A DNA stretch of 57,676 nucleotides from NCBI GenBank assembly GCA_964608585.1, contig CAZSOL010000001.1, positions 15,990 through 73,665 of the forward strand. The letters run 5' to 3'. The notes below the pieces were generated by a model, which was not told the origin of the DNA, did not search any database, and was given only the letters and a program-made list of their open reading frames with translations. This DNA is from an uncultured Candidatus Saccharibacteria bacterium (GTDB lineage: Bacteria; Patescibacteriota; Minisyncoccia; Phycocordibacterales; Zambryskibacteraceae). Below, piece by piece: positions 1-57,676 of this stretch. The position numbers and the translations under genes were made by a program. Every line of letters begins with the position of its first letter. The first letter of the stretch is position 1.

Positions 1-1193
1 TTCAACTTTGATCTTCGGAGAAATGATGGGACAGCACCCCAGTCGTCTTCGTCGTCGTTTATTGGTGTTGGGGCAGGGGTCTCAACTTTTTTTGCGGTTG
101 GGGATGGGGGAGTCAGTGATTCTACTGGCTTGTCTCCCTTAGGAGCGCTGAAGCTACCAAAGATTTTGGCCTTACCCTTATCCTCGTCTTCCTCCTTATC
201 TTTGTTTTGGAAGAGGGTAGTCAACTTCTTTTGCTGGTTCTCTGGGAAGCTTGAAGCAATAACAGTAATCTTGACCTCGCCCTTCTTCAACTTGTCGTCG
301 TGTACCGTACCGAAGATGATGCGGGCATTAGGATCCACAGACTCAGTGATAACCTTGGCGGCGTCTTGTATCTCAAACATAGTGAGATCGTCACCTCCAG
401 CGATGGAGAAGAGCACTCCCTTGGCGCCATTGACCGATACCTCAAGGAGAGGAGAGGAGATAGCCGCACGAGCTGCATCCTCAGCACGCTTGTCTCCTTG
501 ACCAACTCCGATACCCATAAGGGCTGCACCGGCGTCCTGCATAACGGCTCTAATGTCGGCAAAGTCGATGTTGATGATACCCGGCATTGTGATGAGGTCA
601 GATATCCCTTCTACAGCTTCCTTGAGGATGTTGTCACAGATAGCAAAGGCGTTCTTGGCGCTGGTGTCTTTGTTTATAGTAGCTAGGAGGCGGTCGTTGG
701 GGATGATAATGATAGCGTCTACCACCTGCTTTAGCTCTTCTATACCTTGCTCGGCTATACGCATACGCTGGACTCCCTCAAAGTAGAAGGGCTTGGTCAC
801 TACAGCTACGGTTAGAACCCCGTTTTCCTTAGCGGTGCGAGCGATGACAGGAGCTGCTCCAGATCCAGTGCCTCCTCCCATACCACCAGCGATGAAGACC
901 ATGTCGGCTCCCTTGATAGCCTCTTGAATCTCTTCTTTGGTTTCCTCCACTGCACGTTTACCTAGGTCTGGGTTCATGCCAGCACCGAGACCTCGAGTTA
1001 AGTTCTTGCCGATATGGACCTTCTTCTTCGCTAGAGAGTTGTGTAGGTCTTGTGCATCTGTGTTTACCGCGATGAAGTCAACACCACGAACTTTGGAGTT
1101 GATCATGTGGTTCACAGCATTCTTGCCGGAGCCTCCAACACCGATGACTTTGATACGTGCGAATGATTCTATCTCTGGTTTGACTTGTGGCAT
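1..1193 (-). CDS. ftsZ: Cell-division GTPase FtsZ; the C-terminal end runs off the window edge
   Basis: Missing from the ORF track because there is no stop in the window. Reverse translation from the ATG at 1193 gives [30 protein letters not shown]...[17 protein letters not shown] (tubulin signature GGGTGSG). It ends ...[15 protein letters not shown] at nt 3. Confidence 0.95.
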
Positions 1194-1434
1194 AAATATG
1201 ATTTATTCAGAAATTGTCCTCCGAAAATTGAGGTGCAAACATACTACACGAGGAGGATTAAAAAAGAAACAGTTGACACAAAGACAAAATGGGTTGGATT
1301 CAAAATGGAGAAATTTGGTCCAACCACTTAGGCTCCGTTTGGCTTAAAATCTGTGGATTATCACTGTATTTCTCTATTTGACTCTGCTTATTTTAAATTT
1401 TCTATTCAGAAAAAGAGTTTTTGAAACGAGAGTT

Positions 1435-2637
1435 TTATGGCAAAAATTTTGAGAACCATTGAGTGAGTGTGCGTAGTCCACGCTTACCACCTTCGGCTAT
1501 TCCTTTAAGTCCTAGGTGTCCGACCGAGCCTTGCTCGTTCTCTGCGTTGAAGCCGACAATAGCGAGACCAAGAGATGTAGACCAAGGTAGATCTTTGGAA
1601 GACATTCTCTCTTCGTCTCCAAAGTGGACAGAGCCAACAAGAGCAGGGAGCTTTAGAGAGGCTTCGGCAAAGTCTCTTAGTCCATAAAGCCCTGCTCCTC
1701 CGCCGGTAAGGATGACTCCTGCTGGTAAGAGTTGGTTCCGGCCGATTTTCTTTAGATGGGTATCAACGACCTCAAACATCTCTGAAAGCTTCTTGGCGAT
1801 GATGTCGTCCACCTTCTTCTTGGGGTACTCGTTTCTTGTGAGAGACCCTAGCTTGATAGACTCAGCCTCTTCTAAGCTTGTCTTTAAACCCAAGGCAATA
1901 CCGTTGGTAATATCGGCGCCACCCATCTCAAAGACCTCAAGCGAGAGGGGATTAGAGTTCTCAAAGACGACTAGAGACAATGTTTCTGCCCCAATGTTTA
2001 GGAGGAGGCATCCAGCCCGCTTCTGCTTCTTTGAGAGGGTGACGAAGGAGGAGGCAATAGGAGCAGCTACGACATCTGCCACCTCCACTCCAGCCCCTTC
2101 CACAGCTCTTATAAGGTCTTCTAGATGATGCTCAAGACAGGTTATGAAGAGTATCTTAACCTCAAGCTTGCTACCTCTCATACCCTCCACTCGGCCCAAG
2201 ACAGCTCTTCCATCAAGCTTGGTCTCAAGAGGGATAGTGTTGATGATCTTCCTGTTTAAGAATTGGGTCTCTGGTATGGAAGCCTCAGCTGCCTCTTGGG
2301 CATTGTTTATATCAAGGTTAGTTACTTCAAGATCGGCTCTTGATACTGCCACAGAGCCTGTAGATATGACGCTACCCAGACCCACTCCGCCCACAGAGAC
2401 GAAGGCTCGTCGTACCTCTACTCCCGCCACCTTCTCAGCCTTGTTTATGGCGTGTCTGACACTTCTTGAGACATCCTCTACACTAACGATAAAGCCCTTC
2501 TGTAGCCCTCTTGTCTCAGCAAGACCGGTGCCTAGGAGCTTTGGGACGATCCTCTCTCCAACATTAACCTCTTCGGCGATTGTCGCCTTGACGCTTTGAC
2601 TGCCGATGTCTATTCCTACTGAGATGTGACGTGCCAT
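1435..2637 (-). CDS. ftsA: Cell-division protein FtsA (actin-like ATPase)
   Basis: 400-aa ORF with N-terminus ISVGIDIGSQSVKA and a C-terminal GGGAGLYGL motif. It lies directly upstream of ftsZ on the same strand, the classic ftsA-ftsZ order. Confidence 0.9.
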   Translation of the reverse strand: MARHISVGIDIGSQSVKATIAEEVNVGERIVPKLLGTGLAETRGLQKGFIVSVEDVSRSVRHAINKAEKVAGVEVRRAFVSVGGVGLGSVISTGSVAVSRADLEVTNLDINNAQEAAEASIPETQFLNRKIINTIPLETKLDGRAVLGRVEGMRGSKLEVKILFITCLEHHLEDLIRAVEGAGVEVADVVAAPIASSFVTLSKKQKRAGCLLLNIGAETLSLVVFENSNPLSLEVFEMGGADITNGIALGLKTSLEEAESIKLGSLTRNEYPKKKVDDIIAKKLSEMFEVVDTHLKKIGRNQLLPAGVILTGGGAGLYGLRDFAEASLKLPALVGSVHFGDEERMSSKDLPWSTSLGLAIVGFNAENEQGSVGHLGLKGIAEGGKRGLRTLTQWFSKFLP

Positions 2638-2938
2638 TAAATAGTTTCAAATATTTTTTTTCAGCTTCCTCCATTTTAGCGCTATGTTGCATACCTTTCA
2701 AATGAAGTAGTGCGTGGATAAGCAAATGTTTTTGAGTAAACCCTTTGAGTCCATCAACGTTTATGAAAATTTCTCCAGAGTTTTTTGAAAGTGGGAAGGC
2801 CAGAACGTTGGTTGGTTTGTCCTTACCTCTATAGATACGGTTCAGCTTTCTTGAGAGGGTATTGTTGCAAAAGACGAGCGAGAGCTCGTATTTTTTACCC
2901 AAAATCTTATCTTTTATTTTATCTGCGTTTCTTACCAA
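2564..2938 (-). CDS. ybeY: rRNA maturation endoribonuclease YbeY
   Basis: 124 aa with a TTG start. Contains NVLAFP and HALLHLKGMQH (H-x3-H-x5-H metal site). The last ~25 Arg-rich codons overlap the ftsA start. Confidence 0.75.
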   Translation of the reverse strand: MVRNADKIKDKILGKKYELSLVFCNNTLSRKLNRIYRGKDKPTNVLAFPLSKNSGEIFINVDGLKGFTQKHLLIHALLHLKGMQHSAKMEEAEKKYLKLFNGTSHLSRNRHRQSKRQGDNRRRG

Positions 2939-3170
2939 ACTTTTGGAGTTCGTTCATCTTACCTAGCTTCAAGAGCTCGTTGATAGACTCTTTCTTCTTG
3001 AGATAACTTAAGGTCTTAGCACGCTTGACGTTCTCACTCTTAACTCTCTCAGCATAGCGCTTGCTCCTAACCTTCATAAGGATACCAGCACCTTGAACAC
3101 GCTTCTGGAAGCGTCTTAAGACGCTTAGGTTGTTCTCGTTGGCTCCTTTGGTTACCTCAATATTTATCAT
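2919..3170 (-). CDS. rpsU: 30S ribosomal protein bS21
   Basis: 83-aa basic protein, MINIEVTKGANENNLSVLRRFQKRVQ..., typical S21. Confidence 0.85.
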   Translation of the reverse strand: MINIEVTKGANENNLSVLRRFQKRVQGAGILMKVRSKRYAERVKSENVKRAKTLSYLKKKESINELLKLGKMNELQKFGKKRR

Positions 3171-3222
3171 TTGTCGGGCTACTTTAGCACGTTATTTAGC
3201 CCTCGGCAAGCCTTAAACCTAC

Positions 3223-4341
3223 TTAAATAGGTAGGTGTTTGAGATAGTCGGAGATGCGGGATAGGGGGATAGTGTCTTGGGCACGGGTAGAGACGTTCCT
3301 TACCGTCACGGTGCCGTCTAGGGCCTCCTTCTGACCGACAATGATGTGGTACTTGGATTCTACAGCTTCTGGAGACTGCATCTGGGCAGCCAGCTTGTCT
3401 CGGCCTAGGTAGTGATATACAGGGAGTCTTGAAGCCCTAAGAGTCTCTATGAGAGACAGAGTCTTCATCCTCGCTTCGCGTCCAAGGTGGATGAGGTAGA
3501 ACTTGGACTTAGGGGCTTCTTTATATGTTTTATTTTCTTTACTCTTCTTCTCTCCATAAATAGTTGCGCCGATGAGAGAGAGCTCACGCTTGAAGCCGAA
3601 GCGCTTGGATAGGCGAGAGTATCGGTATCCTCCAGCCAAGAGTTTCCCCTCACTTCCACGAACGGTGAAGAGAGCTTCGGAACAGAAGTTCTTGTGTCCA
3701 ACAAGTTCTGGAGCAAAGCGATACTCTATGTTAAGAGCGTCTAAGTAGTCTATGATCTCTTTGAGGTTGCTCCTGCTTTGGGAGGTGAGACTAGCAATGG
3801 ATGTTGGGATGTCCTTCTTTAGAGGCTCTACCTCTTCGTGGTTTAGCTTGTGTAGGGAGAAGACGTCTTCCTTGAGGATCTTTTTGTTTTCAGCACCAAT
3901 GGGGTGGCAACTCTTGGCTAAGAAGTTCTTCAACTCTCTTTCGTATGAGGCTATGGAATCTTTGTCTCCTATAGAGTTTATCTCTACGACTAAGTCCTTG
4001 TAACCTTCTTCTGAGAGTATAGATAGGCTGGTACGAATGAGTTTGGCCTCCGCTACTCCTATAGGGTAGCCGACGAGCTCAAAGGAGTAGTCCCTGCCTC
4101 TTTTCCAAGAGAGAGCAAGTGGGTGAGGTAGAGAGCCCATCTTCTTGTCTATGTAGTGACGGATGAAGGCGGCCTTCTCTGGAGCATTACAGATAAGCCT
4201 GCCAGAAGTCTTCTCCACGTTTTCCTCACAATCCTTTGTCATCTTGATATCTATCTCACTAACCGAAGGAGTCTCTATCGGTGTGAAGCCGAAGTGCGCG
4301 GCAATCCAAAGAGGTCTATCAAACTCAATTTTCTTCTTCAT
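3223..4341 (-). CDS. hisS: Histidyl-tRNA-synthetase-like protein (class II core plus HisRS-type anticodon-binding domain) with divergent catalytic motifs
   Basis: GGYRYSRL resembles HisRS motif 3 (GGGRYD). The C-terminal FYLIHLG...IIVGQKEALDGTVTVRN resembles the HisRS anticodon-binding domain. The motif 2 arginines are not recognisable. I prefer the ATG at 4341 (MKKKIEF) over the track's TTG at 4353. Confidence 0.55.
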   Translation of the reverse strand: MKKKIEFDRPLWIAAHFGFTPIETPSVSEIDIKMTKDCEENVEKTSGRLICNAPEKAAFIRHYIDKKMGSLPHPLALSWKRGRDYSFELVGYPIGVAEAKLIRTSLSILSEEGYKDLVVEINSIGDKDSIASYERELKNFLAKSCHPIGAENKKILKEDVFSLHKLNHEEVEPLKKDIPTSIASLTSQSRSNLKEIIDYLDALNIEYRFAPELVGHKNFCSEALFTVRGSEGKLLAGGYRYSRLSKRFGFKRELSLIGATIYGEKKSKENKTYKEAPKSKFYLIHLGREARMKTLSLIETLRASRLPVYHYLGRDKLAAQMQSPEAVESKYHIIVGQKEALDGTVTVRNVSTRAQDTIPLSRISDYLKHLPI

Positions 4342-4909
4342 TCTTTTGTACAAACTTTTCTAATGATCCGGGCCAGAGAGTAAGAGGCCATGCTCTAAGA
4401 ATTGGTCGGCCGATGATGTTGTCTTCTGGCACTCCGCCCCAGTAGCGTGAGTCAGAGCTCCCAGCTCGGTTGTCGCCCATTACGAAGTATTCGTCATCCT
4501 CCATTTTGTATGTAGAGTTGTCATCTTTGCTATACACAACGTAAGACTCGTCTAGGACAAACCCTTCGGGGTTCTCGGTGTTTGTAACGGTTACTCGGCC
4601 TTGGTTTATGGTTATCTCTTCGTTAGGGAGACCTATCACTCTCTTGATGTAGTACTTCTTGGGGTTGTTGGGGTACTTAAAGATGAGTACTGAGCCACGT
4701 TCTGGGGTTTTGAAGTGGTATGAGAGTTCATCCACTATAAGATACTCACTGTTTTTGAAAGTTGGGTCCATTGAGGCCCCATCTACGATGAAGGGTTGAG
4801 CAATGAAGAGCCTGAAGGGGATAACGAATACAACTGCTATGAGTACAAGCTTACCTAATTCCTTCCAAAAACTTTCTTTCGTATCTGGAGTAGCTAGGTT
4901 TGGTTCCAT
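4325..4909 (-). CDS. lepB: Signal peptidase I
   Basis: 194 aa with an N-terminal TM segment, then GASMDPTF (catalytic Ser box), YIKRVIGLP and GDNRAGSSDSRYWG. Confidence 0.9.
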   Translation of the reverse strand: MEPNLATPDTKESFWKELGKLVLIAVVFVIPFRLFIAQPFIVDGASMDPTFKNSEYLIVDELSYHFKTPERGSVLIFKYPNNPKKYYIKRVIGLPNEEITINQGRVTVTNTENPEGFVLDESYVVYSKDDNSTYKMEDDEYFVMGDNRAGSSDSRYWGGVPEDNIIGRPILRAWPLTLWPGSLEKFVQKNEEEN

Positions 4910-4920
4910 AATTTTCGGAC

Positions 4921-4933
4921 ATTGTATTACAAT
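4921..4933. promoter_or_regulatory. Palindromic back-to-back -10 boxes in the 30-bp lepB/pth divergent gap
   Basis: ATTGTA-T-TACAAT reads TACAAT on both strands. On the plus strand TACAAT (4928-4933) lies 6 nt before the pth ATG at 4940. The minus-strand copy lies 11 nt before the lepB ATG at 4909. Confidence 0.45.
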
Positions 4934-4939
4934 ACTTAG

Positions 4940-5431
4940 ATGTACACAATAATTGGTCTAGGAAATCCTGGCGAAGAGTACCAAATGACTCGCCACAACA
5001 CTGGCAAAATGGCTATGGAAGAGCTAGAGAAGGCCGGAGTTGGTGCAAAGCTTATACACCAAGACACTTTTATGAATAAGTCTGGTGTGGCAGTAGCAAA
5101 ACTTATCAAAAGTAAGAAGGCTGCCCAGAAGCTTGTGGTCATCTATGACGACTTGGACCTTCCCTTGGGCACAATGAGGATCTCTTATAACCGTGGTTCT
5201 GGTGGACACAAGGGTGTTGAGTCGGTGGCTAGAGCAGTGAAGACTAAGGAGTTTATAAGGATCCGCATAGGTATCGGCAAAAGAGGTGATGTAGAGAAAT
5301 ACATCTTGGGCAAGTTTACCCCCAAGGAGCTTGGAGTTCTTAAAAAAACTTTCAAAAATGTAGTAACTGCAGTTGAGACTATTATTGAAGATGGTTACGA
5401 GAGGGCAATGACGGAGTTTAATTCTAAGTAA
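4940..5431 (+). CDS. pth: Peptidyl-tRNA hydrolase
   Basis: 163 aa: IIGLGNPGEEYQMTRHNTG, FMNKSGVAV, YDDLDLPLG, GSGGHKGVES. Confidence 0.92.
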   Translation: MYTIIGLGNPGEEYQMTRHNTGKMAMEELEKAGVGAKLIHQDTFMNKSGVAVAKLIKSKKAAQKLVVIYDDLDLPLGTMRISYNRGSGGHKGVESVARAVKTKEFIRIRIGIGKRGDVEKYILGKFTPKELGVLKKTFKNVVTAVETIIEDGYERAMTEFNSK

Positions 5432-5450
5432 AGAAAATGGCTACAACTTG

Positions 5451-5870
5451 TTAGTTGTAGCCACGGTTACGGGTCATGCTTTTGTATAGTCCGACAAGTC
5501 TACTTACGAGTGGTGTAAGCAACCTTCGCTCACCTTCAGGGTCGATTTGGGACAATTTCATCCGGAGATCACTCTGAAGATCTTTGAGAGATCTTATGGA
5601 GATGACATCTAGATTCGCCCACTCCGATATCCACCCACTCTTCTTCCAAGGCTCAAAGATCTCTTTTGTAGCAGACTGAGCCTCTTCCTTAGAGAAGACA
5701 AACGGAGAGAAGGCATCGTTCTGTTGCACCTCAGCCCTGATCCTCGCTTGCTCTCCGACCTTGGAGATTACATCTAGAAGTTCTACGACGAAGATGTCTT
5801 CATGCCCGTTTTCCCTTAACAAGATCTCGGTGAGCATGAGCACCGCGATCTTGGCCGGTGTTACACTCAC
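5451..5870 (-). CDS. Hypothetical protein
   Basis: The ORF track has a TTG at 5933. I prefer the GTG at 5870 because a GGAGG lies 5 nt upstream and a TGgTTATCT -10-like box lies further upstream. No recognisable domain. Confidence 0.45.
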   Translation of the reverse strand: MSVTPAKIAVLMLTEILLRENGHEDIFVVELLDVISKVGEQARIRAEVQQNDAFSPFVFSKEEAQSATKEIFEPWKKSGWISEWANLDVISIRSLKDLQSDLRMKLSQIDPEGERRLLTPLVSRLVGLYKSMTRNRGYN

Positions 5871-5937
5871 TTTAACCTCCTGAAGGGGGACTTTTCTACC
5901 GTTTAGATAACCACACTTAGACCAAAATATCAATCAA

Positions 5938-5966
5938 ACAAAAACCCCGCCAAGGCGGGGTTTTTG
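5938..5966. terminator. Rho-independent terminator, A-run/T-run on both sides
   Basis: aaaaCCCCGCcaagGCGGGGttttt lies directly after the rpsA stop at 5978. Confidence 0.8.
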
Positions 5967-5977
5967 TGTCTTTAGAA

Positions 5978-7084
5978 TTATTTCTTACTCTTGTCTATGT
6001 AAGTGAGAGCCATCTTCTGCTCCTTGGGGTCAAAGAGAGTGATCTTGAAGGAGTAAGACTTACCCATCTCAAGAGTTTCGCGGAGCTTCTCCTCGCTACC
6101 AAACTCAGAGACGTGTACGAGGCCCGCCACACCTTCCTCAATAGAGGCCAAGGCACCGTGCTTGTTGTACTTGATGATGACACCTTCTACCACATCGTCC
6201 TTGTTGTAGTTCTTGGAGGCGTCCTTCCAAGGGTTCTCCTTCAAGGCTTTGATAGAGAGGGAGATCTTGTCGTCCTTTATCTCAATAATCTTGACCTTGA
6301 CCTTCTCACCAATCTTAAACATAGCCTTAGGGTTCTCTACTAGGCCCCAGTCAATCTCTGAGATGTGTACTAGTCCTTCTAGCCCCTCCTCAAGTTTGAT
6401 GAAGACTCCAAAGTCTACAAGACCAGTAACCTCTCCAGTTAGCTCATCACCAAGTGCATACTTGGCCAAGATACTCTCCTTGCTCTTGGTCTCAGGTGAC
6501 TTCTCAGAGAAGATAAGTTTACCCTCCTTAGGTTGTGCTCCAATGATAGTGACAGAGAGCTTCTCTCCAACAAGCTTCCTTAGTTCGTCTAGGATCTTGT
6601 CCTTGTCGCCGTCGTTAACTCTTGGATAGTGCTCAGGCTTAAGTTGAGAAGCAGGTAGGAAGCCTTGTATACCTTGCCAGCTTAGTATGAGTCCACCCTT
6701 GTTTGCGTCAGTAACAGCAATCTCAAAGATTCTTTTCTCTTGTATTGCTTCCTCGGCCTCACTCCAGATGAGTGCTTGGCGTGCCTCCTTAAGAGAGATC
6801 TCAATGTATCCCTCCTTGCCTCCGATATCTACAACTTTGCCAGCGACGGTATCTCCAACGTTTATCTTCTTGATAATGTCGCGAGCGTTCATAAACTCAC
6901 GACCAAAGATGATACCCGTACCGTATGGTGGTAGGTCTATGTATACAGCACCCTTGTCTATACTTATAACCGATCCCTCCACCACGTCATCTATGTTTGG
7001 TGGGAGAGGGGACTTCTCAGAAAGTTTGCCCATAAGTGAGTTGTCAGCAACAACATCACTATCTTTAGTTTTTGATTTAAACAA
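5978..7084 (-). CDS. rpsA: 30S ribosomal protein bS1 (four S1 domains)
   Basis: 368 aa with repeated S1/OB modules (GSVISIDKGAVYIDL, GKVVDIGGKEGYIEISL, GEVTGLVDFGVFIKL, GVIIKYNKHGALASI). The start is uncertain: TTG at 7084, or the ATG 17 codons downstream. Confidence 0.85.
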   Translation of the reverse strand: MFKSKTKDSDVVADNSLMGKLSEKSPLPPNIDDVVEGSVISIDKGAVYIDLPPYGTGIIFGREFMNARDIIKKINVGDTVAGKVVDIGGKEGYIEISLKEARQALIWSEAEEAIQEKRIFEIAVTDANKGGLILSWQGIQGFLPASQLKPEHYPRVNDGDKDKILDELRKLVGEKLSVTIIGAQPKEGKLIFSEKSPETKSKESILAKYALGDELTGEVTGLVDFGVFIKLEEGLEGLVHISEIDWGLVENPKAMFKIGEKVKVKIIEIKDDKISLSIKALKENPWKDASKNYNKDDVVEGVIIKYNKHGALASIEEGVAGLVHVSEFGSEEKLRETLEMGKSYSFKITLFDPKEQKMALTYIDKSKK

Positions 7085-7170
7085 TTTATTTGGTCCCGTC
7101 CGGTTCTTCTAGATTTAGAATGTGTGCCGATCTAGAAGGGGTTACGAATCGAGAGGGCAAAACTCTAACA

Positions 7171-7200
7171 TAAAAAAAACCACCACGCAATGCGTGGTGT
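7171..7200 (-). terminator. Rho-independent terminator (minus strand)
   Basis: The minus strand reads CACCACGCattGCGTGGTGG followed by eight T. Confidence 0.7.
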
Positions 7201-7244
7201 GAGTGATCCTTTCTACCAAGGACCGTCCTTGGTAAGGAGGGGAT

Positions 7245-7397
7245 CTAGAACCCTGGTGTGTTCGGCAGGGCTTCAATCCTTGGCTCTCGGCCGAAGCTGT
7301 TCTTGCCAAGTATTGCATCACTTACCAAGATAGCGCCGATGAGTCCGATGATGATGGTAAGGTCATTGACGACCTTCTCCAGAGTGGCTCTCTTCAA
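7245..7397 (-). CDS. Candidate 50-aa single-TM small protein (below the ORF-track cutoff)
   Basis: AGGAG sits 6 nt before the TTG. Translation is (M)KRATLEKVVNDLTIIIGLIGAILVSDAILGKNSFGREPRIEALPNTPGF. It is followed by two hairpins, including the terminator at 7171-7200. Confidence 0.3.
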   Translation of the reverse strand: MKRATLEKVVNDLTIIIGLIGAILVSDAILGKNSFGREPRIEALPNTPGF

Positions 7398-7497
7398 GAA
7401 GATCTCCTAGGGTTTTGGTCTACTCTTAATAATATATCAATATAAGTAGTTTGTCAAGTTTTGAGTAAAAATTTTACTGGTAATTTAAGTCCAAAAA

Positions 7498-7506
7498 TGC
7501 TAAAAT
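7498..7506 (+). promoter_or_regulatory. Extended -10 (TGcTAAAAT) 6 nt upstream of the ATG at 7513
   Basis: TG at 7498-7499 and TAAAAT at 7501-7506. There is no SD between the box and the ATG. Confidence 0.5.
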
Positions 7507-7512
7507 AGGTTC

Positions 7513-8052
7513 ATGATTATCACTTACCAAGGCGGAGATTCTTTCAAAGTCTCTCAGGGAGAGTTGTCTGTCGTGGTGAACCCCAAGAGCAAGGTCTCAG
7601 CTGATGTAACACTTTTTAATCTTGGGAAAGAGGATACATCGGAGAAGTCTGGCTTCATTATTTCTGGTCCGGGGGAATACGAAGTTAAGGGGATCTCGGT
7701 CAAAGGCTTTCAGTCCAAGGGAGAGCAAGGAAGGATAAACACTATATATATGGTTGGTTTTGAGGGAGTGAATCTTTGCTTCTTGGGTAGTCTTGATACA
7801 GATGAGCTTCCCAGTGACACTCTTGAGAACTTAGAGGACATAGATATTCTCTTTGCTCCGGTCTCAAGACAGAAGCTAGCAGTGTCCCTTGAGCCAGCGC
7901 TTATCATCCCAGCAAGATATACACCAGATACGCTTAAGAAGTTCTTTAAGGAGTCTGGTGAGGACAATGTTAAGAGCGAAGACAAGCTTGTAATAAAGAA
8001 GAAGGACCTAGAAGGTAAGGAAGGTGAGATAATGGTATTGAAAGAGGAGTAG
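7513..8052 (+). CDS. MBL-fold (UPF0173-like) protein lacking an obvious HxHxDH motif
   Basis: 179 aa. The N-terminus MIITYQGGDSFKVSQGELSVVVNP resembles MKITyLGHSaF..idP of the metal-dependent hydrolases. No histidine cluster was seen. Confidence 0.4.
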   Translation: MIITYQGGDSFKVSQGELSVVVNPKSKVSADVTLFNLGKEDTSEKSGFIISGPGEYEVKGISVKGFQSKGEQGRINTIYMVGFEGVNLCFLGSLDTDELPSDTLENLEDIDILFAPVSRQKLAVSLEPALIIPARYTPDTLKKFFKESGEDNVKSEDKLVIKKKDLEGKEGEIMVLKEE

Positions 8053-8072
8053 AAAGGGAGAATAATAAGTAT

Positions 8073-8327
8073 ATGAAAAAATATCTCAAGGAACTGCACC
8101 AAAAACCTCACCACCACAAGAAGCGCTTTGCTCTCTTGGCTTCGGGGATTGTGACTCTGTCTATCTTTGCTGTTTGGTCGGCAGTGCGTTTAAGCGACGA
8201 GCCCGTTGTGGCAAAGCAGACAACAGGTCCTGTTGATCTAGCCGCCGCTATAGAGTCCACAAACGGCTTGACTGAAGTTGTTAAGGATATCAAGTCGGCT
8301 TGGCAAACACTTACAGATGACAAATAA
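8073..8327 (+). CDS. Small membrane-anchored hypothetical protein
   Basis: 84 aa with a His/Lys-rich N-terminus and one TM segment ([20 protein letters not shown]). The stop overlaps the gyrA start by 11 nt. Confidence 0.5.
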
Positions 8328-10755
8328 TCCGGAACACGACAAGATCATCTCCCGCTCCATCGTGAGCGAGATGAAGGACTCCTTCATTGACTATGCGATG
8401 TCGGTTATTACTGACCGCGCACTCCCTGATGTTCGTGATGGCCTAAAGCCTGTACACAGAAGGATCCTCTATGCGATGAACCAAATAGGTCTCTCGGCTA
8501 GTGCCAAGACTCGTAAGAGTGCAACCGTTGTCGGAGAAGTGCTTGGAAGTTACCACCCACACGGAGACACATCTGTATATGATGCAATGGTTAAGCTTGC
8601 CCAAGACTTTTCTACTCGTTATCCGCTTGTCATAGGACAGGGTAACTTCGGTTCTATAGATGGTGATGGAGCAGCGGCATACAGGTACACCGAAGCTAAG
8701 ATGAGCAAGCTTGCTGGTGAGCTTCTCCAAGATATTGAGAAGAACACTGTAGACTTCCGCCCCAATTATGATGGGACTAAGAAGGAGCCAGTAGTCTTGC
8801 CGAGTGCTGCTCCCAACCTTCTACTAAACGGAACTCTAGGTATTGCTGTGGGTATGGCGACCAACATTCCTCCCCACAACTTAAAGGAGGTTATAGGTGC
8901 TACGGTAATGCTTATAAACGACCCTGAGGCTACGACTGAAGATCTGCTTGAGTTTGTGAAGGGCCCCGACTTTCCCACTGGAGGAATTATTTATAATCAG
9001 AAGGACATTGCTCACGCATACGCCACAGGACGTGGAGGTATTCTTGTGCGAGGAGTATGTGAGATTGTAGAAGAGGGGAAGAACGGTAACCAGATCATCG
9101 TCACCGAGATACCTTACAGGGTCAACAAAGCCGATCTTATAGAGAAGATTGCTGACCTAGTACGAGAGAAGAAGATAGAGGGGATCAAGGGTCTTCGTGA
9201 TGAGTCCACCAAAGATATTCGTATTGCCATAGATCTAAAGCAAGGCAGTCAACCACAAAAGGTTCTAAACGCTCTCTACAAGCACACTCAACTTGAGGAC
9301 ACCTTCCACGTCAATCTTGTAGCTCTTGTAGACGGTGTACCACAGACGATGTCACTCAAGAGTATGCTTGAGAGCTTCGTTAAGCACCGTGAGGAGGTGG
9401 TGAAGAGGAGAAGTGCGTACGACTTAGCACAGGCCGAAGCTCGAGAGCACATCCTCCTCGGACTTAAGAAGGCATTAGACCATATAGACGAGATAGTGAG
9501 GCTCATCCGCGCTTCAAAGACGGTTGATGATGCACGAGCCGGACTTATGAAGACCTTCAAGTTCTCTGAGCTTCAGGCCAACGCGATACTTGAGATGCGT
9601 CTACAGAAGCTTGCGGGTCTTGAGAGGAAGAAGGTGGAGGATGAGCTTAAGGAGGTCCAAGCTCTTATAGATTATCTCAAGGATCTCTTGGGCTCACAGA
9701 AGAAGATTAGGAATTTGATAAAGGAAGAACTTCTAGAAGTAGAGAAGAAGTATGGAGATGACAGAAGGACCAAGGTTGTGAAGGGTGGAGTCAAGATCAT
9801 CTCGGTTGAAGATATGATCCCCGATGAAGAGCAAGCTCTTGTGCTCACAGCCGGTGGTTATATAAAGCGCACCGATCCTCATGAGTACAAGAGGCAGAAG
9901 CGTGGAGGAGTTGGAGTGGTAGACCTTGATACCAAGGAGGAAGACTTCGTGACCATTTTCCTCACGGCTTCTACTCACTCAGACCTACTCTTCTTTACCG
10001 ACAAGGGTAAGGCTTACCAGATCAAGATGTATGACATCCCAGAGGGCAAGCGCGCGACAAAGGGTAAGTCTATTATGAACTTCATCTCGCTCTCTGATGA
10101 TGAGAAGGTCACCTCCATACTCGCGATGCCTAAGGAGCTAAAGAACATAGAGGGCTCACTTGTCTTTGTTACAAAAGACGGACAGGGTAAGCGAGTTTCT
10201 GCTAAGAGCTTCTATGATGTACGGGCGAGTGGCATTATTGCTATAAGGTTAGACTCCGGGGATAAGCTTATTGCTGTAACTCATGCTGAGAAGGGCGACA
10301 CAGTCTCTCTCGTGACCAGAGAGGGTATGTCTATCCGCTTCAAGGACTCTGATATCCGTGAGATGGGGCGCACTGCTGGCGGAGTGAGAGCTATAAGTTT
10401 GGATAAGAGTGACGAAGTGATAGGAGCTCACGTTATCAAGAGCAAGTGGAAGGACTCATATCTACTTACGGTGTCTGCCAATGGTTATGGCAAGCGCACA
10501 GAACTTTCTGAGTATAAGGTTCAAGGCCGAGGTGGAAGCGGGATACTTACTTCTAAGGTAACAGACAAGACAGGCAAGGTCATGGCCAGTCAGATTGTTA
10601 CAGAAGAAGAGTCAGAGCTTGTAGCAATATCTAAGAAGAGTCAGGTCGTAAGAGTGGACTTAAACGAGATACCAGTACTAGGTCGTTCAACACAAGGTGT
10701 AAGGATAATGAAGTTAAGAGACGGAGACTCTCTGGCCTCACTTATTTGTCTCTAG
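8317..10755 (+). CDS. gyrA: DNA gyrase subunit A
   Basis: [43 protein letters not shown] (catalytic Tyr) and a C-terminal beta-pinwheel repeat region. I use the ATG at 8317 (MTNNPEHDK) rather than the track start at 8278. Confidence 0.95.
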
Positions 10756-10776
10756 AAGTTTTATATAAATGATGAA

Positions 10777-10832
10777 GGCCCCGACAACGCTGTGCGTTGT
10801 CGGGGCCCCTTTGCCTCACCTAAGTGAGGACT
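10777..10832. terminator. Two hairpins between convergent gyrA and the GC-rich gene
   Basis: GGCCCCGACAACGCtgtGCGTTGTCGGGGCC (10777-10807) and CCTCACctaaGTGAGG (10814-10829). Confidence 0.6.
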
Positions 10833-10863
10833 TGTTCATCCTGTGGAGCTCCGGCGTCGGATA

Positions 10864-11322
10864 CTAGACCCGAGCGCCGGCGAGGTTGTCACAGATGACG
10901 TCGTACCTCGTTGCATCGAGAGCGCGCTTGCCGTAGATCAAGTTGACCTCGGGCACCGTGCCCGTACTTCGCTTGAAGTTCGTGCCGATCGCGTCGTGCG
11001 TCGCATTGGTCATGTACGCCATCATCTGGCCGGCCTCGATCTTGTCGGGCAGGTCGATGGTGGCGTCGCCGCTCGAGTGGAGGGGCGTGCGACCGATCTT
11101 GGTGTTCGCCTGCGTGTTCGCGCCGAGGAAGTCGCCGATGGTGGCGAGGTTCTGGTCGGAGCGAGTCAGCGTCACGTCGGTGATCGCCGTCTTGCCGTTC
11201 GTCTGCAGCAGCTCGATGTTGTTCTCGTTCGTGTTCACGATGGGCGGGCTCATCGCATTCGCCGGCGGGGCGAGGGCGAGGAGTCCAGCGAGCATGAGGC
11301 TCAAACGGAGGCACTGACGCAT
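10864..11322 (-). CDS. GC-rich secreted hypothetical protein (152 aa)
   Basis: AAGGAG sits 5 nt before the ATG at 11322. Signal peptide MRQCLRLSLMLAGLLALAPPANA. Nearly every codon ends in G/C. Sampled lines are about 63% GC against about 45% in the flanks. Confidence 0.65.
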   Translation of the reverse strand: MRQCLRLSLMLAGLLALAPPANAMSPPIVNTNENNIELLQTNGKTAITDVTLTRSDQNLATIGDFLGANTQANTKIGRTPLHSSGDATIDLPDKIEAGQMMAYMTNATHDAIGTNFKRSTGTVPEVNLIYGKRALDATRYDVICDNLAGARV

Positions 11323-11390
11323 GCGTTCTCCTTGGACTTGAAGGTACATTGGTAGGAGGGTTGAGGATTTCTCAACCATTACCAATCTTA

Positions 11391-11419
11391 AGCATACACC
11401 CAAACACTGTATTTGTCAA
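11391..11419 (-). promoter_or_regulatory. Sigma-70-type promoter for the GC-rich gene
   Basis: Minus strand TTGACA-N17-TATGCT. It is followed by a ~70-nt leader with a long hairpin (ATTGGTA..GGTTGAGaaatcCTCAACC..TACCAAT). Confidence 0.55.
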
Positions 11420-11439
11420 GCTAATCCACATACGTTAAA

Positions 11440-11461
11440 GGCCCTAGCGTGTGCTAGGGCC
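11440..11461 (-). terminator. Hairpin after the 68-aa ORF
   Basis: GGCCCTAGCgtgtGCTAGGGCC, a 9-bp stem. The T-run on the minus strand is weak. Confidence 0.4.
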
Positions 11462-11472
11462 TGTTGCAGTTG

Positions 11473-11679
11473 TTAGTTCAAGCGGTAGAAGATGATCCTA
11501 CCACCCTCGAGGACGAAGCCATCTGCTTCATCGAACACGTGTTCGGGGGCGGTAATGTTGTGTGGATAGGAAGCTACCATCATCCATCGACTTTGTTCTG
11601 AGTCGACCTCGTTTCGAGAGATGGCGCGAAGGTGACGCGTACCAGTGGCGGAATCCCGGATTTCCGTCGGAACACACAT
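11473..11679 (-). CDS. Hypothetical 68-aa protein
   Basis: The ORF is preceded by a clean promoter and an AAAGGAAAG purine tract. No recognisable domain. Confidence 0.4.
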   Translation of the reverse strand: MCVPTEIRDSATGTRHLRAISRNEVDSEQSRWMMVASYPHNITAPEHVFDEADGFVLEGGRIIFYRLN

Positions 11680-11742
11680 CTTATCGTCTTTCCTTTTTCT
11701 TGAAGGTTTTAAACTGTACTGCTGGGGAACTGCCTACCCTTA

Positions 11743-11771
11743 ATACTAACCCATTCGTAATTAAATGTCAA
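11743..11771 (-). promoter_or_regulatory. Sigma-70-type promoter (minus strand)
   Basis: TTGACA-N17-TAGTAT on the minus strand. Confidence 0.55.
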
Positions 11772-11802
11772 ATTAGAGTATTCTTCGTGTATAATGTTAC
11801 CT

Positions 11803-12345
11803 ATGTTTACTGATCCGAAGAAGAATGTTTTGGAGTTCGGCTTTATCCCTGGGCAGAAAGTTGTTGATCTTGGTAGCGGTTCTGGCCACTACTCTTCGGC
11901 CCTCTCCCAAGTCTTAGGCTCTACTGGTAAGGTGGTAGCCGTAGACCTGGACAAAGAACTTCTAGTAAAGCTTAAGAACGAGCTTACAGGTACTACTCGT
12001 GACAATATTGAGATTCTAAATGGGGATGTGGAGAAAGTTGGTGGCACCAAGCTCCGTGACTCTTATGCTGATGGAGTAGTCTTCTCCAATATCTTGTATC
12101 AGCTTAGTGATATACCAAGCACCTTAGAGGAGGCTAAGAGGATTTTGAAGTCTGGTGGTAAGGCTTGTGTAGTTGAGTGGAGAGATCTCAAATTCCTAAC
12201 AGGAGTAAAGGCTCAGAACAACAAGCATGCAGTGCCCGAGGTTGATGTGAAGAGCTTCTTTGAGAAGGCGGGCTTCGTCTTTGAGAGAAGTTTCTTCGCT
12301 GGGGAGAGTCATTATGGTTTAATCTTTAAGAAACCTCTACAATAG
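11803..12345 (+). CDS. Class I SAM-dependent methyltransferase
   Basis: Motif I VVDLGSGSGHYS and post-I VVAVDLD. I prefer the ATG at 11803, which lies 7 nt after TATAAT (11790-11795). The track ATG at 11794 lies inside that -10 box. Confidence 0.8.
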   Translation: MFTDPKKNVLEFGFIPGQKVVDLGSGSGHYSSALSQVLGSTGKVVAVDLDKELLVKLKNELTGTTRDNIEILNGDVEKVGGTKLRDSYADGVVFSNILYQLSDIPSTLEEAKRILKSGGKACVVEWRDLKFLTGVKAQNNKHAVPEVDVKSFFEKAGFVFERSFFAGESHYGLIFKKPLQ

Positions 12346-12352
12346 TAAGCAA

Positions 12353-13636
12353 ATGTCCAAATTTCAGATAGTTCTTCTGGTTGTCTTTGGGGCCTTCATT
12401 GTCTTGGCGGTTGTCCTCTTCTCTCAGAGCCGTGGAGGCAGTGGCTCACAGGTAAACCTAACTGTCTGGGGTACTTTACCAAGCTACGACTTCAACAACA
12501 TGTTGAATGCCAGTGGTTTGGTACAAAACGAGTTTATCTCCTTTACCTACGAGGAGAAGAACTCTCTCACCATTGGGGAGGAGTTTACCGAGGCTCTAGC
12601 TGTCGGTGGAGGACCTGATCTCATTATCCTTTCTGCAGACTCTGTACTAAAGGAGAAGGAAAAACTCTTGCTTATACCAAGCGACAGTGTCAGGCAGGCC
12701 GACTTCTCCAATGTTTTTATCAAGCAGGGAGAGTTGTTTGTGACGAGTCTTGGAGCTTACGCTCTTCCTATGTACGTAGATCCGATGGTCTTGTATTGGA
12801 ACAGAGACACTTTAGCCAAGGCCTCTCTTGCGGTGCCTCCTATGTATTGGGACCAGATATACTCCTTCATCACCAAGCTTAACGCTAAGGATGGAGCAGG
12901 AAATATAACCCAGTCTGCCCTAGCCTTAGGTGAGGCAAGGAACATCCCTCATGCTAAGGACATCCTAGCTCTCTTGATGCTACAAGCTGGTACTCCTATT
13001 ACGAATTACTCCGGCGACAGACTCCGCTCGTCACTTCTTGAGGGAGTGGGTGGGGCACAACTTCCAGCTGTAGCCGCTCTTGAGTTCTATACACAATTTG
13101 CTAACCCACAGAAGTCTTACTACTCTTGGAACCGCTCTCAAGTATCGGCTGATACACACTTCACCAGTGGTAAGTCTGCGATGTACTTAGGCTTTGCTAG
13201 TGAGCTTCCAACACTTAAGGCCAAGAACCCAACTATGGATATAGGCATAGCTCCAGTACCTCAGTCCAGAGCCTCTGGCAAGAGTATTACTGTGGGCAGG
13301 CTATACGGCGTGGCTATAGCAAGGAGTACAAGGAATGCCGAGAACGCTCTTGGAGGAGCTCTTACCTTGGTCTCTAAGAGTACCAACCTAGCCTTGTCGC
13401 AGGTGTCATCTCTTGTACCAGTAAGGAGGGACATCCTCTCTGAGCCTCCTACAGATCCTGCGGGCTTCACCTTCTACGGAGCAGCACTTCAGTCTACGGG
13501 TTGGCTTGACCCAGAGCCGTCAGGGTCAAAGCAGATCTTCGTGGAGATGATAGAGTCTGTCACCTCGGGCAGGGCTAGAGTGGAGGAGGCCGTAAACACT
13601 GCAAGTGGAGCTCTTAATACTCTTATAGAGAAATGA
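12353..13636 (+). CDS. Membrane-anchored extracellular solute-binding protein (family 1-like) with no ABC partner in the window
   Basis: 427 aa with an N-terminal TM segment. Contains LTVWGTL, GGGPDLIIL, YALPMYVDPMVLYWNRD and PPMYWDQI, typical of sugar-type SBPs. Confidence 0.75.
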   Translation: MSKFQIVLLVVFGAFIVLAVVLFSQSRGGSGSQVNLTVWGTLPSYDFNNMLNASGLVQNEFISFTYEEKNSLTIGEEFTEALAVGGGPDLIILSADSVLKEKEKLLLIPSDSVRQADFSNVFIKQGELFVTSLGAYALPMYVDPMVLYWNRDTLAKASLAVPPMYWDQIYSFITKLNAKDGAGNITQSALALGEARNIPHAKDILALLMLQAGTPITNYSGDRLRSSLLEGVGGAQLPAVAALEFYTQFANPQKSYYSWNRSQVSADTHFTSGKSAMYLGFASELPTLKAKNPTMDIGIAPVPQSRASGKSITVGRLYGVAIARSTRNAENALGGALTLVSKSTNLALSQVSSLVPVRRDILSEPPTDPAGFTFYGAALQSTGWLDPEPSGSKQIFVEMIESVTSGRARVEEAVNTASGALNTLIEK

Positions 13637-13956
13637 TGAACCTAGCTCAAGCTTGGCAAGATCTAATAGTTTGCAATGGTCCAGATTGTGACTTTGAGGA
13701 TCTTATAGAGTTGGTGGGAGTGATAATGAACAACCTTATCGTAGTGGCGATAGTGGCCTCTACCATTGCCTTTGTTTGGGTAGGCTTCACCTTACTTACT
13801 TCGCAGGGTGACCCAGGAGCCTTGAAGAAGGCTAAAGACATTGGGATGAAGGTGGTTTGGGGGTTAGTCTTTGTACTCGCAGGGTGGCTTATCGTTTATA
13901 CTATTAGTAGTGTGCTTTTGAACGACGGCTTCTCCTTACTAAGAAGGATCCAATGA
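13633..13956 (+). CDS. VirB2/TrbC-like small 2-TM pilin-like protein, paralogue 1
   Basis: 107 aa: TM1 (IVVAIVASTIAFVWVGFTLL), loop SQGDPGALKKAK, TM2 (VVWGLVFVLAGWLIVY). ATGA overlap with the SBP stop. Confidence 0.7.
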   Translation: MMNLAQAWQDLIVCNGPDCDFEDLIELVGVIMNNLIVVAIVASTIAFVWVGFTLLTSQGDPGALKKAKDIGMKVVWGLVFVLAGWLIVYTISSVLLNDGFSLLRRIQ

Positions 13957-14375
13957 TGAAAAAATTTTATACACATCTCTCTGCCTTTCTTCTTGTCTTT
14001 GCTTTGGGAGTTACTTTGGTGAGTGCACAAACTAGTCAGACGCCAAATGTTCCAACTAGTCAGACGCCAAATGTTCCTATAAGCACTTCTATACCCAACC
14101 CCTTCAACTGTGGTGGGGCTGGAGGAGGTTGTAACCTCATCACCTTTATCAATGTCGTTGTAGACAGAGTGGTTTTGCCTATAGGAGGTATAGTGGCAGT
14201 ACTCGCCTTCATCTGGTCGGGCTTTATGTTCGTCACTGCTCAGGGCGATGAGAAGAAGATAGAGCAAGCTCGCACAGCACTTCTCTATACAGCAGTTGGT
14301 ACAGCTATTCTTCTTGGGGCTCGGGTACTTACTGGGGTGCTTGAGAATACTATTAACTCTATAAGATCCTCATAA
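13953..14375 (+). CDS. VirB2/TrbC-like pilin-like protein, paralogue 2
   Basis: 140 aa. Signal peptide ...LVSAQ, a TSQTPNVP x2 repeat and a Cys pair (NCGGAGGGCN). Then TM1, AQGDEKKIEQAR and TM2. ATGA overlap with paralogue 1. Confidence 0.7.
   Translation: MMKKFYTHLSAFLLVFALGVTLVSAQTSQTPNVPTSQTPNVPISTSIPNPFNCGGAGGGCNLITFINVVVDRVVLPIGGIVAVLAFIWSGFMFVTAQGDEKKIEQARTALLYTAVGTAILLGARVLTGVLENTINSIRSS
14031..14078 (+). repeat. Tandem 24-nt duplication inside paralogue 2
   Basis: actagtcagacgccaaatgttcca followed by actagtcagacgccaaatgttcct (23/24 identical). It encodes TSQTPNVP twice. Confidence 0.9.
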
Positions 14376-14656
14376 TGCCAGATAATTTATCAGATCTTGT
14401 AGTTATCTTCTTAAGGATTATAAGCTTGCTTGTTACGCTGGTTTTTGCTCTGTCTGTTCTAGTTTTCTTTAGAGGGTTGGCCAAATTTATTTTAAACGCG
14501 GGTGACTCTAAGTCTCATGAGGAAGGGAAGCAGCTTATCATCTGGGGCCTTATATCTTTGTTTGTGATGGTGTCTATTTGGGGGATACTCAGATTCATAT
14601 ATAATGATTTGGGGCTGAGCTCTTCTGGATTTGGTCTACCCCTTCTACCAACTTGA
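14375..14656 (+). CDS. VirB2/TrbC-like pilin-like protein, paralogue 3
   Basis: 93 aa: FFRGLAKFILNAGDSKSHEEGKQLIIWGLISLFVMVSIWG. TAATG overlap with paralogue 2. Confidence 0.7.
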   Translation: MPDNLSDLVVIFLRIISLLVTLVFALSVLVFFRGLAKFILNAGDSKSHEEGKQLIIWGLISLFVMVSIWGILRFIYNDLGLSSSGFGLPLLPT

Positions 14657-14663
14657 TAAAAAT

Positions 14664-15011
14664 ATGAAAAAATACACAACACTATTTGCAGTATCAACTC
14701 TAGTATTACCGTTTGTCGCTTCAGCTCAACTTACTCGCACAGAAGATCTTATTCTTGCTGTTATGAATATTGTTGATTTTCTAATTATTCTGGTGGCCGC
14801 TATATCTCTACTGGCCTTTATGTGGGGTTTGGCCAAGTTTATCTTTAAGGTTGGGGGAGATGAGGGGGCTATTGAGGAAGGAAAGAATCTAATGAAGTGG
14901 GGTCTTATAGCTCTATTCGTGATGCTCTCTGTTTGGGGGATAATTAGGTTCTTCCAAGGTGAGCTGGGTTTGACCGAAAACTCTCCAATAGATATTACGA
15001 ATCTTATTTGA
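14664..15011 (+). CDS. VirB2/TrbC-like pilin-like protein, paralogue 4
   Basis: The ATG at 14664 gives MKKYTTLFAVSTLVLPFVASAQ (signal peptide), then FMWGLAKFIFKVGGDEGAIEEGKNLMKWGLIALFVMLSVWG. Confidence 0.7.
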   Translation: MKKYTTLFAVSTLVLPFVASAQLTRTEDLILAVMNIVDFLIILVAAISLLAFMWGLAKFIFKVGGDEGAIEEGKNLMKWGLIALFVMLSVWGIIRFFQGELGLTENSPIDITNLI

Positions 15012-15102
15012 GGATAGCCTGCTTGTTATTGCTTGGTACTCTTGTATCATTAAGCTATACCAAAAGGTATATTACAAATAATCTTTCAAGCTTAAAGCTT
15101 TC

Positions 15103-15447
15103 ATGAAAAAGTTACTTTACACCACTCTAGCTCTAGCCCCAGGGCTTGCCTTCGCTCAAACTCTAGGGAACGTCAACACCCTTCTAAACTCAATTAGAGG
15201 TCTTGTTAACGGAGCTCTACCTGTGGTTGTTGGTCTTGCGCTTCTTGGTTTCTTCTGGGGATTGATGAAGTTCATCTTCGCTGCAGGAGACGAGGAGAAG
15301 AAGGAGGAGGGTAAGAGAGTGATGATCTACGGAGTTATAGCCCTCTTCGTTATGGTGGCTGTTTGGGGTCTAGTAGGCTTCATCGCAAGCGCGCTCAACG
15401 TGCAGACTGGTGGTAGTGTCAACCTTCCTTCTGTATCAGGACTCTAA
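15103..15447 (+). CDS. VirB2/TrbC-like pilin-like protein, paralogue 5
   Basis: 114 aa. Signal peptide ...GLAFAQ, then FFWGLMKFIFAAGDEEKKEEGKRVMIYGVIALFVMVAVWG. Confidence 0.7.
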   Translation: MKKLLYTTLALAPGLAFAQTLGNVNTLLNSIRGLVNGALPVVVGLALLGFFWGLMKFIFAAGDEEKKEEGKRVMIYGVIALFVMVAVWGLVGFIASALNVQTGGSVNLPSVSGL

Positions 15448-15458
15448 GATTGTCTTAG

Positions 15459-15719
15459 ATGGATACGTTCCTAAGATCTGTTAGTGCTAATATCTTAAAT
15501 CCGCTGATTGTTCTTGTCTTCGCGATAGCTTTCCTCGTGTTCTTCTACGGAATCTTTCAGTTTGTCTCTAAGGCAGGGGAAAGTAGTGAGCGTGAGTCGG
15601 GGAAGAAGAAGATCATTTACGGTCTTATAGGGATGTTTGTTATGTTCTCTGCTTATGGGCTTATCAGGATAGTCTTGGGGACCTTTGGGGTAAGTCCTCC
15701 GCAGTACATAAATAGGTAG
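15459..15719 (+). CDS. VirB2/TrbC-like pilin-like protein, paralogue 6
   Basis: 86 aa: FFYGIFQFVSKAGESSERESGKKKIIYGLIGMFVMFSAYG. Confidence 0.7.
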   Translation: MDTFLRSVSANILNPLIVLVFAIAFLVFFYGIFQFVSKAGESSERESGKKKIIYGLIGMFVMFSAYGLIRIVLGTFGVSPPQYINR

Positions 15720-15732
15720 TATAGAAAAGAAA

Positions 15733-15768
15733 GAAGCCCCTGCAACTTGCAGGGGCTTCGAGTTTTCC
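15733..15768. terminator. Bidirectional rho-independent terminator
   Basis: GAAGCCCCTGCaacttGCAGGGGCTTC (11-bp stem) with T-rich tracts on both strands. Confidence 0.8.
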
Positions 15769-15775
15769 TTTCACC

Positions 15776-16300
15776 TTAACAAACTATCTTGTGAAGACGG
15801 AAGGCGATATGAACGCTGTCTGCTCCACTCTTGACTCGGTTGGTCTCGATGAGGAGAGGACCAGAGCGAGAAAGCTCTCTCTCGAGTTTGTCTTCCTCGG
15901 TCCACTTCTGCAGATTCCATCCTTGGGGGATGGTGTCAACAGTTGGAGCGTCAGCTCGAGCGGTCTTGGTGTAATCTACACTCGATCTCTCTTCTTCTAC
16001 TTTACAGCTGTAGGAGGGTTCATTTCTCCTTTCACCAAAGGCGATGATGGCATCGAAGGCTGGGTTGGCCTTCTGCCAAACCCAAGGAATTCCGAAGAAG
16101 ACGAGGAGCAGCCCAACAGCGATCCCAACAGGCCACTTCCAGAGCTTCTTGTTCTTGAAGAAGCTGGGTATCTTGCTCGGTATCATGTTTCCCAAGTTAA
16201 TGATTCGCAACTTGGGGGTCCATGATGTGAGGTTCATCACCAATGTGTAGGATATGACGAGGAGGAAAGCGATGACTATCAAGTAGTTGTACCACAGCAT
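15776..16300 (-). CDS. Hypothetical 2-TM membrane protein
   Basis: I prefer the ATG at 16300 (MLWYNYLIVIAF...), which has GGAGG 5 nt upstream. Two TM segments are followed by a charged soluble tail. Confidence 0.55.
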   Translation of the reverse strand: MLWYNYLIVIAFLLVISYTLVMNLTSWTPKLRIINLGNMIPSKIPSFFKNKKLWKWPVGIAVGLLLVFFGIPWVWQKANPAFDAIIAFGERRNEPSYSCKVEEERSSVDYTKTARADAPTVDTIPQGWNLQKWTEEDKLERELSRSGPLLIETNRVKSGADSVHIAFRLHKIVC

Positions 16301-16347
16301 GGGCACCTCCGGCTTTAGCGTAAGGTTCAGTCTTTCTCTCTCCTCAT

Positions 16348-16375
16348 TATATACATAAAATATACGTTTTGTCAA
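16348..16375 (-). promoter_or_regulatory. Sigma-70-type promoter (minus strand)
   Basis: TTGACA-N16-TATATA on the minus strand, immediately after the SPFH terminator. Confidence 0.5.
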
Positions 16376-16380
16376 GTATG

Positions 16381-16409
16381 AAAAAGGCCAACCGATGTTT
16401 TGGTTGGCC
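16381..16409 (-). terminator. Rho-independent terminator after the SPFH gene
   Basis: The minus strand reads GGCCAACCaaaacatcGGTTGGCC followed by TTTTT. Confidence 0.75.
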
Positions 16410-16423
16410 TGCACTTCTCATTA

Positions 16424-17488
16424 CTACTTGTTGACGCTGACCATGGGTGTCGCTCCGACAACCGTAACTTTCTCGTTGTACCGGTAGGCTTCGGCATCGA
16501 ATGCTCTTACCGTGAGCTCGTTCTCTGCTGCAGGCTTGATGACTTTCTTGATGCGATCGGCATCGGCAGTATTGATGGCCATCTTGGCCTTCTTGTCTGC
16601 CTTACCCTGAATCTCAGTAGCCTTAGCCTTAGCCTTGGCTACGAGTTCAATCCCTTGAGCTTCTGCTTCTGCAGCTCTGATCTTGCCCAACTTGTCACTG
16701 ACAGAGGAGGCTGCTTCAGCACGACGCTTGTTGACTGTGTGACCAGGGCTAACACTCTTCACATAGACATCTCTGATGTCGATGCCCCATGGCTTGGGTT
16801 CGCCAACAAGGACCTTGAGCCTATCCTCGATCATTCGCCCAAGAAGTCTTGTCCTCTCGGCCGCATGACTTGGTGTAATACGGCCGAGAACCTCGAGAAG
16901 CATTCTTGAGACCATGTCTTCAATACGCTTCTCAACTTCTTCCTCGCGAGTACGATCTCCAAAGGGCTTGATGTTCTCGAGGAAATGCTGGAAGGAGGCG
17001 TGCTCGTCATGAAGTTCCCACTCGACGACCACCGCTACTTCGCTTGTGAGAGGGGCGTGCATGGCCTCCTCTTCCATAGCAGAGACGAGCTCTGGATGGT
17101 CCTCCTTCAGCTTGTTGAAGGGAACGAAGTCGTAGTGACCGACATCTGCCTCGTCGAAGTTCGGCAGATTTTTCTTTGGCATGTAGAAGAGTGCTTCTCG
17201 CATACCCTTTTGTGGGATGCGGAAGGGGAGCTTCTTGCCTTCTTGGGCCATGTCGTTGACTCTGTCAATCTCCTCGGGATCCCCCGGGTACTCCTTCTGG
17301 TGTGTTTGTGTGGAGAATACTTCTATTCTCTCCACCAAGAACCAGACCACTCGAAGACCTGGTCTTGCCACTCGACGGAATCTTCCGAAGAGAGAGACGA
17401 GGCCCACGGTTCCGTTCGTCACAATTTTGATTGATGCGACGAGGTACCACAGAACTGACAGAAACAAAATCAGTATGAAGGTAGACAT
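16424..17488 (-). CDS. SPFH/Band-7 (stomatin/flotillin-like) domain protein
   Basis: N-terminal TM segment, then IKIVTNGTVGLVSLFGRFRRVARPGLRVV (SPFH start). The C-terminus is an Ala/Lys/Glu-rich coiled coil (AAEAEAQGIELVAKAKAKATEIQGKADKKA). I prefer the ATG at 17488, which has AGGGAG 6 nt upstream. Confidence 0.7.
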   Translation of the reverse strand: MSTFILILFLSVLWYLVASIKIVTNGTVGLVSLFGRFRRVARPGLRVVWFLVERIEVFSTQTHQKEYPGDPEEIDRVNDMAQEGKKLPFRIPQKGMREALFYMPKKNLPNFDEADVGHYDFVPFNKLKEDHPELVSAMEEEAMHAPLTSEVAVVVEWELHDEHASFQHFLENIKPFGDRTREEEVEKRIEDMVSRMLLEVLGRITPSHAAERTRLLGRMIEDRLKVLVGEPKPWGIDIRDVYVKSVSPGHTVNKRRAEAASSVSDKLGKIRAAEAEAQGIELVAKAKAKATEIQGKADKKAKMAINTADADRIKKVIKPAAENELTVRAFDAEAYRYNEKVTVVGATPMVSVNK

Positions 17489-17550
17489 TCTGTTCTCCCT
17501 GCGACTGAGTCGCATTTGGGTAAGTAGTTACAATGTGCGTATCTAGCGCG

Positions 17551-17579
17551 AATGTATCACAAAAAGACTAAAAAGTCAA
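17551..17579 (-). promoter_or_regulatory. Sigma-70-type promoter with extended -10 (minus strand)
   Basis: TTGACT-N17-TACATT with TGa immediately upstream of the -10. Confidence 0.5.
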
Positions 17580-17605
17580 GTTTGTGGTAAGAGCTTTTGT
17601 GGTTG

Positions 17606-17686
17606 TGGGCGGGAGAGGACTTGAACCTCCACACCTTGCGGTACTTGGTCCTAAGCCAAGCGTGTCTACCATTTCACCACCCGCCC
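17606..17686 (-). tRNA. tRNA-Leu (anticodon TAG)
   Basis: GGGCGGG acceptor stem, anticodon loop CTTAGGA, long variable arm and GGTTCAAGTCC T-arm. 81 nt with no encoded CCA. Confidence 0.9.
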
Positions 17687-17690
17687 AATG

Positions 17691-17763
17691 TGCACCCTGA
17701 AGGGATCGAACCTTCGACCTTATCCTTAAGAGGGATCTGCTCTACCAGCTGAGCTAAGGGTGC
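17691..17763 (-). tRNA. tRNA-Lys (anticodon CTT)
   Basis: GCACCCT acceptor stem, AGCTCAGCTGGTAGAGC D-arm, anticodon loop CTCTTAA and GGTTCGATCC T-arm. 73 nt. Confidence 0.9.
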
Positions 17764-17824
17764 AGGTAAGAGAAACTATAGCGAAAAAACAATTCTATTT
17801 CAATGTTCATATATAATTAAATGT

Positions 17825-18268
17825 ATGAAGACACAAAGAGGCTTTACTCTTGTGGAGGTTGTTATCGCTGTAACTATTTTCTCTATTGTCACCTTAAGTG
17901 TGTACAAAGCTTATACAACCATAATGGAGGTGTCTCGTGCATCACGCCTTAAGGTTTTGGCCACAGCTTTGTCTAGCGAGCAGTTTGAGATTGTTCGCAA
18001 CTTGGCTTATGTGGATGTTGGGGTAGTGGGAGGTGATCCTTCTGGCAGGATCCCTGCCACACAAAGCCTTGTTCGAGGAGGAGTTGAGTTTGTGGTTGAT
18101 ACAGCAGTCCAAAATGTTGACGACCCCTTTGACGGTGTCTCGCCAGTAGATACAGAGCCAGCAGATTATAAGTTGGTACAAGTCTCGCTCTCGTGTCCTA
18201 TGTGCAAAAATTTTCTTCCAACAAACTTTGTTACTTACATTGCTCCTAGGAGTCTTGAAAATGATTAA
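17825..18268 (+). CDS. Type IV pilin-like protein (prepilin N-terminal cleavage/methylation motif)
   Basis: MKTQRG|FTLVEVVIAVTIFSIVTL, the class III signal peptide pattern. Confidence 0.8.
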   Translation: MKTQRGFTLVEVVIAVTIFSIVTLSVYKAYTTIMEVSRASRLKVLATALSSEQFEIVRNLAYVDVGVVGGDPSGRIPATQSLVRGGVEFVVDTAVQNVDDPFDGVSPVDTEPADYKLVQVSLSCPMCKNFLPTNFVTYIAPRSLEND

Positions 18269-18893
18269 GATGAATCAAGCACATTACAGAAAAGTTTTTA
18301 ATAAAGGCTTCACACTAGTTGAGACCTTATTGGTGGTTTCTATCTTAGTTATGATTTCTTTTGCCTTTTATGCCTTCCAGAGAGACATCTTTTCTCTCAA
18401 CGAGAGTCTTTCTCGGAACTTAACTGCTCAAGATGAAGCTCGCAGAGCTTTAAAGTTTATGATCTACGAGATTCGCGTGGCTTCTCCATCTAGTCTCGGC
18501 TCTTATGCTTTAAGTCAGGTGGCCACTTCGTCTTTTGTTTTTTACGCAAATATAGACGACGATAGCTTGAAAGAAAGAGTTAGATATTTTGTTGAAGATT
18601 CAACCCTTAAGAGAGGTGTGATAAAGCCGTCTGGGTCACCACCAACTTATGATCTTGAGAGTGAGGAGTTTGTTGATCTTGTACACAATTTGGCCAATGG
18701 CACTACCTCGGTTTTTAGTTATTATGACGAAGATTATGATGGAACGACGTCACCGCTTTCTGAGCCAGTGGATGCAACTCTAGTACGCTTGGTCAAGATA
18801 TTTTTTATTGTTGATGGTGGAGTACAAGGTTCTACTACTCCCCTAACTTTTACCACTCAAGTTCAGATGAGGAATTTGAAGGATAACCTATGA
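18261..18893 (+). CDS. Type IV pseudopilin / minor pilin
   Basis: ...FNKG|FTLVETLLVVSILVMISF. The ATG at 18261 overlaps the previous stop by 8 nt. Confidence 0.75.
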   Translation: MIKMNQAHYRKVFNKGFTLVETLLVVSILVMISFAFYAFQRDIFSLNESLSRNLTAQDEARRALKFMIYEIRVASPSSLGSYALSQVATSSFVFYANIDDDSLKERVRYFVEDSTLKRGVIKPSGSPPTYDLESEEFVDLVHNLANGTTSVFSYYDEDYDGTTSPLSEPVDATLVRLVKIFFIVDGGVQGSTTPLTFTTQVQMRNLKDNL

Positions 18894-20317
18894 AGACACA
18901 AACAGGATACATCTTAATACCTATGGTGATTTTCGCTGCTATCTCTACGTATCTTTCTGGTGCTATGGTCAATTGGACTGCAGTGAGTCTTAAGGCCGGA
19001 GAGCGCGAGGTCAAACGAGAGTCATCCATACAGATAGCTGAGGCGGGGGTGGACTATTATCGTTGGCACCTAGCACAAGCTCCAGACGATTTCCAAGATG
19101 GAACCGGATCTCCTGGTCCTTATGTTCATGAGGTTAGAGATATTGAAGGCAATGTTGTTGGAGAGTTTACTCTGGAGATAACACCACCTCCTTTGGGTAC
19201 GGCTTTGGTTGGAGTTGAGTCTATTGGAGCTGTTGACGATGATGCATCTACGGACCGTAAGGTGGCTGTGAGGTTTGGTAAGCGCTCTATAGCTAAGTAT
19301 GCTGTGGCAGCTAATGACGCTATTAGATTTGGAGAGGGGACAGAGGTGACCGGGCCAGTACATTCTAACAATGGCGTAAGGTTTGATGGCTTTGCTCATA
19401 ATATTGTGACGAGCTCTGTAGCTTCGTACAATGATCCAGATCACTCGGGAGGTGATGAGTTTGGAGTCCACACGCATGTCTTTCCAGTGGACCCTCTACC
19501 TCCTTCGGCGATACCCAATAGACCTGATGTGTTTGAGACGGGCAGACAGTTCCCTGTAGAGGCCGTCGACTTCGTTGGGATAACAACCGATTTGTTACAA
19601 ATGCGAACAGATGCACAGGCCAATGGTTTTTATAGACCGAGTGCTGGTGCTCTTGGGTATCACGTGGTTCTGAGGACCGATGATACCTTTGACCTGTATA
19701 GAGTCACAAACTTAGTTAATGCTCCATCAGGGTGCACAAACAGTGGTAACCAATCTGGTTGGGGCACTTGGAGTATAGGAGCTCAACAACTTATAGGTAA
19801 CTATCCGTTACCGACGAACGGCATAATCTTTTTAGAAGATGATGTCTTCGTTGATGGACAGATTGATGGAGCAAGATTGACCATAGTAGCCGCCTTTTTG
19901 CCGGATAATGGTCCGCTTAGGAAAAATATTATAGTGAACAATGATCTATTATACTCTTCTTACGATGGTTCTGACGCTATAGGTTTAATTGCGCAGGGCA
20001 ATGTAAGTGTTGGGATGGTTAGTGAGAACGATCTAAGGATTGATGCTGCTCTCATCGCTCAAAACGGACGAGTTGGTCGTTATTATTATGCTCCACCTAG
20101 TGGTGGTTCTCAGAGATGCTCACCATACCACGCCAGACAAGAGATAACTCTCTGGGGGATGATTGCTTCTTACCAACGGTATGGCTTTGCTTATACAGGA
20201 GGTTTGGGTTATTTGATCAGGAACATTAATTACGATGGGAATCTTTTATACGGTCCTCCACCGAGCTTCCCATTAACTTCCGAAGAATATATTTCTCTTA
20301 CTTGGGATGAGGGGTAG
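18890..20317 (+). CDS. Large pilus-associated protein (PilX-like N-terminal helix)
   Basis: 475 aa. N-terminal hydrophobic helix MKTQTGYILIPMVIFAAISTYLSGAMV. ATGA overlap with the preceding pseudopilin gene. Confidence 0.55.
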   Translation: MKTQTGYILIPMVIFAAISTYLSGAMVNWTAVSLKAGEREVKRESSIQIAEAGVDYYRWHLAQAPDDFQDGTGSPGPYVHEVRDIEGNVVGEFTLEITPPPLGTALVGVESIGAVDDDASTDRKVAVRFGKRSIAKYAVAANDAIRFGEGTEVTGPVHSNNGVRFDGFAHNIVTSSVASYNDPDHSGGDEFGVHTHVFPVDPLPPSAIPNRPDVFETGRQFPVEAVDFVGITTDLLQMRTDAQANGFYRPSAGALGYHVVLRTDDTFDLYRVTNLVNAPSGCTNSGNQSGWGTWSIGAQQLIGNYPLPTNGIIFLEDDVFVDGQIDGARLTIVAAFLPDNGPLRKNIIVNNDLLYSSYDGSDAIGLIAQGNVSVGMVSENDLRIDAALIAQNGRVGRYYYAPPSGGSQRCSPYHARQEITLWGMIASYQRYGFAYTGGLGYLIRNINYDGNLLYGPPPSFPLTSEEYISLTWDEG

Positions 20318-20327
20318 TTAGGTTTTG

Positions 20328-20398
20328 TGCGAGATGGGAGAATCGAACTCCCGCCCGATGCTTGGGAAGCACCAGTTCTACCACTAAACTAATCTCGC
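20328..20398 (-). tRNA. tRNA-Gly (anticodon CCC)
   Basis: GCGAGAT acceptor stem, anticodon loop TTCCCAA and GAGTTCGATTCTC T-arm. 71 nt. Confidence 0.9.
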
Positions 20399-20401
20399 GG
20401 G

Positions 20402-20483
20402 TGCCCGAGGTGGGGGTCGAACCCACATCCCTTGCGAGACACGATTTTAAGTCGTGCGCGTATACCAATTCCGCCACTCGGGC
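20402..20483 (-). tRNA. tRNA-Leu (anticodon TAA)
   Basis: GCCCGAG acceptor stem, anticodon loop CTTAAAA and a long variable arm. 82 nt. Confidence 0.9.
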
Positions 20484-20508
20484 AAACAGCCCGCCAACGC
20501 GAGCCTTG

Positions 20509-20580
20509 AGGCCTAGGGCGGAATCGCACCGCCGTATAACTCTTTTGCAGAGAGTTGCCTTACTACTTGGCGACTAGGCC
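20509..20580 (-). tRNA. tRNA-Cys (anticodon GCA)
   Basis: GGCCTAG acceptor stem, 3-bp D stem, anticodon loop CTGCAAA and GGTGCGATTCC T-arm. 72 nt. Confidence 0.85.
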
Positions 20581-20607
20581 GTAGACACTACATTATCATA
20601 CCTGAGT

Positions 20608-20928
20608 CTATCGGCTAATCTCATCTAGCCTCTGACGGTTACGTTCGCCATAATCTATCTTGAAGCGAAGGTGGGGGATGATGCCCATTCTAGACTTTTT
20701 CATCATATGCACTTTGAACTCAGGAGCCTTCCTCTCTAAGAACTTTAGAGCTGTATCCTCCTCAGACTCAGGCAGGGTGGTGAAGAAGATCACTGCATCC
20801 TTCCCCGATGCATTTAGAACCACACGAGTGATGGTGATGAGAGAGGACTTGCCAGCTTCGTCACGGACAAACTCCGCTGCACTTCTGTGGATGATCTCTT
20901 CAACCTTGTCGTGTTTGATCGGACGCAT
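20608..20928 (-). CDS. rbfA: Ribosome-binding factor A
   Basis: 106 aa: ...SSLITITRVVLNASGKDAVIFFT...IPHLRFKID. It lies directly after infB, the conserved infB-rbfA order. Confidence 0.85.
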   Translation of the reverse strand: MRPIKHDKVEEIIHRSAAEFVRDEAGKSSLITITRVVLNASGKDAVIFFTTLPESEEDTALKFLERKAPEFKVHMMKKSRMGIIPHLRFKIDYGERNRQRLDEISR

Positions 20929-22422
20929 TTATTTGGTTACTAGTACAACACGCTCTATATAATCTCCGGGGGCAAGCTCTACTTTGGCTTCTATCATGGT
21001 GCCAAACTCACTACCTTCGGATACATTGTCTACAGCAACCTTGGACTGCTGAAGCTCTCTAACCTTACCTCGACCTATCTCCTCGTCTCTACGTACAATC
21101 TTTACTTGAGAGTTTTTCTCTATGAGACCACTCTCAACTCTTGCGCCTAAGACTTGCTTGTCTTTAGTCTTGCTAAAGAGTTTTAGTATTTTGGCTCGAC
21201 CAAGCACTTCCTCTGTCTCTATCTTTGGGGCTCTCTCGTTTAGAAGTTCTTCTACTCGCTCTTTGAGTTTGTAGATAATGTCATAGAGCTCTATAGAGAC
21301 TCCCTCTGTCCTCTCAGCTAGAGCTCCAGCTTGAGCATCTATCTTCGTATTGAAGCCAAATATTGTTGTACCAGCACTTGTCATAGCACTCTTTACGTCA
21401 CTCTCACTGATAGTACCCACGTCGGCGCTAACTATCTTTAGACAGATGCCTTCTTTGGAAATTTTCTCAAGTTCGTGTTTGATGGCTTCCAAGCTTCCCA
21501 TAGCATCAGCCTTGATGATGATAGGTAGAGAGACGATATTCTCGTCTGTCTCTCCCACCATCTGGCTTTTAGGAATATGCGCTTTGATCGCTTCCGAGTC
21601 GGCATAAAGCTGAGCGGCTTTCTTGTCGTTAAATATTTCAAAGACTGTACCGACTATTGGTAACTTGTCCCAACCGATTATTTGTATTGGGGAGGAGAAG
21701 GTTATCTTCTCCTTCTTATCTCCTTCGGCATTTAAGATGTATCTTAGAGGAGCAATGGTGCCGATAGATGCAGCTATCTGACCGACCTTAACCGTACCGT
21801 CCTTTACAATCCCTACGGCGGTTATACCCTTCTTTGGGTCAAGTCTGCTCTCAATGATGATCCCTGTACCCAAGCGGTCCATCTCTCCGGTGTGATGTTC
21901 AACCTCAGAGAGAAGAAGGACAAGGTCCAAGAAATCCCTAACCCCTTCTCCTGTCTTAGCAGAGAGAGCTACTACTGGTACATCTCCTCCATAGCCTTCA
22001 ACATACACATCGTTCTCAGCCAAAGACTGCTTAGCCATATCGATGTTTGCAGATGGCTTGTCTATCTTGGTTATAGCTACAAGCATAGGTGCCTTAGCCT
22101 CTCTAATACGTTTGAGAGCTTCTATTGTTTGAGGCTTTACTCCATCTTCGGCAGAGACGACTAGTACTGCGATGTCAGCCGCGCGAGCTCCGCGAGCACG
22201 GATAGATGCAAAGGCCTCGTGCCCAGGAGTGTCTAAGAAGGTGATCCTCTTGCTCTCACCCTCGCTTGTTTTGTGGATTATTTCATAAGCGCTGACGTGT
22301 TGAGTGATCCCTCCTGCCTCGCCTCCCACGATGTTTGACTTCCTGATGTAGTCAAGAAGCGTCGACTTGCCGTGGTCGATGTGTCCCATAATAGCTACGA
22401 CTGGTGGTCGAGAGAATTTCAT
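20929..22422 (-). CDS. infB: Translation initiation factor IF-2 (short form without the N-terminal extension)
   Basis: [28 protein letters not shown] and AITKIDK G-motifs start at residue ~5. 497 aa. Confidence 0.93.
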
Positions 22423-22448
22423 TGTTTGCGTACTTTAGCACAAAGAGG

Positions 22449-22476
22449 TTGCAAAATCACGCTTTATTTCTAGAAT
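22449..22476 (+). promoter_or_regulatory. Sigma-70-type promoter; the -10 lies 6 nt before the ATG at 22483
   Basis: TTGCAA-N16-TAGAAT, then gagtca, then ATG. No SD. Confidence 0.5.
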
Positions 22477-22482
22477 GAGTCA

Positions 22483-23523
22483 ATGGGGATATTTAAAAGA
22501 GCTAGGATTTTCTTAGATTTTGCAGGAGGGGAGAGGAACCCTTCGTCAATACATAAGGAAGGAAGAGAGGCCAAAAAGGCTTTGGAGGCTTCTCGCATCA
22601 AGATGTCTCAACTTCTTATGTGCCAAGCAAGGGATATTATCTTTACCAGTGGTGGTACGGAGGCTGATAATTTAGCCATAATTGGGGTTGTAGAGAGAGC
22701 TAGGACAAAAGTAGATAGACCTCACATAATTATTTCTGCTTTGGAACATCCAGCGGTCTACGAGAGTGCTAAGAAGTCAGAGAGCTTAGGGGTTGAGGTT
22801 ACGGTCATAGAGCCCGAAGAGGGAATTATAAATCCTCAAACTGTCCTGAAGAAGATTAAGGAGAACACCGTACTAGTGTCTGTTGTCTATGGTGCAAGTG
22901 AGACAGGAGCTATAAACCCCGTGCCAAAGATTGCTCGTCTTATAAGAGATCAGAGGAACAAAAGAGGAACAGAGTTTCCTTATATCCATACAGATTCCTC
23001 ACAAGCTTATGAGTTCTTGCCAGTGGATATTGGCAGACTTGGAGCGGATTTAATAACTCTAGATAGAGTTCTTGTTGTTAGGCCAAACGTTTCTATAAAC
23101 CCAATTATCGTTGGTGGGGGTCAAGAAAGAGGTTTAAGAAGTGGTACAGAAGATGTGCTAGGCATAGAGAAGTTTGTTAATAGCTTTGAGCAGTCTTTGA
23201 AGGATAGAGAAAGAAATTTTGAAAAGTTAAAAAGGCTCAAAGAAGTGTTTTTGAAAGAAGTTAGAGATCTTGTCCCCCAAGCGGTATTAAACACTCCGGA
23301 AGAAAGTTTGCCAAACATTGTGAGTCTCACTATTCCAAACAAATTGCATGAGTTTCTGGCAGTGAAGCTTGATGAGAGAGGTGTAGCAGTGTCTACGGGA
23401 AGCTCTTGTGACTCGTCAAAAAACGAAAAAGATAAAGAGGCATTGAGATTCTCCTTTGGACTTAAAACGAAAGACAGTGAGGTAAAAAAAGCTGTTAGAA
23501 CTTTAAAAGACGTTGTGATATAA
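22483..23523 (+). CDS. Class V aminotransferase / cysteine-desulfurase-like protein with the PLP-lysine region apparently deleted
   Basis: NPSSIH, FTSGGTEADNLAI, ALEHPAV, TDSSQA and STGSSC are present. Where SGHKxxGPKG is expected, the sequence reads DLITLDRVLVVRPN. Confidence 0.6.
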   Translation: MGIFKRARIFLDFAGGERNPSSIHKEGREAKKALEASRIKMSQLLMCQARDIIFTSGGTEADNLAIIGVVERARTKVDRPHIIISALEHPAVYESAKKSESLGVEVTVIEPEEGIINPQTVLKKIKENTVLVSVVYGASETGAINPVPKIARLIRDQRNKRGTEFPYIHTDSSQAYEFLPVDIGRLGADLITLDRVLVVRPNVSINPIIVGGGQERGLRSGTEDVLGIEKFVNSFEQSLKDRERNFEKLKRLKEVFLKEVRDLVPQAVLNTPEESLPNIVSLTIPNKLHEFLAVKLDERGVAVSTGSSCDSSKNEKDKEALRFSFGLKTKDSEVKKAVRTLKDVVI

Positions 23524-23530
23524 TGGCTAT

Positions 23531-24316
23531 ATGACAACGATGGAAGATCTTACAAAGACTCAAATCGTTCTCCTCACCTTGCTTGTGAGCTTCATTACCT
23601 CAATAGCTACTGGTATTATTACCACCTCACTTTTGGCCGAAGCTCCACAAGCAGTGACGCAGACGATAGACAGAGTTGTTGAGCGTACCATAGAGCAAGT
23701 CGCCCCAGGGACGAATGTTAAGGAGGTAACTATTGTCAAAGAGGATGACGCCATTGTCTCCTCTATTGAGTCTACATCAAGATCTGTGGTAAGAGTGCTC
23801 ACACCTCCAGATGGTAACGGAGCCTCACACTTTTATGCTCTTGGTGTTGTGGTTGGTAGACAGGGGTACATCCTTTCTGACAAGAGAGATGTTCAAGGGG
23901 GTACATACACCGTTGTCTTCTCAGATGGATCTAGCTCTAATGCATATGTCCACAAAATGAGTGAGAGTGGTAGTATGGTCATCTTCAAACTTCAGGCTGA
24001 TGATGCCAAGATAAGAAGTCTTACTCCTATAAAGCTTTCTTCTGTAGACCCAAAGCTTGGTCAGACGGTTGTAGCTATAGAGGGAGAAGTTAGGCGTTCT
24101 GTAGCGGTGGGCAGAGTCGTCTCGTTAGATGAGAACGTTGGCTCTGTTATGACTGATGTAAGTCCTTTGAATGAGACAGAGGGGGGGGCACTACTTAATC
24201 TTTCGGGTGAGCTTGTAGGGCTCAAGACCTCAAACTTTGACCTCACCTTGCCAAAGAGCTCTTACACCACAGTTTCAGCTTTGTCTAAATTTATAAGCAA
24301 TGCTTCCATTCAATAA
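23531..24316 (+). CDS. Membrane-anchored trypsin-like (HtrA/S1C-like) domain protein with the catalytic triad apparently substituted
   Basis: N-terminal TM segment, then an S1C-like scaffold (SVVRVL, GYILSDKRDV, VVAIEG, TDVSPLNETEGGALLNLSGELVGL). The GNSGG serine box reads ETEGG. Confidence 0.55.
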   Translation: MTTMEDLTKTQIVLLTLLVSFITSIATGIITTSLLAEAPQAVTQTIDRVVERTIEQVAPGTNVKEVTIVKEDDAIVSSIESTSRSVVRVLTPPDGNGASHFYALGVVVGRQGYILSDKRDVQGGTYTVVFSDGSSSNAYVHKMSESGSMVIFKLQADDAKIRSLTPIKLSSVDPKLGQTVVAIEGEVRRSVAVGRVVSLDENVGSVMTDVSPLNETEGGALLNLSGELVGLKTSNFDLTLPKSSYTTVSALSKFISNASIQ

Positions 24317-26972
24317 CTTCACAACTAAGGCTAAAGAAGCAGTAAGAAAGGCTCACGAGCTCGCTATTGAGCGTGGTCAGAATCACGTTAACCCTATACA
24401 CCTTCTTGCAGCCCTAATTCTCCAAGAGGAGAGTATGGTCATATCCATAATAGATAAGCTAGAGATTGACTCAATCCTTCTTACAGACTCTGTTCTTGAG
24501 GCAATAGAGAGTGGAGAGGCATCCCAGACGTTGTCTCCATCCTTCCAGATTTATCTAACTCCAGAGCTTGCTCATATCATTGAGTCATCCTCAAAGGTTG
24601 CTCATAGTCTTAACGACGAGTTTGTCTCGACCGAGCACCTCTTCCTCTCAGTACTTGAGACTCCAGGTGAGGCTAAGGATCTTCTAACAAAGTTTAAGAT
24701 TTCTAAGGATCCAGTTCTTCGTATTATAGAGGAGCTTAAGACCTCAGGCCCAGCTGAGCCAAAGGCAGAGAAGAAGTTCAAGTCTTTAAACAAGTACACA
24801 CGGTCTCTAACCAAACTTGCAAAGCAAAACAAGCTTGACCCTGTTGTTGGTCGAGACCAAGAGATCTCCCGCATTATCCAAATACTCTCCCGTAGAACAA
24901 AGAACAATCCAATACTCATTGGAGAGGCAGGAGTAGGCAAGACTGCTATTGCCGAAGGTCTAGCTATTAGGATGGCTTCCAACAACGTGCCGGAGTCACT
25001 CCGTGACAAGGAGTTGGTGTCGCTTGATCTAGGTCTTCTTATTGCTGGGACAAAGTATAGAGGTGAGTTTGAAGAGAGACTCAAAAATATAATAAAAGAG
25101 ATAGAGAAGTCAGAAGGCAAGATTATTCTCTTCATTGATGAGATACACACCATTGTAGGAGCTGGTGCTGCAGAAGGGTCTATAGATGCCTCTAATATGA
25201 TGAAGCCACCACTCGCTCGAGGAGAGCTTCGTGCCATTGGCGCTACAACCTTAAGAGAGTACCAGAAGCATATTGAGAAGGACCCAGCTCTTACGCGTCG
25301 CTTCCAGCCTGTGTACGTCAACGAACCCTCTATAGAAGATGCCATGACAATCCTCCGTGGACTTAAGGAAAGATACGAGCTATATCATGGAGTGCATATT
25401 ACTGATGATGCTATAAGAGCAGCAGTAACCTTCTCATCTCGCTACATTACTGATCGCTTCTTGCCAGACAAGGCGGTGGATCTTATAGACGAGGCAGCTT
25501 CGTTCCTTAAGATTTCTCTTGAGAACATGCCTCCAGTACTCCAAGAGACTCACTCTAAGGTAATGAAGTTAGAGATAGAGAGAGAAGCTCTAAAGAAGGA
25601 AACAAAGAAGCCCAAAGTTACCTCTAGACTTAAGGCCATAGAGAAGGAGATCGCCGACCTAAGAGAGAAGACCTCCGAGATAGAACTAAAATGGAAGAAT
25701 GAGAAGGAGACTGTAGGGGAGATCAAAGAGATAAAGAAGAATTTGGAGAGTACGCGTCTTGAGGCCGAGGCCGCTGAGGCCAAAGCTGATCTTGGTAAGG
25801 CCGCTGAACTTCGTTATAGCAAGATCCCCGAACTTGAGAAGGAGCTTGAGACTAAGTCTAAGAGGTTGAAGAAGCTCCAAAGTTCAAGAAGAATACTTAA
25901 GGAAGAGATAACTGAGGAGGATATTGCCACAGTGGTTAGTCGTTGGACTAATATCCCAGTTTCTAGAATGCTTGAGGAGGAAGCAGAAAAGCTTGGCCGT
26001 ATGGAAGAGTACCTCAAGAGACGCATCGTTGGCCAAGACGAAGCGGTAAGGAAGATCTCAGACACCGTGAAGAGGAGTCGCGCTGGCATCTCCGATCCAC
26101 AGCGTCCAATAGGATCCTTCATGTTCTTGGGTCCTACTGGTGTTGGTAAGACAGAGCTTACTAAGGCTCTAGCCGAGTTTATGTTTGACGATGAGAGAGC
26201 TTTGATACGTGTAGATATGAGTGAGTTTATGGAGAAGCACTCAGTATCCAAGCTTATAGGTGCTCCTCCGGGGTATGTAGGCTTTGACGAAGGAGGGACC
26301 TTTACTGAGATGATCCGACACAGACCTTACTCAGTCATACTCTTTGACGAGATAGAGAAGGCACACCCAGAAGTGTTCAATATACTTCTACAAGTTTTAG
26401 ATAACGGCAGACTAACGGATGCAAAGGGTCGGCTTATCAACTTCAAGAACACTATCATCATCCTTACCTCAAATGTCGGTGCTCAATACATAGACAAGAT
26501 GCAGACTATTGGCTTCTCTAAGGGAGAACAAGAGAGTTACGAAGGAGTGAAGGATAAAGTCTTGGATACGCTTAAGGACCACTTCCGCCCAGAGTTTCTA
26601 AATCGCTTGGACGACATTATTGTCTTTGATGTGTTGGCTCGCGAATCTATCAAAGATATTGTGAACATCCAAGTTGACTTGGTTAAGAAGCGCTTGGCAG
26701 ACAAGGAGATAGAGCTTGTTGTCTCTGACAAAGTGCTTGAAGAGCTTGCTCGTGAGGGTTACAACCCACAATACGGAGCAAGACCTTTGAAGCGCTTGAT
26801 ACAGACAAAAATACTTAACCCTGTGGCCACTATGATGATAGGGAACAAGGTCCTCTCTGGTGGCACGGTACTTGTAGATAAGAAGGGGAGCGAGTTTGTC
26901 TTTGAGGTGAAGAAGGGTAGGAGGAGTGGCTCTGTAAGCACCTTGGTTGATAAACAGCGCACAACTCGCTAA
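24300..26972 (+). CDS. clpB: AAA+ disaggregase ClpB
   Basis: 890 aa. Clp_N repeats, two Walker A sites (GEAGVGKTA, GPTGVGKTE), a long coiled-coil M-domain between the NBDs, and GARPLKR. Confidence 0.93.
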   Translation: MLPFNNFTTKAKEAVRKAHELAIERGQNHVNPIHLLAALILQEESMVISIIDKLEIDSILLTDSVLEAIESGEASQTLSPSFQIYLTPELAHIIESSSKVAHSLNDEFVSTEHLFLSVLETPGEAKDLLTKFKISKDPVLRIIEELKTSGPAEPKAEKKFKSLNKYTRSLTKLAKQNKLDPVVGRDQEISRIIQILSRRTKNNPILIGEAGVGKTAIAEGLAIRMASNNVPESLRDKELVSLDLGLLIAGTKYRGEFEERLKNIIKEIEKSEGKIILFIDEIHTIVGAGAAEGSIDASNMMKPPLARGELRAIGATTLREYQKHIEKDPALTRRFQPVYVNEPSIEDAMTILRGLKERYELYHGVHITDDAIRAAVTFSSRYITDRFLPDKAVDLIDEAASFLKISLENMPPVLQETHSKVMKLEIEREALKKETKKPKVTSRLKAIEKEIADLREKTSEIELKWKNEKETVGEIKEIKKNLESTRLEAEAAEAKADLGKAAELRYSKIPELEKELETKSKRLKKLQSSRRILKEEITEEDIATVVSRWTNIPVSRMLEEEAEKLGRMEEYLKRRIVGQDEAVRKISDTVKRSRAGISDPQRPIGSFMFLGPTGVGKTELTKALAEFMFDDERALIRVDMSEFMEKHSVSKLIGAPPGYVGFDEGGTFTEMIRHRPYSVILFDEIEKAHPEVFNILLQVLDNGRLTDAKGRLINFKNTIIILTSNVGAQYIDKMQTIGFSKGEQESYEGVKDKVLDTLKDHFRPEFLNRLDDIIVFDVLARESIKDIVNIQVDLVKKRLADKEIELVVSDKVLEELAREGYNPQYGARPLKRLIQTKILNPVATMMIGNKVLSGGTVLVDKKGSEFVFEVKKGRRSGSVSTLVDKQRTTR

Positions 26973-26980
26973 TATAGGCC

Positions 26981-27038
26981 TATTGCGTCGGTGGTAGAGC
27001 TTGCCCCGCCATGGCGGGGTGAAGTCAATTACAACAGA
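26981..27038 (+). pseudogene. 5' fragment of tRNA-Tyr (flank -7 to position ~31) with a 24-nt hairpin insert in the D-loop
   Basis: tattgcgtcggtggtagag (26981-26999) is identical to 27284-27302. gtcaattacaacaga (27024-27038) is identical to 27305-27319. The tg of the intact tRNA is replaced by cttgCCCCGCCatGGCGGGGtgaa. Confidence 0.8.
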
Positions 27039-27039
27039 T

Positions 27040-27282
27040 ATGTGGCACGTCTACATACTCAAGAGTACTAAGAATCAAAAGTTCTATATTGGGTGTTCGA
27101 ATAATTATCAGAGAAGGTTAGCAGAACACAACAATGGGGAGAACTTTTCTACTAAAAACGGTAGACCTTGGAATGTTGTTCGTGTTGAATCATTCGAAAA
27201 CCAAAACGGAGCTTATTTAAGGGAAAAACAGATAAAATCATACAAGGGTGGTAATGCTTTTAAAAAACTGCTAAATTTGTAG
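27040..27282 (+). CDS. Stand-alone GIY-YIG nuclease domain protein (80 aa)
   Basis: MWHVYILKSTKNQKFYIGCSNNYQRRLAEHNNG...: GIY-like VYI, YIG, and conserved R, E and N. I prefer the ATG at 27040 over the track TTG at 27001, which would read through the tRNA fragment. Confidence 0.75.
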   Translation: MWHVYILKSTKNQKFYIGCSNNYQRRLAEHNNGENFSTKNGRPWNVVRVESFENQNGAYLREKQIKSYKGGNAFKKLLNL

Positions 27283-27287
27283 TTATT

Positions 27288-27371
27288 GCGTCGGTGGTAG
27301 AGTGGTCAATTACAACAGACTGTAAATCTGTCGGCCTTAGGCCTACGAAGGTTCGAATCCTTCCCGGCGCA
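27288..27371 (+). tRNA. tRNA-Tyr (anticodon GTA), type II long variable arm
   Basis: GCGTCGG/CCGGCGC acceptor stem, anticodon stem-loop ACAGA-CTGTAAA-TCTGT, variable arm CGGCCTTAGGCCTAC and GGTTCGAATCC T-arm. 84 nt. Confidence 0.88.
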
Positions 27372-27378
27372 CAAAGTT

Positions 27379-27654
27379 ATGGAAAAAGTACCAGAACCAA
27401 AGTATTCAAGAGAGAAGTTTGATTTGTTGAAAAGTAAGTACAATGAGTCACCACTCTTTTTTTCTGAAGAAGTTGTTGCTTTTGTGAATCATCTAAGAGA
27501 GAGGTACCCCGATTATGAGAAGTATGCCTTCTATCACATACTGAGCGGTAGTAGCATAAAAGAGGAGTTTAAGCCTATAGAATACGAAGACTTCCCTGAG
27601 AACGACTCAGTTGAGACATTTATTGACAACCCAGAGAAATATAAGTTAGGATAG
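27379..27654 (+). CDS. Hypothetical acidic 91-aa protein
   Basis: ORF only. It starts 8 nt after tRNA-Tyr. No recognisable domain. Confidence 0.45.
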   Translation: MEKVPEPKYSREKFDLLKSKYNESPLFFSEEVVAFVNHLRERYPDYEKYAFYHILSGSSIKEEFKPIEYEDFPENDSVETFIDNPEKYKLG

Positions 27655-27660
27655 CTATCT

Positions 27661-27834
27661 ATGTCACAGATTCATCTAATAAAGTTGGTATCAGTAGGAG
27701 ACGCCAAGGGCGTTGGCAAGGGTCATACCTACTACTCAAGGAAGAACAAGAAGTCCGTAGAGAGGAAGATAGAGCTAAAGAAGTTCAATCCTATCGCCAA
27801 GAAGCATACGGTATACAAGGAGAAAAAGGCCTAA
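27661..27834 (+). CDS. rpmG: 50S ribosomal protein bL33 (below the ORF-track cutoff)
   Basis: 57 aa: MSQIHLIKLVSVGDAKGVGKGHTYYSRKNKKSVERKIELKKFNPIAKKHTVYKEKKA. This matches the L33 pattern ..Y.T.KNK.....KLELKK..P....H....E.K. There is no CxxC, so it is the zinc-free type. Confidence 0.8.
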   Translation: MSQIHLIKLVSVGDAKGVGKGHTYYSRKNKKSVERKIELKKFNPIAKKHTVYKEKKA

Positions 27835-27857
27835 TTTGTGCTAATATAGCCCTCTAA

Positions 27858-27928
27858 GGGCGATTAGTTTAGTGGTAGAACAGCGGTCTCCAAAACCGCT
27901 GGCGAGGGTTCGATTCCTTCATCGCCCG
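27858..27928 (+). tRNA. tRNA-Trp (anticodon CCA)
   Basis: GGGCGAT/ATCGCCC acceptor stem, anticodon loop CTCCAAA and GGTTCGATTCC T-arm. 71 nt. The position after rpmG is a common arrangement. Confidence 0.88.
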
Positions 27929-28041
27929 CAATGATCCGCGAGGAAGCCTATAACGGCTTCTGAGTGGATTATCAGCGCGAGGCGGGGTCGCAGGACTCTC
28001 GAGCACGAGAAGACCTGTGACCGATTCCTCCTTATAAAAAC

Positions 28042-28650
28042 ATGACAGATCTTTTCAATATCCCATACCTTCTCTCCACTTACGGTTATGTCGGAGTATT
28101 TATAATTGTATTTCTTGAGTCTGGGATCTTCTTCGCACTTCCGGGTGATAGTTTGCTATTTACCGCTGGGGTGCTCTCTGGAGCGTTGGGGCTTAAGCTC
28201 ATGGTCCTTATACCACTCATCTTTGTTGCTACTTTCTTGGGTGGTATTGCTGGGTACTTAATTGGAGTTTATTTGGAGAAGTTGTATAAGTACACTTTTT
28301 TCCAAAAGTTTATTAAGAGAGAACACTTAGATAGCACTCATAACTTCTTTGAGAAGCACGGTTTGGTAGCCATTCTTATCTCACGCTTTCTACCTATTGT
28401 GCGTACCTTCTTGCCCATTGTGGCAGGGATCGCTAGGATGAATTTTGCTAAGTTCTTGCTGTACAGCTTCTGGAGCTCTCTCTTGTGGTCTGTTTCTATG
28501 ACTTCTCTCGGATATTTTGTTGGAATCCAGTTTCCTGAGGTTAAGGACTATATGCATTATGTCATCATCCTTGTTGTCCTTGTCTCTGTCATCCCAATAG
28601 CTTTAGAGTGGTGGCGAGAGAAACGCTTTTTGCATCAGGGAACCAAGTGA
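28042..28650 (+). CDS. DedA/VTT-family membrane protein
   Basis: 202 aa, multi-TM, with FLESGIFFALPGDSLLFTAG (the DedA signature) and LSRFLPIVRTFLPIVAG. Confidence 0.75.
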   Translation: MTDLFNIPYLLSTYGYVGVFIIVFLESGIFFALPGDSLLFTAGVLSGALGLKLMVLIPLIFVATFLGGIAGYLIGVYLEKLYKYTFFQKFIKREHLDSTHNFFEKHGLVAILISRFLPIVRTFLPIVAGIARMNFAKFLLYSFWSSLLWSVSMTSLGYFVGIQFPEVKDYMHYVIILVVLVSVIPIALEWWREKRFLHQGTK

Positions 28651-29467
28651 TGGATTTGTTTCTTTTGAACCACGTCATCTGACGCTTGGCGTATTTGATA
28701 ATTTCTTTCAGTAACTTTTTACTCATTTCTTCTTTGTTCATATCTCCTCTCATATAAGCGCCAACATATCTGTATTCAAGTCCAAGTTCGTGTAGGCGCT
28801 TCCAAGTGAGTCCTTCCTTCCTTAATTTTTTTACCTCTGTGATTATCTTTGGTAATCTTTTTTCTAACCTTTTTTCTATCCTTTTATCCAAATCTTTTGG
28901 ATTAAGTCCAACAAAGACGAATTCATATTCTGGCGTCTCTCGTTTGATCTTTGGCACAGACCCTAGAGTGTCTATTATTTCTAAAGCTCTCACTAGACGC
29001 ACCTTGTTTTTAGCATCAATGAGTTTTGCTCGTTTTGGGTCTTTTGTTTTTAGTATTGAGAAGAGCTTCTCAGCAGATAACTTAGAGAGTTTCTCACGCA
29101 GACTTTTGTTTGGAGGAACCTCTGGGTAGAGTATTCCACAAGTGACAGTGTCTATGTAGAAGCCTGTACCACCAACAATGATTGGTAACTTATTCTTAGC
29201 TGTGATCTGGTCCAGTTTCTTTATAGCGAGCTTTCCATATTTGCTGGCATTAAATTTGTTCTTAGGAGAGGCGATATCTAGAAGGTGGTGTGGCACACCC
29301 ATCATTTCCTTTTTCGTAATTTTGCCGGTACCGACATCTAGACCTTTGTAGACTTGTCTTGAGTCAGCGGAGATGACCTCGCCATTTAGTTTCTTGGCGA
29401 GCATAACTCCAAGGTCACTCTTACCAGAGGCGGTTGGTCCTACTATTACTAATACTTTAGGCTTCAT
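28589..29467 (-). CDS. miaA: tRNA dimethylallyltransferase
   Basis: VIVGPTASGKSDL (P-loop), ISADSRQVYKGLDVGTGK, VPHHLLD, IVGGTGFY. Confidence 0.88.
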   Translation of the reverse strand: MKPKVLVIVGPTASGKSDLGVMLAKKLNGEVISADSRQVYKGLDVGTGKITKKEMMGVPHHLLDIASPKNKFNASKYGKLAIKKLDQITAKNKLPIIVGGTGFYIDTVTCGILYPEVPPNKSLREKLSKLSAEKLFSILKTKDPKRAKLIDAKNKVRLVRALEIIDTLGSVPKIKRETPEYEFVFVGLNPKDLDKRIEKRLEKRLPKIITEVKKLRKEGLTWKRLHELGLEYRYVGAYMRGDMNKEEMSKKLLKEIIKYAKRQMTWFKRNKSITWFPDAKSVSLATTLKLLG

Positions 29468-29501
29468 TATATAATTATCTTATACACTAATTTATACTTA
29501 T

Positions 29502-29804
29502 ATGAAAGGATTTGTAGACTTCATTCGTGAGCAGGGGGTAGTGGGGCTGGCAGTCGGCTTCATCCTTGGAGGAGCCGTGTCTAAACTCGTATCAGCGATA
29601 GTGACAGATGTGGTGAACCCAATCCTAGGCCTTGTACTCGGTTCTGTCGGAGGTCTTAAGGAGGCTTACTTTGCTATTGGCACAGCCCGGATAATGTATG
29701 GCAACCTACTCACAATCTTCATAGATTTTGTTGTCATAGCACTTGTTGTCTACTATGGCGTTAAGATCCTTGGATTAAACAAGCTCGACAAACCCAAAGC
29801 GTAA
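29502..29804 (+). CDS. mscL: Large-conductance mechanosensitive channel
   Basis: 100 aa: MKGFVDFIREQGVVGLAVGFILGGAVSKLVSAIVTDVVNP. Confidence 0.85.
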   Translation: MKGFVDFIREQGVVGLAVGFILGGAVSKLVSAIVTDVVNPILGLVLGSVGGLKEAYFAIGTARIMYGNLLTIFIDFVVIALVVYYGVKILGLNKLDKPKA

Positions 29805-29808
29805 TCTG

Positions 29809-29889
29809 TGCCGGAGAGAGGACTCGAACCTCCACCCCTTGCGAGACACGATTTTGAGTCGTGCGCGTCTACCATTCCGCCACTCCGGC
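29809..29889 (-). tRNA. tRNA-Leu (anticodon CAA)
   Basis: GCCGGAG acceptor stem, anticodon loop CTCAAAA and a long variable arm. A close paralogue of tRNA-Leu(TAA) at 20402-20483. Confidence 0.9.
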
Positions 29890-29920
29890 ATATCTACAGC
29901 TACAATCTACGATAGTTTGG

Positions 29921-29929
29921 TGTTAAAAT
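29921..29929 (+). promoter_or_regulatory. Extended -10 (TGtTAAAAT) 6 nt upstream of the parB ATG
   Basis: TG at 29921-29922, TAAAAT at 29924-29929, ATG at 29936. No SD. Confidence 0.5.
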
Positions 29930-29935
29930 CTAGCT

Positions 29936-30895
29936 ATGTCGCAGATATACAATGACGCAATCTTCTGGATTGAGGTCGATAAGATACACCCTAACCCATA
30001 CCAACCTAGGCGCGAGTTTGATGAGTTAGCACTCAAGAGTCTAGCTGACTCTATAAGGCAATACGGAGTCCTACAAGCTCTTGTAGTGACGAGGAAAGAG
30101 GTAGAGAAGCCAGATGGCGGTCTTGCTACTGAGTATGAGCTTATTGCTGGTGAGAGGCGTCTAAGAGCATCCAAGCTTGCAGGGCTCACTCAAGTACCCG
30201 CTCAAGTTCGTAACGGCGAGGAGACGGACTTGATGAAGCTTGAGCTAGCTATCATTGAGAACATCCAAAGAGAGGATCTAAACCCAGTAGACCGTGCCAG
30301 AGCTTTTGAGAAGTTGGCTAAAGAGTTCGGCTTTAAGCATGCGGAGATAGGCAAGAAGGTTGGTAAGAGTAGAGAGTATGTCTCCAACACCTTGCGCATC
30401 CTGATGCTTCCAGAAGAGATGCTGAACGCTCTCGCAGAGGGCAAGATTACCGAGGGTCACACGAGGCCTCTTATGATGCTTGTAGACAAGCCAGAGGAGC
30501 AGATGACACTCTTTAAGGAAATAATCTTTAAGAAGATAAATGTCCGAGATGCGGAAGGTATTGCAAGAAGGATCGCCTTTGAGAAGGCGAGGAAGCAAAT
30601 GGATCCAGATCTTGTGGATTTGGAGGAGAAGTTCAAGGATACTCTTGGTACAAGAGTTAGGATTGAGAAGCGGGAGGAAGGAGGCAAGATCACCATAGAC
30701 TTCTTCTCCAAGGATGATTTGTTAGTTCTTTTGGACAAACTTACTAACGAGCTACCAGTAATTCCGGAGACAGCTAAAGTTGAGGACATCCCAGTACCAA
30801 CCGAGGAGGAGAAGGAGGTGATGAGTGAGGGTAGCAAGGAGGCTATGGAAGCCCCAGAGGAAGACCTCTACTCTGTTAAGAATTTTTCAATATAA
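29936..30895 (+). CDS. parB: Chromosome partitioning protein ParB/Spo0J
   Basis: IHPNPYQPRREFDE, GVLQALVV, ELIAGERRLRASKLAG and an HTH region. No parA is adjacent. Confidence 0.85.
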   Translation: MSQIYNDAIFWIEVDKIHPNPYQPRREFDELALKSLADSIRQYGVLQALVVTRKEVEKPDGGLATEYELIAGERRLRASKLAGLTQVPAQVRNGEETDLMKLELAIIENIQREDLNPVDRARAFEKLAKEFGFKHAEIGKKVGKSREYVSNTLRILMLPEEMLNALAEGKITEGHTRPLMMLVDKPEEQMTLFKEIIFKKINVRDAEGIARRIAFEKARKQMDPDLVDLEEKFKDTLGTRVRIEKREEGGKITIDFFSKDDLLVLLDKLTNELPVIPETAKVEDIPVPTEEEKEVMSEGSKEAMEAPEEDLYSVKNFSI

Positions 30896-30914
30896 TTCGG
30901 TATAATTAATAGAT

Positions 30915-31553
30915 ATGAAAAAACAACACATTCAAATAGCGGTTATCGTCATAGTATTACTAGGTCTTATATCGTTCATCCCCTTCAACCCAAATGAGGA
31001 TGTAACCAAGAACGAGGTTAATGGAGATGGGTCATTAAACACAACTGAGAGCCCCACTCCCAACCCTTCTCCAAGCACAGGAATCTCGTCTACTTATAAT
31101 CCAGCTGATAAGGAGTTCCCATTCAGCTTCACGGAGAAGAACTTGATAGTGGGCTCTCCCTTTGGCTCCTTCAAGTATGCAAGTTTAAGTTACGGCAACC
31201 AGTACAACTTCTCTGGTGGCGCCACTGTTTCTGGTCAAGTTACTTTGGTAGACAGTGATGGACCTCACAATCTCGGACTCATTGTTGATAAGGCAGATAT
31301 GTACAAACTTCCCCAATACTATCTTGAGTCAGTTAAGAGCTCTATCGACTCTACTACCTACACTAGGTCCAATGCTCCTTACACTATTTGCTTCGGCTTC
31401 TATCATCCATATCAGTACAACTTCAACGGTCAGCTTGATAAGTTGAGCTCTTATGCTGGCAAGAGAGTAACGGTAGAGATTGATAACTACAAGATCCTCA
31501 CTTCAAGCGAACACGTAGGTCCTTGCGCTTCTCTTGTTAGGGTTGTTGATTAG
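30915..31553 (+). CDS. Membrane-anchored hypothetical exported protein
   Basis: 212 aa with an N-terminal TM segment and a Pro/Ser/Thr linker. No recognisable domain. Confidence 0.5.
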   Translation: MKKQHIQIAVIVIVLLGLISFIPFNPNEDVTKNEVNGDGSLNTTESPTPNPSPSTGISSTYNPADKEFPFSFTEKNLIVGSPFGSFKYASLSYGNQYNFSGGATVSGQVTLVDSDGPHNLGLIVDKADMYKLPQYYLESVKSSIDSTTYTRSNAPYTICFGFYHPYQYNFNGQLDKLSSYAGKRVTVEIDNYKILTSSEHVGPCASLVRVVD

Positions 31554-31555
31554 AC

Positions 31556-33742
31556 TTATTTAGTCGCCTTCTTTTTGAAGCCTCTGGTCTTCTTGGGTTC
31601 TTTAAGAATCTCTAGAGCTCTATCTAGAGAGATGGTGTAGACATCATCGGTCTTAAGCGAGCGGAAGTCCTTCTCGTGGACGATGTATGGACCGAAGCGC
31701 CCTATACTTGCTGTGATCTTCTCTTTTGTGTCTGGGTGGTCTCCTAATACTCTAGGGAGAGAGAGATAGGTGAGAGCATCTGAGATTGAGACCTCGTTCA
31801 AGTTTTTGGTCTTTGGGATACTTGCTTTGCGAGCCTTAACCTTTTTCTTCTTATCGTCCTCTCCTTCTTGCACATAAGGGCCGAAGCGGCCAGTTTTGAC
31901 ATATATTGGTAGCCCACTCTCAGGGTTGTTGCCAATGGGGGTGTCGGACTTTATCTCCTCGCCGTTTATAGTGAGAGCTCCAGTACAATCGGGGAAGCGT
32001 GAGCAAGAGAGGAAGCGCCCGCCACGGCCGAGTTTTATAATCATCCCATCGCCACAAACAGGACACTTGTACTTATTGTCTGCAGTGCCTAGGTCTGTAG
32101 CCTTAGCCACCTTCTCCTTACTCTTAACATCTTTTTGGAATGGGTTGTAGAAGTCTGTAAGAGTTTTGACATAAGTTCTTTTGCCAAGTGCGATTTCATC
32201 CAGCTCATCCTCCATCTCTGCAGTGAAGGTGTCACTAATGTAATTGCCGAAGTTATCCTCAAGGAAGCCGGAGACCACCTCACCTGTGTCTGTGGGCTTC
32301 AAGGCCTTACTATCCTTCTCCACGTAACCTCTATCCACAATAGTTTTGATAATAGAAGCATAAGTAGATGGTCTACCAATACCCCTCTTTTCTAACTCTT
32401 TGATAAGACCAGCTTCAGAGTATCTACTTGGTGGTTCGGTCTGCTTCTCCTCCGAGTAAATTTTGTCTAAGTTTAAGCTCTCACCGACCTTTAGTTTTGG
32501 CAGTATTACCTCTTCTCCTTGGGCTCTTGGATCAGCCTTAGTCCATCCGTCAAAGAGTATTCTAGAGCCATTTAGCCAGAAGTCAGGGAAATCAGCCAAG
32601 CCCTCTCCTTGGGAATCTGATACTAAAGGAGAGGGCTTGGCTGTAACTTTTGTACGCATAAGCACTGCGTCTTTCATTTGGGTAGCCAGTGTTCTGCTCC
32701 AGATGAGCTTGTACAACTTCTTTTGCTCATCTGTACTGCCTGCATTCTCTACACTCATATGAGTTGGACGTATTGCCTCGTGAGCTTCTTGTGCATTCTT
32801 GCTCTTCTTGGCGAAAACGTGGGACTCGTAGTAGTTGTCACCAAACTTCTTCCTAACCACACTCTCTATATCCTTTTTGGCTTGTACGCCAAGGTTTGTA
32901 GAGTCTGTACGCATGTAGGTGATGAGGCCGGCTTCGTAGAGCTTCTGGGCTATCCCCATGGTTCTTGATGGGGCAAAGCCAAGACGAGAGGATGCGGCTT
33001 GTTGCAAGGTTGAGGTGATGAAGGGTGGGCGAGGGGAGCGCTTGACCTCTGTCTCTTTTATATCAGTAACTTTCCAAGAACCCTTCTCCCCCTTTTTCAA
33101 AATATTTTCAACCTCACTCTTGTCTCTTGGTTCTACAGAGCACTCGAAGTTTAGGTCGTTAAGTATGGCAAATATCTTCCAAAAAGTTTCGGGGATAAAG
33201 GCCCGTATCTCGCGCTCTCGCTCTACTAGTATGCGTAGGGCCGGAGACTGTACACGTCCAGCTGAGAGGCCGTAACGGACCTTCTTCCAAATGATGCCAG
33301 AGAGGTCGTAGCCCACAAGTCTGTCTAGCACCCTTCTTGCTTCTTGGGCTTCTTTGAGGTTGGTATCAATCTTTCTTGGGTGTTCTAGTGCTTCTTCCAC
33401 CGCTTCTTTGGTAATCTCGTGGAAGACGATACGCTTTGGAGACTTGAGTCCTATGGCATCTGCAATATGCCAAGCGATAGCCTCACCCTCTCGGTCGGGG
33501 TCTGTCGCGAGTATAACCTCATCTGCCTTCTTGGCGAGAGTCTTTATCTCGCTTATAACCTTCTCCTTACCTTTGGATATCTCATAGTGGGGGACGAAGC
33601 CAGCCGGTATGTCTATGGCCTTGGTATTTGATTTAGGAAGATCTCTCACATGCCCAACAGAAGCAACGACTCTGAAGTCCTTGCCTAGATATTTTTCTAT
33701 CGTCTTTGCTTTGCTTGGCGACTCAACTATGACTAAACGCAT
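31556..33742 (-). CDS. topA: DNA topoisomerase I
   Basis: 728 aa: TOPRIM (LVIVESPSKAKTIEKYLG, ATDPDREGEAIAWH), catalytic ITYMRTDS and a C-terminal zinc ribbon (CPVCGDG...CSRFPDC). Confidence 0.93.
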   Translation of the reverse strand: MRLVIVESPSKAKTIEKYLGKDFRVVASVGHVRDLPKSNTKAIDIPAGFVPHYEISKGKEKVISEIKTLAKKADEVILATDPDREGEAIAWHIADAIGLKSPKRIVFHEITKEAVEEALEHPRKIDTNLKEAQEARRVLDRLVGYDLSGIIWKKVRYGLSAGRVQSPALRILVEREREIRAFIPETFWKIFAILNDLNFECSVEPRDKSEVENILKKGEKGSWKVTDIKETEVKRSPRPPFITSTLQQAASSRLGFAPSRTMGIAQKLYEAGLITYMRTDSTNLGVQAKKDIESVVRKKFGDNYYESHVFAKKSKNAQEAHEAIRPTHMSVENAGSTDEQKKLYKLIWSRTLATQMKDAVLMRTKVTAKPSPLVSDSQGEGLADFPDFWLNGSRILFDGWTKADPRAQGEEVILPKLKVGESLNLDKIYSEEKQTEPPSRYSEAGLIKELEKRGIGRPSTYASIIKTIVDRGYVEKDSKALKPTDTGEVVSGFLEDNFGNYISDTFTAEMEDELDEIALGKRTYVKTLTDFYNPFQKDVKSKEKVAKATDLGTADNKYKCPVCGDGMIIKLGRGGRFLSCSRFPDCTGALTINGEEIKSDTPIGNNPESGLPIYVKTGRFGPYVQEGEDDKKKKVKARKASIPKTKNLNEVSISDALTYLSLPRVLGDHPDTKEKITASIGRFGPYIVHEKDFRSLKTDDVYTISLDRALEILKEPKKTRGFKKKATK

Positions 33743-33779
33743 TTCCTAACAAATACTATAGAAACTTTTTATTTGCAAA

Positions 33780-34634
33780 TCAGAAGGTCTTCCTTACCTC
33801 ACCCATTTCTTCTTTTATAAGTCCCTTTATCTCAAGCAATGATAGAGTGGCACTAGCTGTAGATGTATCTAGTTTGGAAGCACGTATGAGCGAGTCTCTG
33901 TCCATCGGAGTCTCAAGGAGTTTGATGAAAACTTGCTCCTCATTTGTCAGGTCTTCCACACTTATGAGGGTGTCGTGCCCTGCTTCTCTTAAGCCTAACA
34001 TTTCCAGAATATCGTCTGAGTCACGGATGAGAGTCGCTCCGAGTCTTAGAAGCATATGAGGCCCTTCTGATGTAGAAGATGATACAGGCCCAGGTACTGC
34101 TCCAACCTCTCTATTATATTCGGTCGCTAGCCTCGAGGTAATGAGAGTGCCACTCTTCTTCTCGGCCTCTATGACAATGGTGGCATGGCACATACCAGCC
34201 ATGATCCTGTTCCTTCTAGGGAAGGCCCAAGCCCCACTAGGCATTGTGTCGTCGTACTCCGATAAGAGTCCTCCACCACTCTCTACAATTTCTTCGGCTA
34301 GGGGGACGTGTGAGTGAGGGTGGAGCACTTTCTTATTGAGTCCTGAGCCGGGCACAGCTATCGTCTGGAGTCCTGCACGCAGAGCACTTCGGTGGGCTAT
34401 GGAGTCTATGCCAAGAGCTAGTCCTGAGACTATGGTAATAGGATAGCCAGCCAACCCTTGGACAAGAGAGGTGCACACTTCTTGCCCGTAGGAGGTGAAC
34501 TTCCTTGCTCCTACTATAGCTACTAGTTTGTTACCCTCTTTTGGAGGTTCCCCCCAGAGTCGGAGCCTCTTGGGTGGGTCGTTAATCTCAGTCAAAAGTT
34601 CTGGCCACTCCTCATCTGTGAGGTCTCTTATCAT
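33780..34634 (-). CDS. dprA: DNA-processing protein DprA
   Basis: VAIVGARKFTSYGQEV, IVSGLALGIDSIAHRSAL, TIAVPGSGL. I prefer the ATG at 34634 (MIRDLTDEEW) over the track TTG at 34652, which would abut the serS ATG. Confidence 0.82.
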   Translation of the reverse strand: MIRDLTDEEWPELLTEINDPPKRLRLWGEPPKEGNKLVAIVGARKFTSYGQEVCTSLVQGLAGYPITIVSGLALGIDSIAHRSALRAGLQTIAVPGSGLNKKVLHPHSHVPLAEEIVESGGGLLSEYDDTMPSGAWAFPRRNRIMAGMCHATIVIEAEKKSGTLITSRLATEYNREVGAVPGPVSSSTSEGPHMLLRLGATLIRDSDDILEMLGLREAGHDTLISVEDLTNEEQVFIKLLETPMDRDSLIRASKLDTSTASATLSLLEIKGLIKEEMGEVRKTF

Positions 34635-34635
34635 A

Positions 34636-34651
34636 TGGTAATATCTTAGCA
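34636..34651. promoter_or_regulatory. Two overlapping divergent extended -10 boxes in the 17-bp dprA/serS gap
   Basis: Plus strand: TGgTAATAT (34636-34644), 7 nt before the serS ATG at 34652. Minus strand: TGcTAAGAT (34651-34643), 8 nt before the dprA ATG at 34634. Confidence 0.45.
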
Positions 34652-35917
34652 ATGCTTGATATTAAATTCATTAGGGAGAACAAAGATCTTGTGGCTATGG
34701 CTGCGAAGAAGAAGCACCTAGACTTCGATGTAGAGAAGTTGCTCCTAGTTGATGACAAGAGGAAGGCCTTGCTCCAAAAGGTAGAGGAGAAGAGAGGGGA
34801 GCAAAACACTGCTAGTAGAGAGATCACGAGTGCTTCAGGTCCAGAGAGAGCAAATATTTTAGAGAGAATGAAGTTTGTGAAGGAAGAACTTCAGAAGGGA
34901 GAGGAGGAGCTCAAAGAGGTTATGCGTGATTGGCAGGTTTTGATGCTACAGGTTCCAAACATTCCAGACATCTCAGTGCCAGACGGAGTAAGCGATGAGC
35001 AGAACTTGGAGGTCAAGAAGTGGGGAGAGCTCCCTCGTTTTGGCTTTGAGCCCAAGAGTCATATAGAACTTATGGAGAACTTGGGCATGCTTGATCTTGA
35101 GCGTGGAGCTAAGGTTGCGGGCTTCAGAGGTTACTTCCTCAAGGGTGACGGCGCGAAGTTACAGTTTGCTCTCTGGAGATTTGTCCAAGACCACTTCGCT
35201 AAGAAGAAGGATTATGTACCGATGATAGTGCCCTCACTCTTGAAGAAGGAAGTCTTCTTCGGCACAGGCTACTTACCTCAAGGAGAGGAGGACTTATACA
35301 AGACTCAAGATGGAGAGTATCTCTCGGGTACCGCTGAGGTGGCGACGATGGGTTATTACATGGACGAAGTTTTGGATAAGAAAGATTTTCCAATAAAGCA
35401 CCTCTCCTTCTCTGATGCCTTCCGTCGTGAGGCAGGAAGTCATGGTAAGGACACGAGAGGGATCCTTCGTGTACACGAGTTTTATAAATTTGAGCAAGTC
35501 ATACTTTGTGAGGCTAATCATGAGGAGTCGGTAATGTATCACGAAGAGATCCAGAAGAACGTTGAAGAGCTCACAGAGGCCTTGGGCTTGCCATACAGAG
35601 TTGTGGTTAACTGTGGAGGTGACCTGGGGTTAGGTCAGGTGAAGAAGTACGACACAGAGGTCTGGCTTCCTTCGGAAAACAAGTATAGAGAGACAGGCTC
35701 TGCGTCTTACTTCCACGACTTCCAGACAAGGCGCCTCGGTATACGTTACAAGGATGATGACGGCACTCTAAAGTATGCTCACTCGCTAAACAACACCGCT
35801 CTCTCTGGGCGACCTCTCATAATGATAGTAGAGAACTTCCAACAAGCAGACGGAAGTATCAAGATCCCAGAAGTCTTACAACCTTACTTTGGGAAAGATG
35901 AAATTAGTAGGAAGTAA
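34652..35917 (+). CDS. serS: Seryl-tRNA synthetase
   Basis: 421 aa: N-terminal coiled-coil arm, FRREAGSHGKDTRGILRVHEF (motif 2) and GSASYFHDFQTRR / NNTALSGRP (motif 3 region). Confidence 0.93.
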   Translation: MLDIKFIRENKDLVAMAAKKKHLDFDVEKLLLVDDKRKALLQKVEEKRGEQNTASREITSASGPERANILERMKFVKEELQKGEEELKEVMRDWQVLMLQVPNIPDISVPDGVSDEQNLEVKKWGELPRFGFEPKSHIELMENLGMLDLERGAKVAGFRGYFLKGDGAKLQFALWRFVQDHFAKKKDYVPMIVPSLLKKEVFFGTGYLPQGEEDLYKTQDGEYLSGTAEVATMGYYMDEVLDKKDFPIKHLSFSDAFRREAGSHGKDTRGILRVHEFYKFEQVILCEANHEESVMYHEEIQKNVEELTEALGLPYRVVVNCGGDLGLGQVKKYDTEVWLPSENKYRETGSASYFHDFQTRRLGIRYKDDDGTLKYAHSLNNTALSGRPLIMIVENFQQADGSIKIPEVLQPYFGKDEISRK

Positions 35918-36713
35918 AAGAGCTGTTCGCTCGCCAGAGTTCCATAAGAGGAAGGAACTAGAGAGGAAGTTGCGCTTAGGTCTCTTTGCCCTTCTGGCTT
36001 CTGCTGTTATTGTCTTACCAACATATTTTCTTGGTAGTGAGGCTCTTCAGGTTAGGAAGGTTTTTGTACAAGGTAATCTGGTTACCACAAGTATAGATAT
36101 AGAGAGGATGGTTAGAGAGAGTTTGGTAGGTGAGTACTTGGGTCTTATCCCGAGGTCCAGCACAATTTTATTGTCAAAGAATATTATAGAGCAGAGACTC
36201 TTAGAGAGTGTCCCACGTCTTGCATCGGTACACCTCTCTCGTGAGGGGCTAAGTGGAGTATCGGTAGATGTGGTAGAGAGAGTACCGAAGGCTTTGTATT
36301 GTACTGACGAGTGTTACTTCTTAGATGGAGAGGGTTACATATACTCTGAGGCTCCAAATTTTGTCGGTGAGGCGTATCTAGAGTATAGAGATGAGAGTTT
36401 GCCCACTGCTCCAGTTGGTTCTTACTTCTTGCCGAAGGAGGACTTTGAGGAATTACATAATTTTGTTGAAAGCTTTAGAAGTCTTAATTTAAATCCAAAA
36501 ATGGTTATGAAGAGTGGTGATGTCTATAAGGTGATACTAGAGGGTGATGTGGAAGTCAGGTGGCGAGATGACCAAGATATTTCCAAACTCTTTGTTGATC
36601 TCAGCTCTTTTATAAACGATGGCCAGCTAAAGAATCTCAAAATTGAGGATCTCTTGTATCTAGACCTTAGCTTTAACAACAAAGTGCACTGGGTGTACAA
36701 AGATGGGCGTTAG
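35898..36713 (+). CDS. ftsQ: FtsQ/DivIB-like POTRA-domain cell-division protein
   Basis: Basic N-terminus, one TM segment, then VRKVFVQGNLVTTSIDIERMV (POTRA). The ATG at 35898 overlaps the serS end by 20 nt. Confidence 0.55.
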   Translation: MKLVGSKRAVRSPEFHKRKELERKLRLGLFALLASAVIVLPTYFLGSEALQVRKVFVQGNLVTTSIDIERMVRESLVGEYLGLIPRSSTILLSKNIIEQRLLESVPRLASVHLSREGLSGVSVDVVERVPKALYCTDECYFLDGEGYIYSEAPNFVGEAYLEYRDESLPTAPVGSYFLPKEDFEELHNFVESFRSLNLNPKMVMKSGDVYKVILEGDVEVRWRDDQDISKLFVDLSSFINDGQLKNLKIEDLLYLDLSFNNKVHWVYKDGR

Positions 36714-36735
36714 CCTTGCCCCGCTATGGCGCAGG

Positions 36736-36763
36736 TTGACAAATTTCTAGGGGGGTGTATACT
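36736..36763 (+). promoter_or_regulatory. Sigma-70-type promoter of candidate sRNA A
   Basis: TTGACA (36736-36741), N16, TATACT (36758-36763). Confidence 0.6.
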
Positions 36764-36769
36764 GGAGAG

Positions 36770-37001
36770 TAGATAAGTACTTGGGTGGTTGTTGGGCTCT
36801 TTGAGCAAACCAAGAGGATTACGTGTTACCAATCGCGCTTGAGCTCACAGCAGAGCAAGGGCAAGGATTGGCCAGCTAGGGGAACCGGACCCGGTCTCCC
36901 GCGACTACATGGGCCCAGAACACGTATTGACTCAAGATGCGCTCGCTCCCAGCAACCACCCACCCCCTGCCCTCCAACTCCGTTGGAGGGCGTTTCATTT
37001 T
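36770..37001 (+). ncRNA. Candidate structured small RNA A (~230 nt), class unknown
   Basis: Bounded by its own promoter and terminator, and GC-rich relative to the flanks. A 14-bp closing helix pairs GGGTGGTTGTTGGG (36783-36796) with CCCAGCAACCACCC (36948-36961). Several internal hairpins are present, e.g. CCAATC/GATTGG and GCTCacagcaGAGC. The only ORF across it (36785-37108) is Pro/Arg/Gly-rich and runs through the terminator. Confidence 0.6.
36970..37001 (+). terminator. Rho-independent terminator of sRNA A
   Basis: CCCTCCAACtccGTTGGAGGG (9-bp stem) followed by cgTTTcaTTTT. Confidence 0.75.
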
Positions 37002-37016
37002 ATGTAAAATATTTTT

Positions 37017-38021
37017 ATGAATTTTTGGAAAAGTTTGAAGAAGCCAATAATGGTTCTAGCTCCCATGGCCAACGTCACCGACGTGGCCTTCCGTCGTATC
37101 ATTGCTAAGTATGGGAAGCCCGATGTTACTTGGACAGAGTTTGTCTCGGCCGACGGTTTAGCTCTTGCTCCAGAGGAGGGGAGGAAGAAATTACTAAAGG
37201 ATCTTGAGTACATTGACGCGGAGCGTCCTATAGTCGCGCAGTTCTTTAGCTCCTCGCCTCAGAACATGAGGAAGGCTGCAGAGCTTGCGCGCGAGCTTGG
37301 CTTTGATGGAGTAGATATCAATATGGGGTGCCCCGACAGAAGTGTGGAGAAGCAGGGTGCTGGTGCGGCACATATCAAGAACCCCAAGCTCGCGCGCGAG
37401 GTTATCCGTGCTGCTAAGGAAGGAGCAAGAGACTTGCCAGTGTCGGTTAAGACAAGAATCGGTTACAACAAGAACGAGTTAGAAACTTGGCTACCAGAAC
37501 TTCTTGCTGAGAGCCCAGCGGTAGTCACTGTCCACGCTCGTACAAGGAAGGAGATGAGCAAGGTTCCGGCTAGATGGGAGCATATAAAGAGGGCTGTAGA
37601 GATACGTAATGAGATGGGTGTAGATACTTTGATATTTGGTAACGGAGATCTTAAGGATATAGAAGATGCTAGGAAGAAGTGTAAGGAGACTGGTGCAGAC
37701 GGAGCGATGTTGGGGAGAGCAATATTCGGTAACCCGTGGCTCTTTGCTCCACTTCGACAAAATGAGTTGTCTGCTCACGGTCAAGAGGGAAATTCGCGAC
37801 CAACTCATTTTGTTTCAGTTGAAGAGAAGTTGAGAGTGATGGTAGAGCATACCAGAGCTTTTGAAGAGCTCTTGGGAGGTATGAAGAGCTTTGCTCTGAT
37901 GAAGAAGCACTATAAGGCCTATGTGAACGGCTTTGATGGAGCAGTGGACTTGAGGGCAAGACTGATGGAGGCAGATAATGCACAAGAGGTGAGTGACATA
38001 GTAGAGAGGTTTTTTGTATAA
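37017..38021 (+). CDS. dus: tRNA-dihydrouridine synthase
   Basis: 334 aa: LAPMANVTDVAFRR, DINMGCP, VSVKTRIG, VTVHARTR. Confidence 0.88.
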   Translation: MNFWKSLKKPIMVLAPMANVTDVAFRRIIAKYGKPDVTWTEFVSADGLALAPEEGRKKLLKDLEYIDAERPIVAQFFSSSPQNMRKAAELARELGFDGVDINMGCPDRSVEKQGAGAAHIKNPKLAREVIRAAKEGARDLPVSVKTRIGYNKNELETWLPELLAESPAVVTVHARTRKEMSKVPARWEHIKRAVEIRNEMGVDTLIFGNGDLKDIEDARKKCKETGADGAMLGRAIFGNPWLFAPLRQNELSAHGQEGNSRPTHFVSVEEKLRVMVEHTRAFEELLGGMKSFALMKKHYKAYVNGFDGAVDLRARLMEADNAQEVSDIVERFFV

Positions 38022-38022
38022 T
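37993..38022 (+). promoter_or_regulatory. Promoter of candidate sRNA B, overlapping the dus stop codon
   Basis: GTGACA, N18, TATAAT (38017-22) with TG immediately upstream. Confidence 0.5.
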
Positions 38023-38028
38023 TGAGAG

Positions 38029-38231
38029 ACACGAGCAGTAGACCACTCTTTCTTGGGAGGATACATGATCCAAGGATATGTCTGAGGCTGCGTGAAGGCC
38101 TGATCTGGTGGGGGTCAGGCGTATGAGTACCAGTGCGTAGTGTCCGGGGGGAAGCTACGCACTGGTATACCCCCACCACATATGTGCCAATGGGGCACGA
38201 TACATGACACCACGAAGTGGTGTCTCTTTTT
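38029..38231 (+). ncRNA. ffs: Candidate small RNA B (~200 nt), possibly SRP (4.5S/scRNA-like) RNA
   Basis: A long helix pairs GGTGGGGG with CCCCCACC and encloses a perfect 13-bp stem, TACCAGTGCGTAG/CTACGCACTGGTA. The apex GTCC-GGGG-GGAAGC (38141-38155) resembles SRP helix 8 (E. coli UACCAGGUCAGGUCC-GGAA-GGAAGCAGCC, recalled from memory). It lies upstream of dnaX, as scr/ffs does in many bacteria. The RNA ends in a terminator. Confidence 0.45.
38206..38231 (+). terminator. Rho-independent terminator of sRNA B
   Basis: GACACCACgaaGTGGTGTC followed by TCTTTTT. Confidence 0.75.
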
Positions 38232-38243
38232 ATAAAACTTGAT

Positions 38244-38272
38244 TTGACAAAAAAGGTGAGGTGTGCTAAGCT
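38244..38272 (+). promoter_or_regulatory. Promoter of candidate sRNA C
   Basis: TTGACA (38244-49), N17, TAAGCT (38267-72) with TGc extended -10. Confidence 0.6.
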
Positions 38273-38278
38273 TAAGAG

Positions 38279-38435
38279 AGGTTGGTGGCAATAAGGTCTG
38301 TGGCCACGTACGGCAGATGCGTCTGTGATGAGGGCCCGGAATCCCTCTGATCGACAAACTCCGTCCGTGGCCCAGACAGCCACACCACGTACCACAACTT
38401 ACGAGGTCCCAAATATGGGGCCTTTCGCTTTTTAT
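38279..38435 (+). ncRNA. Candidate small RNA C (~155 nt) with a C/D-box-like K-turn motif, class unknown
   Basis: It has its own promoter and terminator. A long irregular hairpin pairs GTCTG-t-GGCCACG-t-ACGG with CCGT-c-CGTGGCC-CAGAC. The apical element GTGATGA-GGG-cccggaat-CCC-t-CTGA (38325-38350) would allow tandem sheared G.A pairs and a U.U pair next to GAGGG/CCCTC. Confidence 0.55.
38404..38435 (+). terminator. Rho-independent terminator of sRNA C
   Basis: AGGTCCCaaatatGGGGCCT followed by TTCGCTTTTT. Confidence 0.7.
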
Positions 38436-38450
38436 AAATTTCTATAGCCT

Positions 38451-38479
38451 TTGACAAACTTAAGCTTTTATGATAAGAA
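38451..38479 (+). promoter_or_regulatory. Promoter of the GC-rich Big_2 lipoprotein gene
   Basis: TTGACA (38451-56), N17, TAAGAA (38474-79) with TGa extended -10. An AAGGAG SD lies 6 nt before the ATG at 38530. Confidence 0.55.
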
Positions 38480-38529
38480 GATAGGCGGAACGTTCCAACA
38501 CATCCAACTCAAGCTACAAGGAGTAGCAT

Positions 38530-39183
38530 ATGCGAACCAAGCGGTTGGCTGGACTCGCGACCTTCTTGGTCGCCGTCCTTCTCTCGATGTCTGCTTGCTT
38601 GAACGAGCAGATCATCAGTCCTCCCAGCTACTGCGAGGTCAATCTTGACCTCGTGGTGACGAACTCTGGCTCAGCTCTTCCTATCGGAAGCTCTGACACC
38701 GTGTCGGTCGTGCAGACTGACAACTGTGACACGCGGTATACCTTCAACTTCGTGTCGAACAACGGCCACGTCTCTGTCACGAGACTCAGCCCTACTTCGG
38801 CACAGGTTACTGGTGTCTCGGCTGGCACCTCGGTCGTCACTGTGACGGCGGTGGAGGACACGAGTCGGCAGTTCCTCGTGACCTTCGTGGTCCCGAGCAC
38901 TTCGTCGGCTAGCTCCATTGACTACACGCCACACTCGGGCGCCTTGGCTGTTGGGGACTCTGTCCTTGTCACAGCTCATTGTGTGCAAGGGTCGGACATC
39001 TCCGAGGCTTGCAACCCATTTTGGACGTCTTCTGACCCAGGAACTGTCACGCTTCGTGGCACTGGGCCAAATGGCACCGGCATGACAGCTTGGATGAAGA
39101 GGATCAAGGCTGGATCTGTGGGACTTTGTACTCAGTGGTCACGCACACGGAGTACTCCACAGAGGTGTTACACCAGATCCTAG
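38530..39183 (+). CDS. GC-rich lipoprotein with bacterial Ig-like (Big_2-like) repeats; the 3' end may be frameshifted
   Basis: Signal peptide plus lipobox (LLSMSAC). SSDTVSVVQ...AQVTGVSAGTSVVTVTAVED is a typical Big_2 pattern. A second repeat ends in an Arg-rich tail (TQWSRTRSTPQRCYTRS), while another frame reads SVVTHTEYSTEVLHQIL. Sampled lines are 53-67% GC. Confidence 0.65.
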   Translation: MRTKRLAGLATFLVAVLLSMSACLNEQIISPPSYCEVNLDLVVTNSGSALPIGSSDTVSVVQTDNCDTRYTFNFVSNNGHVSVTRLSPTSAQVTGVSAGTSVVTVTAVEDTSRQFLVTFVVPSTSSASSIDYTPHSGALAVGDSVLVTAHCVQGSDISEACNPFWTSSDPGTVTLRGTGPNGTGMTAWMKRIKAGSVGLCTQWSRTRSTPQRCYTRS

Positions 39184-39191
39184 GTATCGTG

Positions 39192-39230
39192 GCCCCAGAG
39201 ACAGATTATTGTCTCTGGGGCTTTTCGTTT
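39192..39230 (+). terminator. Rho-independent terminator
   Basis: GCCCCAGAGACagattattGTCTCTGGGGC (11-bp stem) followed by TTTTCGTTT. Confidence 0.85.
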
Positions 39231-39244
39231 ATAATACTTTGCAT

Positions 39245-40267
39245 ATGTCAGTCCTCTATAGGAAGTACCGCCCCAAGACGTGGAAGGATGTTACAGGGCA
39301 AGACCCCATAGTCTCTGTCTTGAGTAATCAGATCAAACTCGGCACAGTAGCTCACGCCTATCTCTTCGCTGGCTCTCGCGGTACAGGCAAGACCTCTGTA
39401 GCGAGGATCTTTGCGAGTGAGCTCAAGACAAGCCCAAGCGATGTCTATGAGATAGACGCCGCCTCCAACAACGGCGTGGACGAGATGCGACAGCTTAACG
39501 AGGCTGTGCATACCCTACCTTTCAACTCCAAGTACAAAGTCTACATCCTAGACGAGGCTCATATGCTCTCCAAGAGCGCTTGGAACTCCTTCCTAAAAAC
39601 TTTGGAGGAGCCTCCAGCTCATGTCATCTTCATTCTTGCTACTACAGAGTTAGACAAGGTGCCTGAGACTGTGCAGTCTAGGTGTCAGTCTTTCGTTTTC
39701 AAGCGACCCAGTAGAGAGGTCTTGAGAGAGTTTGGTATAAACATCGCTAAGGCCGAGGAGAGGAAACTTGCTAAAGATGCTGCCGAGCTCGTAGCTCTCT
39801 TAGGAGATGGTTCTTTCCGCGACACGCACGGGATACTAGAGAAGGTCTTTAGTAGTACCAAGGAGAGAGAGGTTACTCGAGAGGAGGTGGAGAGAGTTAC
39901 CGGAGCGCCAAACTTTGCTTTGGTACAAAATATTTTGGAAGCTATAGTAGACCAAGATCTTGAGAAGGGGATGCGAGCTATAGCTGAGGCGAGGAGGACA
40001 AATGCCGATATGAAGATCTTTAGTAGGCTTATCCTTGAGCATCTGCGTTACCTCTTCCTCATCCGTCTTAAGGCAGGGCTAGATAAGGATATTGAGGAGG
40101 AGACCTCAGAAGACGAGTTCAAGCTATTGAAGTCGTTGGGAGACAAGCCTGCCAAACATTTGAACGCCACTATTTTAGTAAAGTTTATAGAAGCTGTAGA
40201 CTCTGTCTCTACCACGACCATCCCCGAGCTTCCACTTGAGATTGCACTAGCTGAGAGTATTTCTTAA
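39245..40267 (+). CDS. dnaX: DNA polymerase III subunit gamma/tau (short, gamma-like)
   Basis: LYRKYRPKTWKDVTGQ, LFAGSRGTGKTS (Walker A), YILDEAHML, TLEEPP, SRCQ. I prefer the ATG at 39245. The track start at 39209 lies inside the upstream terminator. Confidence 0.9.
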   Translation: MSVLYRKYRPKTWKDVTGQDPIVSVLSNQIKLGTVAHAYLFAGSRGTGKTSVARIFASELKTSPSDVYEIDAASNNGVDEMRQLNEAVHTLPFNSKYKVYILDEAHMLSKSAWNSFLKTLEEPPAHVIFILATTELDKVPETVQSRCQSFVFKRPSREVLREFGINIAKAEERKLAKDAAELVALLGDGSFRDTHGILEKVFSSTKEREVTREEVERVTGAPNFALVQNILEAIVDQDLEKGMRAIAEARRTNADMKIFSRLILEHLRYLFLIRLKAGLDKDIEEETSEDEFKLLKSLGDKPAKHLNATILVKFIEAVDSVSTTTIPELPLEIALAESIS

Positions 40268-42885
40268 TTCCACCTTAAGTTTGGTTTGGTATGGTGCTTC
40301 CTTCTAAAGAACCACTTAGCCCCCTCAATCATAGCGATGTTTACAATACCAACAGCAACAACTCCAAGTACCCAAGTGAGAGGAAGAGCCGTGGTGTTGA
40401 AGATGCTTTGAAGCCCAGGGTAGTATATGCCCGCTATCATAAGAGAGATGCCTATGATAACTCCGATGTTTAAGTATTTGTTTGAGAAGACAGAGTAGCT
40501 AAGTATACTTTTCTCCAAACTCCTAACAGAGAAGGCTAGTATAAGTGTGTATGTCCCAAAGGCCGCAAAGATGAAGGACTGCACCATAGTCTTGTCGTAG
40601 CCCAACTTCATCATTGTGTAGTAGATGACAAAGAGCAGGATGCTGGTGGTAAGACCTATGACAAGGATCAAGAACTTCATCACAGGGTCAAAGAGATTTA
40701 TGCTGCCTCTTGTTGGTTTGTGTGATAGCCTGTCAGACTCTCTCTCAAAGGCGTAAGAGATAGCAGGGAAACTGTCGGTAAAGAAGTTGACCCACAAGAT
40801 TTGAAGTGGGTTGAGAGGCAAGGGGAGCCCCGTGGCCAAGGATCCTCCGATAAGTATGAGGCCATCCATCACGTTTGATAGCAAGTAGACCAAGACCTTG
40901 CGTATGTTACCAAGGATTTGTCTACCTTCTTCTATCGCAGCCACGATGGTCTCAAAGTTGTCATCTAATAGGACAAGGTCGGCGACACTCTGAGCTACTT
41001 CTGTACCTGAGCCCATAGCAATACCAACGTTGGCTTGCTTGATGCTTGGAGCATCGTTCACCCCGTCTCCTGTCATAGCCACAATCTCTCCCATATCTTG
41101 GAAGAGTTTGGCAATACGTAGCTTGTCTAGAGGTGTCACTCTAGCTATTACCTTAAGGTGCGGTAAGCGGGCTTTGAGTTCTTCTTCCGATATTACCGAG
41201 AGCTCTGAGGCATCTAGCACGGACTTATCGTCTATGTGCATGCCGATCTCTTTGGCCACAGCCATGGCTGTGCCTCGGTGGTCTCCTGTAAGGATAATTG
41301 TTTTGACCCCAGCTTCGTGGACATTCTTGATAGCGTTTTTAACACTGGTACGAACTGGATCGTGAAAGGTTATAAGTCCTGAGAAGGACAGGTCTGATAT
41401 GTCTAAGTTTTTAGAGATTATGAAGTTTTCAATATCGGGGGCCTCCTTCACCGCTACACCAAGTACTCTCTCTCCAGCAAAGGCCAGAGAGTCTATCTTC
41501 TCTATCAGGTCTTGCTTCTCCTTGTCACTTAGTGCTGAGTGACGCACTAGTATCTCCGGCGCTCCAAAGAAGATGGTCAGGTGCTTACTACCTTCCTTTG
41601 TTAGAGTGACTGAGAACTTCTGCACAGCGTTGAAGGGCATCCTTTGGAAGACATCCTTTCTGTCAATAATATTATCAAGGGAGACTCCGCGAACTCCGGC
41701 CGATCTGGCCAATGCCACCTCCATAATCTTGCCGTTTATGTGCCAGCTGTCTGGGTTGTCGCTTGGGTTCTCTATAAGTACATCAATGTTCGCTAGAGCT
41801 CTGTGTAGGAGCTTGTCCTCCCCAATCCCAAAGGGGATAAGTTTGGACATAACCATCTTGGCCAGTGTGAGTGTACCTGTCTTGTCTGTCAGTATCACCG
41901 TGGTGCTCCCCAGAGCTTCAGCGGCTATTAGCTTGCGGACTACTCCCTTGCGTTTAGCCATCCTCTCAACTCCGACTGCGAGGATAACCGTTATGGATAT
42001 AGGTAAGCCTTCTGGTATAGCAGAGACAGCTATCGCTACAGAGATAAGGAACATTTCAAGCAGAGAGTATCCGCTCAAGATACCTGCAACAAACACAACA
42101 GAGGTTATAAGGCCGAGCACCGCACTCGAGTAGAGGCTGAACTTGATGATGGCCTTCTGGAGAGGAGTCTTCTCACTCTCAGAGGTTGCGATGAGAGAGG
42201 CGATCTTACCAAACTCAGTTTGTAGTCCAGTACGGCATACGATGACAACTCCAACTCCTTGGGTCACCAAGGTTCCAGCGAAGACCATAGAGCTTTGGTC
42301 CGAGATGCCGGCTGATGCTGGAGAGGGGTCAACGGACTTTAAGACGGGGAGAGACTCTCCAGTTAGCACAGCTTCGTCTATTTGGAAGTCGTTTATAAAC
42401 ATCACCCTACCGTCAGCGGGCACACGGTCGCCTTGGTTGAGACGCACTATATCTCCGGGGACGAGGCTCTCGGCGTCTATCTCGCGCTCCTTGCCACTAC
42501 GTATAACTCTAGCTCTCTGCTTGAGATACGTCTTGAGCTCTGCGAGGGCCCGCTCAGCCTTATTCTCCTGATAGAAGCCTAGAGCCGAGTTCACTACTAC
42601 TGCTACGAAGATGAAGATTGCATCTCGGTAGTGAGAGACGGCGAGGGTTATAACTCCAGCTACGATTAGTACAAGTATGAGGGGGCTTGTCAGCTGGTTT
42701 AGAAGTATTTTGAGTTTGGCCGATTTCTTGGAGATCTTGATCGTGTTCTTGCCGAAGGTTGTCAGTCTGTCCTTGGCTTCCTCTTCAGACAAGCCTTCCT
42801 TGGTATCTGTTTTGAAGATCTGAGACACCTCTTCAGGGGAGAGGTGCCACAGCTTGTTTGTTTGGTTAGAGTTTGGATTAGTCAT
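40264..42885 (-). CDS. Cation-transporting P-type ATPase (type II, Ca2+/Mg2+-like)
   Basis: 873 aa: N-terminal cation-ATPase-N (LSEEEAKDRL), [28 protein letters not shown] and about 10 TM segments. Confidence 0.88.
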   Translation of the reverse strand: MTNPNSNQTNKLWHLSPEEVSQIFKTDTKEGLSEEEAKDRLTTFGKNTIKISKKSAKLKILLNQLTSPLILVLIVAGVITLAVSHYRDAIFIFVAVVVNSALGFYQENKAERALAELKTYLKQRARVIRSGKEREIDAESLVPGDIVRLNQGDRVPADGRVMFINDFQIDEAVLTGESLPVLKSVDPSPASAGISDQSSMVFAGTLVTQGVGVVIVCRTGLQTEFGKIASLIATSESEKTPLQKAIIKFSLYSSAVLGLITSVVFVAGILSGYSLLEMFLISVAIAVSAIPEGLPISITVILAVGVERMAKRKGVVRKLIAAEALGSTTVILTDKTGTLTLAKMVMSKLIPFGIGEDKLLHRALANIDVLIENPSDNPDSWHINGKIMEVALARSAGVRGVSLDNIIDRKDVFQRMPFNAVQKFSVTLTKEGSKHLTIFFGAPEILVRHSALSDKEKQDLIEKIDSLAFAGERVLGVAVKEAPDIENFIISKNLDISDLSFSGLITFHDPVRTSVKNAIKNVHEAGVKTIILTGDHRGTAMAVAKEIGMHIDDKSVLDASELSVISEEELKARLPHLKVIARVTPLDKLRIAKLFQDMGEIVAMTGDGVNDAPSIKQANVGIAMGSGTEVAQSVADLVLLDDNFETIVAAIEEGRQILGNIRKVLVYLLSNVMDGLILIGGSLATGLPLPLNPLQILWVNFFTDSFPAISYAFERESDRLSHKPTRGSINLFDPVMKFLILVIGLTTSILLFVIYYTMMKLGYDKTMVQSFIFAAFGTYTLILAFSVRSLEKSILSYSVFSNKYLNIGVIIGISLMIAGIYYPGLQSIFNTTALPLTWVLGVVAVGIVNIAMIEGAKWFFRRKHHTKPNLRWN

Positions 42886-42933
42886 TACTACTTAAGATCA
42901 AGCTTACTCTTTAGGATATCACACGGATCAGTA

Positions 42934-42958
42934 CAAAAAACCGCCTCTTACGAGGCGG
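42934..42958 (-). terminator. Rho-independent terminator after the ydeI-like gene
   Basis: The minus strand reads CCGCCTCgtaaGAGGCGG followed by TTTTTT. Confidence 0.75.
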
Positions 42959-42979
42959 TCAACCTATTTGTGTTTGTTA

Positions 42980-43225
42980 TTAACGGTGTGGGCATCCGGC
43001 CCAGCAACATGGTCTACGCTTGCCTTGTGTCAGTTGTGAGCGAGTGCGCTCAAGTCTCGTTATTCGCGTCTCAGGCTTTATAGCGGAAGTGACAAGGCAT
43101 ATCCACTCGTTCCGCGCTAGGGGAGTGATATCTTCCCAAACAGCAAGAGCTTTAGGGTTGGCAAGAAGAACCTTTTGTAAGTCGGCAGGAACCTTGTGCA
43201 CTGTGCCATGAGAGACTTTTTGCAT
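42980..43225 (-). CDS. YdeI/OmpD-associated (OmdA-like) family protein
   Basis: 81 aa: VPADLQKVLLANPKALAVWEDITPLARNEWICLVTSAIKPETRITRLER resembles the YdeI C-terminal domain. Confidence 0.5.
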   Translation of the reverse strand: MQKVSHGTVHKVPADLQKVLLANPKALAVWEDITPLARNEWICLVTSAIKPETRITRLERTRSQLTQGKRRPCCWAGCPHR

Positions 43226-43357
43226 TAGAAGAAAATTTAAAAGATGACCGTCTCGGGCCAGAACCGTGGTCGGTCAAGCCCACATTGACGGAATTAGCCT
43301 AATTTTAGCACTTTAGACGACGGGTCTCGAGCGTTTTAATAATTATCCCCACTTGAC

Positions 43358-43377
43358 TATACCCCCTAGGGGGTATA
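43358..43377. promoter_or_regulatory. Perfect 20-bp palindrome; candidate CsoR operator overlapping the csoR promoter
   Basis: TATACCCCCTAGGGGGTATA starts at the last base of TTGACT (43353-43358) and ends 10 nt before the csoR ATG. GC-tract inverted repeats of the type ATACCCC..GGGGTAT are the known CsoR operator style. Confidence 0.65.
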
Positions 43378-43387
43378 CCCTAAAAAC

Positions 43388-43648
43388 ATGGATAAACAAA
43401 AAACACTAGGACGCCGCCTGAAGCTTATAGAGGGCCAGGTACGAGGTCTACAAAAAATGGTAGAGAATGGTAAGTATTGCGTTGATGTTATTACCCAAAC
43501 TTCGGCAGTTAAGCAGGCTCTCTCAAATGTGGAAGATCTCCTCTTGGAACATCATCTGAGCCATTGTGTAGTAGATCAGATCCAGAAAGGTAAGAAGGAT
43601 AAGGCCACCGATGAGATCCTTAAAGTTTATAGGCTAAAACGGAAATAA
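43388..43648 (+). CDS. csoR: CsoR/RcnR-family metal-sensing repressor
   Basis: 86 aa: [35 protein letters not shown]...HHLSHC (a C-H-C ligand set). Confidence 0.82.
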
Positions 43649-43650
43649 TT

Positions 43651-45945
43651 ATGTCTGGTTCACTCACATTGCGAGTTCGAGGGATGCATTGCGCTTCATG
43701 TGCGGGAATTATAGAAAAAACTTTTAAGAAATCAGAGGGCGTGCATTCCGCGGAGGTTAATTATGGGACCGAAACTGCTCAAATTTCATTTGATACAAGT
43801 AAGACGAGCCCACAAGCACTCTCCAAGAAGATAGAGCCGTTAGGTTATTCCCTGGTTACTCTCAGAGCAGACGAAATGGGGATGTCTGCAGATGAACATG
43901 CAGCGCATCTTGGGTTAAATCAATCAAAACAGGAAAAGCTCACCGAGGTCGCAGACATGAGGACTAAAGTGCTTTTTGCAATTCCTATAGCAATTTTCGC
44001 TGCTCTAGTTATGGGTTGGGATATCCTCGCTCAATACGGAGTCGTATCAGAAATGGGTAGCGTTACGGAGGAATTTATTCACCATCTCCTGCCTATACTG
44101 GCAACATACATACTGTTCGTTGTCGGGAAGCCGTACCTCCTTGGATTTTACAGATTTATCATATACGGCAAGGCCAATATGGATACGCTGATCGGTATCG
44201 GAACTACCGCGGCATTTCTCTATAGTTTTGCTATCACTGCTTTTGAAGATACTCTCAGGCCATTTATAAATGTAGAGTACCAATATTACGATGTAACTAT
44301 CGTTGTTATTACGTTTATAGCACTTGGTAAATATCTTGAAGCTCAATCTAAAATTAAGACTGGCGATGCCATAGAAAAACTCCTTAATCTCCAGGCTAAA
44401 ACTGCTATAGTGATTCGTGATGGGAAGGAAGTAGAAATATCTGTGAGTGATGTTAAGCATGGTGATCTCATTATTGTAAAACCTGGGGCAAAAATCCCCG
44501 TAGATGGAGTCATCACCGAGGGTAGCTCATTTATTGACGAATCAATGGTTACGGGAGAGCCAATGCCGGCACAGAAAAAAGTTGGAGACAGCGTGGTATC
44601 TGGAACCATAAACACAAGCGGGTCATTCACTTTCAAAGCTACTAAAGTGGGTTCCGAGACATTGCTAGCACAGATCATAAAAATGGTTGAGGATGCTCAG
44701 GGTAGTAAAGCACCAATACAAGCTCTTGCTGATAAAATCTCGAGCATCTTTGTACCTATTGTTCTTGTGATTGCCTTCCTCACACTTGGAACATGGCTTG
44801 TCATTGGCTCCCAGTATCTAGGATTTTCACAAGCACTCTCATTTGGCCTTGTGTCATTCGTTGGTATCCTCGTCATCGCTTGTCCATGTGCTCTCGGTCT
44901 TGCCACCCCTACAGCTATCATTGTTGGTGTCGGCAAAGGTGCTAAGGAAGGGATACTAATTAAAGATGCTGCAACTCTTGAGAAACTTCATAAAGTAAAT
45001 ACAGTTGTGGTTGATAAAACAGGAACCATCACTAAGGGCAAGCCAACACTTGTAGATATACAGAATTTCTCAAGTCTAAAAGATAGTGAGCTGGTATCCA
45101 TTCTAGCTTCGCTTGAGAAAAGGTCAGAACACCCAATCGCTCACGCTATTGTAAGCTACGCACAGGAGAAAAATATCTCAGTGACTGAGGTTACAGATTT
45201 TGAAGGCATACAAGGTAAAGGGCTTAAGGGTTCAATTAAAAACGTCGAATACTTTGTCGGCAACGCAAAGCTTATAAGCGATCTTGGGATTTCCTTCGAT
45301 GTGATAAAACTTAATGAATTTACTTCACAAGGTAAGACCCCTGTTATCCTTGCCACCAAAGAAGAAGTTATAGGTTTTGTGATGGTGGCCGATGAGATCA
45401 AAGCTGAGTCTGTCGAGGCTGTTAAAAATCTTCATTCTCTAGGAATCAAAGTGGTCATGCTTACGGGTGATGATGAGAAAGCGGCCAAGTACATTGCGTC
45501 CCTTGTGGGAATTGATGATGTAGTCGCTCATGTCCTCCCTGAGGATAAGCTAAGAAAGATTCAGGAACTGCAGTCGCAGGGCCGAGTAGTGGCAATGGCT
45601 GGCGATGGCGTTAATGATGCTCCCGCGCTTGCACAAGCGGACGTAGGTATTGCCATGGGTACTGGTACAGATGTGGCGATTGAGTCAGCTGGTATTACCC
45701 TTCTCGGAGGCGACATTTCTAAGCTCGTAAAGGCAATTAAGCTCTCAAAGATCACGATGAAAGGGATCAAGCAGAACTTATTCTGGGCGTTTATCTACAA
45801 CATCGTCGGTATTCCCCTCGCAACAGGGATTTTATATCCAGTCTTTGGTTGGCTCTTAAACCCTGTATTTGCTGGTTTTGCTATGGCTATGTCTTCGGTA
45901 TCAGTGGTGTCGAATTCGCTTCGCATTAAAGCTAAGAGAATATAA
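43651..45945 (+). CDS. copA: Copper-translocating P1B-type ATPase
   Basis: N-terminal HMA domain ([12 protein letters not shown]), [27 protein letters not shown]. Confidence 0.92.
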
Positions 45946-45947
45946 AT

Positions 45948-46955
45948 ATGAACACATACACATTCCATGTTTCCGGCACCCACTGCGCATCCTGCAAAAT
46001 CTTTATTGAAGATGTTTTAAACGAGCAAGATTTCATTCAAGAGGCCTGGGTGGATTTAAAGAAAGAAACTGTTGAAATAAAAATTGATAGTAACCAAGCT
46101 CCAGAAGAACTTGCAAAGGTTCTAACAACTAAAATTCAATCGAATGGGTATGTTCTGTCAGTAAAAAAAACAGAGAGAGAAATAGAAGTTGATGGAATAA
46201 TTTGGAAAGCCTTACCTATTGGCCTTGGGATTTTAGTTCTGTTCTTCCTTTTACAGAAGTCAGGAATTCTTAATCTTGGAATTGGAGGGCAGACAACACC
46301 GATTACCAGTTTCATCATAGGCCTTATAGCGTCAGTTTCAAGCTGTCTAGCAATTGTGGGGGGCTTAGTCTTGTCACTCTCCGCAAAGATATCTCAAGAT
46401 AACGTAAGTGATACAAAAATCTTTACCCTATTTCATACAGGAAGACTTATTAGCTTCGCAGTTTTGGGTGGTGTTCTAGGAGGAGTTGGAAGCGCTATAG
46501 GTATCAGCTTCACATTTACGGCAATATTGGGTCTCCTAGCATCAGTGGTAATGCTCTTATTGGGTCTTAACTTGGTGGGAGTATTCGCTAAGAATAAGAT
46601 AGCCTTGCCATCAGGACTATTCAACTTCTTTAGAAGAATTGAACACAAAACATTTACGCCTTTAGCCCTTGGCTTTGCCACCTTCTTCTTGCCATGTGGT
46701 TTTACCCAGTCAATGCAGGTGACGGCCTTAAGTAGCGGGTCCTTCATGTCAGGACTTCTCATTATGCTTGCATTTGCCTTGGGGACACTACCGATGCTCG
46801 TACTTCTATCATTTGGATCAGCTTCCTTCGCTCATGGAAAACACGCCCCATTGTTCTTTAAGTCAGCTGGAGTAGTTGTAATTGGTCTTGGGCTATTCGC
46901 TCTTCTTGCCGGGCTAGCTGGATTAGGGATCATTAATCCGCTATTTAACATATAA
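45948..46955 (+). CDS. HMA-domain protein fused to a TauE/SafE- or DsbD_2-like multi-TM permease
   Basis: N-terminus HVSGTHCASCKIFIEDVL (the MxCxxC-like HMA motif), followed by about 6-7 TM helices. Confidence 0.6.
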   Translation: MNTYTFHVSGTHCASCKIFIEDVLNEQDFIQEAWVDLKKETVEIKIDSNQAPEELAKVLTTKIQSNGYVLSVKKTEREIEVDGIIWKALPIGLGILVLFFLLQKSGILNLGIGGQTTPITSFIIGLIASVSSCLAIVGGLVLSLSAKISQDNVSDTKIFTLFHTGRLISFAVLGGVLGGVGSAIGISFTFTAILGLLASVVMLLLGLNLVGVFAKNKIALPSGLFNFFRRIEHKTFTPLALGFATFFLPCGFTQSMQVTALSSGSFMSGLLIMLAFALGTLPMLVLLSFGSASFAHGKHAPLFFKSAGVVVIGLGLFALLAGLAGLGIINPLFNI

Positions 46956-46962
46956 TTAATAC

Positions 46963-47352
46963 ATGAATAAAACCGCTTCAATTATTATCATGGTCGCGAT
47001 TGTCGTAGGTATCGGCATCATATTTCTTGGGCAATCCAACAAAAACTCTGATTCAGCTCAATCAGTACAAAATGTTGAAATAAGAGATGGTATTCAGTAT
47101 GTCACTATTGGAGCAAGAGGTGGATACTCACCTAGAGTGTCCACAGCTCAAGCCAATATCCCAACAAAATTAGTTGTTAAAACTAACGGAACGTACGATT
47201 GCTCAGCAGCGCTGGTTATTAAATCCATTGGGTATCAGAAGATTCTCCTGCAAACAGGAGAAGAGGTTATCGATCTGGGCACACCGCAGGTTGGTACCTT
47301 TAAAGGACTCTGCAGCATGGGTATGTATAACTTCTCTGTAAATTTTAATTAG
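46963..47352 (+). CDS. Membrane-anchored cupredoxin-like domain protein
   Basis: 129 aa with an N-terminal TM segment. ...QYVTIGARGGYSPRV...PTKLVVKTNGTYDCSAALVI...GLCSMGMY is cupredoxin_1-like, in a copper-operon context. Confidence 0.5.
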   Translation: MNKTASIIIMVAIVVGIGIIFLGQSNKNSDSAQSVQNVEIRDGIQYVTIGARGGYSPRVSTAQANIPTKLVVKTNGTYDCSAALVIKSIGYQKILLQTGEEVIDLGTPQVGTFKGLCSMGMYNFSVNFN

Positions 47353-47415
47353 CACATAAGTCACTGATACAATCGTTCCCTACGGCTCTAGGTCCTTCGA
47401 TACTTTACTAGACTG

Positions 47416-47486
47416 CTGGGATACAGGGATTCGAACCCCAATTAATGGCTTCAAAGGCCACTGTCCTACCATTAGACGATATCCCA
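47416..47486 (-). tRNA. tRNA-Gln (anticodon TTG)
   Basis: U1:A72 acceptor pair (TGGGATA/TATCCCA), anticodon loop CTTTGAA and GGTTCGAATCC T-arm. 71 nt. The promoter TTGAAT-N17-TATTCT lies just upstream on the minus strand. Confidence 0.88.
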
Positions 47487-47573
47487 ATACAGCTAGAATA
47501 CTTGAATTTGAGCTCTAATTCAAATGTATTTCCCGACAAGGCAACGCCTTGTCGGGGGGCCTGTATTATCTTT

Positions 47574-47582
47574 TGATATAAT
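47574..47582 (+). promoter_or_regulatory. Extended -10 (TGaTATAAT) 6 nt upstream of the ATG at 47589
   Basis: TG at 47574-75 and TATAAT at 47577-82. No SD. Confidence 0.5.
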
Positions 47583-47588
47583 TAGTTT

Positions 47589-48041
47589 ATGAAAAAACTA
47601 CTTATAATTTTAATCAGTATTTTGGTTCTTGGGGTTGGATATTGGCTGGTCTCTCCCTTGTTCATAGACAAGCGGGTATCTGAAGCTCTACCATCCCAAG
47701 TTGACGGAGAGGACTTACAGATTTTGTTCCAAGGAAATTTTGAAGGTTTTGATGAGGTACATTATGGTTCTGGCGAAGCCTTGATATTGGATGTTCAGGG
47801 CGAGAGAGTTCTTCGGTTTGAGGACAACTTCAACGTGGCCAATGGACCAGATCTCTTTGTGGGTTTTGGCAAAGACGGGGAGTACATTAAGGACTCAGAG
47901 ATATCAAGACTCAAGGGCAACATTGGCTCTCAGAATTACGTCTTGTCCTCTGACTTTGATATAAGTAAGCACAACGAAGTTTGGATATGGTGTAAGGCCT
48001 TCTCCATTCCTTTTGCCAAGGTTAGGTTAATAGCTAGTTAG
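47589..48041 (+). CDS. DM13-domain protein (membrane-anchored)
   Basis: 150 aa: HYGSGEALILDVQGERVLRFEDNFNVANGPDLFVGF, the DM13 pattern. Confidence 0.6.
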   Translation: MKKLLIILISILVLGVGYWLVSPLFIDKRVSEALPSQVDGEDLQILFQGNFEGFDEVHYGSGEALILDVQGERVLRFEDNFNVANGPDLFVGFGKDGEYIKDSEISRLKGNIGSQNYVLSSDFDISKHNEVWIWCKAFSIPFAKVRLIAS

Positions 48042-48043
48042 CT

Positions 48044-48643
48044 ATGGAAGACAAGATACTAGAGGTTGCGTCACTCATCCTTGATTTTGGTAAGGTGCAT
48101 AGGAAGACTTTGCATCAAGATGGGGAACGAGTTGAGACCGACACAGACCATACAGTGATGGTGGGGATACTCGGGGCATCTATCGCCAACCGACTCTATA
48201 AAGATCTAGATATTGGTCTCATCACTCAATTTGCTTTAGTTCATGATTTGGTTGAGGTACACGCTGGGGACACCGACACTCTCACTGGAGTGAGTGAGGA
48301 CTCACAGAGGTTGAAGGAAGAGAGGGAGATTATTGCTCTAAGAAAACTTGAAGAATCTTTCGGCAAGGACTTCTCTTGGATACACGAGACAATAGACAAA
48401 TATGAGAGACTGGATACTAAAGAGGCGAGGTTTGTTAAGGTCTTAGACAAGATAATGCCCAAGCTTACTGTCGTCTTGAACAATGCTGCTAGCATAAACA
48501 ACAGATCCATCCCTAGGTCTGAGGTAGAGAAGACCTTTGATTTTCAAAGAGTGAGGGTAAGGGAGTGGGCCTATGATATGCCAGAGCTTGTAGATCTTTG
48601 GGAATACTTTGTGACCAAGGAATTAGATCTAATAAAGAATTAG
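48044..48643 (+). CDS. HD-domain phosphohydrolase (YfbR-like 5'-nucleotidase type)
   Basis: ETDTDHTVMV ... ALVHDLVEVHAGDTDT, an H..HD..D metal site. Confidence 0.62.
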   Translation: MEDKILEVASLILDFGKVHRKTLHQDGERVETDTDHTVMVGILGASIANRLYKDLDIGLITQFALVHDLVEVHAGDTDTLTGVSEDSQRLKEEREIIALRKLEESFGKDFSWIHETIDKYERLDTKEARFVKVLDKIMPKLTVVLNNAASINNRSIPRSEVEKTFDFQRVRVREWAYDMPELVDLWEYFVTKELDLIKN

Positions 48644-48646
48644 TGA

Positions 48647-48676
48647 ATTACGAAGGACCGACCTTCGTAATTTTTG
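48647..48676 (+). terminator. Rho-independent terminator
   Basis: ATTACGAAGGaccgaCCTTCGTAAT followed by TTTT. Confidence 0.75.
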
Positions 48677-48683
48677 CTACAAT
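48675..48683 (+). promoter_or_regulatory. Extended -10 (TGcTACAAT) 6 nt upstream of the ATG at 48690
   Basis: TG at 48675-76 and TACAAT at 48678-83. No SD. Confidence 0.5.
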
Positions 48684-48689
48684 AAATAG

Positions 48690-48881
48690 ATGACAATAGA
48701 ACAAATTATATTTTGGGTTCTCTTAGTAGATGCGGTGAGTACGAATGTGATATTCCTCTTTGGACGTAGGTGGTATGTTGAGCATCTCCGTACTTTTAGT
48801 CGTTTTTTCCCACCGGCTTCTGGTTGGTCTTTGTACTATCTGGCGCTTATCTTATGGATAGGGTCTCTGCTCTATAGATAA
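48690..48881 (+). CDS. Small 2-TM membrane protein
   Basis: 63 aa with two hydrophobic segments (IIFWVLLVDAVSTNVIFLF; SLYYLALILWIGSLL). Confidence 0.5.
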   Translation: MTIEQIIFWVLLVDAVSTNVIFLFGRRWYVEHLRTFSRFFPPASGWSLYYLALILWIGSLLYR

Positions 48882-48930
48882 GCCTCTTAAGTATTAAGCC
48901 TTAAAGCGCTGCATAGTAGGGTTGGCTTGC

Positions 48931-48959
48931 TTGACTTTTATGATAGAAAATGTTATTTA
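48931..48959 (+). promoter_or_regulatory. Full promoter ending 6 nt before the ATG at 48966
   Basis: TTGACT, N17, TATTTA with TGt extended -10, then gtatga, then ATG. Confidence 0.55.
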
Positions 48960-48965
48960 GTATGA

Positions 48966-50126
48966 ATGAAAATTGCCATGAATATCACCCGCGAACCTTT
49001 GGCGGGGATAACTTCTACCACACTGAGTCTTTTGGACTGCTTACATGGGTCTAGCAACTCTTCTTTTGCTGGGATTGAGCTCAACGCTTTTCGTACTTTT
49101 AAGTCTCCGGTTATATACAGACACCTCTCTCCAGAGTGGTTTAGCCACCACGTGGTGAGTATTTGTGATTTCCCAATCAATAAGATTATAAGAAAATCTA
49201 GAACCCTAAAAGAAGTTGAGCAAAGTTTCAGACCCATCATTGAGACAGTTAGGGAGTTTATCCGTAAGGAGCGCCCAGATGTTTTCCTTATACAAGGAAC
49301 TTATTATGTGCCTTGGGTTATTTCAATTGCGGCTAAGGAAGCAGGGATTCCAGTAGTGCTTTGGTATGCTGGAGTCCTAACGAAAGAGGTTGAGCATATG
49401 ACTCCTCACTTTAAAAAGATATTTCTTGAAATGGAAAGATCTATAGTAAGGAGAGCCAGCAAGATCATCTTCCCATCTAAGGTGTGTAAGGAGATTGTTT
49501 ATGAAAAGATATCAAAATTGCGCACAGTAAAGAACGGAAGCGTTATTCCAAACCCTATTGCTCCAATGTTTACTCGGACAACCAAGATTGAGTTACCTGT
49601 ACAAAACAGAATTGCTTTTATTGGGAGACATACACCTATAAAAAATGTTCAAGAATTTTGCTCAATACACAAAAGACTTTTAAAGGAGGGTTGGGACCAC
49701 ACAGCAACCTTAGTTAGTGATATTAATAAGAGAGATTTAAAGAAGATTCCAAAGTCAATTAAGGTGGTTTCCAGTATGTCTCTTAGCGAATTGGGAACAT
49801 TTTATTCATCACAAGGACTTATTATTAGTCCATCACACTTTGAAACTTTTGGTAACGTCCCCATAGAGGCTGCTTGTGTTGGTATTCCAGTTTTAGTTAG
49901 CCAGAATATGGGTTGTGCCGAGGTTCTAAAGGCATCTGGACTCGAGAGGATGGTTATTGATTTTAGTGACAAAGACCTTGTTGTTTCAAGAATCATAGAG
50001 TTATGTGGACAGCATATTTTACCCAGACAAATTAATAATCTAAAGAAAAGAGTTGATACAAAATATGTGGCAAACGAAATAATGTCAGTTATAAAGTGCC
50101 AACAGAAACGAGAGAGTAAGAAGTAG
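48966..50126 (+). CDS. Glycosyltransferase (GT-B fold, GT4/GT1-like)
   Basis: 386 aa: C-terminal ISPSHFETFGNVPIEAACVGIPVLVS, the E-x7-E-type motif region. Confidence 0.72.
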   Translation: MKIAMNITREPLAGITSTTLSLLDCLHGSSNSSFAGIELNAFRTFKSPVIYRHLSPEWFSHHVVSICDFPINKIIRKSRTLKEVEQSFRPIIETVREFIRKERPDVFLIQGTYYVPWVISIAAKEAGIPVVLWYAGVLTKEVEHMTPHFKKIFLEMERSIVRRASKIIFPSKVCKEIVYEKISKLRTVKNGSVIPNPIAPMFTRTTKIELPVQNRIAFIGRHTPIKNVQEFCSIHKRLLKEGWDHTATLVSDINKRDLKKIPKSIKVVSSMSLSELGTFYSSQGLIISPSHFETFGNVPIEAACVGIPVLVSQNMGCAEVLKASGLERMVIDFSDKDLVVSRIIELCGQHILPRQINNLKKRVDTKYVANEIMSVIKCQQKRESKK

Positions 50127-50194
50127 AATTTGGTTTGTGTAATTGGGTATTTTTGACTATAATATATTTCTTATTATCAGTAATCAAAAATAAC

Positions 50195-50311
50195 ATGGAC
50201 GAGACCAAGAAGTGTCCTGTATGTGGCAATGACCCATGTACTTGCCCAGCGCCTGAGACTCCAGCAGCCCCAGCTCCAGCTCCTGAGACTCCAGCTACTC
50301 CAGCTGAATAG
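50195..50311 (+). CDS. Candidate 38-aa Cys- and Pro/Thr-rich micropeptide (below the ORF-track cutoff)
   Basis: MDETKKCPVCGNDPCTCPAPETPAAPAPAPETPATPAE. It lies 68 nt after the glycosyltransferase stop, and a strong terminator starts 6 nt after its stop. No obvious SD. Confidence 0.4.
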   Translation: MDETKKCPVCGNDPCTCPAPETPAAPAPAPETPATPAE

Positions 50312-50316
50312 TCTAG

Positions 50317-50352
50317 GAAAAAACAACCCCCTCTCGAGGGGGGTTGTTTTTA
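50317..50352 (+). terminator. Rho-independent terminator
   Basis: AACAACCCCCtctcgaGGGGGTTGTT followed by TTT. Confidence 0.85.
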
Positions 50353-50436
50353 TATATCATAGGGATGGTTTATTGGCGGTTGGTGTTATAATCTTCTTAG
50401 AGTTTGCTCTGTCTAATATTCGCTAATTTATAAATT

Positions 50437-51219
50437 ATGAAAAGATTAACACCTTTCTTAGTAGTGTTTGCTCTGCTTGCCTTTGTACAGGTTGCGAGTG
50501 CACAGACTGTTGTCGTCTCTGGTAATACTTCAACAGGGGAGAACCAACCCGGTTGGCTTTTCAACAGAGATGTGACTACCGCAACTCCGTTTGAGTTCAA
50601 TACCAACGCATCAAGTATTGGTAGTGGCAGTCTTTATGTATTACCTATCGGAGTTACTCCAGCTGATAAGTTCATCGGAGAGAACTTTGTAGCAGCCCAG
50701 ATAGCAGACGTAAACTCTATCTCCTATGACTTCATGATAGGAGCTGGTGGAGATGCTACAGACGCTAACCACTTCTACATGAGCGTCTATGCGAACTTCG
50801 GAGTCTCTGACCCAAACAAGTTCTATGATTGTAGATACAACGTGGTGCCTGCAACAGGCTCAACTCTAGACTTTACTACTGTTACCTTTGATCCAACTCT
50901 TTCGTACCCAGTAACCAGAAGCTCTACTTCACCAACAGCATCTTGTCCATCATCTCCAGCAGATATGGGTTCTGGAGCAGTTATTAGAGTCTTTGCGCTT
51001 AACGTAGGCGACACCTCAGCAAGTGATGTCGGCTTAGATGGTTACTTGGACAACGTGGTAGTAGACCTTGCTAGTGGAGCAACGACTTATGACTTTGATC
51101 CAGCTCCTACCACTGCCGTTACTAAGGATGACTGCAAGAATGGTGGCTGGATGACCTTGGGCTTTAAGAATCAAGGCCAGTGCATTAGAGAGTTCAACAC
51201 CAGCAAGGATAGTCGTTAA
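50437..51219 (+). CDS. Secreted hypothetical protein
   Basis: 260 aa. Signal peptide ...VQVASAQ. C-terminal CKNGGW...FKNQGQC motif. Confidence 0.6.
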   Translation: MKRLTPFLVVFALLAFVQVASAQTVVVSGNTSTGENQPGWLFNRDVTTATPFEFNTNASSIGSGSLYVLPIGVTPADKFIGENFVAAQIADVNSISYDFMIGAGGDATDANHFYMSVYANFGVSDPNKFYDCRYNVVPATGSTLDFTTVTFDPTLSYPVTRSSTSPTASCPSSPADMGSGAVIRVFALNVGDTSASDVGLDGYLDNVVVDLASGATTYDFDPAPTTAVTKDDCKNGGWMTLGFKNQGQCIREFNTSKDSR

Positions 51220-51237
51220 CACTTTACTTGTAGGATG

Positions 51238-51275
51238 AAAAGAAAAAGCGCCCAGGTCTGTATGACCTGGGCGCT
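51238..51275. terminator. Hairpin terminator between convergent genes
   Basis: AGCGCCCAGGTCtgtatGACCTGGGCGCT (12-bp stem). The T-run is on the minus strand. Confidence 0.8.
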
Positions 51276-51297
51276 GTCGTTCCTTGACGTGTGGAAG

Positions 51298-51822
51298 TTA
51301 TCCGCCGTAGCCTGCCGGCTTCGCGTGAGCATCCCAGAAGTGGGTGCCGTCGACGGAGCCGTGCGAGAGGACGACTTGGTACTCGTTCCAGATGCAGTAC
51401 CCGCCGTCAGGCAAAGGAGTGCCAGACGCACCACAGGAGCCGACCCACTTGATCTTGTAGTGCCAGCTCTCCTGACTACCGTTCGGTACCTGACCGTTCC
51501 ACTCATTGTTGGTCCAGGCACCGGCGCAGTTCTCGGGAGTGCGGTTGGCGTTGCAGTTCTCCCACGCGCGGTTCCACTTCATGACGAGGTGGTCGTTGGC
51601 GTAGGTCGGGTCACCCCAGACCTTGCCATCGAGCACGCGGTCGACGCCGTCGGCAGCACCGTTGAAGATGCCAGCGACCTCGTTGTAGCCGTACTCGTCG
51701 AAGGCCGAAGCCGTGTTCTCGATCAGGGCGCGAGCCAAGGGAGCCGTGAGAGGCTCCTCGGCGCAAGCGCCGATCACGAAGGCGAAGAGGAAGGCGAGGG
51801 GCATCAGGAAACGCTTCATCAT
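51298..51822 (-). CDS. GC-rich Cys/Trp-rich lipoprotein, function unknown
   Basis: MMKRFLMPLAFLFAFVIGAC (lipobox IGAC) with a TAGGAG SD. A sampled line is about 63% GC, and codons mostly end in G/C. Confidence 0.65.
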   Translation of the reverse strand: MMKRFLMPLAFLFAFVIGACAEEPLTAPLARALIENTASAFDEYGYNEVAGIFNGAADGVDRVLDGKVWGDPTYANDHLVMKWNRAWENCNANRTPENCAGAWTNNEWNGQVPNGSQESWHYKIKWVGSCGASGTPLPDGGYCIWNEYQVVLSHGSVDGTHFWDAHAKPAGYGG

Positions 51823-51879
51823 CCGGTAACTCCTAAATGAAAGTACAGTAGTAGAGACCCCGTGTCGCTACTAACCACT

Positions 51880-51908
51880 ATCTTAATACACTTATTTGAT
51901 ATTGTCAA
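51880..51908 (-). promoter_or_regulatory. Sigma-70-type promoter of the GC-rich lipoprotein gene
   Basis: Minus strand TTGACA-N17-TAAGAT, followed by a ~55-nt leader with a hairpin. Confidence 0.55.
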
Positions 51909-51934
51909 TATCTTAGCAAAAGTCTTGTGTTGGG

Positions 51935-51943
51935 TGGTATAAT
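51935..51943 (+). promoter_or_regulatory. Extended -10 (TGgTATAAT) 7 nt upstream of the ATG at 51951
   Basis: TG at 51935-36 and TATAAT at 51938-43. Confidence 0.5.
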
Positions 51944-51950
51944 GGTTGAT

Positions 51951-52118
51951 ATGGAAAAAATAATTGTCACAAACAACGGTGGTTGTCTTGGATCTTTGTG
52001 GGCGATAGGCTGGCTCTTTACCATAGGATACTTGAAGCTCTCTTTCTGGAAGGGGGTCTTGGCTATCTTTATCTGGCCATACTACATTGGGGTTCACTAC
52101 ACGAAGCACCATAACTAA
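51951..52118 (+). CDS. Small 2-TM membrane protein
   Basis: I prefer the ATG at 51951 (MEKIIVTNNGGCLGSLWAIGWLFTIGY...). The track TTG at 51927 lies upstream of the -10 box. Confidence 0.5.
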   Translation: MEKIIVTNNGGCLGSLWAIGWLFTIGYLKLSFWKGVLAIFIWPYYIGVHYTKHHN

Positions 52119-52128
52119 TTAGGAATTT

Positions 52129-52893
52129 ATGAAGAATATTTTAGCTGTATTGGTAATTTTGGTGTTGGGGGTTGTTGGTTTCTACGCGCTTAACACTTAT
52201 ATCTACGAGGAGAAACAAGCTGACTTTGTCGTAGGAGAGACAGTATCAAAGTCGGGCAAGGTCCTCTCAGTAGATACAACACAAATAGCTTTTGATGGTC
52301 CGTACCTACTCACCCTTGAGTCGGAGGATGGAGAGTTGAATACCATTGCCTTACCATCTATGGGACTTCCACTTTGTGAGGCTTACACAGCAAAGAAGAT
52401 TGGAGACATTAACCTTATTAAGGCTGGTGAGATGATAGATGTGCGAGGTGAGGTGGGTGAAGACGGTTCCATAGTGCCTTGTAACTCAAGTGACCACTAT
52501 CTGACAACTACCCCTATAGTGGTAGATGATTTTGAGGGTGAGGCTGACCCAAGCAAGATGACTTTGGGTATGAAGACGTGGCGTTGGATTAGGTCAGAGT
52601 ACAACGACGGTAGAGTAGTCACTCCTAATATGGCAGACAAGTTCAATCTCACCTTTAACACCGACGGCACCTTTGGGGCGTCTACAGATTGCAACGGCAT
52701 TGGTGGCAACTATACAGCTAAGGACGGTGAGATATCCTTCAGTCAGATGATATCAACTTTGATGTATTGCGAGGGATCACAAGAGAGCGAGTTTAGAGAC
52801 TCTTTGGCAAACTCAACTTCTTATCACTTTACCTCCAAAGGAGAGTTAATTCTTGATCTTAAGTTTGACAGTGGGTCAGTAATTTTTAGATAG
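52129..52893 (+). CDS. Membrane-anchored protein with a C-terminal META (HslJ-like) domain
   Basis: C-terminal half: KTWRWIRSEY...FNLTFNTDGTFGASTDCNGIGGNYTAKDGEISF...MYCEGSQESEF, the META pattern. Confidence 0.62.
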   Translation: MKNILAVLVILVLGVVGFYALNTYIYEEKQADFVVGETVSKSGKVLSVDTTQIAFDGPYLLTLESEDGELNTIALPSMGLPLCEAYTAKKIGDINLIKAGEMIDVRGEVGEDGSIVPCNSSDHYLTTTPIVVDDFEGEADPSKMTLGMKTWRWIRSEYNDGRVVTPNMADKFNLTFNTDGTFGASTDCNGIGGNYTAKDGEISFSQMISTLMYCEGSQESEFRDSLANSTSYHFTSKGELILDLKFDSGSVIFR

Positions 52894-52914
52894 AGCTCGG
52901 TTTTCCTATAGGTT

Positions 52915-52923
52915 TGCTATAAT
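52915..52923 (+). promoter_or_regulatory. Extended -10 (TGcTATAAT) 8 nt upstream of the smc ATG
   Basis: TG at 52915-16, TATAAT at 52918-23, ATG at 52932. Confidence 0.45.
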
Positions 52924-52931
52924 TAGGATAA

Positions 52932-55121
52932 ATGTATCTCAAGTCCATTGAGCTCTCGGGTTTTAAGTCCTTTGCTAAGAAAAGCGAGCTCTCCTTCAGC
53001 TCATCTATATCGGCTATTGTTGGGCCAAACGGGTCTGGGAAGAGTAATGTCGCAGAAGCTTTCCGCTTTGTACTAGGTGAGCAGTCTATAAAGAGCCTCC
53101 GAGGCAAGCGGGGAGAGGATTTGATATTCAACGGAGGAGGTGGAGAGACCAAGTCTAATCGTGCCTCGGTTAAGGTGGTCTTTGACAATAGCAAGAAGAC
53201 TTTTGGTATAGACTTCCCTGAGATTTCCATAGAGAGAGTTGTGCATCGAGATGGAGTTAATGAGTATCTTATAAATGGGAGTCAGGTTCGTCTCAAGGAT
53301 GTTATAGAGCTCTTAGCACGAGCTCACATAGGAGCATCAGGACACCACATCATCTCTCAAGGCGAGGCCGACAGGATACTTAGCTCTACAGACAAGGAGA
53401 GGAAGAGTATTATTGAGGATGCTCTTGGACTGAAGATTTATCAATACAAGAGAGCTGAGAGCGAGAAGAAGCTCGATAAGACTTTTGAGAACATTTCTCA
53501 GGTGGAAGGTTTAAGGAAGGAGATCGCTCCGCACTTGAGATTTTTGAAGAAGCAGGCCGAGAAGATAGAGAAGGCCGAAGGCCTCCGAGAGGAGTTGCTC
53601 AAGTTGAGTCTTGAATATTTCAAACGAGAGAGTGACTACATAGAGAGTGAGAGGTTGGCAGTGAAGCAGGGATTAACACCAATTGAGAGCGCCTTAAAGG
53701 GCTTGCACGAGGAGTTGGCCGAAGCTAAGAAGATTTTAGAAAAAAGCTCTAAGGACAAGGACAAGCATATAGAAGTTCTAGAGCTTGAGAGTGAGATCGC
53801 TGGAGCTAGGGTGCATAAGGATGCTCTTGTAAGAGAGCTTGGTAAGATCGAGGGTCTCATAGGAGCAGAGGAGCGCACCATAGAGAAGGAGAGAGTACTC
53901 TCGGCAAGCGACGATACTAAGATGATAAGGCTTAAGGACGTAGAGAGTCTCTACGAGGAGCTTAGTCTTATCACAGCTTTAGAAAAAATCTTTGAGAAGT
54001 TGCGCGACTTCATCAAAGCAAGGAAGCACGATTTCAACTCTACGGTAATACTTGATGCAGAGAAGTCTCTAGAGAAGTTGTATAAGGACAAGAGTAGGGT
54101 GGAGAGTGATGTGAGAGAGGTTGAGAGTAAGGAAGCAAAGTTAAGGGAGAAGTATGAAGAGTTGAAGCAGAGGATAGAGAAGGACAAGGACTCCTCTCGA
54201 GATGCGGAGAAGGCGGTCTTCCGCATAATGTCGGAGGAGAACGAGCTCTTAGCCAAAAAGCAGGGATTAAAGATTAGGGAAGAACGTTTAGAGTTAGAGG
54301 ACAAGGAGTTCAAGCGTGACCTTGCAGAGCTTGGGCACATGATAGGGCCAGAGGTTTTGAGATATAAGGACGAGTTGCCAGTAGTTTTTGAAGAGCGGGG
54401 CAAGCAAGTAGAGAGGAAGCGAGATCTTGAGAGGCTAAAGATCCGTCTTGAGGAGTCGGGGATTACTGGTGCGGGGGATGTACTCAAGGAGTTTAAGGAT
54501 GTTACAGAGAGAGACGAGTTCCTCGCTCGAGAGCTCTTAGACTTGGAGAAGTCTGCAGAATCTCTCAAAGCTTTGATAAAGGACTTGGAGATCCGTCTCC
54601 ACGAAGAGTTCTCTCAAGGTTTGACCAAGATAAACAAGGAGTTTAGAGAGCTCTTCTCCCTTATGTTTGGTGGTGGCGAAGCCTCACTCTCTCTGGTGAA
54701 GGAGAAGAAGAGAGTCGTAGAAGAGTTAGAGCTTTTGGGTGAGCCCGTAGAAGAAGAGAAGATAGAAGAAGGTCTTGAGATTGCTGTGAGTCTTCCGAGG
54801 AAGAAGATACGAGGGCTTATGATGCTCTCTGGTGGAGAGAGGGCTCTTACCTCCATAGCTCTTCTCTTTGCTATCTCAGCGGTGAATCCGCCACCATTTA
54901 TCATTCTTGACGAGACAGACGCAGCGTTAGACGAAGCCAATTCTAAAAAGTATGGCGACATGGTAGAGAAGCTTTCTAAGCACTCTCAGTTAATCCTTAT
55001 AACTCACAACAGAGAGACGATGTCCCGCGCAGGGATTATCTATGGAGTTACGATGGGCTCTACCGGAGTCTCCAAACTTCTCTCTATTGCGTTTGAAGAA
55101 GCAGTAGAAGTAGCTAAGTAG
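52932..55121 (+). CDS. smc: SMC-family ATPase, unusually short (729 aa), no recognisable hinge
   Basis: N-terminus MYLKSIELSGFKSFAKK...GPNGSGKSNV (Walker A). C-terminus LSGGERALTSIALLFAI...PPFIILDETDAALD (signature plus Walker B). About 430 aa of heptad-rich coiled coil lies between them. Confidence 0.8.
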   Translation: MYLKSIELSGFKSFAKKSELSFSSSISAIVGPNGSGKSNVAEAFRFVLGEQSIKSLRGKRGEDLIFNGGGGETKSNRASVKVVFDNSKKTFGIDFPEISIERVVHRDGVNEYLINGSQVRLKDVIELLARAHIGASGHHIISQGEADRILSSTDKERKSIIEDALGLKIYQYKRAESEKKLDKTFENISQVEGLRKEIAPHLRFLKKQAEKIEKAEGLREELLKLSLEYFKRESDYIESERLAVKQGLTPIESALKGLHEELAEAKKILEKSSKDKDKHIEVLELESEIAGARVHKDALVRELGKIEGLIGAEERTIEKERVLSASDDTKMIRLKDVESLYEELSLITALEKIFEKLRDFIKARKHDFNSTVILDAEKSLEKLYKDKSRVESDVREVESKEAKLREKYEELKQRIEKDKDSSRDAEKAVFRIMSEENELLAKKQGLKIREERLELEDKEFKRDLAELGHMIGPEVLRYKDELPVVFEERGKQVERKRDLERLKIRLEESGITGAGDVLKEFKDVTERDEFLARELLDLEKSAESLKALIKDLEIRLHEEFSQGLTKINKEFRELFSLMFGGGEASLSLVKEKKRVVEELELLGEPVEEEKIEEGLEIAVSLPRKKIRGLMMLSGGERALTSIALLFAISAVNPPPFIILDETDAALDEANSKKYGDMVEKLSKHSQLILITHNRETMSRAGIIYGVTMGSTGVSKLLSIAFEEAVEVAK

Positions 55122-55123
55122 TT

Positions 55124-57016
55124 TTATATAAATGTGAAGTCAAGAGTCTTGCGTTCTAGGTCGGTGTTTAGGAGTTTTACTTTAACCTTGTCGCCTAGAG
55201 AGTACTTCTTGCTAGTACTCTTACCAACCACAGCATAGAGCTTCTCGTTTAGCTCGTAGAAGTCATCGGTCATCTCCTTGAGTCTAACCATGCCGTCGGC
55301 CTTAGTCTCCGCTTCTTCTACGTATACTCCCCACTCAGAGACTCCAGAGACAATAGCGTCAAACTCTTGCCCAACACGCTCACTCATATACTCAACTTGC
55401 TTGTACTTGATGCTTGACCTCTCGGCTTCAGCAGCCTCAAGCTCTCTCTCAGAGGATGCGTCAGAGAGTCTTTGGTACCTTGCTACTTCGTCAGCCTCTA
55501 CTTTGCCGTGCTTTAAGTATCTCTGTAGGAGTCTGTGGACCATAAGGTCGGGGTAACGTCTGATGGGAGAGGTGAAGTGTGTGTAGTACTCAAAGGCCAA
55601 ACCGAAGTGGCCAATGTTGCTTGTAGAGTAGATTGCTTTAGACATACTTCTTATAGAAGCAGTTTTGATCAGAGCTTCGGCTGGAGAGCCTTCCACCGAA
55701 CGGAGCATCTTGGTAATGTCTTCTGCCGTGGTCTCTCCGTCCTTGTGCTTCAGCTCAAAGCCTAAGGCTTTGACAAATGTGGCTAGGTTTATGATCTTCT
55801 CTCTATCTGGCGCATCGTGGATGCGGTAGACCACAGCGGCCTTGTTGTTGCCGTTGGTCATAAGGTGCATATACGCTGCTACTTCTCTGTTTGCTAGAAG
55901 CATGAAGTCTTCCACGAGTTTGTGTGTATCCTTCCTAACCTTTCTAAGGACTTTTATAGGCTTACCCAAGTCATCAAGCACAAACTTTACTTCGTCGGAC
56001 TCAAACTCTATAGCTCCCTTCTTAAACTTCTCCTCTCTTAGTTTGTAAGCAATTTGGTTTAGGGTGTTTAGTTCTTCAAAGAGAAGTCCTTCTTTTTTAT
56101 CCAATATCTCTTGAGCTTCTTCGTAGGTGAAGCGTTTGTCGGAGTTGATCAAAGTTTTACCGAACCATCTTTCCTTGACCTCACCCTTCATATTCATTAC
56201 GAAGATCGCTCCAAATGCATACTTGTCCTCATTGGGGTTAAGCGAACAGAGGTCATTTGAGAGTATCTCTGGGAGCATTGGTATAGTACGGTCTACAAGA
56301 TAGATAGAAGTGCCTCTCTTTATAGCTTCGTCGTCTAAGGCAGTCTTCGGAGTGACGAAGTGAGACACATCTGCAATGTGAACCCCTATTTCATAATCAC
56401 CATTCTCTAATTTTTTTATAGATATTGCGTCATCAAAGTCTTTAGCATCGGCGGGGTCTATGGTAAAGGTGGTTGTCTGTCTAAAGTCCTTCCTATCTAG
56501 AAGATGGTCTTCTTTGGCCCACTTATCCTTCCACTCTTTAGCTTCTTGCTCTACCTCTTTAGGGAAGCCAACTTCAAAGCCAGAGCCATAAACAATAGCC
56601 TCCATCTCGGCATTGTGCTCTCCAGCACGGCCTATGACTTTTATTATTTTTCCTTGAGGACTTTTGAGAGGGTCTGGCCAAGAGATAAGCTCAAGCAAGA
56701 CTTTGTCTCCATTTTTGGCACCAACATTTTCGGTGATGAGGAAGTCTCTATAGACTCTCTTGTCGTCTGGTATGACAAACCCTTCGTCGAAGTCTCCGAC
56801 AAATTGGGTCCTCCTCCTTTTGAGAATCTCAAGCACTCGAGCCTGCTTTCTGCCAAAGCGTTCTTGACTTAGAACTTCTACTTTGACGATATCACCGTTT
56901 AAAGCAGTGTTTATATTTTCTGGTTGAATCTCAAGATCTGTGTCAGTCTCAAGGATGGGGAAGTACCCCACCCCCTTACCTGTTACCTTGATAACTCCCT
57001 CTAGGGTTTTGTCCAT
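55124..57016 (-). CDS. rnr: Ribonuclease R (RNB family 3'-5' exoribonuclease)
   Basis: Cold-shock-like N-terminus, RNB core (TIDPADAKDFDDAISI, YLVDRTIPMLP, FTSPIRRYPDL) and a C-terminal S1 domain. I prefer the ATG at 57016. The track start at 57058 would sit on the rpsP start. Confidence 0.9.
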   Translation of the reverse strand: MDKTLEGVIKVTGKGVGYFPILETDTDLEIQPENINTALNGDIVKVEVLSQERFGRKQARVLEILKRRRTQFVGDFDEGFVIPDDKRVYRDFLITENVGAKNGDKVLLELISWPDPLKSPQGKIIKVIGRAGEHNAEMEAIVYGSGFEVGFPKEVEQEAKEWKDKWAKEDHLLDRKDFRQTTTFTIDPADAKDFDDAISIKKLENGDYEIGVHIADVSHFVTPKTALDDEAIKRGTSIYLVDRTIPMLPEILSNDLCSLNPNEDKYAFGAIFVMNMKGEVKERWFGKTLINSDKRFTYEEAQEILDKKEGLLFEELNTLNQIAYKLREEKFKKGAIEFESDEVKFVLDDLGKPIKVLRKVRKDTHKLVEDFMLLANREVAAYMHLMTNGNNKAAVVYRIHDAPDREKIINLATFVKALGFELKHKDGETTAEDITKMLRSVEGSPAEALIKTASIRSMSKAIYSTSNIGHFGLAFEYYTHFTSPIRRYPDLMVHRLLQRYLKHGKVEADEVARYQRLSDASSERELEAAEAERSSIKYKQVEYMSERVGQEFDAIVSGVSEWGVYVEEAETKADGMVRLKEMTDDFYELNEKLYAVVGKSTSKKYSLGDKVKVKLLNTDLERKTLDFTFI

Positions 57017-57020
57017 AAGT

Positions 57021-57049
57021 TTGCCTACTATAGCAAATTCTGTTAGAAT
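57021..57049 (+). promoter_or_regulatory. rpsP promoter ending 7 nt before the ATG
   Basis: TTGCCT, N17, TAGAAT (57044-49) with TGt upstream, then tcgcccc, then ATG at 57057. Confidence 0.55.
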
Positions 57050-57056
57050 TCGCCCC

Positions 57057-57497
57057 ATGCTAAAAATGAGGCTTCAGAGAGTAGGTAGGAAGCACGACAA
57101 CGCCTTTCGCGTTGTTTTGACCGAGTCAGAGAACTCATCTAAGTCAGGTCGCTTCAAGGAGATCCTTGGTTCTTATGATCCTCGTAAGACCGTAGACCTT
57201 CTTAAGACCGATAGGATTAAGTATTGGCTAGAGAAGGGGGCTATACCTACTGGCACTGTCCACAACCTATTTGTTACCCACAGGATTCTTGATTCCAAGA
57301 AGATGAACGTCCTACCCAAGAAGCACCCAATTGTTAAGGAGGAGGTTGTAGCTGAGGAAGCTCCTGCTACCACCGAGGCTCCAGCCGTTGAAGCCACTCC
57401 TATAGCCGAGACTCCTGCACCAGAAGCACCTGCGATAAGCGAAGTTGAACCCGTGGTAGAATCTACTGAGGCTCCCGCCGAGACCAAGGCGGAGTAG
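57057..57497 (+). CDS. rpsP: 30S ribosomal protein bS16 with an acidic Pro/Glu/Ala-rich C-terminal extension
   Basis: MLKMRLQRVGRKHDNAFRVVLTES...GSYDPRK is the canonical S16 start. The tail from about residue 87 reads KEEVVAEEAPATTEAPAVEATPIAETPAPEAPA... Confidence 0.9.
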   Translation: MLKMRLQRVGRKHDNAFRVVLTESENSSKSGRFKEILGSYDPRKTVDLLKTDRIKYWLEKGAIPTGTVHNLFVTHRILDSKKMNVLPKKHPIVKEEVVAEEAPATTEAPAVEATPIAETPAPEAPAISEVEPVVESTEAPAETKAE

Positions 57498-57533
57498 TCT
57501 GCTCACTGTTATTTCCGATAACTCCGAAAGTAT

Positions 57534-57676
57534 ATGCTAGATGACATACAGTTTCTTGAATTTTTGATAAAGGCGTTGGTAGACCATCCAGATGATGTGA
57601 AGATCAAGAGGACAGTAGACGAGATGGGTGTCCTTATGACTCTTGATGTAAACCCAGAAGATATGGGCAAGGTGAT
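57534..57676 (+). CDS. KH-domain RNA-binding protein (KhpA/YlqC-like); the 3' end is outside the window
   Basis: MLDDIQFLEFLIKALVDHPDDVKIKRTVDEMGVLMTLDVNPEDMGKV. This is the UPF0109 pattern, in the conserved position after rpsP. Confidence 0.7.
   Translation, partial: MLDDIQFLEFLIKALVDHPDDVKIKRTVDEMGVLMTLDVNPEDMGKV

What the first reader, a model, noticed from the sequence alone, without database searches (positions are those of the whole stretch)
26981..27371. GIY-YIG nuclease ORF inserted exactly at the anticodon-stem boundary of a duplicated tRNA-Tyr 5' half
The 58 nt directly after the clpB stop (26981-27038) reproduce tRNA-Tyr from 7 nt upstream of its 5' end through the 5' strand of the anticodon stem. 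Block tattgcgtcggtggtagag (19/19) and block gtcaattacaacaga (15/15) are identical to 27284-27302 and 27305-27319 and lie in the same order. The only difference is that the D-loop dinucleotide tg is replaced by a 24-nt insert containing a perfect hairpin (CCCCGCCatGGCGGGG). Where the anticodon loop should begin, the 80-codon GIY-YIG ORF starts (ATG at 27040, 1 nt after the repeat). Its stop codon (27280-27282) lies 1 nt before the second repeat copy, which continues into an intact 84-nt tRNA-Tyr. The layout is therefore tRNA 5' fragment, then nuclease gene, then complete tRNA. The likely original tRNA promoter (TAATAT at 26970-26975, overlapping the clpB stop) now sits upstream of the fragment and the nuclease. 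This looks like the footprint of a minimal GIY-YIG (homing-endonuclease-type) cassette that targets a tRNA gene. It would restore the tRNA by carrying or duplicating the 5' half. There is no integrase, no intron core, and no duplication of the tRNA 3' end.
Basis: seen in the sequence. Interest (0 to 1): 0.7.

Follow-up and report, generated by a model that had tools for sequence, protein, structure and literature searches.

The report
Nuclease cassette nested in tRNA-Tyr gene
A tiny nuclease gene has inserted itself into the transcription unit of the tRNA-Tyr gene, leaving a hairpin-marked stump of the tRNA in front and a working tRNA behind, and the same three-part design recurs at many tRNA genes across several bacterial phyla, which points to a widespread, apparently undescribed kind of selfish gene cassette.

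Summary
26981-26999 equals 27284-27302 (19/19). 27024-27038 equals 27305-27319 (15/15). A 24-nt GC hairpin replaces the D-loop TG. An 80-codon GIY-YIG ORF follows, then an intact tRNA-Tyr(GTA).

It is not a one-off footprint. In 76 of 80 genomes with a related ORF, the ORF lies on the same strand and directly against a tRNA gene (Tyr, Ser, Pro, Gly, Glu, Cys, His, Thr). On its other side lies a partial or full copy of that same tRNA. That copy is interrupted by stereotyped GC hairpin modules at cloverleaf loop positions.

The clpB to tRNA-Tyr site is unoccupied in 39 of 50 syntenic relatives. Where the stump and the intact tRNA can be told apart (L049, L050, L018), the intact tRNA is a different allele. 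So the cassette brings its own replacement.

The nuclease is a minimal Slx1/UPF0213-type domain, not an I-TevI-type homing enzyme. It is under purifying selection, and the hairpin stems co-vary.

Best reading: a selfish cassette that replaces tRNA genes. How it moves is inferred, not shown. I found no description of it in the literature I could search.

The parts
26947..26975 (+). Promoter-like site (TTGATA, 17 nt, TAATAT) inside the end of clpB. It is presumably the resident tRNA-Tyr promoter, and it now drives stump, ORF and tRNA.
   Evidence: 9 of 12 consensus matches. Unoccupied relatives have a -10-like box 8-12 nt before tRNA position 1. Function is inferred.
26981..26999 (+). Stump segment 1: tRNA-Tyr positions 1-15 plus 4 nt of upstream flank. 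Identical to 27284-27302.
27000..27023 (+). GC hairpin module CTTG-CCCCGCC-AT-GGCGGGG-TGAA, placed in the D-loop in place of TG. The stem is 27004-27010 paired with 27013-27019. There is no T-run after it.
   Evidence: The same module at the same D-loop site occurs in L001, L002, L004-L006, L009, L023 and L197. Stem co-variation of the related double modules is shown.
27024..27038 (+). Stump segment 2: tRNA-Tyr positions 18-32 (rest of the D-arm and the 5' strand of the anticodon stem). Identical to 27305-27319.
27040..27282 (+). ORF of 80 codons plus stop: a minimal GIY-YIG nuclease domain of the Slx1/UPF0213 lineage.
   Evidence: Pfam PF01541, E 3.7e-15. Invariant Y16, G18, R26, H30 and E62 in 32 homologues. 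PDB profile hits to 1zg2, 1ywl and SLX1. AlphaFold2 pLDDT 91 and Foldseek Slx1 TM 0.70-0.73. dN/dS 0.04-0.25.
27288..27372 (+). Intact tRNA-Tyr(GTA), the only tRNA-Tyr in the window, 5 nt after the ORF stop.
   Evidence: ARAGORN. Rfam RF00005 at 60.2 bits.
24300..26972 (+). clpB, the conserved upstream neighbour that defines the insertion site.
   Evidence: clpB lies directly before tRNA-Tyr in 50 fetched relatives.

Best explanation
The segment 26981-27287 is a small selfish cassette living inside the tRNA-Tyr transcription unit. It has three parts: a stump of the tRNA gene (positions 1-15 and 18-32), a conserved GC hairpin module placed in the stump's D-loop, and a minimal Slx1/UPF0213-type GIY-YIG nuclease gene. 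The intact tRNA-Tyr follows directly after it.

Shown:
- It is one member of a large family of such cassettes.
- In that family the ORF always sits between an intact tRNA and a hairpin-marked copy of the same tRNA.
- The site is unoccupied in most relatives.
- In informative relatives the intact tRNA is a different allele from the stump, so the cassette supplies a replacement tRNA and the resident gene is split at a loop.
- The nuclease and the hairpin are both under selection.

Inferred:
- The ORF is transcribed from the resident tRNA promoter, and tRNA processing of the downstream tRNA frees its message.
- Spread is by break-induced recombination. The nuclease nicks or cuts a structured DNA (the tRNA gene's loop region or the hairpin module), and repair copies the cassette from an occupied allele or a circular copy. 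The tRNA sequence serves as the homology arm. A single crossover on the long-arm side of the module gives exactly the layout seen here.
- The host then depends on the cassette's tRNA, which hinders loss.
For: Family-wide architecture:
- 76 of 80 genome loci have the ORF on the same strand within about 0-130 nt of a tRNA. The other 4 are cut by contig ends.
- All 23 tRNA-Tyr loci, and the Ser, Cys, Gly, Glu and Pro loci, carry a tRNA copy with GC modules on the far side of the ORF.
- Modules sit at loop positions: 39 in the D-loop, 15 in the anticodon loop, 7 at the acceptor/D junction.
- GC hairpins are about 10 times denser within 200 nt of these ORFs than elsewhere.

Insertion:
- Only 2 of 108 loci with the identical tRNA-Tyr 41-mer have the ORF.
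- 39 of 50 clpB to tRNA-Tyr sites have 12-178-nt spacers.
- Occupied genomes are scattered in a ClpB tree. The window's nearest ClpB relatives in the tree and in the tblastn identities (L097 and L159, 83%) lack it.

Replacement tRNA:
- In L049 both halves of a resident tRNA-Ser (acceptor GGAGAGG) flank the ORF plus an intact tRNA-Ser with acceptor GGAGGCG/CGCCTCC. The same module, with an identical 23-nt loop insert, sits at both junctions.
- In L050 and L018 the stump also belongs to another allele.

Selection:
- dN/dS is 0.04-0.25 with dS saturated, and the catalytic residues are invariant.
- In the double modules 95% of cells are paired, 6 of 14 pairs change on both sides, and 0 of 500 shuffles reach this.

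Coupling of protein and site:
- ORF clades follow tRNA isotype and module type and site. The nearest neighbour has the same isotype in 58 of 74 cases against 27% expected.

Decay and turnover:
- A frameshifted copy and tandem arrays occur (L074, L080, L016). ORF-less scars occur (L105, L133, L140).

Enzyme and analogue:
- Nuclease lineage. Slx1 is a structure-selective nuclease (PMC6902002), and prokaryotic Slx1-like proteins are minimal stand-alone domains (PMC1564403).
- Analogue: mitochondrial mobile endonuclease ORFs that carry a replacement gene end and displace the native one (PMC3630166).
Against: - No cleavage, transfer or transcript data exist.
- The intact tRNA beside the cassette has the same 41-mer as 106 unoccupied genes. 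So a sequence-specific enzyme whose target is destroyed by insertion would also cut its own host copy. Self-immunity is unexplained.
- An 80-aa domain has no evident way to recognise a sequence.
- In the window the stump and the tRNA are identical, so here one cannot tell which copy was brought in.
- No 3' remnant of a resident tRNA follows the tRNA in the window.
- No near-identical pair of genomes with and without the cassette was found. All relatives are at most about 75% identical in clpB DNA, so recent mobility is not shown.
- ClpB and GIY distances correlate modestly (Mantel r 0.40, p 0.03, 8 genomes). This fits long vertical residence with losses as well as it fits transfer.
- The stump is conserved beyond what a by-product needs.
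- One locus (L003) has a non-GIY ORF in the same kind of duplication.
Confidence: 0.58

Rival explanations
1. The hairpin-bearing tRNA stump is a functional RNA partner of the nuclease. It could be a guide or scaffold, as in transposon-encoded guide-RNA systems such as OMEGA. It could be an antitoxin-like decoy or an autoregulatory operator. The cassette would then be a two-component RNA-protein system. The tRNA-identical segments specify the target (tRNA gene or tRNA), and the hairpins bind the protein.
For: - The leader is conserved like a functional RNA. The window and L001 share the whole stump and module up to tRNA position 30 although the ORF's synonymous sites are saturated.
- Stems co-vary while loops vary and tolerate 20-40-nt inserts.
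- Stump positions are 96.5% identical to the genome's own tRNA and track lineage-specific acceptor changes, for example GCGCAGG in L197.
- The module always lies close to the ORF (typically 9-27 nt before the ATG, or 3-15 nt after the stop; 45-73 nt in L039 and L016), on the same strand, in a fixed orientation relative to the tRNA.
- ORF clades match module type and site.
Against: - Stumps decay in some loci (L197, and the second copy in L003) and persist without the ORF (L105, L133, L140).
- The stump can lie 5' or 3' of the ORF and ranges from 20 nt to a full-length copy. That is hard to square with one RNA architecture.
- An 80-aa domain is very small for guided cleavage.
- A guide identical to the adjacent intact tRNA gene would target the host's own copy.
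- No Rfam family matches.
Confidence: 0.14
2. The cassette is no longer, or never was, self-mobile. An ordinary small nuclease gene (a DNA-repair or RNA-metabolism accessory) exploits strong tRNA promoters. The duplications arise from local unequal recombination. The GC hairpins are message-stabilising or insulating stem-loops at the end of the mRNA that tRNA processing does not define.
For: - The ORF is under purifying selection.
- There is a modest vertical signal.
- The module is always at the mRNA end away from the tRNA, 5' in one polarity and 3' in the other.
- The same stem is used by a canonical terminator in this window at 5946-5959.
- The window leader folds into one long stem-loop.
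Against: - Distribution is patchy: 2 of 108 identical tRNA-Tyr genes are occupied.
- Occupation of at least eight different tRNA isotypes, with a matching stump each time, needs repeated site-specific events.
- The intact tRNA is a foreign allele in L049, L050 and L018.
- Modules are placed inside the tRNA copy at loop positions rather than beside it.
- Frameshifted copies and scars indicate turnover.
Confidence: 0.15
3. The hairpin modules are folded recombination sites, comparable to integron attC sites or other structure-recognised sites. A recombinase encoded elsewhere in the genome uses them. The GIY-YIG gene is merely the commonest cargo of tRNA-targeted cassettes.
For: - The layouts equal the product of a single crossover between a circle carrying stub-module-stub and the tRNA gene.
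- L049 has the module at both junctions.
- L003 carries a non-GIY 203-aa ORF between an intact tRNA-Tyr and a module-bearing copy.
- An archaeal precedent exists for a 5' tRNA fragment, then an element with a recombinase, then an intact tRNA (PMC3293823).
Against: - No recombinase lies in or next to the cassette in the window or in the loci read.
- Modules are strongly tied to GIY ORFs, and ORF clades follow module type. Passive cargo would not do that.
- The window's other genes were not screened for recombinases.
Confidence: 0.08

Closest known systems
Mobile endonuclease ORFs of fungal mitochondria that create gene hybrids (Allomyces atp6; Glomus atp6, atp9, cox2, nad3), as described in PMC3630166
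   Same: A free-standing endonuclease ORF (GIY-YIG in Glomus atp9) is inserted in a conserved gene together with a replacement copy of the gene's end. The native end is displaced and remains next to it as a fragment. The hybrid gene stays functional. L049, L050 and L018 show the same logic for tRNA genes.
   Different: Here the hosts are bacterial chromosomes and the target is a tRNA gene. Either end of the gene can be replaced. The nuclease is an 80-aa bare domain of the Slx1 lineage. The displaced copy carries stereotyped GC hairpin modules. In the window the two copies are identical, so replacement cannot be read directly.
Phage T4 SegB, a free-standing GIY-YIG homing endonuclease in the tRNA gene cluster (PMC2330249; PMC13096335)
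   Same: It is a GIY-YIG nuclease gene lodged among tRNA genes. It promotes inheritance of the tRNA region, and according to PMC13096335 it promotes segmental amplification of loci that include tRNA-Tyr. Tandem ORF/tRNA arrays occur here too (L074, L080, L016).
   Different: By general knowledge of Seg-type enzymes (not verified from the cited papers), SegB is a multi-domain, site-specific phage enzyme. The family here is chromosomal, absent from 50,697 phage records and nearly absent from 2.9 million viral contigs. It has only the catalytic domain, and it comes with tRNA stumps and hairpin modules.
Prokaryotic stand-alone Slx1-like / UPF0213 GIY-YIG proteins (PDB 1zg2, 1ywl; PMC1564403)
   Same: This is the best sequence and fold match. 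The domain is minimal with no auxiliary domain. PMC1564403 notes a fusion of such a domain to a TrmH-type tRNA (Gm18, D-loop) methyltransferase and suggests a link to RNA metabolism.
   Different: No function, tRNA-gene linkage or hairpin module is reported for that family in the papers I could read. This clade has its own C-terminal motif K-S-Y-K-G-G-N-A-F-K-K-L.
Integrative elements and their miniature derivatives in tRNA genes (tyrosine-integrase islands; archaeal pNOB8-type elements, PMC3293823)
   Same: The element lies between a complete tRNA gene and a partial direct repeat of it. PMC3293823 describes a 5' tRNA fragment 1.8 kb upstream of the complete gene.
   Different: There is no integrase here and the cassette is only about 300 nt. 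The repeat is interrupted by hairpin modules at loop positions. Both 5' and 3' polarities occur in one protein family.
Small GC-rich palindromic mobile elements of organelle genomes (double-hairpin elements, yeast GC clusters, sponge hairpin elements; PMC2800124, PMC4478555)
   Same: They are short GC-rich single or double hairpins found inserted in or near genes for structured RNAs, in genomes that also carry mobile endonuclease ORFs.
   Different: No sequence relationship was tested. The modules here are confined to tRNA copies beside one nuclease family rather than dispersed. Only one other match exists in the 57.7-kb window, and it is a terminator.

Membership tests
GIY-YIG nuclease superfamily (Pfam PF01541) | Profile match above the curated cut-off, with the conserved Tyr...Tyr-x-Gly, Arg, His and Glu present | tested here: met
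   56.4 bits against a cut-off of 22.6. Y5, Y16, G18, R26, H30 and E62 are invariant or nearly so in 32 homologues.
Slx1 / UPF0213 lineage of stand-alone minimal GIY-YIG domains | Closest sequence and fold relatives are UPF0213 and Slx1 rather than the UvrC or I-TevI lineage, and there is no auxiliary domain | tested here: met
   Profile hits to 1zg2 (8.6e-11), 1ywl (1e-9) and SLX1 (about 1e-5), against I-TevI at 2e-4. Foldseek gives Slx1 TM 0.70-0.73 and I-TevI 0.55. The protein is 80 aa.
Slx1 / UPF0213 lineage | Structure-selective cleavage of branched or hairpin DNA | not testable with these tools
   This needs biochemistry. It is known for eukaryotic Slx1-Slx4 (PMC6902002).
GIY-YIG homing endonucleases (I-TevI, I-BmoI, Seg proteins) | Catalytic domain joined by a linker to a sequence-reading DNA-binding domain | tested here: not met
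   The ORF is 80 aa, and the domain fills residues 1-67 plus a short helix. TIGR01453 scores 22.7 bits against a cut-off of 56.
GIY-YIG homing endonucleases | Presence/absence polymorphism of the gene at one conserved site | tested here: met
   39 unoccupied sites and 2 occupied (3 with the window) among clpB to tRNA-Tyr loci. The comparison is only between species-level lineages.
GIY-YIG homing endonucleases | The enzyme cleaves the unoccupied allele, and the occupied allele is immune | not testable with these tools
   Sequence argues against simple immunity. The intact tRNA beside the cassette equals unoccupied genes over 41 nt.
Mobile-ORF gene hybrids (mitochondrial type, PMC3630166) | The endonuclease ORF travels with a replacement gene segment that differs from the displaced native segment | tested here: inconclusive
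   In the window the two copies are identical. The feature is met in relatives L049, L050 and L018.
tRNA-targeting integrative elements | A tyrosine or serine recombinase gene in the element, with a direct repeat of the tRNA 3' end | tested here: not met
   The cassette holds one ORF, a GIY-YIG domain. The repeat is the 5' part of the tRNA. The rest of the window was not screened for recombinases.
Group I intron in a tRNA gene | An intron ribozyme core interrupting the tRNA, with the ORF inside the intron | tested here: not met
   No intron family appears at E up to 10. The functional tRNA is uninterrupted.
Intrinsic terminator (for the hairpin at 27004-27019) | A GC stem-loop followed by a T-run | tested here: not met
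   The terminator scan does not call it. The tail is TGAAGTCAATT. By contrast the 5946-5959 hairpin is flanked by A5 and T5.

The most novel reading that the evidence does not exclude
The 80-aa nuclease and its GC hairpin module together form a new kind of mobile system that finds its target by nucleic-acid structure or by a tRNA-derived RNA, rather than through a protein DNA-binding domain. The enzyme would act at cloverleaf loop positions of tRNA genes (D-loop, anticodon loop). The module would be the element's recognised end or the handle of a tRNA-templated guide. The element would make itself indispensable by swapping the host's tRNA gene for its own copy, as a natural cleave-and-rescue drive.
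Probability: 0.22. Interest if true: 0.92.

Novelty: new variant of a known kind. Interest (0 to 1): 0.8.

Why it matters
If the reading holds, thousands of small 'GIY-YIG family' genes are not stray repair genes. The profile search found 5,111 clusters at 50% identity with E at most 1e-10. They would be the payload of a compact selfish cassette that colonises essential tRNA genes in Patescibacteria, Ignavibacteria, Bacteroidota, Omnitrophota and others.

It would be a bacterial counterpart of the mitochondrial gene-hybrid elements. It would be an example of an element that secures its place by replacing an essential gene. It would also offer a minimal nuclease whose targeting principle is unknown.

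Practical consequences:
- It explains many mis-called proteins whose N- or C-terminal extensions are translated tRNA or hairpin sequence.
- It explains extra 'tRNA' calls that are hairpin-bearing copies.
- It warns that tRNA genes next to such cassettes may be horizontally acquired alleles.

Tried and rejected
- Known RNA families. Rfam at E up to 10 on 26800-27500, at gathering score on ten related loci, and at E up to 0.01 on six more, gave only tRNA. I rejected group I intron, riboswitch and known leader RNA.
- Terminator for clpB. The hairpin has no T-run.
- Phage origin. The family has no match in 50,697 phage records and 2 weak matches in viral contigs. PHROGs and PADLOC give only weak generic homing-endonuclease hits.
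- Other copies in the window. There are none.
- Dispersed hairpin family in the window. The only other match is a terminator.
- Population-level unoccupied allele. No locus is more than about 75% identical in clpB DNA to an occupied one, and the exact protein is on one contig only.
- Simple target-site duplication. This was rejected because the repeat runs to the tRNA end and is split by the module.
- Ends-in break repair with the cut at the module. This was considered and set aside because it would erase the module.
- Literature. Nine full-text searches found no description of GIY-YIG genes paired with hairpin-marked tRNA copies. Subscription journals are not covered.
- One script call returned no answer. 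Its output file was recovered and read.
Full report
**1. The observation**

- clpB ends with TAA at 26970-26972.
- From 26981 to 26999, and again from 27024 to 27038, the DNA repeats 27284-27302 (19/19) and 27305-27319 (15/15).
- The second copies are positions -4 to 15 and 18 to 32 of a tRNA-Tyr(GTA) called at 27288-27372 by ARAGORN. Rfam scores it at 60 bits.
- Between the two blocks the tRNA has TG. The upstream copy has 24 nt, CTTG CCCCGCC AT GGCGGGG TGAA.
- One base after the upstream copy an ATG opens an 80-codon ORF (27040-27282). It matches the GIY-YIG domain at E 3.7e-15.
- A short-word BLAST of all nine tRNAs of the window against the window shows that only tRNA-Tyr has such a partial copy (E 2e-5 and 0.005). 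The ORF is single-copy.
- A promoter-like TTGATA-17-TAATAT lies at 26947-26975.
- The window's ClpB is 76% identical to that of a Minisyncoccia genome, a class of the phylum Minisyncoccota (Patescibacteria/CPR-type bacteria by general knowledge).

**2. The first clue that this is not a one-off**

Database homologues at 60-70% identity carry odd N-terminal extensions (MPRHGGVKSITT..., SLPRLGGVKSIAY...). These are the translation of this very hairpin and tRNA segment. Others carry C-terminal extensions (VGGRVVNYNRL, GEVAEWSKAAHC) that are translated tRNA 5' halves. So the stump, the hairpin and the adjacent tRNA recur elsewhere.

**3. Family-wide anatomy**

A scan of one genome per species with an alignment of the domain returned 245 confirmed places, of which 80 were kept.
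- In 76 of the 80 the ORF is on the same strand as a tRNA gene and within about 0-130 nt of it. The other four are cut by contig ends.
- The tRNAs are Tyr, Ser (four isoacceptors), Pro, Gly, Glu, Cys, His and Thr.
- The hosts are mostly Patescibacteria, with some Ignavibacteria, Bacteroidota, Omnitrophota, Thermotogota and Calditrichota.

Two polarities exist.
- In the window's polarity the order is resident promoter, 5' part of the tRNA with GC hairpin module(s), ORF, intact tRNA.
- In the other polarity the order is intact tRNA, ORF, module, 3' part of the tRNA.
- In the Pro loci, full-length copies with the D-arm or T-arm replaced by the hairpin flank the ORF, sometimes as tandem arrays. 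L074 has four units, one of them frameshifted.

The modules are stereotyped.
- There is a single form, CTTG-CCCCGCC-n-GGCGGGG-TGAA, and a double form, CCACCGCC-n-GGCGGGG-(T/C)CCCGCC-n-GGCGG...
- They sit at single-stranded positions of the cloverleaf: 39 in the D-loop, 15 in the anticodon loop, 7 at the acceptor/D junction.
- They usually lie close to the ORF on the side away from the intact tRNA: 9-27 nt before the ATG, or in most of the other-polarity loci 3-15 nt after the stop (45 nt in L039 and 73 nt in L016). Their orientation relative to the tRNA strand is fixed.
- Perfect GC hairpins are about ten times denser within 200 nt of these ORFs than elsewhere.

**4. It is an insertion**

An exact 41-mer of the window's tRNA-Tyr fetched 120 metagenome loci.
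- Of 108 with enough upstream sequence, 2 have the ORF.
- clpB directly precedes tRNA-Tyr in 50. Of these, 39 have a spacer of only 12-178 nt with a -10-like box just before the tRNA. Two are occupied by the cassette (spacers 324 and 351 nt, against 315 in the window). Nine hold unrelated inserts.
- Occupied genomes are scattered in a ClpB tree. The window's nearest ClpB relatives (83%) lack the cassette.
- Three relatives keep the stump and module with only 7-21 nt before the tRNA. In L133 that spacer looks like the fused start and end of the ORF. These are probably deletion scars, though only L133 shows ORF remains.
- No near-identical occupied/unoccupied pair was found.
- ClpB and GIY distances correlate modestly (r 0.40, p 0.03). 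So part of the history is vertical.

**5. The cassette carries a replacement tRNA**

- In L049 the stump before the ORF has acceptor GGAGAGG. The intact tRNA-Ser after the ORF has GGAGGCG paired with CGCCTCC. Beyond it lies the matching 3' half of the first gene. The same double module, with an identical 23-nt loop insert, sits at both junctions.
- In L050 the stump (GGTGGGATGGCCGAGCGG...) and the intact tRNA (GGAGAGGTCGCATAGTGG...) agree only around the module.
- In L018 both halves of one tRNA-His allele flank another allele plus the ORF. L063 (Gly) has the same two-sided layout, although its copies are not visibly different alleles.
- Eight of 18 loci of the second polarity have such a second remnant on the far side of the intact tRNA.

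This is the logic of the mitochondrial mobile-ORF gene hybrids (PMC3630166). All layouts equal the product of one crossover between the tRNA gene and a circle (or an occupied allele) carrying tRNA arm, module, short stub and ORF. The crossover falls in the long arm. A crossover on the other side would put the module into the only functional copy. In the window the two copies are identical, so this step is inferred by analogy.

**6. The protein**

- Profile search of solved structures gives UPF0213 proteins (1zg2, 1ywl) first, then SLX1, then I-TevI.
- An AlphaFold2 model (pLDDT 91) superposes best on Slx1 (TM 0.70-0.73) and less well on I-TevI (0.55).
- It is a bare catalytic domain. The homing-endonuclease subfamily model is far below its cut-off.
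- The catalytic residues are invariant. dN/dS is 0.04-0.25 while dS is saturated.
- ORF clades follow tRNA isotype and, more closely, module type and site. For example, one clade with the D-loop double module spans four Ser isoacceptors, Tyr and Cys.
- The family has 5,111 clusters at E at most 1e-10. It is essentially absent from phages.
- PMC1564403 describes prokaryotic Slx1-like proteins as minimal stand-alone domains. It notes a fusion to a D-loop (Gm18) tRNA methyltransferase.

**7. The module and stump are maintained**

- In 25 double modules 95% of cells pair. Six of 14 pairs change on both sides (33 cells). No shuffle of 500 reaches this, and slid controls pair at about 50%.
- In the window's clade the stems and the CTTG/TGAA flanks are kept, with compensations such as TCCCGCC/GGCGGGA and TTCCGCC/GGCGGAA. 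The loops vary.
- Stump positions are 96.5% identical to the genome's own tRNA.
- The window and L001 share the stump and module as far as tRNA position 30 despite saturated synonymous divergence of the ORF.

This is more than a footprint. Either the leader works as RNA or as a DNA structure, or it is refreshed by re-insertion or gene conversion. I could not decide between these.

**8. Mechanism, with its status**

Shown: the architecture, the insertion, the replacement in informative loci, and selection on the protein and the hairpin.

Inferred:
- Transcription comes from the tRNA promoter. There is no room for, and no call of, another promoter before the ORF. ORF ends such as TTAATA may serve the downstream tRNA.
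- The message is released by tRNA processing.
- Spread is by nuclease-stimulated recombination, with tRNA sequence as the homology arm.
- The module is the element's structural cis-site for a structure-selective enzyme.

Main objection: the intact tRNA beside the cassette is identical to unoccupied targets, so self-immunity is unexplained.

Rivals: an RNA partner or guide (0.14), a non-mobile accessory gene with stabilising hairpins (0.15), and trans-mobilisation by a recombinase with the module as a folded site (0.08).

**9. Known relatives and novelty**

The closest known things are:
- the mitochondrial mobile-ORF hybrids (PMC3630166);
- T4 SegB among tRNA genes (PMC2330249, PMC13096335);
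- integrative elements in tRNA genes, including an archaeal case with a 5' fragment (PMC3293823);
- GC hairpin elements of organelles (PMC2800124, PMC4478555).

None combines a bare Slx1-type domain, tRNA gene replacement in bacterial chromosomes and loop-placed hairpin modules. Nine literature searches found no description.

I rate it a new variant of a known kind, with interest 0.8. The window's locus is a clean, compact example.

Noticed in passing
window 27379-27654 (+): A 91-codon ORF starts 6 nt after the tRNA-Tyr 3' end and ends 6 nt before rpmG. It has no Pfam, PHROGs or PADLOC match and no homologue in any of the 200 fetched loci. In relatives rpmG follows tRNA-Tyr directly. So the tRNA is flanked on both sides by lineage-specific small ORFs.
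   Followed up: partly
window 5941-5966: AAAAA-CCCCGCC-AA-GGCGGGG-TTTTT is a canonical two-way terminator. It has the same 7-bp stem as the hairpin in the tRNA stump, and it is the only other match to the motif in the window.
   Followed up: yes
L003 3452-4151: A 203-aa ORF with no significant family match and a hydrophobic N-terminus lies between the intact tRNA-Tyr (3321-3406) and a second tRNA-Tyr copy. That copy starts at position 9, carries the same D-loop module and runs to CCA. The same kind of duplication can therefore hold cargo other than the nuclease. A decayed third copy lies at 3259-3308.
   Followed up: partly
L001 3333-3510; also L086, L093 (two in tandem), L108, L133, L140 and about 20 more (tRNA-sense coordinates): Many tRNA-Tyr genes, occupied or not, are followed by a conserved non-coding stretch of about 150-230 nt. 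It consists of a terminator hairpin, then a T-arm split in its loop by a structured insert, then a repeat of the tRNA 3' end (positions about 66-84). There is no Rfam match. It could be a remnant of an older invasion at the T-loop, a miniature integrative element, or an unknown RNA.
   Followed up: partly
L142 and L180 (tRNA-sense coordinates 2618-2770 and 7540-7700): A different non-coding insert of about 135 nt follows tRNA-Tyr positions 1-18 and precedes an intact tRNA-Tyr. The D-loop site is the same, but there is no GIY ORF and no CCCGCC module.
   Followed up: no
L105, L133, L140 (tRNA-sense coordinates): These are ORF-less versions. The stump and hairpin module lie 7-21 nt before the intact tRNA-Tyr. 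In L133 the spacer ATGTTTAGTCAAATTTAATAC looks like the fused start and end of the ORF.
   Followed up: partly
proteins P0008, P0016, P0018, P0019, P0022, P0023, P0027, P0030, P0033, P0063 and many: Public gene calls for this family often carry 10-55 extra residues. N-terminal extensions translate the hairpin and tRNA stump. C-terminal ones read into the downstream tRNA, as far as the TAA of the Tyr anticodon loop. These are annotation artefacts that betray the architecture.
   Followed up: partly
L074 2450-4050; L056 2790-3310; L052 1-480: These are tandem arrays of the nuclease ORF alternating with full-length tRNA-Pro copies whose D-arm (and once the T-arm) is replaced by the GC hairpin. 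ARAGORN calls them all tRNA-Pro, and Rfam scores the two L056 copies as tRNA at 42-52 bits; the L074 and L052 copies did not reach Rfam's gathering score. Whether they function is unknown.
   Followed up: partly

Follow-up and report, generated by a model that had tools for sequence, protein, structure and literature searches.

The ends of E. coli 4.5S RNA, tRNA and tmRNA are laid out as a terminal helix followed by ACC, and this layout is resembled by an RNA gene located between ftsQ and dus in an uncultured member of the Patescibacteria. The likeness concerns the ends only: G-rich 5' and C-rich 3' ends form a long terminal helix, an unpaired ACC(C/A) comes straight after the helix, and a short 5' leader precedes the first G. 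Unlike 4.5S RNA, however, the RNA has no SRP domain IV and no Rfam SRP match, and its interior is hypervariable. The Y RNAs (Ro60/Rsr; YrlA) are similar in other ways, having a conserved terminal stem, a bulged-C helix, a freely varying interior and an accessory status; the locus described here differs from them in the lack of a TROVE/Rsr gene, of a tRNA-like module and of any Rfam Y RNA match. With 6S RNA (ssrS, RF00013) it shares its size, a stand-alone, strongly promoted gene and a long closing stem, whereas its branched shape, its dispensability and its hypervariability set it apart from that class, as do the absence of a visible conserved central bubble and of a match to the 6S model. The locus is new in that it combines three features, namely a handle that is conserved, a conserved duplex whose connectivity is permuted, and swapping of alleles that is documented.

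The window is the whole stretch of 57,676 nt that was analyzed; it belongs to a 460-kb Patescibacteria assembly of the Minisyncoccota/Paceibacteria type in 7 contigs (G000). Between an ftsQ-like ORF with a POTRA_1 domain, which stops at 36713, and dus, which begins at 37017, lies a real, single-copy gene for a non-coding structured RNA of an uncatalogued family, found in one lineage (one subclade of one genus). The RNA is predicted to be about 190-230 nt long. Our fuller reading, which we hold with moderate confidence, is that 36769-37001 on the + strand is a stand-alone gene consisting of a handle and a variable interior, that its alleles are recombined, and that its RNA binds protein and is matured by RNase P. 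The features of the locus are as follows.

36736-36763, + strand: sigma-70-type promoter (TTGACA, a G-rich 16-nt spacer, TATACT), matching the consensus at 11 of 12 positions
36769-36782, + strand: 5' leader UAGAUAAGUACUU, with a near-identical leader in the close relative L231
36783-36796, + strand: 5' strand of the closing helix P1, GGGUGGUUGUUGGG, from the minimum free energy (MFE) fold and the pair table of 5 distinct alleles
36797-36947, + strand: variable interior with a branched, GC-rich fold; it folds well and aligns poorly or not at all to other alleles
36880-36900, + strand: bulged-C hairpin, made of GGGAACCG, the loop GACC and then CGGU(C)UCCC, which recurs in other alleles
36948-36961, + strand: 3' strand of P1, CCCAGCAACCACCC, from the MFE fold and the pair table
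36962-36969, + strand: unpaired ACC/C-rich tail ACCCCCUG leading from P1 to the terminator; ACC follows P1 in 5 of 5 alleles
36968-37001, + strand: intrinsic terminator (11-bp stem, 3-nt loop, U-rich tail), from the site scan and its presence in every allele
37005-37019, + strand: start signals of dus (-10-like TAAAAT box, 6 nt, ATG), a layout also seen in relatives and not part of the RNA

The -35 box TTGACA occupies 36736-36741 and the -10 box TATACT 36758-36763, and transcription of the RNA presumably starts about 6-8 nt past the latter. At the other end, the terminator stem covers 36968-36992 (11 pairs) and its T-rich tail reaches 37001. The original prediction had described a promoter and a terminator bracketing a segment that is more GC-rich than its flanks; all of its coordinates were verified, and the GC content was 57-62% inside the RNA segment and 38-45% in the flanking DNA. 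The scan for such sites is weak evidence when taken alone, since the 4 promoter-like and 3 terminator-like sites in the region were close to the 3.2 and 2.4 expected from shuffled sequences. The weight of this evidence lies in the conservation of both elements in relatives. The same promoter, with a GGGGGTGTA-type spacer, was also present in G019, G021, L231, L232, L245-L248 and L249, and a hairpin followed by a U-tract was found at the terminator spot in every allele, with a compensatory change from A-U to G-C in the stem of L252.

The + strand folded with an MFE of -97.6 kcal/mol (z = -4.87), and none of 200 dinucleotide shuffles folded as well; the fold of the minus strand was less exceptional (z = -3.58). 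When the five type-A alleles, defined by the promoter, leader and closing helix seen in G000, and three other spacer RNAs were compared with their own dinucleotide shuffles, every one folded significantly better, with z ranging from -2.0 to -5.6. The MFE fold of the G000 RNA was multi-branched. It contained the 14-bp closing helix that had been predicted (P1, 36783-36796 with 36948-36961), with a pairing probability of 1.0, together with all of the internal helices drawn earlier, namely CCAATC/GATTGG, CTTG-a-GCTC/GAGC-AAG, ACCG-gacc-CGGT and ACGTGTT/AACACGT. The helix proposed to compete with the last of these, GCGCTTGAG/CTCAA-gat-GCGC, was 12.5 kcal/mol costlier and had an ensemble probability of about zero; this part of the prediction failed, and a bistable switch was rejected for the same energetic reason. 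The RNA had also been judged unlikely to be coding, and the present data agree: the single long ORF over it (36785-37108) had no Pfam match and was kept in none of the relatives. No ORF, small hydrophobic peptide or Shine-Dalgarno sequence was common to the alleles. A type I toxin mRNA with a 5'-3' fold-back was rejected on the same grounds.

A search of the window with Rfam 15 returned tRNAs only. Nothing was found on the RNA region even at E = 10, and none of the relatives' alleles had a match, a result that, together with the compensatory changes in the closing helix and the separate promoter of dus described below, supports the predicted independent non-coding structured RNA of no recognized class. 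A resemblance to 6S RNA had been suggested as well. In that case a divergent 6S-type RNA would bind the RNA polymerase holoenzyme as an open-promoter mimic, and its size, its long closing stem and its stand-alone, strongly promoted gene would fit. The role is also unfilled by a canonical 6S RNA: G000 and 21 relatives (22 genomes in all) had no match above the cut-off, with an Rfam model that is insensitive and detected 6S RNA in 5-7 of 14 control genomes. However, the RF00013 model gave no match on 36650-37100 at E up to 10 and none genome-wide. Instead of a rod with a conserved central bubble, the MFE and consensus folds were multi-branched, and the interiors were non-homologous, even between near-identical strains. 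In addition, a sister lineage and the greater part of the genus lack the RNA, which would not be expected of a global housekeeping regulator. The suggestion is left unsupported, and we regard a 6S-type RNA as very unlikely.

Models of bacterial SRP RNA (RF00169, RF01854) and the domain IV motif gave no match at E up to 10. Neither PF02978 (SRP_SPB) nor PF00448 was found in searches of G000, and PF00448, the GTPase domain common to Ffh and FtsY, was found in 0 of the 22 genomes, several of which are 100% complete; no ORF of G000 carried a DTAGR motif. Because Ffh and FtsY were detected in none of these genomes, the RNA is not SRP RNA. On this showing the SRP pathway may be missing in the lineage, and we found no paper reporting its absence there. 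A Y RNA or YrlA was rejected, since TROVE (PF05731) was not found in G000.

RNase P RNA (RF00010) was also rejected for the region, which had no match to the model; the genome's own copy lies at G000:C1:151-457. This copy scored 99.4 bits and had all conserved regions, including GAGGAAAGUCCG and ACAGAAUUCGGCUUA. Default annotation would miss it because its score is below the Rfam gathering score of 100. Similarly, tmRNA (RF00023) was rejected for the region with no Rfam match, and ARAGORN found no tmRNA in the G000 assembly. Canonical tmRNA was present in 20 of the 22 genomes searched (G000 and 21 relatives). The smpB gene of G000 (C6:9016-9432) ends exactly at the contig end; as relatives have canonical tmRNA, ssrA probably lies in an assembly gap. 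At G000:C7:1537-1620, ARAGORN reported a tRNA to which it assigned no identity and whose anticodon has four bases ('ttcc'); the tmRNA model had a weak match at the same place, and the call may be spurious.

The succession of promoter, structured RNA, terminator and an ORF 16 nt further on is the classical layout of a cis-acting leader or attenuator, which would control dus in a riboswitch-like manner via the terminator at 36968-37001. However, dus has retained a -10 box of its own, 6-7 nt ahead of the ATG, indicating that the RNA is not a dus leader. The arrangement TAnnnT-N6-7-ATG stood before dus at 22 of 44 loci, compared with 6 of 44 in a control window, and it occurred in relatives with and without the RNA; examples are TAAAAT-N6-ATG in G000, TAGAAT-N6-ATG in G007 and TACAAT-N6-ATG in G021. 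No Shine-Dalgarno sequence was present before dus. This arrangement suggests that the dus mRNA is leaderless and has its own promoter. Further, in G007, L234 and most of the genus dus is expressed with a spacer of 2-40 nt in front of it, no antiterminator alternative to the fully paired P1 was apparent, and strains with the same dus had non-homologous interiors. We consider control of dus by attenuation extremely improbable.

The ftsQ-dus synteny was recovered at 53 loci, and most of the spacers were 40 nt or shorter. Spacers of 135-400 nt were found in part of one genus only. Type-A RNAs occupied the same spot in G019, G021, L231, L232, L236 and L245-L249. In the Dus tree, G000 grouped with L231, and the sister group comprised G007/L234 together with L232, G021, G019 and L236; G007 and L234, which fall inside the clade, had a 30-nt spacer and no RNA. 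The RNA gene is accessory and dispensable: it is an insertion between ftsQ and dus, which otherwise adjoin tightly, and a sister lineage does without it. The type-A pattern of P1 was found in 3 of 22 genomes of the genus, with one copy each, and in 0 of 400 other sampled genomes of the order. The RNA was single-copy in every carrier genome. In a pattern scan of GTDB genomes for the hairpin there were 107 matches, nearly all of them chance occurrences in high-GC genomes, and one relative among them was informative.

A comparison of orthologous spacers showed that the closing helix was kept through compensatory changes. In the pair table of 5 distinct alleles, compensatory double changes (G-C/A-U, U-A/C-G) were seen at 4 positions of P1, whose length varied from 13 to 18 bp, and the G.U wobbles fitted the + strand only. 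Directly 3' of P1, ACC followed by a C-rich stretch was present in all five alleles. In the interior, the alleles of the G021 class and the diverged L249 had 10 compensated pairs, compared with 2.8 +/- 1.3 in shuffles (0 of 500 reached 10) and 0-4 in slid controls. Few independent lineages underlie the covariation: P1 was compared in five alleles, and in the interior the signal comes in essence from a single diverged sequence. Judged by sequence comparison, conservation in relatives extends to the promoter and 5' leader, to the closing helix with its ACC/C-rich tail, and to the bulged-C helix.

L236 and G019 encode almost identical Dus proteins, and identity between the two loci was 99.4% through ftsQ as far as the -35 box and 99.1% within dus. 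However, their RNAs were non-homologous from immediately after that box until the 3' strand of P1 is reached, and from there to the dus start the identity was 86%. Each of the two alleles was present in two assemblies. The combination of flanks about 99% identical with unrelated interiors indicates that alleles were swapped by recombination, and it is the signature of homologous-recombination import from a diverged donor. G000 and L231 presented a similar picture at greater distance, with flanks 81% and 80% identical and an unalignable stretch at 36792-36987. Starting in ftsQ, their 81% homology crossed the promoter and the leader without a gap; the BLAST alignment ended at 36791 and restarted at 36988. 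Between G019 and G021 the relation was reversed: the RNA was 91-99% identical compared with 69-91% in the flanks and was the best-conserved stretch of the locus, which would reflect either purifying selection or the recent spread of one allele.

The position of the element in an otherwise tight gene junction, the inverted repeat at both of its bounds, its patchy distribution and its strain-specific content would also be expected of a selfish or relict DNA insertion, MITE-like with 14-bp terminal inverted repeats, in which the RNA fold is incidental. Such an insertion does not account for one copy per genome and none elsewhere in the 22 genomes of the genus or the 400 of the order. Moreover, the arms of the repeat co-vary and contain G.U wobbles, which at the DNA level would count as mismatches; compensatory evolution is seen in the interior; and the promoter, situated beyond the repeat, has been conserved along with it. 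The replacement tract in L236 does not stop at the repeats but continues into dus, as fits homologous and not site-specific recombination. There was no match in the phage collection either: a phage origin was searched for in 50,697 phage records, and neither the G000 nor the G021 allele had a blastn match. We therefore consider a DNA insertion with an incidental fold highly improbable and retain the reading of a structured RNA gene with exchanged alleles.

The interiors of G000, L231, L236 and the G021 group could not be aligned in either orientation, and an inverted segment (inverton) was rejected since the interiors do not align when reversed. In global alignments, the z score was 0.03 between G000 and L231 and 0.2-0.7 between L236 and all others; the G000 interior was weakly similar to those of G021 and L249 (z = 2.9 and 4.0). 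A duplex of GGGAACC and GGU(C)UCCC with a bulged C formed a hairpin in G000, G019, G021, L232 and L249, and this hairpin was identical in all five except for the loop N. In L231 the strands of the same bulged-C duplex were connected in permuted fashion, so that the closed end was the opposite one. The chance of finding both words in one interior is about 1e-5, and in 61 genomes of the family the hairpin motif occurred at this locus only, with 0 control matches. The bulged-C helix was absent from the L236 allele, showing that the element is not universal. That the duplex stays constant whatever its connectivity argues that the double helix itself would be recognized, most simply by a protein. 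Mimicry of a protein-binding site in rRNA was rejected, as the bulged-C words paired nowhere in the rRNA contig.

RsaE/RoxS are C-rich sRNAs of Gram-positive bacteria that act as a model for another explanation, a regulatory sRNA in which the C-rich tail (ACCCCC) is the seed for base-pairing to G-rich Shine-Dalgarno regions. The gene has its own promoter and terminator, and between P1 and the terminator a single-stranded C-rich stretch of the RsaE/RoxS kind is kept in all alleles. However, about two dozen 9-mer matches to the complement of the tail were found outside the locus when about 31 were expected by chance, and in this count over the G000 genome no clustering at start codons was apparent. 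When the whole RNA was compared with the rest of the genome, the longest matches were 13-mers in sense orientation, at chance level. Base-pairing also leaves the long, sequence-conserved P1 and the permuted bulged-C helix unexplained. We consider a base-pairing regulator rather unlikely. An antisense regulator of a genomic target was rejected, as there were no extended complementary matches and the matches to the tail seed were at chance level.

The RNA is best read as an accessory RNA with tRNA/4.5S-like ends that probably binds protein. Its constant handle consists of the 5' leader, a P1 of 13-18 bp and the ACC/C-rich 3' tail, with the bulged-C helix in most alleles, and the rest of the interior is allele-specific. 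Strains exchange whole alleles by homologous recombination in the genes on either side. Because the helix-plus-ACC ends resemble those of tRNA, tmRNA and E. coli 4.5S RNA, we infer that the primary transcript may be matured as these RNAs are, with an RNase P cut at the first G of P1 and trimming of the 3' end back to the ACC tail. Most tRNA genes of G000 do not encode CCA. The helix-plus-ACC layout could also have been inherited by chance. The mature RNA would act in trans by binding protein, a mode suggested by sequence-conserved duplexes that remain unchanged whatever their connectivity; P1 and the bulged-C helix would be the putative binding sites, and base-pairing to mRNAs would probably not be the mode of action. 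Patescibacteria genomes are tiny, which makes it unlikely that a strongly promoted, GC-rich RNA gene in 460 kb is idle.

Among orphan sRNAs the gene is unusual in that the terminal helix, the ACC tail and the bulged-C duplex are visibly under selection and everything else is replaced wholesale. Should the handle bind a protein, the RNA would be a simple natural modular scaffold-plus-cargo RNA, and its gene would be an RNA gene with the behaviour that population genomics describes for a replacement islet. The locus also offers a concrete case of allele exchange by homologous recombination in uncultured CPR bacteria. A more specific proposal, which we regard as unlikely, is an RNA 'cassette slot', in which a constant handle (promoter, leader, P1 and ACC tail) carries a swappable module that is kept under diversifying or frequency-dependent selection and traded by recombination. 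If true, the module would determine specificity at the level of RNA; it could do so in defence, for instance, in contacts with a host or partner, or by acting as a decoy for a protein that varies. To our knowledge, a determinant of this kind has not so far been described among stand-alone bacterial sRNAs.

Different RNAs occupied the ftsQ-dus slot in other relatives. G006 and L250 carried a different GC-rich structured RNA with a common GGCUGAUCAG...CAGCC-GCCACC, a similar promoter and an AGUAC leader motif. The slot RNAs of G012, L151 and G005 had a common 3' module, and G001 had yet another structured RNA. When metagenomes were scanned with Dus, 80 loci were obtained; a spacer RNA was found in L151 only, and it was of another type.

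The DNA 3' of dus was variable as well. Two promoter/terminator-bounded sRNA candidates with closing helices of the GGUGG...CCACC type were located at 38025-38231 and 38270-38435; neither had an Rfam match even at E = 10. The first could not be aligned to L231, and the stretch with the second was 72% identical to it. As the first downstream candidate is also unalignable to L231, fast turnover may be a regional feature and not specific to the RNA. In the slot of the first candidate, L231 had a 38-residue Arg/Lys-rich ORF instead (L231:3646-3762), with an AAGGAGG Shine-Dalgarno sequence and a G-rich hairpin after the ORF; this site is a second variable slot in the neighbourhood. Between the sRNA candidates and dnaX, a surface-protein gene (38530-39183) varied from 217 to 534 residues among close relatives (L231, L232, L234, L236); the 217-residue form of G000 had no Pfam match, and a faint Big_2 match was seen in L232. 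The stretch from ftsQ to dnaX is as a whole a variable region.

Follow-up and report, generated by a model that had tools for sequence, protein, structure and literature searches.

The window analysed here is a stretch of 57,676 nucleotides from a genome of about 460 kb that is 95% complete (G000 in what follows). In it, dus (37017-38021; PF01207) and dnaX (39209-40267; Pfam match to its own family) are separated by two tandem G+C-rich, ORF-poor units, here called RNA1 and RNA2, and by a lipoprotein gene. RNA1 lies at 38022-38235 on the forward strand and has a GTGACA-18-TATAAT promoter and a terminator. RNA2 follows on the same strand, with an inferred transcript of approximately 155 nt at 38279-38433, and the lipoprotein gene (38530-39183, forward strand) has a G+C content of 57% and no Pfam match.

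The interval between dus and dnaX (38022-39183 in the window; loci L055-L084) is a hypervariable hotspot. The two genes abut in G075, G070, G078 and G054, and several genus g16 genomes have nothing in the interval. In other genomes, the space between dus and the lipoprotein promoter holds unrelated G+C-rich cassettes of small ORFs and RNAs, each cassette having its own TTGACA-type promoter and terminator. An earlier note on this DNA had described the lipoprotein gene as horizontally acquired, a description that does not fit its distribution: it sits at a like position in many relatives, behind a promoter, TTGACA...TGTGATAAGAAGAGG, that is conserved in many genomes of the family. Given these counterparts at a like place in many genomes, the gene is not a recent arrival in this one.

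RNA1 folds strongly (z = -5.9) and has no match in Rfam. In its counterparts in G039, G040 and G030, a Shine-Dalgarno (SD) sequence is found with a very basic ORF of 35-36 amino acids (MA(A/R)K..KKGR..), after which comes a perfect hairpin whose loop is rich in G; the window retains only a 6-codon ORF of the basic peptide. Pairing between RNA1 and RNA2 was considered and rejected: duplex prediction on the complete sequences produced full-length pairings of no meaning, and relatives do not share the match between the two tips that the window shows.

A rod-like RNA between dus and dnaX

The RNA2 promoter was found by direct motif matches. Its -35 hexamer is TTGACA (38244-38249), its extended -10 element is TGcTAAGCT (38264-38272, hexamer 38267-38272), and the spacer is 17 nt. 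The promoter had been called consensus-quality; it carries an extended TGn, but its -10 hexamer, TAAGCT, matches the consensus at 3 of 6 positions, which kept the promoter off the promoter-scan list. TTGACA and the 17-nt spacer are present upstream of every homologue. G007 carries the identical extended -10 element, TGTGCTAAGCT; in the remaining homologues the hexamer is TATAAT or TATACT, at unchanged spacing. At the other end lies an intrinsic terminator with a 9-pair stem (5 G-C) and a T run (38403-38433; 38404-38435 in the earlier note), and equivalent terminator-type hairpins are found 3' of the homologues. The transcript limits of 38279 and 38433 are taken from the -10 element and the terminator, respectively. 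A look for the stretch among sequencing runs listed four DNA runs, from two studies, and none of RNA.

The segment is G+C-rich and ORF-poor, as had been noticed: its G+C content is 55% versus 46% for the window, and no ORF is kept across the homologues when their sequences are read by eye, with indels and stops that differ. The strand is the forward one, given the many G.U pairs and the covariance-model scores, which reach 100-152 bits on that strand and far lower values, 12-26 bits, on the opposite one. The predicted minimum free energy is -65.4 kcal/mol (z = -3.78), a value that none of 200 shuffled sequences equalled, and the fold has small internal loops only. Its conserved part is a rod (38296-38377), supported by both fold and covariation, in which the arm 38296-38313 pairs with the arm 38361-38377 and encloses the apical part. 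A long irregular hairpin had been read here by eye; the arms do pair as read, but both lie one base away from the numbers given. The GAGGG/CCCUC apical stem is where it was said to be (38330-38334 and 38343-38347, within the hairpin 38330-38347), and it covaries.

Homologues were sought by BLAST and then with a covariance model built from three sequences. RNA2 was found in 5 of the 22 genomes of the genus, namely G000, G039, G030, G040 and G020, with alike genomic context in all five, and a pattern search added a clear homologue 3' of dus in a genome of another genus (G016). In the alignment of the five, the share of paired cells is 92% and compensatory changes are seen at 18 of 33 pairs, a number reached by none of 500 column shuffles; sliding the structure by 1-3 columns as a control leaves 2-6 compensated pairs. 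Adding G016 gives compensatory changes in 20 of 32 pairs, so that covariation analysis, proposed in the earlier note as a check on the helices, supports them with five sequences and with six. Among the metagenome matches listed, one locus (L136) is a true homologue, near-identical to that of G040, and 119 of at least 120 matches are chance occurrences in high-G+C coding DNA; the 12-mer GGCCCGGAATCC has 27 matches in 401 genomes of the class versus approximately 10 for the reversed control, nearly all of them within genes.

The loop that closes the apical stem (8 nt, CCCGGAAU, 38335-38342) is the invariant part of the RNA and its proposed functional site. CCCGGAA is unchanged in 8 of 8 aligned hairpins and is also found in G040 and G016; altogether it caps six different stems in 10 genomes of 5 genera. 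The stems recorded are GAGGG in the window and CGAGG, CGGGG, GUGGGG (G016) and GGAGG (G007) elsewhere, with GUGCGA under the loop CCCGGAAAU in G023, GUCG under the variant loop GCCCGGAA in G005, and, in G045, AUUGGA and a stem length of 16 bp. The capped hairpins of G007, G005, G023 and G045 each form a module within a longer RNA that is bounded by a promoter and a terminator and has no Rfam match. The longer RNA in G045 (L348; G045:C6:15400-17900, minus strand) is an unannotated structured RNA of about 430 nt between efp and recA, with its own promoter and terminator, and contains the 16-bp hairpin. A covariance model of the hairpin alone was dropped because the loop varies from 7 to 9 nt in length, which puts pairs out of register in the MAFFT alignment.

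Compensatory changes in the stems, together with a loop that is invariant across genera, indicate purifying selection on structure and loop. The proposal of an independent structured RNA of about 155 nt, bounded by promoter and terminator, is thus borne out at the level of sequence by motifs, fold, terminator and covariation. By the same comparisons RNA2 is a new, lineage-restricted small RNA predicted to fold as one long rod-like hairpin, and it is close to certain that it is a selected structured RNA whose tip loop is functional.

Box C/D words and known RNA classes

The earlier note had read the apex of RNA2 as a box C/D-like K-turn, the element bound by L7Ae-family proteins. The two words are where it placed them: GTGATGA ('box C', 38325-38331, forward strand) and CTGA ('box D', 38347-38350, forward strand) flank the apical stem, and tandem G.A/A.G pairs and a U.U pair could form between them. 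However, this juxtaposition of RUGAUGA and CUGA across the helix, which is the likeness to box C/D sRNAs and K-turn ribonucleoproteins, is seen in this genome only. Neither word occurs at the aligned columns in any of the five homologues (G039, G030, G040, G020 and G016), which have GGUGAGUCGUCG...GCCGUUCCAC (G039, G030 and G020), GUUCGUCGUCG... (G040) or GGGUUCGUUUGG... (G016) instead, and the two G.A oppositions of the window are C-G and G-C Watson-Crick pairs in relatives. The geometry is imperfect as well. A canonical K-turn has a 3-nt bulge followed by tandem G.A/A.G pairs, with the C-stem adjoining on the other strand, whereas in RNA2 the GUC/GAC pairing of the C-stem leaves U and C opposite UGU, which makes a 3x2 internal loop, so that the G.A pairs and the C-stem are kept apart; the minimum free energy fold pairs the putative K-turn bases otherwise. 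The search of the 95% complete genome for an L7Ae/YbxF-like partner found none: the best PF01248 match, inside a 735-aa frame, scores 12.3 bits (E 0.045) against a cut-off of 22.1 bits.

The nearest known bacterial analogue would be TIGR-Tas, whose arrays in CPR bacteria, and also in phages, combine box C/D-like guide RNAs with Nop-domain proteins (PMC12045711); such systems are present in the host phylum. RNA2 differs from them in having no repeat-spacer array in 37800-38700, where the sole tandem repeat (score 36) lies in dus and the direct repeats around RNA2 are two terminator tails plus chance 13-14-mers. None of the three neighbours scanned has a Nop domain; Dus and DnaX match only their own Pfam families, and the lipoprotein gene matches none. 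That RNA2 is a K-turn RNA bound by an L7Ae- or Nop-type protein is thus barely credible, and its box C/D look is, on the evidence of the alignment, incidental: an accident of one genome.

Known housekeeping RNAs fare little better as an explanation. At the gathering threshold, Rfam matches only tRNAs and nothing in the region, and even at E <= 10 nothing relevant appears over RNA2, so the family search that the earlier note had called for matched no family; on eight relatives' loci, Rfam gave only a spurious MicX match (32 bits versus a cut-off of 75). A highly divergent SRP 4.5S RNA, 6S RNA or piece of tmRNA, missed by the Rfam models, could nevertheless be imagined, given that a gene for SRP RNA, 6S RNA or tmRNA was not found elsewhere in the genome (RF00169, RF01854 and RF00013 are absent from all of it). 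RNA2 resembles 4.5S RNA (RF00169) in size, in its single long hairpin and in having GGAA within its tip, and it lies upstream of dnaX, as ffs does in Bacillus. Unlike 4.5S RNA, it lacks the symmetric and asymmetric loops of that molecule and goes unmatched by Rfam even at the relaxed threshold.

The genome also lacks the protein partners of an SRP RNA: PF02978 and PF00448 have no match, TIGR00959 reaches 12 bits, and no DTAGR motif is present. Since Ffh and FtsY are missing, neither RNA1 nor RNA2 is an SRP RNA, which disposes of the earlier label 'SRP-like' for RNA1. RF00169 was found in 0 of 151 genomes of a class sample, and PF00448 gave only P-loop-level matches of <=24 bits, in 36 of 121 genomes. 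These results fit the loss of SRP already described for Parcubacteria: Nelson and Stegen 2015 state that no genome of that group yielded ffh or ffs (PMC4508563).

Nor does RNA2 have the features of the remaining classes. It has no large central bubble of the 6S kind and no tRNA-like end or tag frame of the tmRNA kind, although a canonical tmRNA of 269 nt, quite unlike RNA2, exists in another family of the class (L032). The RNase P RNA of the genome lies elsewhere (C1:151-457, 99 bits). ARAGORN found no tmRNA in the genome and Rfam only tRNA-level matches; smpB lies at the very end of a contig outside the window (G000:C6:9016-9432), and ssrA is probably in an assembly gap. The earlier note could not assign RNA2 to tmRNA, RNase P, 6S or SRP by eye, and the searches agree that it is none of these. 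RNA2 was moreover found in only 10 of 86 family genomes, with dus abutting dnaX in others, and we regard a housekeeping origin as very improbable.

The apical loop and SD leader hairpins

The CCCGGAA loop is complementary to UUCCGGG, a word found at the tip of SD leader hairpins before small, fast-evolving genes in 8 of the 10 genomes with the loop. In the five closest genomes that have RNA2, all 51 TTCCGGG sites were inspected. Five of them are the RNA gene itself, and each genome has exactly one site within a hairpin of a promoter-led 5' UTR, where the SD sequence forms the 3' arm of the hairpin. This leader hairpin has the form R-U-C-C-U-U/CCGG/G-A-G-G-A-Y, with the SD arm 6-9 nt before ATG, and its stem covaries (AUCC/GGAU versus GUCC/GGAC). 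The predicted CCCGGAA/UUCCGGG duplex has 7 bp and an energy of about -12.7 kcal/mol. Only CCGG is unpaired in the predicted leader fold, which means that the full 7-bp pairing needs two closing pairs to open.

In G000, the gene behind the leader is an orphan gene outside the window (G000:C1:173856-174067) that follows a GatB/YqeY-like gene and is the candidate target. The leader-bearing genes of G030, G039 and G040 are its orthologues. The product has 66 aa in G000 and approximately 130 aa in the three congeners (L215, L236 and L217), with a C-terminal motif DRHExQLPRGDR and no Pfam match, and only 5 clusters among 5.8 billion proteins match it. As a lone query, the 66-aa protein matched in 0 of 85 relatives, and a profile of the four orthologues was needed; with it, the gene was found in these four genomes among the 86, plus one weak match. 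In G020, G023, G005, G045 and G015, a like leader stands before unrelated small genes.

How often loop and leader occur together was counted by running two uniform patterns across the family's 86 genomes and reading the matches in context. Six genomes have both elements, two (G007 and G016) have the apex alone, two (G005 and G015) have the leader alone, and the other 76 have neither; G005, counted here as leader only, does hold the variant-loop RNA. By Fisher's test p is 1.6e-6, and treating the four orthologues as a single case raises it to 1e-3; as the genomes are kin, these counts overstate the evidence. In a test by prediction, G045, chosen only for its leader, proved to hold the CCCGGAA-capped 16-bp hairpin. 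No conclusion here depends on G029, a genome flagged as unpublished.

In G016, which has a clear RNA2 homologue, none of 60 inspected TTCCGGG sites is a leader and the 61st is the RNA gene. In G007, the only match to the leader pattern falls inside an 855-aa ORF, a result that comes from the pattern and not from its 84 TTCCGGG sites individually. In G015, where the leader is present, no capped hairpin was found among 20 sites judged by stem length or among 13 checked in the RNA sense.

Chance and word bias weigh on the same match. A random 7-mer would find a leader-loop context in G000 with p = 0.077, or 0.055 for G+C-rich words. Since UUCC resembles an anti-SD, GGG resembles an SD and CCGG is a palindrome, SD hairpins may hold the word for reasons of their own. 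A relaxed leader pattern gave approximately 110 matches versus approximately 90 for the control, without enrichment, and is thus uninformative; most of 20 loci inspected lie in coding DNA. TTCCGGG occurs 9-13 times per genome in G000, G039, G030, G040 and G020, versus 26-50 times for the reversed word, a deficit that is absent in G023, G038, G015, G045, G005 and G007. In G000, the frequency of CCGG is 0.77 of that expected from a Markov model. A CCGG-specific restriction system in this subclade may be the cause.

Possible modes of action

The reading that we put forward, tentatively, is that RNA2 may be a trans-acting sRNA that works by loop-loop pairing with the SD hairpin of the orphan gene. 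Transcription of RNA2 would start at a strong promoter of its own and stop at its terminator, and the exposed, invariant apical loop of the RNA, CCCGGAA(U), would be the functional site. The RNA would act in trans, its loop pairing with the UUCCGGG that caps the short SD hairpin (GGGAGGA) just before the start codon of the orphan gene. Because the pairing would cover the leading Gs of the ribosome-binding site, which lie 7-9 nt from AUG, an effect on translation initiation is expected, most likely repression, this direction being an expectation. What keeps us from a firmer view are the exceptions in G016, G007 and G015, the word bias, the chance probability of 0.077, the leader fold and the kinship of the genomes.

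Regulation by loop-loop 'kissing' is well known from OxyS-fhlA, CopA/CopT and RNA I/RNA II. Like OxyS and the plasmid antisense RNAs, RNA2 has a promoter and a terminator of its own and is predicted to form a stable stem-loop, whose short G+C-rich loop is complementary, over only about 7 bp, to a hairpin loop at or near the ribosome-binding site of its putative target. It shares with kissing-loop sRNAs a conserved structure without a conserved ORF, and the complementarity of its conserved loop to SD hairpins is predicted in 8 of the 10 RNA-carrying genomes. It has no sequence or structural homology to these RNAs, and it differs from them in being one 40-bp rod and not a multi-hairpin molecule, in having a CPR bacterium as host, and in that its type of leader sits on unrelated genes in different species.

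The same conservation could be explained by a protein. RNA2 may be a decoy, in which a protein that recognises CCGG/GGA-tipped hairpins binds SD hairpins and is titrated by the abundant rod, much as CsrA is by CsrB, or the rod may scaffold some other protein. A loop that stays invariant while its stems change suits protein recognition as well as pairing, CCGG is at the tip of both hairpins, and G016 has the RNA with no leader detected. RNA2 indeed resembles CsrB/RsmZ in its GGA-containing hairpin loop, which looks like the SD-region hairpin of an mRNA, but it has one loop, and thus one binding site per RNA, where the known decoys have many. No candidate protein is known, a CsrA signature was not found by a six-frame regular-expression search of the genome (a weak test), and a decoy does not require the exact 7-nt complementarity of the loop. 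A role of this kind is unlikely on balance. The same holds for an RNA2 with no trans target at all, a stable by-product, insulator or remnant of the hypervariable cassettes whose match to the leader arose by chance. Such a history would suit a hotspot that is empty or cassette-filled depending on the genome, an RNA whose model matched only 5 of 22 genomes of the genus, and a chance leader-loop match of 5-8% per genome; it sits poorly with the compensatory changes and invariant loop across genera, which point to purifying selection, with the conserved strong promoter and with a co-occurrence with the leader that exceeds chance by Fisher's test.

If loop-loop pairing is nonetheless the mechanism, the leader may be more than a feature of one gene. 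We suggest, as a rather doubtful extension, that the UUCCGGG-tipped SD hairpin could be a portable 'address label' that moves between unrelated, fast-evolving small genes, each of which would then be controlled by one abundant rod sRNA by way of a 7-bp contact between the loops.

Essentially no small regulatory RNAs have been described from CPR/Patescibacteria, and a literature search judged by title and abstract found no described sRNA or riboregulator in this group. The idea of a bacterial box C/D K-turn RNA, attractive as it was, proves wrong here, and the 'SRP-like' RNA next to RNA2 cannot be an SRP RNA in a lineage that lost SRP. In their place, RNA2 provides a covariation-supported RNA family with a concrete, falsifiable target prediction, and the address label, if true, would be the first sRNA-target pair in CPR.
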